Shown here in pieces: positions 1-16,952 of a stretch of 16,952 nt of DNA (position 1 is the stretch's first letter; every line of letters starts with the position of its first letter). Source of the DNA: Bdellovibrionota bacterium (GTDB lineage Bacteria > Bdellovibrionota > Bdellovibrionia > Bdellovibrionales > JAMPXM01). A program made the translations under genes and the position numbers. Where the stretch lies: contig CAUJGS010000111.1 of NCBI GenBank assembly GCA_963170185.1, positions 1 through 16,952 of the forward strand. Reading direction: 5' to 3'. Under the pieces are notes generated by a model. That model did not search any database. It saw nothing but the letters and a program-made list of their open reading frames with translations, and was not told the origin of the DNA.

Positions 1-230
1 TTTCTATGAACCAAGACGTCGACATGTACGCGGCCAAAGCTCAAGACGAAGGCGAGAAGACTTTGAAAACGTATGCTCACCGCCATCTCTGGGTGCAGGT
101 TGTAAAGGGGCAGGTCATGGTCGATGGTGTCGGGCTTCAAGCAGGAGATGGAGCTGGGATATCTAAGGTCGAGACCCTTAAGCTGAAGTGGGGCAAAGGC
201 AGTGAGTTCCTCTTGTTTGACATGCCTTAG
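1..230 (+). CDS. 3' fragment of a cupin/pirin-like protein; the 5' end lies outside the window
   Basis: The ORF runs in from the window edge, so the annotated ATG at 6 is probably internal. The motif HRHLWVQVVKGQVMVDGVGLQAGDGAGI resembles a cupin beta-barrel strand pair as in pirin/YhhW-type proteins. Stop codon at 228-230. Confidence 0.4.
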   Translation, partial: SMNQDVDMYAAKAQDEGEKTLKTYAHRHLWVQVVKGQVMVDGVGLQAGDGAGISKVETLKLKWGKGSEFLLFDMP

Positions 231-238
231 AGAAAGTC

Positions 239-277
239 GCCTCATTGTTTGCCTCAAGGTGAGGCAAACAATGAGGC
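239..277. repeat. Perfect 18-bp inverted repeat with a 3-nt loop (GCCTCATTGTTTGCCTCA-AGG-TGAGGCAAACAATGAGGC); possible terminator or protein-binding palindrome
   Basis: Read directly: positions 239-256 are the exact reverse complement of 260-277. A CGTTTTTG run follows at 291-298. The element lies 9 nt after the cupin stop codon. Confidence 0.55.
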
Positions 278-392
278 TCGGGCCGCGGGGCGTTTTTGTC
301 GGACCGACCAAGGTCCTGAGATTTGCGACCGAGACTCCTGCGAGACGCGAGTTTCTCATTGAAGGTATTGAAATTGCCGATATTTACCTAAG

Positions 393-2507
393 ATGGCTGA
401 CATCAAATGGCTGGTTAATCCAGGCGATCGGATCGATCACTTCACTGTCGTTTCGCATATTGGAGCGGGCGGCATGGGGCAGGTTGTTCTTTGTCGGGAT
501 ACGAACCTCAAACGTGATGTCGCGCTTAAGCTCATCGAAAAAGAAAATCAAACGGCAGATGAAACAGTTGTTCGTTTCTTTCAAGAAGGCCAGCTACTGG
601 CTCGATTGAATCATCCCAATGTCACGACGATCTACTCTTTTGGAGAAACCGAAGGGTTTGTCTACATGGCGATGGAGTACGTGAAGGGGGATCCGCTTCA
701 TAGTCTTATTCGACACAATCGTCTCAGCTTTTCCGAGATGCGAGAAATCACTTTGGATGTCGCAATGGGGCTACGTGAGGCTCACAAGCTGGGAATCGTT
801 CATCGAGATATAAAACCGGCCAATATTCTTGTAGATACCAATGGCAGGGCGAAGCTGATTGACTTCGGTATTGCCAAGAGTCTCGTTTCGGCCAGTGACC
901 TCAATACGCGAACAGGCACTATCGTAGGAACACTTAATTACATCGCACCCGAAGTTTTAGCCGACAATCCGGCGACTCAGCAAAGTGATATCTACGCCCT
1001 CGGCCTCGTGCTTTACGAGATGATCACGGGCGCGACGCCATTTTCTGCGACGAGTTTGGTGGGCACTTTGGACAAGATTAATAGGTCTTCTTTGGACTAT
1101 CCGGGCCACCTAGAGCCGCTGTTGCCCATTGAACTACGAAAGGCAATAGATCGGGCTTTAAAGAAAGATGTAGCCTTACGCACGGCCTCCATCGATGACT
1201 TCATTCGCGACGTTGAAGCGATTGATTTGTCTCATATCCCGAAGTCTTTCTTGAAGCGGTTGCGTCGAATCGAAGTAGGAAACTGGCGGGCTGTTCGTTC
1301 GCATTTGGAAGACCACAGTATTCCGCGTGCCGAGTGGCCGTTCATTGTTTCCCATGCGCTAAGCACCGCGTCTCCCGAGTCTCGGGCCATCAATCCAGCT
1401 ATCGAGGATCCTAGTTCGACTCAGAAAATTGAGTTATATGGGTCTTTGGATTTGAACACATCTTTGATTGAAAGTTCGATCAAAGATTTTAGACAGATCA
1501 GAGATCGTGCACGTGCGAACCACCGTCGCCCAAAAGTCGAGAGCAAAAAACCCGCTTTAGGTGTAGCTGTTTCGGCCTTCGCGGTGCTAGCGGTAGCGCT
1601 GGCGGCTTTTGCCCTTTATCCAAAGATTCATTCGGAACAGGTCGTGACCGGTATCAAACCTTTGCAACGGAATGCTGCTTCGGTTGTGCCAAAAGATAAG
1701 CCCGTTGAACGAGAGCAAGGGATTTCAGCTAGCCACACGGCAATCGTGAAACGTCTTCGAGAATTAGGTGTTGGAACGATCTTAGAGCCTGAGCGTCCGG
1801 TCAGTCAGGATACTTGGCCCCCGGTTCCGTTTCCCAACCCTCGTTTGGGCATGAGGCTTGTTTTTGGTGAAAGCCAAATCCATTCGACTGGCACTGTTGA
1901 GCGCGAGAAGCAGTTGTGGGAACTCGTGGCTTTTGATCGGCGCACACTGAAGTGGCGCGGCAGCAAAATTGACGCCAATGGAAACGAAATCGGTGCGCCG
2001 TTTTATGTTTGGAACCGCGTGAATGGAAACCTCGCTTCGATGATTCGCTCCGAGAATCACCATATTTTTGGCGATTCGCTGCAGACAATCGTCGGAAGGC
2101 CGGAAGCTCTTTTCCCTTTGAGAAAGGATAAGGCCGTCTTTTTCGAGCGTGTTAGCGAATCACATCGGAACACACCGGAGAAGTACGCCGAGTTTTCTAT
2201 GAAGACATTCTGCATCGTTGGCGATAAAGAATACCTGGATTTAAGAGGCGGGCAGCACGATGTCGTTCGGATCGATTGCTACCTGAACAATGGTTTGCGC
2301 CCAGACATTTACTACTACTCCGAAAAGTTCGGGATCAGCATTGTGTGGCGGGCTCAGCGTGGTGTTGGAGCGGGCAAGGTCATGACCGAGTTCATGCGCG
2401 AGCTGGAAGAGGTTCTCGATCTGGGGGCTGGCCTTAGCTATGCCGACTATTTAAAAGGGATCGATTCGACCCCTGTTGTCGACTACACGGGAAAACCCAA
2501 CCCTTAA
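393..2507 (+). CDS. Hanks-type Ser/Thr protein kinase with one transmembrane helix and a ~300-aa extracytoplasmic C-terminal domain of unknown function
   Basis: Kinase motifs are present: GAGGMGQV (P-loop), VALK, HRDIKPANILV (catalytic loop), DFGIAK, and the activation-loop APE. A hydrophobic segment ALGVAVSAFAVLAVALAAFALY lies mid-protein. The C-terminal 300 aa contain no motif I can name. Confidence 0.9.
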   Translation: MADIKWLVNPGDRIDHFTVVSHIGAGGMGQVVLCRDTNLKRDVALKLIEKENQTADETVVRFFQEGQLLARLNHPNVTTIYSFGETEGFVYMAMEYVKGDPLHSLIRHNRLSFSEMREITLDVAMGLREAHKLGIVHRDIKPANILVDTNGRAKLIDFGIAKSLVSASDLNTRTGTIVGTLNYIAPEVLADNPATQQSDIYALGLVLYEMITGATPFSATSLVGTLDKINRSSLDYPGHLEPLLPIELRKAIDRALKKDVALRTASIDDFIRDVEAIDLSHIPKSFLKRLRRIEVGNWRAVRSHLEDHSIPRAEWPFIVSHALSTASPESRAINPAIEDPSSTQKIELYGSLDLNTSLIESSIKDFRQIRDRARANHRRPKVESKKPALGVAVSAFAVLAVALAAFALYPKIHSEQVVTGIKPLQRNAASVVPKDKPVEREQGISASHTAIVKRLRELGVGTILEPERPVSQDTWPPVPFPNPRLGMRLVFGESQIHSTGTVEREKQLWELVAFDRRTLKWRGSKIDANGNEIGAPFYVWNRVNGNLASMIRSENHHIFGDSLQTIVGRPEALFPLRKDKAVFFERVSESHRNTPEKYAEFSMKTFCIVGDKEYLDLRGGQHDVVRIDCYLNNGLRPDIYYYSEKFGISIVWRAQRGVGAGKVMTEFMRELEEVLDLGAGLSYADYLKGIDSTPVVDYTGKPNP

Positions 2508-2582
2508 GCATTGCTAGAGAATCAAGGATATCATGCCGGGTAAGTTGCTGCGGCGGACTTTTTCATTTAGATTAGTCTTCGA

Positions 2583-3284
2583 ATGAACTTCTTCCGCTTC
2601 GGATTTCGCCAAATGCTTCCCGTGATGACCGGCGTAATTCCGTTTGGAGCAGTGATGGGGACGGCCGCTCACGAGGCGGGTCTTTCGGTGTGGCACTCGA
2701 CATGGATGAATGTTCTTGTCTTCGCTGGTGCCTCGCAGCTCGCGGCTGTTGATCTCATGACAAAGAATGTCTCTCTTTTGGTCGTCGTCGCAACCGGTCT
2801 CGTTATCAATCTTCGTTTCATTCTTTACAGTGCCGCGTTTTCGCCATTTGCGCGAGAAGCGGGATGGGGAACAAAACTTCTAAGTGCCTACATGCTGACC
2901 GACCAAAGTTACGCCGTGATGTCAGCCAATGAGGCACATTTTCGCAATAAACAAGATGCTCTGACTTTTTATTTCGGCTCTTGCGTCTGCATGGCGATTG
3001 CGTGGCATCTTTCCGTGCTTGCGGGATTTTATTTCGGCAACTTTTCGCCTCGTGACTGGGCGCTCGACTACGCGGTTCCTTTGAGCTTCGTGGTTTTGGT
3101 CATCCCCACATTGAAGACCTGGAAACATAGAGCTGTCGCCGTTTGTTCCGGGGTTTTTGGTATTTTGTTCCGCGATCTTCCGCTCAATGTCGGTTTGTTG
3201 GTGGCGGCCTTTTGTGCGATGGCGGTTGCGCTGTTGTTGATGCGCCTAGCTGGTTTGACGAAATCGGTTCGAGGTGCGCGATGA
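2583..3284 (+). CDS. azlC: AzlC-family branched-chain amino-acid exporter permease
   Basis: Polytopic membrane protein. The N-terminal pattern MLPVMTGVIPFGAVMG...LVFAGASQLAAV is typical of the AzlC/LIV-E family. It is followed by an azlD-like gene with a 4-bp ATGA stop/start overlap. Confidence 0.75.
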   Translation: MNFFRFGFRQMLPVMTGVIPFGAVMGTAAHEAGLSVWHSTWMNVLVFAGASQLAAVDLMTKNVSLLVVVATGLVINLRFILYSAAFSPFAREAGWGTKLLSAYMLTDQSYAVMSANEAHFRNKQDALTFYFGSCVCMAIAWHLSVLAGFYFGNFSPRDWALDYAVPLSFVVLVIPTLKTWKHRAVAVCSGVFGILFRDLPLNVGLLVAAFCAMAVALLLMRLAGLTKSVRGAR

Positions 3285-3607
3285 TCGACAACGTCTACTT
3301 CTGGAGCGTGGTAGCCTTGCTTGCGATCGGCACATTGCTGATTCGGTTCTCGGTGATCGCGTTCTCAAACCGCTTTGAAATCACAGATCGGCACCGCGAG
3401 GTTTTCTCATATATTCCGGCTGCGATCATTCCGGCTATCGTTGTACCGATGGTGTTCTTTCATAAGGGCAACCTAGATTGGTTGGCTGGCAAAGAGCGTC
3501 TGTTTGTCGTTGTGCTGGCGGCGGCGGTTTGTTGGTTCACGCGAAACATGCTCGCGACCATCGTCTTTGGTCTGGTTACCCTTTATCTCCTCACGCATAT
3601 TTTTTGA
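3281..3607 (+). CDS. azlD: AzlD-family small membrane protein, partner of AzlC
   Basis: About 108 aa with 3-4 hydrophobic helices. The start ATG at 3281 overlaps the azlC TGA (GCGCGATGA). The longer ORF from 3143 listed in the track would overlap azlC out of frame, so it is not used. Confidence 0.65.
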   Translation: MIDNVYFWSVVALLAIGTLLIRFSVIAFSNRFEITDRHREVFSYIPAAIIPAIVVPMVFFHKGNLDWLAGKERLFVVVLAAAVCWFTRNMLATIVFGLVTLYLLTHIF

Positions 3608-3758
3608 ACGTCACGACGTGGAAAGTGTACTCGTCACTCAGGGCGAGACTCCTTGAACGCGCGTTTAAACGCGATTCGGCGAAAATCACGTCATGGCACA
3701 AGTATTTCTAAGTCTCCTTAAACAACACCCTCAAGTATCAACTTAGGAAGGAGCAGTT

Positions 3759-4208
3759 ATGGCCGACAACTCGGTAAACAACGACCACTCGCTACGTGAA
3801 CTCGTGGCGCAGACGTTTGTCATTTACATGAAGACCTATGCGCTTCATTGGAACTACGAAGGGCAAAAGTTTTTTGGAGTGCATTCTATGACGGAGGCCC
3901 AATACGAGGAACTCGCGGCTGCGATTGATGTTTTGGCCGAAAGGATGCGGGCCATGGGGCAGTCGACACCTGTTTCCTTGCGTCAAATCTTAGAGAGCTC
4001 GCATATGCGAGAGCTTCGCGAGGCCTCAGATGAGCAAGCACTTAAGGATTTGGCAAAATCCAATCGCCAGATCAGTCAGCTCGCTGCAAGTGTCGCGGAA
4101 ATGGCCGAGAAGGTTGGGGATCACTACACGCACGATCTCGCCGTTAGTCGAATCGGCGTTCACGATAAACACGCTTGGATGATCGAGAGTTTCTTTAAGG
4201 CGCACTAA
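3759..4208 (+). CDS. dps: Dps (DNA-binding ferritin-like protein from starved cells)
   Basis: 149 aa. The ferritin-like ferroxidase region (FVIYMKTYALHWNYEGQKFFGVHSMTEAQYEEL) matches the Dps family. A strong RBS GGAAGGAG lies 6 nt upstream of the ATG. Confidence 0.85.
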   Translation: MADNSVNNDHSLRELVAQTFVIYMKTYALHWNYEGQKFFGVHSMTEAQYEELAAAIDVLAERMRAMGQSTPVSLRQILESSHMRELREASDEQALKDLAKSNRQISQLAASVAEMAEKVGDHYTHDLAVSRIGVHDKHAWMIESFFKAH

Positions 4209-4227
4209 AACAAAAAAGGGGTCAAAC

Positions 4228-5598
4228 GTGAGACATCAAGTAAAACACAGAAATAAATATGCCGGTGGCCTGTCGGTTCTTGCAATGTTGGCGATGGGCG
4301 CTTGTGCAACCCATGAACGAGCGGTTTTGCCAGCGGACGCCAACCCTCAGGTGGAGATCGAGAGGGTTGAAACAGACCTAGTTGCGCTTGGTAAGCGTCA
4401 TGGCGCTTTGCTTTCGCCAGATAGCTACGAACGTGCGATCGAGTACACGAAGGACGCACGCGAAGCAATGGAAGACGGGGATCGCGAAGAGGCGTTAGAC
4501 GATGTGGCTGTCGCGCGCGGCGCTTTGGTGAAGGTCTCCGCCAATGTCGAGAACTTCACGCCGCAATTGCTACCGGTGCTTGAGGCGCGAGCGTTTGCCT
4601 TGGATGCGGGAGCCAATGTCGTAACGCGTGATTCGCTGGACGAAGCCGACAAAGATTTAAGAAGGATCGGTCACCGTATCGAAGGCGGGAAGTTCGTGAT
4701 GGATCACGAGCGCGACACGGAGCTTGCGACGAACTATCGTAGAATCGAAATCGAAGCGAGAAAGACGACGGTTCTGGGTGAGAGTCGCGAGATCTACAAA
4801 AGGGCTGTGGCCGAAGGGGCCGAGAAACACACCGCTAAGTTGGCGGCGGAGACAAAACAAGCTCTGATTTTGGCTGAGCAAGCTATAGAGAGAAGCGTGC
4901 GATCGCCTGTTGGATATCAAACCGAGGTGAAGATCGCCGAGGGGTTAAGTCGAAAGCTTCGCGATGTTCTGGCCTTGGCAAGACAGGACAAAGTCAGTGA
5001 GGAGGTCGCATTAACCTTGTGGAGCCAGAAAAATGAAATCACACGCGTGCAAGACAAGCTCGATACGCAGACGCGTTTGGTGAGTGATCAGCAGCGAGAA
5101 GTAGGCGACCTCAAGCAGGAAAATGCCGAGCTTTCCGCTAAAGAAGAGATCGATCGCAAAATCAATGCGGCTCGCGAAGGGTTTGCCGCCAATGAGGCAG
5201 AGGTCGCCAAGGTCGGGAACAATGTCGTGGTTCGTCTAAAGGACATCGGTTTCACATCTGGAAGTGCCGAGCTCAAAGTGAAATCGCTCGACACCTTGGA
5301 TAAAGTGGCGGAACTGGTGGCGCAAATGCCAGTGGCGAAAGTCGTCGTTGTCGGCCACACGGACTCCAGTGGTACTCTGAAAAAAAATATGGAGATCTCC
5401 GAGGAGCGTGCGTTGGCCGTGCGAAATTACTTCGCAAAGCAAGCGCAGTTCAAAGATGTGGAGATCGATAGCCGCGGGGTAGGTCCGCAAAGACCTATCG
5501 CACCAAATAACACGGCCGAGGGTCGCGCGGCGAACCGTAGGGTTGATGTCGTGATAGAAACCAGTGCTGGCGCTTCAGGTCGGACGGTGAGTTTGTAA
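4228..5598 (+). CDS. OmpA-family lipoprotein with a long central coiled-coil
   Basis: GTG start with RBS AAAAGGGG. The N-terminus LSVLAMLAMGAC is a signal peptide ending in Cys, so lipoprotein-like. The central region is coiled-coil rich. The C-terminus carries an OmpA-like peptidoglycan-binding domain (VVVGHTDSSG...EERALAVRNYF...NRRVDVVI). Confidence 0.8.
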   Translation: MRHQVKHRNKYAGGLSVLAMLAMGACATHERAVLPADANPQVEIERVETDLVALGKRHGALLSPDSYERAIEYTKDAREAMEDGDREEALDDVAVARGALVKVSANVENFTPQLLPVLEARAFALDAGANVVTRDSLDEADKDLRRIGHRIEGGKFVMDHERDTELATNYRRIEIEARKTTVLGESREIYKRAVAEGAEKHTAKLAAETKQALILAEQAIERSVRSPVGYQTEVKIAEGLSRKLRDVLALARQDKVSEEVALTLWSQKNEITRVQDKLDTQTRLVSDQQREVGDLKQENAELSAKEEIDRKINAAREGFAANEAEVAKVGNNVVVRLKDIGFTSGSAELKVKSLDTLDKVAELVAQMPVAKVVVVGHTDSSGTLKKNMEISEERALAVRNYFAKQAQFKDVEIDSRGVGPQRPIAPNNTAEGRAANRRVDVVIETSAGASGRTVSL

Positions 5599-5898
5599 CC
5601 AAGCTTTGAAATCGGCCAACAGTCGTTGGCCTTTTTCGCGAACTTCACTATCCAAGAGCGCCTCCATCTCGCGGGCTATACCCTCGGCTTCCGGAAAGCC
5701 AAAACTACTGAGGTTGCCCGCGAGCTGATGGCCAATACGACGAAACTCATCTCCGCTTCCAGATGTAAGACTTGCTTCTAGAACCTCGACGTCGGCCACG
5801 CGCCGGTCGAGATAACGTTCAATCAAGGCTTTTGGGAGTTCATCGTTTTCCATCCGCAATTTATAACGTGGATTTCTCGGAACTTCAAAGTCCATCAT
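5575..5898 (-). CDS. Single-domain Hpt (histidine phosphotransfer) protein
   Basis: FRRIGHQLAGNLSSFGF matches the Hpt helix consensus H-x-L/K-G/A-x-x-x-x-G with the phosphorylatable His. The start is uncertain: the track ORF begins at a TTG at 5928, and the first ATGs are at 5898 and 5895. The 3' end overlaps the convergent OmpA-like gene by 24 bp. Confidence 0.55.
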   Translation of the reverse strand: MMDFEVPRNPRYKLRMENDELPKALIERYLDRRVADVEVLEASLTSGSGDEFRRIGHQLAGNLSSFGFPEAEGIAREMEALLDSEVREKGQRLLADFKAWLQTHRPT

Positions 5899-6000
5899 TT
5901 GAACTTCGCTACGCGAAATCTTCGTCAAAACGAAATCAGTCGGTGTTTAGGATGGAGGCGCTTTTGCACATCTTCCAGGAAACGCGGTTTAAAGGAGGAC

Positions 6001-6456
6001 ATGAAGGTGTTTAATTTGGGACAGAGTCTGATTTCCAGCACGATTCGAAAGTTCTGTTTGGGTCTCGTCCTAAGCGGAGTCCTCATCTTCTTTGCGATTC
6101 GAATGTTCTCACTGGCCGAAAACCTGGTGGATCCCGAATGGTTTTCTCAAGCGAACTTGTTCGGGCTTTATAGTCTCGGGTTTTTAGCTGGTTTTGCGGC
6201 ATTGCTTTGGATTTCGCGAGACGAGCGAGATCCAGGAAAAGGTGATGCCAAGTCAGCCGAGCGTTTTTCGCAAAGAGCCAATGGCGGTCTTGAATTGTCG
6301 TTTGAGGCGATCGCGGCGGAATTCGCGGTGGGTCTTATCGAGGGTCTCAAAAGCAAAGAGCCCGTGGGCGCCTCCGGCGATGTCAAAGTTTCGAATGTCA
6401 GCAACCAGACCATCAACAAGGAGAATCAGTATGATTACGAAGAACCATTTCATTAA
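6001..6456 (+). CDS. Hypothetical membrane protein (2-3 TM helices)
   Basis: A perfect RBS AAAGGAGGA lies 2 nt before the ATG at 6001. Hydrophobic segments are present (LGLVLSGVLIFFAI, LYSLGFLAGFAALLWI). No recognisable family. Confidence 0.5.
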   Translation: MKVFNLGQSLISSTIRKFCLGLVLSGVLIFFAIRMFSLAENLVDPEWFSQANLFGLYSLGFLAGFAALLWISRDERDPGKGDAKSAERFSQRANGGLELSFEAIAAEFAVGLIEGLKSKEPVGASGDVKVSNVSNQTINKENQYDYEEPFH

Positions 6457-7027
6457 ATCGATATCTTGTGCGGCCGTGTTGGCTTCGAGTTTCATTTTGT
6501 CGGAAGCTTTAGCTGATGTCGATACCTCGCAAACGTCATCGGCTGTCGTGCCGATGCGCCCTGTGGCGGAGGAGTCGGAGCTTCGTCCTCACGTCGGGGT
6601 CATGATGGGTGTTGCCAATCCGGACGGCGCGATGTCGACAACGCCGCTTTATGGGGTTGATATCGGGTTTCAGCCGTATGTTCCGTTCTCTGCCGGTTTA
6701 GAGCTTTCGCGCAGTGATGTCAGTCATGGCGCTTCCGCCGAAAGAAACGAGCGTACTTTGGCGCTTGCGAAAGCCGCTTACAATTTTGGTGGAACCATTC
6801 CGATCATCAAAGACTCCTATGTGGGAATCGGTCTTGGCGCTTCTATGAATGTCGACGGCACGAATCTCATCTCAGGTCCACTGGCGGGTTTTGACGTGAA
6901 GCTGACCAACGGTTTGCTTCGTGACGAGGATCGTGTCTCGCTAGGGGCTTTGGCAAAGTACCTTGTCCAAGAAGGGGAAGAGCCCAACCTTCTTGCGCTG
7001 ACCGGCATGGTGAAATACTGGTTCTAG
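6431..7027 (+). CDS. Small outer-membrane beta-barrel protein (OmpW/OmpA-barrel-like) with signal peptide
   Basis: RBS AAGGAG lies 7 nt upstream. Signal peptide SISCAAVLASSFILSEALA-DV. Alternating amphipathic beta-strand pattern and a C-terminal ...KYWF (terminal Phe is the OMP sorting signature). The annotated ORF from 6194 would overlap the upstream gene, so the internal start is used. Confidence 0.6.
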   Translation: MITKNHFIKSISCAAVLASSFILSEALADVDTSQTSSAVVPMRPVAEESELRPHVGVMMGVANPDGAMSTTPLYGVDIGFQPYVPFSAGLELSRSDVSHGASAERNERTLALAKAAYNFGGTIPIIKDSYVGIGLGASMNVDGTNLISGPLAGFDVKLTNGLLRDEDRVSLGALAKYLVQEGEEPNLLALTGMVKYWF

Positions 7028-7104
7028 TAATTGGGTTCAATAGTTGAACGTAAAAGTTCAAGCCTTCCACTCGACTAACTCGAAAAACATGTCAGATGAA
7101 AATA

Positions 7105-7134
7105 AGACCCCGCTCATGCGGGGTCTTTGCTTTG
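7105..7134 (+). terminator. Rho-independent terminator after the OMP gene
   Basis: AGACCCCGC-TCAT-GCGGGGTCT hairpin followed by TTTGCTTTG. Confidence 0.7.
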
Positions 7135-7168
7135 CAATACTAATTCACCATCAACCAAGGAGGACACA

Positions 7169-7426
7169 ATGTCTATGAACACAAATATCGCTCAAGGCAA
7201 ATGGCGTGAGATCAAAGGTGAAATCCAGAAGGCGTGGGGCAAGCTCACAGATGACGAGCTGGAGAAGACCAAAGGCGACGCCAAAGCGATCGCGGGAATT
7301 TTGCAACAAAAGTATGGCCGTGCCGAAGAGGATTTCAGCGAAAAGCTTGGAAGCATCTTCAGCCGATTTGAAAACACCCGAGAGCGGGCGACCGAGAACT
7401 TCAAGGACACCTTGAAGCGGGTTTGA
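7169..7426 (+). CDS. CsbD-family general stress protein
   Basis: RBS AAGGAGGA. The sequence IAQGKWREIKGEIQKAWGKLTDDELEKTKGD..ILQQKYG is the typical CsbD repeat signature. Confidence 0.8.
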   Translation: MSMNTNIAQGKWREIKGEIQKAWGKLTDDELEKTKGDAKAIAGILQQKYGRAEEDFSEKLGSIFSRFENTRERATENFKDTLKRV

Positions 7427-7461
7427 AGAACGAGTTGGTGAATCAAGATACAGGAGGAAGC

Positions 7462-7749
7462 ATGTCAACAGCAGTAGAAAACACGATGTCGACTCTCAAT
7501 GGAGCGGGAAAGGTTTTGAAGCGAAAACTCAATGACGGCGATATGCCTGCGACGATCGAATCAATGGCGCACTCCGCCGGTAAGTCGCTAGGTGAGGTTG
7601 CCTCACAGTTTGTCGACTCTGCGGAAGACTACGCCGAAGAAGGTCGTCGTTACATTCGAAAAAACCCTTTGACTGGTGTCGCAGCGGCGGCAGCCGTCGG
7701 AATGATCGCGGGCGGTCTTCTCTCGACGGCGCTTCGTCGCTCGAGGTAG
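7462..7749 (+). CDS. DUF883 / ElaB-YqjD-like C-tail-anchored stress protein
   Basis: RBS CAGGAGGA. It has a C-terminal TM anchor GVAAAAAVGMIAGGLLSTAL. The overall layout matches the ElaB/YqjD/YgaM family, which is often adjacent to csbD-like genes. Confidence 0.7.
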   Translation: MSTAVENTMSTLNGAGKVLKRKLNDGDMPATIESMAHSAGKSLGEVASQFVDSAEDYAEEGRRYIRKNPLTGVAAAAAVGMIAGGLLSTALRRSR

Positions 7750-7789
7750 TCAAAACGGCTTTATCCCCAAAAAAGCCTTACCCCTCCAA

Positions 7790-7830
7790 CCCCGATCGAT
7801 GACCCTCGATCGGGGTTTCTTTTTTCTTTT
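7790..7830. terminator. Bidirectional rho-independent terminator between convergent genes
   Basis: CCCCGATCGA-TGACCC-TCGATCGGGG hairpin. It is flanked by a T-run on the plus side (TTTCTTTTTTCTTTT) and an A-run upstream (CCCCAAAAAAGCC), which reads as U-rich for the minus-strand gene. Confidence 0.7.
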
Positions 7831-7840
7831 GCGAGAGGCG

Positions 7841-9307
7841 CTAGGAAAGCAGGTTTTCGCCGGTCGCGATTTTCAGGCGCTTGTACAGAGTTTTGCGATC
7901 GACTCCGATTTCTTTAGCTGTTCGGTCTTTGGCGCCAGCATTTTTGGTTACAGCGAATTGGATGTAGGAATTGATCATGTCGTTGAGCGACGGAAGCGTC
8001 CCGCTGCAGTCGACGCGAAAGTACTGTCCTGAATCGACGGCCGATGGATGTTCAAACGAGGACTGCGCGGTTCTCGTTTGTGACTTAAGCTGGCTCTCCA
8101 TGGCGTTTGGCATAAGGTCTGCGATATCAATTTCGTTTGTTTGTGTGAGCACGGCCGCACGTTCGATCGTGTTTTCCAACTCGCGCACGTTGCCATTCCA
8201 TGGATGACTGAGAATGAAACGAACAGCCTCTTTCGTGAAGCCGGTGATCGGAGCTTGGTTCTCGGCGGCAAATTTTTTTAAAAAACCCTCTGCCAGCGGC
8301 AAGATGTCTTCTTGGCGTTCGCGAAGTGGCGGAAGGTGAATGGGAATGACATTGAGACGGAAGAAGAGATCCTCTCGGAACTGACCGGTTGCGACCATTT
8401 CAGAGAGATTTTTATGAGTGGCGGAGACCAGTCGACAGTTGATATTGCGGTCCTGATTCTCACCCACGCGACGAATCTTTCGTTCCTGTAGGACGCGAAG
8501 AAGTTTTGCTTGAAGTGGAAGACTTAGGTCACCGATCTCATCAAGAAAGAGGGTGCCATCTTGTGCTTCTTCGAAGAGGCCAAGTTTTTTTTCGTTGGCT
8601 CCTGTGAAGGCCCCTTTTGCATGGCCAAAGAGTTCGGATTCCAGAAGGGTCTCCGGAATAGCCGAACAGTTGATGGCTATGAAGGGGCCTTTTTTGTTGA
8701 GGCTTGAAGTGTGGATGAAGCGTGCGAAGACTTCTTTTCCAGTTCCGCTTTCGCCGGTGATGATAATGTTTGATCGGCTTTTGGCGACCCGCTTGGCGAG
8801 ATCAACAGCGGCCAGAAAGGCGGCGCTCTTTCCGATCATGCCATTTGCCGACGCGGCTTTGGTTTCGATCTGCGATTGTAGATTTACGAGGTCTCGACTG
8901 AGTGTTTTGATATGGAGAGCTCGTTCAACGGCGATTTGCAGTTGCTGCAAATTAAGTGGCTTGATTAGGAAGTCGTAAGCTCCTTCTTTGATGGCCTCGA
9001 GAGCCACTTCGGTGCTTCGGTTTGTCGTGATCAATATGACCGGCGTCTGCGGGGCTGTCTCTTTCATCTGCGCGGTGAGTTCGACGCCCGACATTTTTGG
9101 GAGGCGCAGGTCCGATAAAATCACGTCCCAGGTTTCGCTGGATTTCTCACCGTCGGCGATGGCGGATTCGGCATCGCCGAAGCAGATGACTTCGAATCCG
9201 CGCGGCTTAAAAAACGCTGAGATCAGATCCTGAGTGTCGAGATCGTCATCGACCACGACAATTTTTTTCTTCTCCTTTTCGGTCTTTATATCTGCGCGTG
9301 CGTCCAT
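7841..9307 (-). CDS. NtrC-family sigma-54-dependent response regulator (REC + AAA+ + Fis-type HTH)
   Basis: The N-terminal receiver domain (KIVVVDDD...ILSDLRLPKMSG) has the acidic pocket and phospho-acceptor Asp. The AAA+ region has Walker A GESGTGKE, the GAFTGA sigma-54 contact motif, and an arginine finger region. The C-terminus has an HTH. RBS GAGGAG upstream. Confidence 0.9.
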   Translation of the reverse strand: MDARADIKTEKEKKKIVVVDDDLDTQDLISAFFKPRGFEVICFGDAESAIADGEKSSETWDVILSDLRLPKMSGVELTAQMKETAPQTPVILITTNRSTEVALEAIKEGAYDFLIKPLNLQQLQIAVERALHIKTLSRDLVNLQSQIETKAASANGMIGKSAAFLAAVDLAKRVAKSRSNIIITGESGTGKEVFARFIHTSSLNKKGPFIAINCSAIPETLLESELFGHAKGAFTGANEKKLGLFEEAQDGTLFLDEIGDLSLPLQAKLLRVLQERKIRRVGENQDRNINCRLVSATHKNLSEMVATGQFREDLFFRLNVIPIHLPPLRERQEDILPLAEGFLKKFAAENQAPITGFTKEAVRFILSHPWNGNVRELENTIERAAVLTQTNEIDIADLMPNAMESQLKSQTRTAQSSFEHPSAVDSGQYFRVDCSGTLPSLNDMINSYIQFAVTKNAGAKDRTAKEIGVDRKTLYKRLKIATGENLLS

Positions 9308-9645
9308 GTTCGACTCCTCTTCCGGCTGTGTTTGCTAACATGTTTGGTCGTTTTCTACCCATTTATACGATCAAAAAATGTACTCAGCAGCCCCAGCCTT
9401 TTTAAACACATGTATAATCAGATACTTACAGGAAACATGCTGCCGAATTCACCAAATTGGCACGTGCAATATTCGCACAAAGGTCCATTTAATGGACATA
9501 TAAACGTTCAAAAAGAGTACTTTCTGCGTGGCGACGTCTGCCAGATCGAAATAAACAAGGGAAGAGAACTGGTTTCGAGGTTGCTACTACCTCTATCAGC
9601 ATCAAATTGCAGGCTTAACAGCAGCTATGTGGAAAGGGGAATTTT

Positions 9646-9828
9646 ATGATCCGTGCAGCGTTGGGATTCTTTGTACTCGCGGTTTTAGCATTCGTTCTCG
9701 GAGCGACCGGTGTCGCTGGCCTTTCGATGGAAATTGGCAAGACATTGCTCGTCGTATTTGCGGTGTTGGCCGTTCTTTCTTTCGTCGTCAGCCTCGTAAC
9801 AGGGCGAAGTCCGAAGCAGCTACCTTAG
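9646..9828 (+). CDS. DUF1328-family small membrane protein
   Basis: 60 aa with two hydrophobic helices (ALGFFVLAVLAFVLGATGVAG ... LLVVFAVLAVLSFVVSLV). RBS AAGGGGA. Resembles the YtjA/DUF1328 stress-associated small protein family. Confidence 0.6.
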   Translation: MIRAALGFFVLAVLAFVLGATGVAGLSMEIGKTLLVVFAVLAVLSFVVSLVTGRSPKQLP

Positions 9829-9875
9829 CGGCATTCTTGAAACCGACATTTTGAAAACCGAACGGAGGATTAAAC

Positions 9876-10172
9876 ATGGAAAACACAATCAACTGGAAAA
9901 AAGAAGTCTTCACTCGAGCTCTTGCGATTGTCGCAGTTTGCGGATTCTGGAGCGTCGCCTTCGCTGAAGAGACTGCGATGGAGAAAGCCGAGACTCAGGT
10001 GAATGAAGCCGTCGATACCACAAAAGAAACGTATCGCGACATGAAGGATAAGGTTTGTGAAACCGTAAATGGCAAAGTCGAGTGTGCGGCCAAAAAAGTC
10101 GCAAACAAGGCTCGCACCTTGAAAGACAAAACCGAAACGAAGGCGAAAGAAATCAAGAACAAGGTGGACTAA
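9876..10172 (+). CDS. Small secreted Lys/Glu-rich protein (hypothetical)
   Basis: RBS GGAGGA. Signal peptide LAIVAVCGFWSVAFA-EE. The mature part is charged and low in complexity. Confidence 0.5.
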   Translation: MENTINWKKEVFTRALAIVAVCGFWSVAFAEETAMEKAETQVNEAVDTTKETYRDMKDKVCETVNGKVECAAKKVANKARTLKDKTETKAKEIKNKVD

Positions 10173-10173
10173 G

Positions 10174-10815
10174 ATGAAACAGCAGCTAGCGAAAATACAA
10201 CTGAGACTCTCGATCGTGGCCGCAAGCTTGTTAGCTCTTGGACTTGCGCTGTCGTTTGCCGAGTCTGCCAAGGCTGATGTCGGCCTCTTCGTGGAGCCGA
10301 GTCTCACCTATGAACTTGGCGATACGAAGATCAACTACCCAGCGCCATTTTCAGATTCGACGGGGAAACTTCAAGGATTTGGAATCGGAGCGCGACTTGG
10401 GATGCATGTGAGCGAAGCGATCTTCGTTGGCCTCGACGGTCGGTATAGCATGCCGAAGTTCACGGATTCGTCGGTGAACTATGATGCGGCGGCGACTGCG
10501 ATGAACTACGGACCGGTCGTGGGGATTCAGATGCCAGACATTGGCCTTCGTCTTTGGGGAGCATATGTCCTCGGCGGCGATGTGAATCCGGATGCGTCGG
10601 GAAATCTCGATGTGAAAATGACCGGTGCTCAAGGTTACCGCCTTGGCGCGGGCTTCCGGGTCGCGGCACTAAGTCTCAATCTTGAGTATCAAGACTTGCG
10701 CTATGACAGCACGACCCTGGAGCAAATCGGACCGTTTACCGGTGGAAGCTTCGACAGCGTGAAGCTCAACCAGAAGTCGTGGATTGCAAGCGTATCATTT
10801 CCGCTCGAGCTCTGA
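10174..10815 (+). CDS. Secreted putative outer-membrane beta-barrel protein
   Basis: Signal peptide LSIVAASLLALGLALSFAESAKA-DV. Alternating hydrophobic beta-strand pattern with Gly/aromatic girdle residues. It lacks the canonical terminal Phe (ends LEL), so the barrel assignment is tentative. The ATG follows the upstream stop by 2 nt. Confidence 0.45.
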   Translation: MKQQLAKIQLRLSIVAASLLALGLALSFAESAKADVGLFVEPSLTYELGDTKINYPAPFSDSTGKLQGFGIGARLGMHVSEAIFVGLDGRYSMPKFTDSSVNYDAAATAMNYGPVVGIQMPDIGLRLWGAYVLGGDVNPDASGNLDVKMTGAQGYRLGAGFRVAALSLNLEYQDLRYDSTTLEQIGPFTGGSFDSVKLNQKSWIASVSFPLEL

Positions 10816-10835
10816 TCAGAGCTTAGCACTCTTCG

Positions 10836-10875
10836 CGGACTCCCTTCATGACAGGGAGTCCGTGCCTTTTTTGTT
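10836..10875 (+). terminator. Rho-independent terminator
   Basis: CGGACTCCCT-TCATGAC-AGGGAGTCCG 10-bp stem followed by TGCCTTTTTTGTTT. Confidence 0.75.
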
Positions 10876-11045
10876 TCCCTCAATAAGAGTTTTCGAGAAT
10901 GAGTCTGGCGGAAGCTTATCAAGATGTTCTTCGAACGCCTCGCGCGGAGATGGCGCGAAGTGTTTGGGAACGAAAGCAAGGATTCCCGATACCAGCGGCC
11001 GTCCGCCTTGTCTGGGGAAACTGGTCCAGTCTCAGGCTTCTGATT

Positions 11046-12164
11046 TCACTTTTGGCGTGATACCAGATTCATCAATTGTTCGAGACCACCGACAACATTG
11101 ATTGCCTGAACTTTGTCGCTCACCTTCTCGATGCTTTCCATCTCCTTTAAGCGCATGAGAACGGGGCTCGATTCGATCAGCCTTGCTGTGTTCAGCAGTG
11201 AGCGTGTAGCGGCGACCTCTTCGCGTCGGCGAATGAGATTTGCCTGAGCTTGTTTTTCAGACGCTACGACTTGGTTTAAGATCTCGCGGATATCTCCAGG
11301 AAGAATGATGTCGCGTACACCGGTGCTCGTCAGTTCTATGCCGACTCGGACGGCAAAGGGTGCCGCTTGTTCAAGGACCTCTGTTCCGAGAGATTCTTTC
11401 GTCGCCAGAACTTCGTCTAATGTTCGGACGCCGATGGCCTTTCGCAGTGCGAACTGTAGCTCTTTGTAGAGCAGGTCCTTAGCGTCTTGTGATTCCGTTA
11501 CGAGTTTTTCGGCATCGGAGACGCGATAGTGCGCATCGAGATTTAGCCGAATCGAAACGCGATCTTTTGTGAGGATCTCTTGCCCGCTGACTTCGAGGTT
11601 CTGAGTGCGCATGTCGATAGCCACGACATTGAGAGTGGATTTCCCTTTCCAGTAGGTGCAAGGGCCTGGTGCGAGCTTTTTTACTAGGCGCCCGTCGGCA
11701 AACAGCAGGCCGAGTGAACCTTCTGGGATGATCTTGTGAATGAACTCTTCGGAATCAGGCTGTTGGTGCATCAGCAACTTCGCCTGTTCGGCGGGGATCT
11801 CTTGCCAATCGGAAAATGCAATGTATTCGACCCGAACGTCTTTGAGGATTTTCCAGAAGAGCTTTCGTTGCCCGGGGCCGACGATGCGATGGAATTTTTC
11901 ATCGACGTAGATGAGGGCGGTTTGGTGGTCTGAGGTGTCAACGACAGTGAAGTACTTTGTCACCAGTTGCGGATGCCATTTGATAAGTGCAGAGGCCCAC
12001 GGTCCGAGAAACTCCGGCTCGTTGACGTCGTATTTCAGGACGGTTTCTGGTGAGATTCCGAATGAACTGAACGTCCAATGGCGACCGGGTTCTAGGATTC
12101 CAGTGATGCGACCGTTTTTGATTTTGAGACCGCGTTGTGTTTCGGTGATTTCAACTTTTTTCAT
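11046..12164 (-). CDS. Soluble SPFH/band-7 (stomatin/prohibitin-like) domain protein with a ~170-aa N-terminal domain of unknown function; last gene of the rtcB transcription unit
   Basis: The C-terminal half shows the SPFH pattern (LTKDRVSIRLNLDAHYRV.D..K......D....L.......LR...G..TLDEVL..KE....EVLE........GIEL...GVRDIILPGDI...L.......AEKQA.A..I...E). No N-terminal TM helix is present, which is unusual for this family. RBS GAGG lies 7 nt upstream. It is on the same strand as, and downstream of, rtcB and the ncRNA. Confidence 0.7.
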   Translation of the reverse strand: MKKVEITETQRGLKIKNGRITGILEPGRHWTFSSFGISPETVLKYDVNEPEFLGPWASALIKWHPQLVTKYFTVVDTSDHQTALIYVDEKFHRIVGPGQRKLFWKILKDVRVEYIAFSDWQEIPAEQAKLLMHQQPDSEEFIHKIIPEGSLGLLFADGRLVKKLAPGPCTYWKGKSTLNVVAIDMRTQNLEVSGQEILTKDRVSIRLNLDAHYRVSDAEKLVTESQDAKDLLYKELQFALRKAIGVRTLDEVLATKESLGTEVLEQAAPFAVRVGIELTSTGVRDIILPGDIREILNQVVASEKQAQANLIRRREEVAATRSLLNTARLIESSPVLMRLKEMESIEKVSDKVQAINVVGGLEQLMNLVSRQK

Positions 12165-12198
12165 ATATACCTCGTGTGAGTTTTTTGTTTAAGCAAAC

Positions 12199-12241
12199 CT
12201 CGGGGGCGGGGCCGTCGGCGTTTGGCCGCAAAGCCCCCAAG
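12199..12241 (-). terminator. GC-rich hairpin (candidate intrinsic terminator or attenuator, or the ncRNA 3' end) between the tRNA-like RNA and the SPFH gene
   Basis: On the minus strand: CTTGGGGGC-(25 nt, GC-rich)-GCCCCCGAG, then GTTTGCTT. The stem pairs fully only in minus-strand RNA (a T-G wobble there would be a C-A mismatch on the plus strand). The U-tract is weak. Confidence 0.3.
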
Positions 12242-12280
12242 TTTGGGAGTTCCGAATGAGAGTGCGGCCTTGCCATCGGC

Positions 12281-12425
12281 TTTGCTCTCAAGCATTCCTC
12301 CATGGACATTCATTCGAGAAACGACTTCGTTTTCAAAGTACGGACACTCTACCAGCTGAGTTACTGAAGGTGACTTCAGGCGGGAATCGAACCCGCGACA
12401 ATCCCTGTTTCTCAAGAGAAGCAAA
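12281..12425 (-). ncRNA. Permuted tRNA-like structured RNA (Y RNA / YrlA-like tRNA mimic) encoded between rtcB and the SPFH gene
   Basis: Minus-strand read, in tRNA numbering. Anticodon-stem 3' strand AGGGA, then variable loop TTGTC. T-arm GCGGG-TTCGATT-CCCGC (T54 T55 C56 G57 A58 present). The acceptor 3' strand CTGAAG is joined directly to the 5' strand CTTCAG through a TCAC tetraloop, so there is no discriminator or CCA. Then U8 A9, and D-arm ACTC-AGCTGGTA-GAGT (A14, G18 G19, A21 present). G26, then TCCGT, which pairs with AGGGA with one mismatch. The module is enclosed by a 7-bp helix GAGAAAC/GTTTCTC and an outer 9-bp helix TTTGCT(T)CTC/GAGAGCAAA with a single bulged U. The ends are approximate: structured sequence extends from the rtcB stop (12492) to about 12190. 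Confidence 0.55.
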
Positions 12426-12492
12426 TTCGGCATACGCTCTCGGCAGGGCCGTGCGCACCCGCTAGGGTTTTGAACCTAGGCGATAGAACTCG

Positions 12493-13698
12493 CTATCCCT
12501 TAACGCACACCACCTGTTTGAGGGTGTGTACGATTTCAACCAAATCTGACTGTGCGGCCATCACTGCATCGATGTCCTTGTAGGCGGCGGGTGATTCGTC
12601 GATCACTCCATCGTCCTTTCGGCATTCGACCTCAGCTGTGGCTCGCTTGTGATCTTCAAGCGAGATCACTGCTCGCGCTTTTGTGCGCGACATTTTTCGT
12701 CCGGCTCCATGAGAGCAGCTGCAGAAGCTCTCTTGGTTGCCGAGCCCTCGCACGATGAAAGACTTCGCTCCCATGGATCCCGGGATAATTCCAAGATCCC
12801 CCTCGCGTGCTCGGACGGCTCCTTTGCGTGTAACATAAACGTTCTCTCCGTAGTGATGTTCAAGCTCGACGTAGTTGTGATGGCAATTCACAGCCCGCTC
12901 GAGAAGCGTGAAGGGCGGAATGCCTTTTTGGTGTCGGAGTCCCGCCACAACCCGGTTCATCATGAGCTCGCGATTCAGGCGCGCGTAGTTTTGAGCCCAG
13001 TACACGGCTTCGACGTAGTCGTTGAAGTGTTCGGATCCCTCGGAGAGATACGCGAGATCTTCGTTCGGTAATTGAATGAACCATTTTTCCATTTCCTTCT
13101 TCGCCAGTTCGATGAAGTAGTGGCCAATCGCATTCCCGACGCCGCGCGATCCGCTGTGGAGCATGATCCAGACGTCTTGATTTTCATCAAGGCAGAGTTC
13201 GATGAAGTGATTGCCGCCGCCGAGTGTTCCAAGCTGCTTGTAGGTTTTTGTCTCGCGGATGCGAGGGTGGCGTTCGATAATCGATTTATAGCCGGTCTCC
13301 ATCTGGGCCCATGCCTCGAGGCATTCCTTTGGTACGGCTTTGTTGTGATAGCCGTAACCGACGGGAACGTCTCGCTCGATCTGGCCGCGGATGGAAGAAA
13401 GAGAGTCGGGCAGATCGGTTGCTCGCAGTGAAGTCTTCTGTGCCATCATCCCGCAGCCGATATCGACGCCGACGGCTGCGGGAATGATTGCGCCTTTAGT
13501 TGGAATCACGCTTCCAACTGTGGTGCCGCGGCCTGCGTGGACGTCGGGCATGGCTGCGACCCATTTATGAATAAAGGGAAGGTCGGCAAGTTTTTTGAGT
13601 TGGTTGCGAGCTTCGTCCTCGAACAAGACTCCTTTGGTCCAAGTCTTGATCAGGCCACCATTTTGAGATTCGAGGACTTCGTATTTCTGCTTCGACAT
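12493..13698 (-). CDS. rtcB: RtcB RNA 3'-phosphate/2',3'-cyclic-phosphate ligase
   Basis: 401 aa from the ATG at 13698, with RBS AAGGAG 7 nt upstream. The annotated TTG at 13719 adds 7 aa with no RBS. From memory (not verifiable here), it aligns along its whole length with E. coli RtcB (408 aa). Recognisable blocks include MPDVH.G.G...GSVIPTKGAIIPAAVGVDIGCGM, GTLG.GNHFIE.CLDE..DVWIMLHSGSRG.GNAIG.YFI, NCHHNYV, YVTRKGAV.AR.G..GIIPGSMGAKSFIVRGLGN.ESFCSCSHGAGR.MSRTKA and the C-terminus YKDIDAVMAAQSDLVE...L.QVVCVKG. Confidence 0.95.
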   Translation of the reverse strand: MSKQKYEVLESQNGGLIKTWTKGVLFEDEARNQLKKLADLPFIHKWVAAMPDVHAGRGTTVGSVIPTKGAIIPAAVGVDIGCGMMAQKTSLRATDLPDSLSSIRGQIERDVPVGYGYHNKAVPKECLEAWAQMETGYKSIIERHPRIRETKTYKQLGTLGGGNHFIELCLDENQDVWIMLHSGSRGVGNAIGHYFIELAKKEMEKWFIQLPNEDLAYLSEGSEHFNDYVEAVYWAQNYARLNRELMMNRVVAGLRHQKGIPPFTLLERAVNCHHNYVELEHHYGENVYVTRKGAVRAREGDLGIIPGSMGAKSFIVRGLGNQESFCSCSHGAGRKMSRTKARAVISLEDHKRATAEVECRKDDGVIDESPAAYKDIDAVMAAQSDLVEIVHTLKQVVCVKG

Positions 13699-13786
13699 TT
13701 TGCTGCTCCTTACTTGCAACCCTAGTCGTAACCCGCCGGCCGAATTTCGAAGAAGCGAGGCCGGCGGGGTTGACGATTTGGTGTAA

Positions 13787-13803
13787 TTGCAGTCGTGATG
13801 CCA
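13787..13803 (-). promoter_or_regulatory. Sigma-54 (-24/-12) promoter for rtcB
   Basis: The minus strand reads TGGCAT-CACGACT-CTGCA. The GG and GC dinucleotides are spaced exactly as in the consensus TGGCACG-N4-TTGCW. It lies about 90 nt upstream of the rtcB ATG and points toward rtcB, divergent from rtcR. This matches the known RtcR/sigma-54 control of rtcBA in E. coli. Confidence 0.55.
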
Positions 13804-13939
13804 GCCGGGTGTCCGGCATCGCGTATTTATATATCACATTGAATATACAGTGTTTTTCATGCTTCTCCGAAGTCTCCCCGGTCCGCGAGATATGTCATTT
13901 TATATATCTTTAGATAGAGTTTTATCTTAAAATATAAAC

Positions 13940-16952: not shown

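Follow-up and report, generated by a model that had tools for sequence, protein, structure and literature searches.

The locus described here raises the question of what a protein of the SPFH/Band-7 type, a group usually viewed as membrane scaffolds, could be doing in an RNA-repair operon next to a tRNA-like RNA. The locus lies in a stretch of 16,952 nt, hereafter the window (positions 1 to 16,952 of contig CAUJGS010000111.1, assembly GCA_963170185.1, from a Bdellovibrionota bacterium), to which all coordinates refer. The gene, of the “slipin family”, occupies 11046..12164 on the minus strand as an ORF of 372 aa with an ATG start, matching exactly the interval given in the original prediction (11046-12164), and a GAGG Shine-Dalgarno sequence was found 5 nt 5' of the ATG. 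A Pfam search placed Band_7 (PF01145) at aa 144-316 (E = 5e-30, 105 bits vs a cutoff of 23.6), and the closest solved relatives by sequence were human and archaeal stomatins, with the alignment to human stomatin (E = 7e-20) extending over aa 143-349 and therefore covering both the SPFH domain and the subsequent coiled-coil helices. The AF2 model of the whole protein (pLDDT 82) showed the SPFH alpha/beta fold and, after it, long helices, and a Foldseek search with this model returned stomatin (1e-15), HflK/C, QmcA, prohibitin, erlin and flotillin, together with the major vault protein (MVP) in far longer alignments of 430-478 MVP columns against the full model. The NCBIfam equivalog cutoffs were missed for both HflK (TIGR01933, 44.8 vs 159.4) and HflC (TIGR01932, 24.2 vs 134.4). 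The gene is real and is no orphan, with more than 7,000 database proteins matching over the full length, and named relatives carry the NCBI label “slipin family protein”.

The SPFH core, as delimited by Pfam, AF2 and Foldseek, comprises aa 141-289 (11298..11744, minus strand) and is followed by C-terminal helices at aa 290-332, 334-358 and 362-370 in the AF2 secondary structure, which together with the stop codon occupy 11046..11297 on the same strand. An RRREE(V/T)AATR motif in these helices was invariant across the alignment columns, and the region aligned with the stomatin coiled-coil as far as aa 349. On this sequence comparison, the C-terminal helices are probably equivalent to the ring-building coiled-coil region of SPFH proteins.

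The protein had been predicted to have no membrane anchor, and this was borne out, with a maximum Kyte-Doolittle value over 19 residues of 1.02, reached in a beta strand inside the SPFH core, and with no possibility of extending the ORF upstream. Specifically, the hydrophobic hairpin or transmembrane (TM) anchor of membrane stomatins was absent from the Kyte-Doolittle profile. In the family, a short hydrophobic TM-like extension preceding the conserved N-terminus was present in 4 of 121 members, all of them close or moderately close relatives of the window protein, and 97% had no hydrophobic N-terminal segment; because only these 4 carry such a leader, the family is considered mostly soluble with a few anchored exceptions. 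A cryptic TM segment in the window protein was rejected on the same two grounds, the low Kyte-Doolittle maximum and the rarity of the leader. No gene for NfeD, the partner of prokaryotic stomatins, was found among the window ORFs scanned, and the gene downstream of the SPFH gene is a convergent OMP beta-barrel.

These data bear on a conventional reading in which the protein would be a membrane-associated scaffold, attached peripherally like other stomatins and merely co-regulated with RtcB in a general stress response. That every characterised SPFH protein is membrane-associated speaks for such a reading, as do the few relatives with a TM-like leader and the general-stress genes in which the window is rich (Dps, CsbD, DUF883 and OmpA-like). 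The missing hydrophobic segment or hairpin, in the window protein as in nearly all of its family, and the missing NfeD gene argue against it, and it would leave unexplained the near-universal tRNA-like neighbour described below, so that we regard it as very unlikely.

The region preceding the SPFH domain had been described as a novel N-terminal domain of ~170 aa. An extra region is indeed present; its size is ~140-143 aa instead, and its novelty was refuted by repeat homology, with hhalign and Pfam identifying two copies of the SPFH domain’s own N-terminal beta unit. Repeat R1 (aa 1-71; 11952..12164, minus strand), a beta-hairpin unit with short helices supported by hhalign, Pfam, an HflK match and AF2, is followed by R2 (aa 72-140; 11745..11951, minus strand), a second copy of the beta unit recognized by repeat comparison. 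AF2 modelled these N-terminal ~140 aa confidently (pLDDT 90), each unit forming a small beta sheet and then short helices. Profile-profile comparisons established homology between R1 and R2 and of both with the initial ~50 residues of the SPFH domain (probabilities 97-97.4%, pairwise E 1e-10 to 1e-11); for R1 against R3, the segment that opens the SPFH domain, hhalign gave 97% and 1e-10. The isolated N-terminus also matched positions 2-35 of Pfam Band_7 over aa 5-42 (E = 0.011) and residues 99-133 of HflK (E = 0.26); Foldseek with the N-terminal region by itself gave no significant match. Since the N-terminal units are homologous to the SPFH start, the protein has one unit repeated three times in tandem, the last copy (aa 143-192) opening the SPFH domain. 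Compared with stomatin, the prokaryotic stomatins PH1511 and QmcA, and HflK/C, the window protein thus shares the SPFH fold and long C-terminal helices but lacks a membrane hairpin or TM segment as well as an NfeD or FtsH partner, and carries two extra N-terminal repeats.

The repeat architecture extends to the family, in which 108 of 121 proteins have 3 copies and nine have 5, and a profile search with the N-terminal region retrieved 1,559 clusters at 50% identity. Across relatives the number of copies ranged from 3 to 11, with 6, 7, 9 and 11 detected in long homologues of 586-894 aa and 6 in one of 924 aa. All of these long-repeat homologues terminate in the SPFH-helix module and all are without a TM segment. 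Pfam gave no match to an MVP or vault-repeat family: Band_7 was the only hit both when the full protein was searched at E <= 0.01 and when its N-terminal 140 aa were searched at E <= 1.

The proposed membership of an Rtc operon was confirmed by the genes on the 5' side. RtcB RNA ligase is encoded directly upstream on the same strand at 12493..13719 (minus; Pfam RtcB E = 6.8e-129), this ORF being drawn to a TTG at 13719; the gene calls on an identical contig begin instead at an ATG at 13698 and give a protein of 401 aa. Upstream of rtcB, a pattern search located a sigma-54-type -24/-12 box, TGGCATCACGACTGC, at 13789..13803 on the minus strand, as a consensus match only. The divergent gene at 13940..15532 (plus strand) encodes RtcR, a CARF and sigma-54 AAA+ activator (NCBIfam RNA_repair_RtcR, 757 bits vs a cutoff of 650; Pfam RtcR and Sigma54_activat). 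The locus therefore reads, in order, RtcR, a sigma-54-like promoter, RtcB, a structured RNA and the SPFH gene, and consensus scans of the minus strand from rtcB to the SPFH gene detected neither a terminator-like nor a sigma-70-like site. Neither RtcA nor Rsr/TROVE was found among the window ORFs scanned.

The gap of 328 nt between rtcB and the SPFH gene holds an RNA that was invisible to ARAGORN and to Rfam at gathering thresholds, neither of which detected any RNA in the window. A permissive search matched Rfam YrlA (RF02553) to 12335-12410 of the minus strand with 46.4 bits (E = 2.5e-9), under the gathering score of 69 bits, and this sub-threshold match together with covariation in the gap confirms that the SPFH gene directly follows a tRNA-like RNA. 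The match spans model positions 17-92 only, corresponding to the tRNA-like domain; the unmatched positions 1-16 and 93-114 are taken to be the Ro60-binding stem, whose absence is consistent with that of Rsr from the window. The module itself is a circularly permuted tRNA-like structure of the YrlA type at 12338..12408 (minus strand), defined by Rfam, RNAalifold covariation and a covariance model, and consists of an outer stem, a T-arm, a closed acceptor-like hairpin and a D-arm. Among six copies, from the window and its close relatives, RNAalifold identified compensatory changes in 13 of 20 module pairs, with 92.5% of module cells paired vs 33-47% in slid-partner controls, and the observed covariation was reached by 0 of 500 shuffles. 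The module scored 84 bits with covariance model R1; this model also fires on the junctions of tandem tRNA genes, and hits below ~45 bits were for that reason not counted as permuted modules.

Helices flanking the module were conserved too, so that the structured region was extended to approximately 12255..12489 (minus strand) from an alignment of the six clade members and their consensus fold. It contains a 5' hairpin (~12460-12482), a second hairpin, the tRNA-like module and a 3' hairpin, and 17 of the 42 pairs in the consensus fold covary. An ORF of 90 aa overlapping the RNA (12161-12433) was rejected as a gene, having no family match.

The arrangement is not confined to the window. The order RtcR, RtcB, a gap of ~330-625 nt and the SPFH gene was present in all five complete loci of relatives sharing 48-58% identity (the locus of a sixth close relative is cut at the contig end and lies outside this count), and also on the longest contig bearing an identical protein. 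More distant loci were collected by an alignment-based scan of a species-level genome collection, which yielded 80 loci with 39-46% identity where a single-protein scan returned none. RtcB lay within 6 kb in 21 of these and RtcR in 5, whereas RtcB was absent from the vicinity in the other 59. By chance, one gene would be expected within 12 kb in a multi-megabase genome at an estimated well under one locus in 80, so that the linkage to rtcB, whose loss would have spoken against the original prediction, lies far above chance. It is real yet not obligate.

A closer association was evident with the tRNA-like RNA. In the same 80 loci, a T-loop motif was present on the same strand up to 700 nt upstream of the SPFH gene in 71 cases and on the opposite strand in none, and ARAGORN called tRNA-like elements upstream in 67 loci and downstream in 1. 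These calls were distributed over 18 anticodon classes and 11 aberrant loops, that is, the identity of the anticodon loop is unconstrained and the tRNA shape is conserved. The majority of the upstream elements were standard-order tRNA mimics, the permuted YrlA type being limited to the clade of the window and a few others. The tightest partner of the SPFH protein is thus the tRNA-like RNA, not RtcB, and with RtcB nearby in about a quarter of loci and an upstream tRNA-like element in ~70 of 80, the true unit is the tRNA-like RNA plus the SPFH gene, which is often recruited to loci for RtcB, RtcR or an RlaP-type nucleotidyltransferase.

The last of these settings is found in enterobacteria. A full-length homologue in E. 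coli (38.7% identity), followed by a nucleotidyltransferase gene, is located between yjbD and lysC in ~1,629 of 5,426 complete genomes (~30%), and in Citrobacter a homologue and nucleotidyltransferase pair adjoins a divergent RtcR; in both hosts the nucleotidyltransferase is RlaP-like. Upstream of the E. coli homologue, ARAGORN and Rfam detected no tRNA-like RNA; nor did ARAGORN and covariance model R1 upstream of the Citrobacter homologue, and none was detected upstream of two long-repeat homologues.

The position of the RNA also invites an explanation that needs no protein partner, in which the tRNA-like structure would be a cis-acting element of the transcript, serving its processing, stability or regulation, for example as RNase P/RNase Z “punctuation” between rtcB and the SPFH mRNA or as a 5' UTR sensor of SPFH translation. 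The element lies 185-637 nt (median 352) 5' of the SPFH start in the ARAGORN calls from the 80 loci and always on the same strand, placing it within the likely 5' UTR; around the RNA in the window neither a promoter nor a terminator of its own was detected, and the RNA is missing from some family members, as noted above. Set against this are the retention of a tRNA shape with an unconstrained anticodon loop, the further conserved helices around the module, and the permuted YrlA type of the window RNA, Salmonella YrlA being reported to co-purify with Rsr in the preprint of Wang et al. (bioRxiv 10.1101/312249), each of which would be compatible with a cis role too. Overall, we consider a purely cis-acting element improbable.

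A different role for the RNA would be that of a decoy or sensor. The tRNA mimic would then be a bait for anticodon nucleases, its cleavage feeding the RtcR signal or titrating a toxin; instead of aiding ligation, the SPFH assembly would serve to sequester bait, toxin or tRNA halves. Such a role would account for the pairing of the SPFH protein with a tRNA-like RNA and not with the ligase, and would fit the sensing of broken tRNAs by RtcR, whose activating signal is 5' tRNA halves with a terminal 2',3'-cyclic phosphate. Toxin-antitoxin genes are frequent near family loci, and in ten of the 80 loci 5-25 ordinary tRNA genes are arrayed directly upstream, consistent with a response to tRNA depletion. 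On the other side, Salmonella YrlA is uncleaved under conditions that cleave tRNAs, and a defence or phage connection found no support, as neither the SPFH protein nor RtcB matched a PADLOC defence family and no phage homologue of the SPFH protein was found. The decoy reading, too, is given little weight here.

The pairing itself had been predicted before. The 2016 abstract of Burroughs and Aravind reportedly put forward SPFH/Band-7 modules, together with a novel tRNA-like molecule, as possible cofactors for scaffolding. As relayed by Wang et al. [quoted passage not shown] The same preprint adds that YrlA occasionally adjoins a Band-7 protein gene and describes the b7a-tRNA as without experimental validation. 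The idea in the original prediction is therefore not new, at least as far as this secondary account of the 2016 study goes, and amounts to the rediscovery of a published and experimentally unexplored prediction, our literature search having found no experimental test of the pairing of Band-7 protein and tRNA-like RNA. For the same reason, the window locus counts as a further instance of a system already known but still unexplored. It shares with the Band-7/b7a-tRNA module a Band-7 gene adjacent to RtcB and a tRNA-like RNA, and nothing essential differs, the window RNA being of the permuted YrlA type and not a standard-order b7a-tRNA.

A close parallel is the Salmonella rsr-yrlBA-rtcBA operon, in which Rsr/Ro60, Y RNAs, RtcB and RtcA are placed under RtcR. 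It has in common with the window the RtcR/sigma-54 control, RtcB, and an RNA whose tRNA-like domain follows the same permuted order of T-arm, closed acceptor and D-arm. The window differs in having no Rsr/TROVE and no RtcA, with the SPFH protein in the place of Ro60; likewise, its RNA shares the permuted tRNA-like domain with YrlA but lacks the gathering score, the Ro60-binding terminal stem and an adjacent rsr. A further relevant case is PaFlo8 (PA14_60630) of P. aeruginosa PA14, an SPFH protein within an rtc locus with RtcA, RtcB and RtcR according to a 2026 study (PMC13086221); it is presumed to belong to the same subfamily as the window protein.

Taken with the operon setting, the most reasonable reading of the SPFH protein appears to be a role as an RNA or RNP scaffold. 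Specifically, we propose, with a probability only slightly better than even (about 0.55), a soluble, anchor-less stomatin-type SPFH protein which, in a module with the tRNA-like RNA, would form an RNP scaffold for tRNA repair within an RtcR/sigma-54-controlled operon. This reading is favoured because of the analogy with Ro60 and Y RNA in the Salmonella rtc operons and because SPFH proteins of solved structure form rings or cages. To our knowledge, all solved SPFH proteins are rings or cages built through helices that are conserved in the window protein. In the proposed sequence of events, damage to tRNAs would yield 5' tRNA halves with 2',3'-cyclic phosphate ends that activate RtcR, and a single transcript would then provide RtcB, the tRNA-mimic RNA (processed out) and the SPFH protein. 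We infer that the SPFH protein would bind the tRNA-like RNA and, through contacts of its C-terminal helices, assemble into a soluble ring or cage, and that the resulting scaffold, analogous to Ro60-Y RNA, would act in repair by concentrating broken tRNAs or tRNA-handling enzymes or presenting them to RtcB.

Several observations count against the scaffold reading. The protein is not markedly basic (pI 7.8 overall and 6.5 in the N-terminal region), and deletion of paFlo8 was without a phenotype in the growth, virulence, motility, biofilm and oxidative-stress assays reported in that study (PMC13086221), these being general assays. The 59 distant loci without a nearby RtcB, the homologues without an upstream RNA and the 4 TM-extended relatives count against it as well.

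The repeat architecture offers a more specific, and more speculative, picture of what such an assembly could look like. The window protein recalls MVP in a possible order of tandem beta repeats, SPFH-like shoulder and long helix, and in being soluble and membrane-free, as an architectural analogy only, and it is the 9-11 repeats reached in its family that are compared with the tandem repeats of MVP. In vaults, MVP is accompanied by small RNAs and a TROVE protein. By this analogy, the variation in repeat number ahead of the SPFH “shoulder” and long helix suggests a membrane-free capsule. The family might then represent a bacterial vault-like capsule in which the SPFH domain and C-terminal helices would form a closed cap and the N-terminal repeats (2 to ~10 extra) a barrel wall of variable height, with the halves or the rim closing without a membrane and the tRNA-shaped RNA enclosed or displayed, and which would act on damaged tRNAs together with RtcB or RlaP. 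We hold this version to be unlikely.

The value of the present analysis is practical, not conceptual, because the idea was published in 2016 and no test of it was found. What it mainly adds is the architecture of the repeats and an RNA structure with good support, along with a clean operon; the repeat architecture suggests a testable assembly model, for which E. coli isolates, Citrobacter and P. aeruginosa are tractable hosts. For the SPFH proteins as a whole, the analysis links a large soluble branch, of about 1,500 clusters at 50% identity, with RNA-repair genes and with RNAs shaped like tRNA. If the proposed function is true, this soluble SPFH-RNA branch would widen the roles of SPFH cages and would provide bacterial tRNA-mimic RNAs with a second protein partner besides Ro60. 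Should the vault-like capsule be true, the family would be a prokaryotic counterpart, and possibly a forerunner, of the vault ribonucleoprotein.

The genes around the SPFH gene of the window look like a general-stress neighborhood. They encode Dps/ferritin-like, CsbD-like, DUF883 and DUF1328 proteins and a small apolipoprotein-like helical protein (3759-4208, 7127-7749 and 9646-10172), along with an OmpA-family protein (4228-5598) and, on the minus strand, a second sigma-54 response regulator (7841-9307). At 393-2507 a 704-aa protein is encoded whose N-terminal part is a Ser/Thr protein kinase domain (Pkinase, E = 1.8e-57) and whose long C-terminal region is uncharacterized. An OMP beta-barrel gene on the plus strand (10174-10815) converges on the SPFH gene. 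Between the two, a strong 12-bp GC-rich hairpin is followed by a T-run (10834-10864); it probably terminates transcription of the OMP gene and may do the same for the SPFH gene.

Upstream of the SPFH gene, a close relative (L081) harbors two permuted tRNA-like modules in tandem between rtcB and the SPFH gene (5715-5861 within that locus), scoring 72.5 and 89.6 bits with R1, the covariance model of the module, an arrangement reminiscent of the YrlA/YrlB RNA pair in Salmonella. At ten related loci (L016, L021, L034, L036, L037, L039, L057, L065, L073 and L078), the last 400 nt before the SPFH gene also contain conserved complementary boxes, ‘GCATCGAGGTG(A/C)CC’ and ‘...CACCTCGACCTATT’, which follow the tRNA-like element and precede the start codon. 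Their complementarity suggests pairing as a long-range stem, and the upstream RNA would therefore be larger than the tRNA mimic.

At the protein level, a few relatives (P0004, P0005, P0019 and P0045), including two with 56-58% identity to the window protein, show an N-terminal hydrophobic leader of 17-25 residues ahead of the first beta repeat; the corresponding positions are 6001-6075 in L081 and likewise in another related locus, L086. Such proteins could be variants anchored in the membrane, or their starts may have been called too far upstream. In other family members, namely P0126 (894 aa), P0161 (787 aa), P0132 (637 aa) and P0232 (586 aa), the N-terminal beta repeat occurs in 6-11 copies ahead of the SPFH-helix module, and none of the four has a TM segment. 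At the two long-repeat loci examined (L092 and L093), the upstream non-coding gaps span 0.45-1 kb, with no tRNA-like RNA detectable in them.

In E. coli, an island between yjbD and lysC (L089, L091), present in ~30% of complete genomes and absent from K-12-type strains, encodes a full-length homologue (‘slipin family protein’) and a nucleotidyltransferase, with a zeta-toxin gene also present in some cases. In Citrobacter (L090), a divergent RtcR and a RelE/ParE-XRE pair have been retained next to the island.

Arrays of 5-25 ordinary tRNA genes lie directly upstream of the module formed by the tRNA-like RNA and SPFH gene, on the same strand, at 10 of the 80 related loci: L004 (1533-5670), L013 (1124-5593), L014, L016, L026, L029, L058, L062, L068 and L069. 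RtcB is found nearby at five of these ten loci, and L004 additionally contains an RlaP-like nucleotidyltransferase. This suggests that the array-bearing loci are islands uniting spare tRNAs with tRNA repair.

Follow-up and report, generated by a model that had tools for sequence, protein, structure and literature searches.

A circularly permuted tRNA-like domain within a multi-domain non-coding RNA, a probable partner of the Band-7 protein encoded downstream

Introduction

Circularly permuted tRNA genes are known from organisms such as the red alga Cyanidioschyzon merolae, and tmRNA also occurs in a two-piece permuted form. In these genes the 3' half (T arm and acceptor 3' strand) is encoded ahead of the 5' half (acceptor 5' strand and D arm), and processing turns their transcripts into tRNAs that decode or into tmRNA with its tag reading frame. 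Bacterial Y RNAs of the YrlA type (Rfam RF02553) combine a T arm, a closed acceptor-like stem-loop, a D arm and an anticodon-like stem, which is left open and runs on into flanking helices. They carry conserved tertiary-interaction bases, are associated in genomes with rtcB and rtcR, and are bound by Rsr and modified by TruB and DusA. We know of no established mechanism for the bacterial Y-like RNAs or for the tRNA-like RNAs associated with Band-7 genes. The genes of nearly all YrlAs share a strand with rsr and lie no more than 4 kb away from it, their proposed contact with Rsr is the motif GNCGAAN0-1G, and tandem tRNA junctions can imitate their arrangement (Chen et al. 2014, PMC4201824).

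Loci that combine RtcB and Band-7 with a tRNA-like RNA, named b7a-tRNA, were described by Burroughs & Aravind 2016, as summed up by Wang et al. 2018 (bioRxiv 10.1101/312249). According to the same summary, YrlA occasionally adjoins the gene for a Band-7 protein (again credited to Burroughs & Aravind 2016), and the b7a-tRNAs lacked any experimental validation as of 2018. The b7a-tRNA is a linear cloverleaf that is called by tRNA finders, often with a 7-nt anticodon loop and a CCA encoded in the gene. A 2026 survey places an SPFH gene, PaFlo8 (PA14_60630), in the rtc locus of Pseudomonas aeruginosa and does not mention an RNA (PMC13086221).

Results

Organization of the locus

The window, which is the whole stretch of DNA analysed here (16,952 nucleotides of a Bdellovibrionota contig), contains the following genes and signals around the element.

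13940-15532, plus strand: rtcR (Pfam RtcR 245 bits, Sigma54_activat 166 bits; NCBIfam RNA_repair_RtcR 757 bits against a cut-off of 650)
13788-13803, minus strand: sigma-54-type promoter-like site TGGCAT-N5-CTGCA upstream of rtcB (a consensus match only, read by eye)
12493-13698, minus strand: rtcB RNA ligase gene, 401 aa (Pfam RtcB 431 bits)
11046-12164, minus strand: SPFH/Band-7 ('slipin family') gene, 372 aa (Pfam Band_7)

The product of rtcR is a sigma-54 activator with a CARF-type RtcR domain, and its gene is divergent from rtcB. The ATG of rtcB is located at 13698 with AAGGAG ahead of it, and the same 401-aa gene is called in the related locus L001. Between rtcB and the Band-7 gene there is a gap of 328 nt (12165-12492), close to the 330 nt that an earlier note on this DNA had described as non-coding. 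A mechanical 90-aa open reading frame at 12161-12433 overlaps the RNA region; it is without a Pfam match, no equivalent is called in L087, L088, L090 or L092, and it was rejected as a gene.

Searching with the exact sigma-54 consensus pattern gave nothing relevant. A search of both strands in 10900-14100 brought up no sigma-70-like promoter, and the stretch from rtcB to the Band-7 gene showed no terminator-like site on the minus strand. The simplest reading is that rtcB, the gap and the Band-7 gene form a single RtcR-dependent transcript. The placement of the element in the rtcB transcription unit, as the earlier note had it, agrees with this predicted sigma-54/RtcR-controlled unit and the promoter-like site upstream of rtcB. 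The order rtcR, rtcB, gap and Band-7 is kept in every close relative with enough flanking sequence, and each of these gaps contains a permuted module.

Architecture of the permuted tRNA-like core

The structured elements of the gap that bear on the tRNA-like fold are listed below, all of them on the minus strand.

12338-12409, minus strand: permuted tRNA-like core (Rfam YrlA 46.4 bits over 12335-12410; our own CM R2 78.6 bits; covariation in all four helices)
12396-12380, minus strand: T arm GCGGG/UUCGAUU/CCCGC (read from sequence)
12379-12364, minus strand: closed acceptor-like hairpin CUGAAG-UCAC-CUUCAG (read from sequence)
12363-12362, minus strand: U8-A9 (read from sequence)
12361-12346, minus strand: D arm ACUC/AGCUGGUA/GAGU (read from sequence)
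12402-12406 with 12340-12344, minus strand: open anticodon-like stem (read from sequence)
12324-12339, minus strand: side hairpin ACUUUG-AAAA-CGAAGU, 6 bp with an AAAA loop, immediately 3' of the core (MFE structure)
12314-12415, minus strand: span closed by a 9-bp outer helix, UUGAGAAAC (12407-12415) with GUUUCUCGA (12314-12322) (MFE and centroid structures)
12165-12313, minus strand: structured 3' portion of the intergenic RNA, reaching to the Band-7 start codon (MFE structure)

In the direction of transcription the core consists of the 3' half of the anticodon-like stem, a variable loop UUGUC, the T arm, the closed acceptor hairpin, U8-A9, the D arm and the 5' half of the anticodon-like stem. 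The 3' half of the tRNA is thus encoded ahead of its 5' half, as in the permuted tRNA and tmRNA genes. Unlike in those genes, a stable 4-nt loop closes the acceptor end, and anticodon loop, discriminator, CCA and tag are all absent. The bases needed for tertiary interactions are present in the core, namely U8, A14, G18G19, A21, T54-T55-C56 and A58, together with a G15/C48 pair. The earlier note had drawn this permuted core on the minus strand with the same tertiary bases (it did not name the G15/C48 pair) and had pointed out the absence of anticodon loop, discriminator and CCA; all of these are found in the sequence as it described them.

Folding by energy alone brings a 106-nt unit into a cloverleaf-like shape (MFE -33.9 kcal/mol, z -2.69, 2 of 200 shuffled sequences as good), in agreement with the folding check that the earlier note had proposed. 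The 9-bp outer helix encloses both the core and the side hairpin. The long helix that the note had extended from the anticodon-like stem (7 bp plus 9 bp with a bulged U) takes the form here of this 9-bp outer helix and the 6-bp side hairpin with its AAAA loop, and is thus confirmed in part. Single-sequence folds of diverged relatives have no outer helix in common and the near-identical relative L095 has no change in it, so comparative support for this helix is absent.

ARAGORN calls no tRNA and no tmRNA in the window. No Rfam family reaches its gathering score there, and no match to the Rfam tRNA family was found either. In a permissive Rfam search YrlA (RF02553) matches with 46.4 bits and an E-value of 2.5e-9, covering model positions 17-92 of 114, which comprise the tRNA-like part only, and matches to tmRNA families are confined to the 17-18 nt of the T arm. 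This permissive match and the compensatory changes described in the following section bear out the Y RNA-like (YrlA-type) architecture that the earlier note had suggested.

Conservation of the core in related loci

Loci for comparison were gathered from close relatives, from genomes (80 loci) and from metagenomes (80 loci), all of them via the Band-7 protein. Searching genome and metagenome contigs with the single Band-7 query returned no relatives; they were found by alignment-based scans. The Band-7 protein of the window is unchanged on six metagenome contigs, and its relatives follow at 97%, then at 61-48%, and then in large number at about 45% identity.

Ten homologous modules were aligned with MAFFT alone. 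All four helices of the core are kept in this alignment, with 93.9% of the cells paired as compared to 33-48% in slid controls, and 15 of the 20 pairs have changed on both sides, which none of 500 shuffles equalled. A check of orthologues for compensatory changes, as proposed in the earlier note, has therefore turned out in favour of the fold in every helix. The Band-7 proteins that accompany the aligned modules are 44-61% identical, hence the alignment does not consist of recent copies of one sequence. The sequence of the acceptor hairpin differs in nearly every relative, where a GNRA loop often closes it. Eight relatives match the Rfam YrlA model with 34-48 bits, again in the tRNA-like part only.

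The slot that holds the side hairpin in the window is occupied in the relatives by a small hairpin whose loop of 7 nt (CU-NNN-AA) looks like an anticodon loop and has varying 'anticodons'. Loops of this kind include CUGUGAA, CUCAUAA, CUCACAC, CUAUUCA and CUGAAAC, and the window has AAAA. CM R2 also matches tandem tRNA-like junctions and tRNA arrays (20-62 bits), and for this reason a score of at least 66 bits was taken to define the permuted module; by this measure the permuted form is present only in the clade of the window and in two Moduliflexus loci.

Locus L095 is 97-99% identical to the window. The two differ at 8 of 328 positions in the gap, while the genes on either side differ at 46 of 717 third codon positions (6.4%; Fisher p 0.006), and the whole gap is under purifying selection. 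One of the changes in L095 turns a G-U pair of motif A (see below) into A-U, and one is located where the D loop is variable. With just 3 substitutions in this comparison, the 3' part of the gap (12165-12313) also changes little. Its MFE structure has a long hairpin, GAAUGCUUGAGAGC...GCACUCUCAUUC, followed by a G+C-rich hairpin before the ribosome-binding site. A closing pair GGAG...CUCCC recurs in the 3' part of the relatives, where the alignment is poor (39% column identity) and defines no conserved structure.

Motif A, a conserved domain at the 5' end

The 5' end of the gap forms a further RNA domain, which we call motif A.

12418-12496, minus strand: motif A, a three-way-junction RNA domain (covariation; CM R1 63.6 bits)
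12486-12492 with 12422-12428, minus strand: motif A helix P1, with its 5' strand next to, or overlapping, the stop codon of rtcB
12475-12479 with 12462-12466, minus strand: motif A hairpin H1, T-loop-like, with a loop starting with UUC (UUCAAAAC)
12453-12459 with 12429-12437, minus strand: motif A helix P2, near-invariant GGUGCG...CGUA(UG)CC with a UG bulge and a conserved G-U pair

The permuted core begins 8 nt past motif A. When 19 sequences of the motif are aligned with MAFFT, 89.4% of the cells are paired and 12 of 19 pairs are compensatory; in the alignment fitted to CM R1, 17 of the 19 pairs covary. In the window and in 67 related loci the model gives exactly one match each, and every one of these matches precedes the Band-7 gene in the same orientation. 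Of 80 independent metagenome loci, 63 have the motif by this model. Taken over the window and 167 related loci, motif A precedes a Band-7 homologue in 131 of 168 sources. In 743 kb of viral DNA pre-selected for both sequence boxes of motif A, R1 matches none of 80 loci, which marks the box matches there as chance. Motif A has no Rfam match at E<=10.

The tRNA-like module is accordingly the middle part of a larger RNA, and its 5' domain is conserved in many more loci than the permuted module itself, a feature that the earlier note had missed. With its near-invariant bulged helix, motif A would be the likeliest protein-binding handle of the RNA. In genome annotation, the CM of motif A would reliably flag loci of this kind.

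Linear tRNA-like genes in the same position

Among the 61 genome loci with motif A, 55 have a linear tRNA-like gene as called by ARAGORN. It starts at a median of 13 nt past the motif, and the Band-7 start lies at a median of 369 nt beyond it. These linear genes have anticodons of many kinds, about 10 have malformed loops and several have an encoded CCA.

The linear genes of our survey match the b7a-tRNA of Burroughs & Aravind 2016, as far as it is portrayed in Wang et al. 2018 (bioRxiv 10.1101/312249). The RNA of the window shares with them the slot upstream of an orthologous Band-7 gene on the same strand (here beside rtcB), the motif A that precedes them in the loci of our survey, and the sequence style of T arm, D arm and variable loop. 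In contrast to the b7a-tRNA it is circularly permuted and closed at the acceptor end, lacks an anticodon loop, and is not called by tRNA finders. Judged by what characterizes a b7a-tRNA, it therefore has the place beside an SPFH/Band-7 gene of the RNA-repair type with RtcB but not the resemblance to an authentic linear tRNA. Motif A ahead of a tRNA-like module, a criterion defined in the present analysis, is found in the window as well. The locus can be viewed as a natural experiment, in which one slot holds a linear look-alike in most lineages and a permuted one here.

Association with the Band-7 gene

The gene next to the element is the SPFH/Band-7 gene, which the earlier note had not recognized and which is the most consistent partner of the element. 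The RNA is present in most of the 80 genome loci, and RtcB is found within 4 kb in only about 20 of them, usually downstream of Band-7, and RtcR in very few. Since Band-7 is present in all 80 loci by construction, the independent fact is the usual absence of RtcB and RtcR. The RNA thus tracks Band-7 rather than RtcB or RtcR, a pattern that is partly built into sampling via Band-7. The earlier note had proposed a built-in ligand or decoy for the CARF domain of RtcR, or a guide for RtcB; the absence of RtcB and RtcR within 4 kb in about 60 of the 80 loci with RNA and Band-7 argues against either as a general role.

The Band-7 protein has no predicted membrane segment and consists of an N-terminal beta-rich part (residues 1-140), an SPFH domain and long C-terminal helices. 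It is predicted to be a soluble, SPFH-like and partly vault-protein-like protein. Its N-terminal domain has no demonstrated RNA-binding fold. In accordance with the earlier note, no TROVE/Rsr protein is encoded in any open reading frame of the window, and the gene tables of five close relatives (L001, L087, L088, L091 and L092) list none within about 6 kb.

Discussion

The module has a tRNA-like fold that is maintained by compensatory changes, it keeps a fixed position after motif A with Band-7 downstream on the same strand, and a linear gene stands in its place in most relatives. We hold with moderate confidence that it forms the tRNA-like part of a non-coding RNA with several domains, a permuted (YrlA-type) Band-7-associated RNA which is probably the RNA partner of the Band-7 protein. 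The earlier note overstated the novelty of the element, because a pairing of RNA and SPFH protein had been predicted from genomes in 2016, according to the account of that work in Wang et al. 2018 (bioRxiv 10.1101/312249). Our additions are the near-universal motif A, the Band-7 linkage and the natural pair of linear and permuted forms, which may or may not be contained in Burroughs & Aravind 2016.

The fold of the core, as judged from its sequence, is of the YrlA type, while membership in YrlA proper is not established. YrlA is the only Rfam family that the element resembles, and the available genome data end with the 17-kb window and a 27-kb contig; an ordinary YrlA Y RNA could therefore be envisaged, with Ro60/Rsr encoded elsewhere and tethered by the RNA to an effector as in Deinococcus and Salmonella. 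However, the 46.4 bits of the window are below the gathering threshold of 69, and positions 1-16 and 93-114, which form the terminal stem of the model, are unmatched in the window and in seven relatives. A stretch GCCGAA at 12430-12425 resembles the proposed Rsr-contact motif GNCGAAN0-1G, but it is followed by UUUG, a 3-nt spacer that is too long for the motif, it is part of a motif A helix, and only GCCG is kept in the relatives. Where nearly all YrlAs have rsr within 4 kb (PMC4201824), no TROVE gene is within reach here, and motif A, the SPFH/Band-7 gene and a side hairpin at the junction are found instead. We regard membership in an Rsr-bound YrlA system as quite improbable. A non-functional element, be it a decayed tRNA, an integration-site remnant, a tandem tRNA junction or a part of the 90-aa open reading frame, is practically untenable. 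It is true that tandem tRNA junctions mimic YrlA (PMC4201824), that CM R2 scores 30-62 bits on such junctions and that the mechanical reading frame spans the region, but there is no tRNA gene in the window, the acceptor stem is closed by a 4-nt loop (often GNRA in the relatives), the position relative to motif A and Band-7 is fixed, and the reading frame fails as a gene in the respects given above. Covariation in the four helices across ten modules rules out a decayed tRNA, an integration remnant and the reading frame, and together with the ARAGORN and Rfam results it also disposes of a tmRNA; the decayed fragment of a nearby tRNA gene, with which the earlier note had reckoned, is thus not what the window contains.

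More weight has to be given to a cis-acting role, in which the RNA is a leader of the Band-7 mRNA that acts on translation, stability or read-through, with no separate RNA and possibly bound by Band-7 or by a tRNA-binding factor. The RNA is upstream of Band-7 on the same strand in every locus where it is found, and this synteny fits a leader equally well; a hairpin with a U-run lies shortly before the Band-7 start in L093 and L094, and the G+C-rich hairpin of the window precedes the ribosome-binding site. However, simple terminator-like sites are present in only 17 of 88 loci and not in the window, the linear relatives look complete (several have a CCA, normally implying release by RNase P and RNase Z), and the start codon follows the tRNA-like part only after 170-400 nt. 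A leader would moreover be compatible with an additional trans-acting product, and as the whole explanation we consider it unlikely. [quoted passage not shown] 2020, PMC7790460). A decoy or sensor in an RNA-damage pathway, acting as competitive inhibitor of a tRNA-cleaving toxin or as ligand of the RtcR CARF domain, could accommodate the hypervariable anticodon loops of the linear relatives, which could fit an arms race. The window module, however, lacks an anticodon loop, with AAAA at the tip of its side hairpin, so it cannot imitate the substrate of an anticodon nuclease, and since neither RtcR nor RtcB is near most loci with RNA and Band-7, sensing by RtcR cannot be the general role. In our view a decoy or sensor is very improbable.

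For the Band-7-associated RNA that we favour, the architecture would be motif A, the permuted tRNA-like core and the structured 3' part, in this order. It probably shares a transcript with rtcB and the Band-7 gene, started at the sigma-54 promoter under RtcR control, and would then probably be the cognate partner of the Band-7 protein, for which ring- or cage-like oligomers are predicted by analogy with other SPFH proteins and the vault protein. The near-invariant bulged helix of motif A may provide the handle for the protein, and the elbow of tRNA shape, built from T loop, D loop and stacked acceptor helix, may serve as a look-alike that recruits, or competes for, tRNA-recognising factors upon RNA damage. 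Candidates for such factors are RtcB, processing or modifying enzymes and tRNA-cleaving toxins. The likely role that we infer from these features is in RNA repair, where the RNA would be the partner of an SPFH scaffold. Because either topology, linear or permuted, is tolerated and an anticodon region is either missing or hypervariable, the elbow and the acceptor stack appear to be what matters, and not free ends, CCA or decoding. The linkage to the SPFH gene and not to RtcB directs attention to the SPFH protein, for example PaFlo8 (PA14_60630).

The vault particle consists of the major vault protein and vault RNA, with the TROVE protein TEP1. Bacterial Band-7/TROVE systems were reportedly linked to vaults by Burroughs and Aravind in 2016. 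As compared to the vault, the system described here gives no evidence of homology between the RNAs, its protein is closer to stomatin-type SPFH proteins, and it is known from genes alone. It is tentatively conceivable, and in our estimate rather doubtful, that the window represents a larger, uncurated RNA class (motif A, one or more tRNA-like modules in linear, tandem or permuted form, and a long structured 3' part) which is the obligate partner of a soluble, vault-like SPFH cage. If so, bacteria would possess a vault-like RNP that acts in RNA-damage responses and is largely independent of RtcB, and the natural permutation would reveal the tRNA elbow, and not the ends or the anticodon, as the part used by the particle of cage and RNA.

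The related loci also offer a plausible origin of the permuted form. Two abutting tRNA-like modules are present in L100, L156, L150, L153 and L166. As the junction of tandem copies already has the permuted order, the permuted form could plausibly have arisen by tandem duplication followed by loss of the outer halves. Two permuted modules are found in L087, and in L007 and L008 a permuted module is followed by a linear one.

A conserved RNA domain between rtcB and the Band-7 gene

The gap between rtcB and the SPFH/Band-7 gene contains, besides the permuted tRNA-like module, an RNA domain that we call motif A. The features of the gap considered here are as follows.

Window, 12418-12496, minus strand: motif A, a three-way junction with strong covariation
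Window, 12165-12313, minus strand: 3' half of the gap, with long hairpins
Window, 12161-12433, minus strand: mechanically called ORF of 90 aa that crosses the RNA

Motif A starts with its 5' end at the rtcB stop codon and is followed by the tRNA-like module. It is characterized by a near-invariant bulged helix, GGUGCG...CGUA(UG)CC, together with a T-loop-like hairpin. Our covariance model matched it, once per locus, at 67 of the related Band-7 loci L007-L094, and also in 63 of the metagenome loci L096-L175; the Rfam search of the window returned no match to motif A.

The 3' half of the gap differs at just three positions from the locus whose Band-7 protein is 97% identical (L095), and its GGAG...CUCCC closing pair is seen again in L087, L090 and L094. 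Alignment of this region is unreliable; it may form a further RNA domain or the leader of the Band-7 mRNA. The 90-aa ORF, whose end overlaps the Band-7 start codon as ATGA, is probably spurious as a gene, since it has no match in Pfam and no equivalent among the gene calls of four relatives (L087, L088, L090 and L092).

Linear, tandem and permuted tRNA-like modules

We surveyed the 700 nt located 5' of the Band-7 gene in L009-L086 for linear tRNA-like genes, which occupy the position homologous to that of the permuted module in the window. Their 'anticodons' include CAU, GAU, UUG, AAG, UGG and ACA, among others, and in about 10 of the genes the anticodon loop has an aberrant length; the cloverleaf is thus conserved apart from its anticodon region, which can vary freely. 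CCA is encoded in several of them.

Gammaproteobacterial loci repeatedly carry an additional T-arm-like minihelix (for example GCGGUUCGAAUCCGC) 3' of the tRNA-like gene. It lies 100-150 nt past that gene in L014, L038, L050, L056, L072 and L080, and a further one is present in a close relative of the window:

L091, 5585-5625: T-arm-like minihelix

These leaders thus hold more tRNA-derived pieces than the single call made by ARAGORN.

At several loci (L100, L156, L150, L153, L166, L024, L078 and L087) tRNA-like modules are paired head to tail with a spacing of 0-4 nt, and permuted modules also stand next to linear units in Candidatus Moduliflexus.

L100, 926-1130: tandem tRNA-like modules
L156, 986-1180: tandem tRNA-like modules
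L087, 5714-5861: tandem tRNA-like modules, both permuted
L007, 405-560: permuted module and linear tRNA-like unit (Candidatus Moduliflexus)
L008, 3482-3640: permuted module and linear tRNA-like unit (Candidatus Moduliflexus)

Across the tandem junction, pairing is possible between the acceptor 3' strand of the upstream module and the acceptor 5' strand of the downstream one, so that the permuted order is already present there. It seems plausible that such head-to-tail tandems were the route to the permuted form found in the window.

In both Moduliflexus loci the permuted module has a 7-bp open stem and then ACCA. The linear unit located 3' of it, with an acceptor stem of only 3 bp and the loop CUCAUAA, has an Rfam tRNA score of 51 bits, and is followed by about 330 nt of structured sequence with a U-run at its end, 5' of the Band-7 gene.

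The Band-7 protein and its genomic neighbours

Window, 11046-12164, minus strand: SPFH protein gene (structure model mf496a485f76e)
L070, 5125-5865, plus strand: HNH endonuclease family gene, between Band-7 and RtcB
Window, 7841-9307, minus strand: second sigma-54 response-regulator activator
L092, 7300-7329, minus strand: tmRNA gene 3' end (Rfam, 41.3 bits), gene cut by the contig end

The SPFH protein is without a predicted membrane segment and carries an additional beta-rich N-terminal region of 140 residues. Structural matches of its model include the major vault protein (Foldseek, 426-485 alignment columns).

RtcB is absent within 4 kb in about 60 of the 80 genome loci (L007-L086) that have the Band-7 gene and its RNA, and where present it is mostly downstream of Band-7. 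The order rtcB-RNA-Band-7 with a divergently oriented rtcR is the usual arrangement only in the clade of the window and in a small number of other loci (L056, L072). The neighbours of Band-7 repeatedly include an HNH endonuclease family protein (about 200-250 aa), in L070 and ten other genome loci. The tmRNA 3' end of L092, which follows the Band-7 gene at a distance of about 200 nt, is probably unrelated.

The neighbourhood of the window looks stress-related. A divergently oriented outer-membrane beta-barrel gene adjoins the Band-7 gene; beyond it, in 7127-9307 and 3759-4208, lie the second sigma-54 activator and small stress-type genes (CsbD-like, DUF883 and Dps/ferritin-like).
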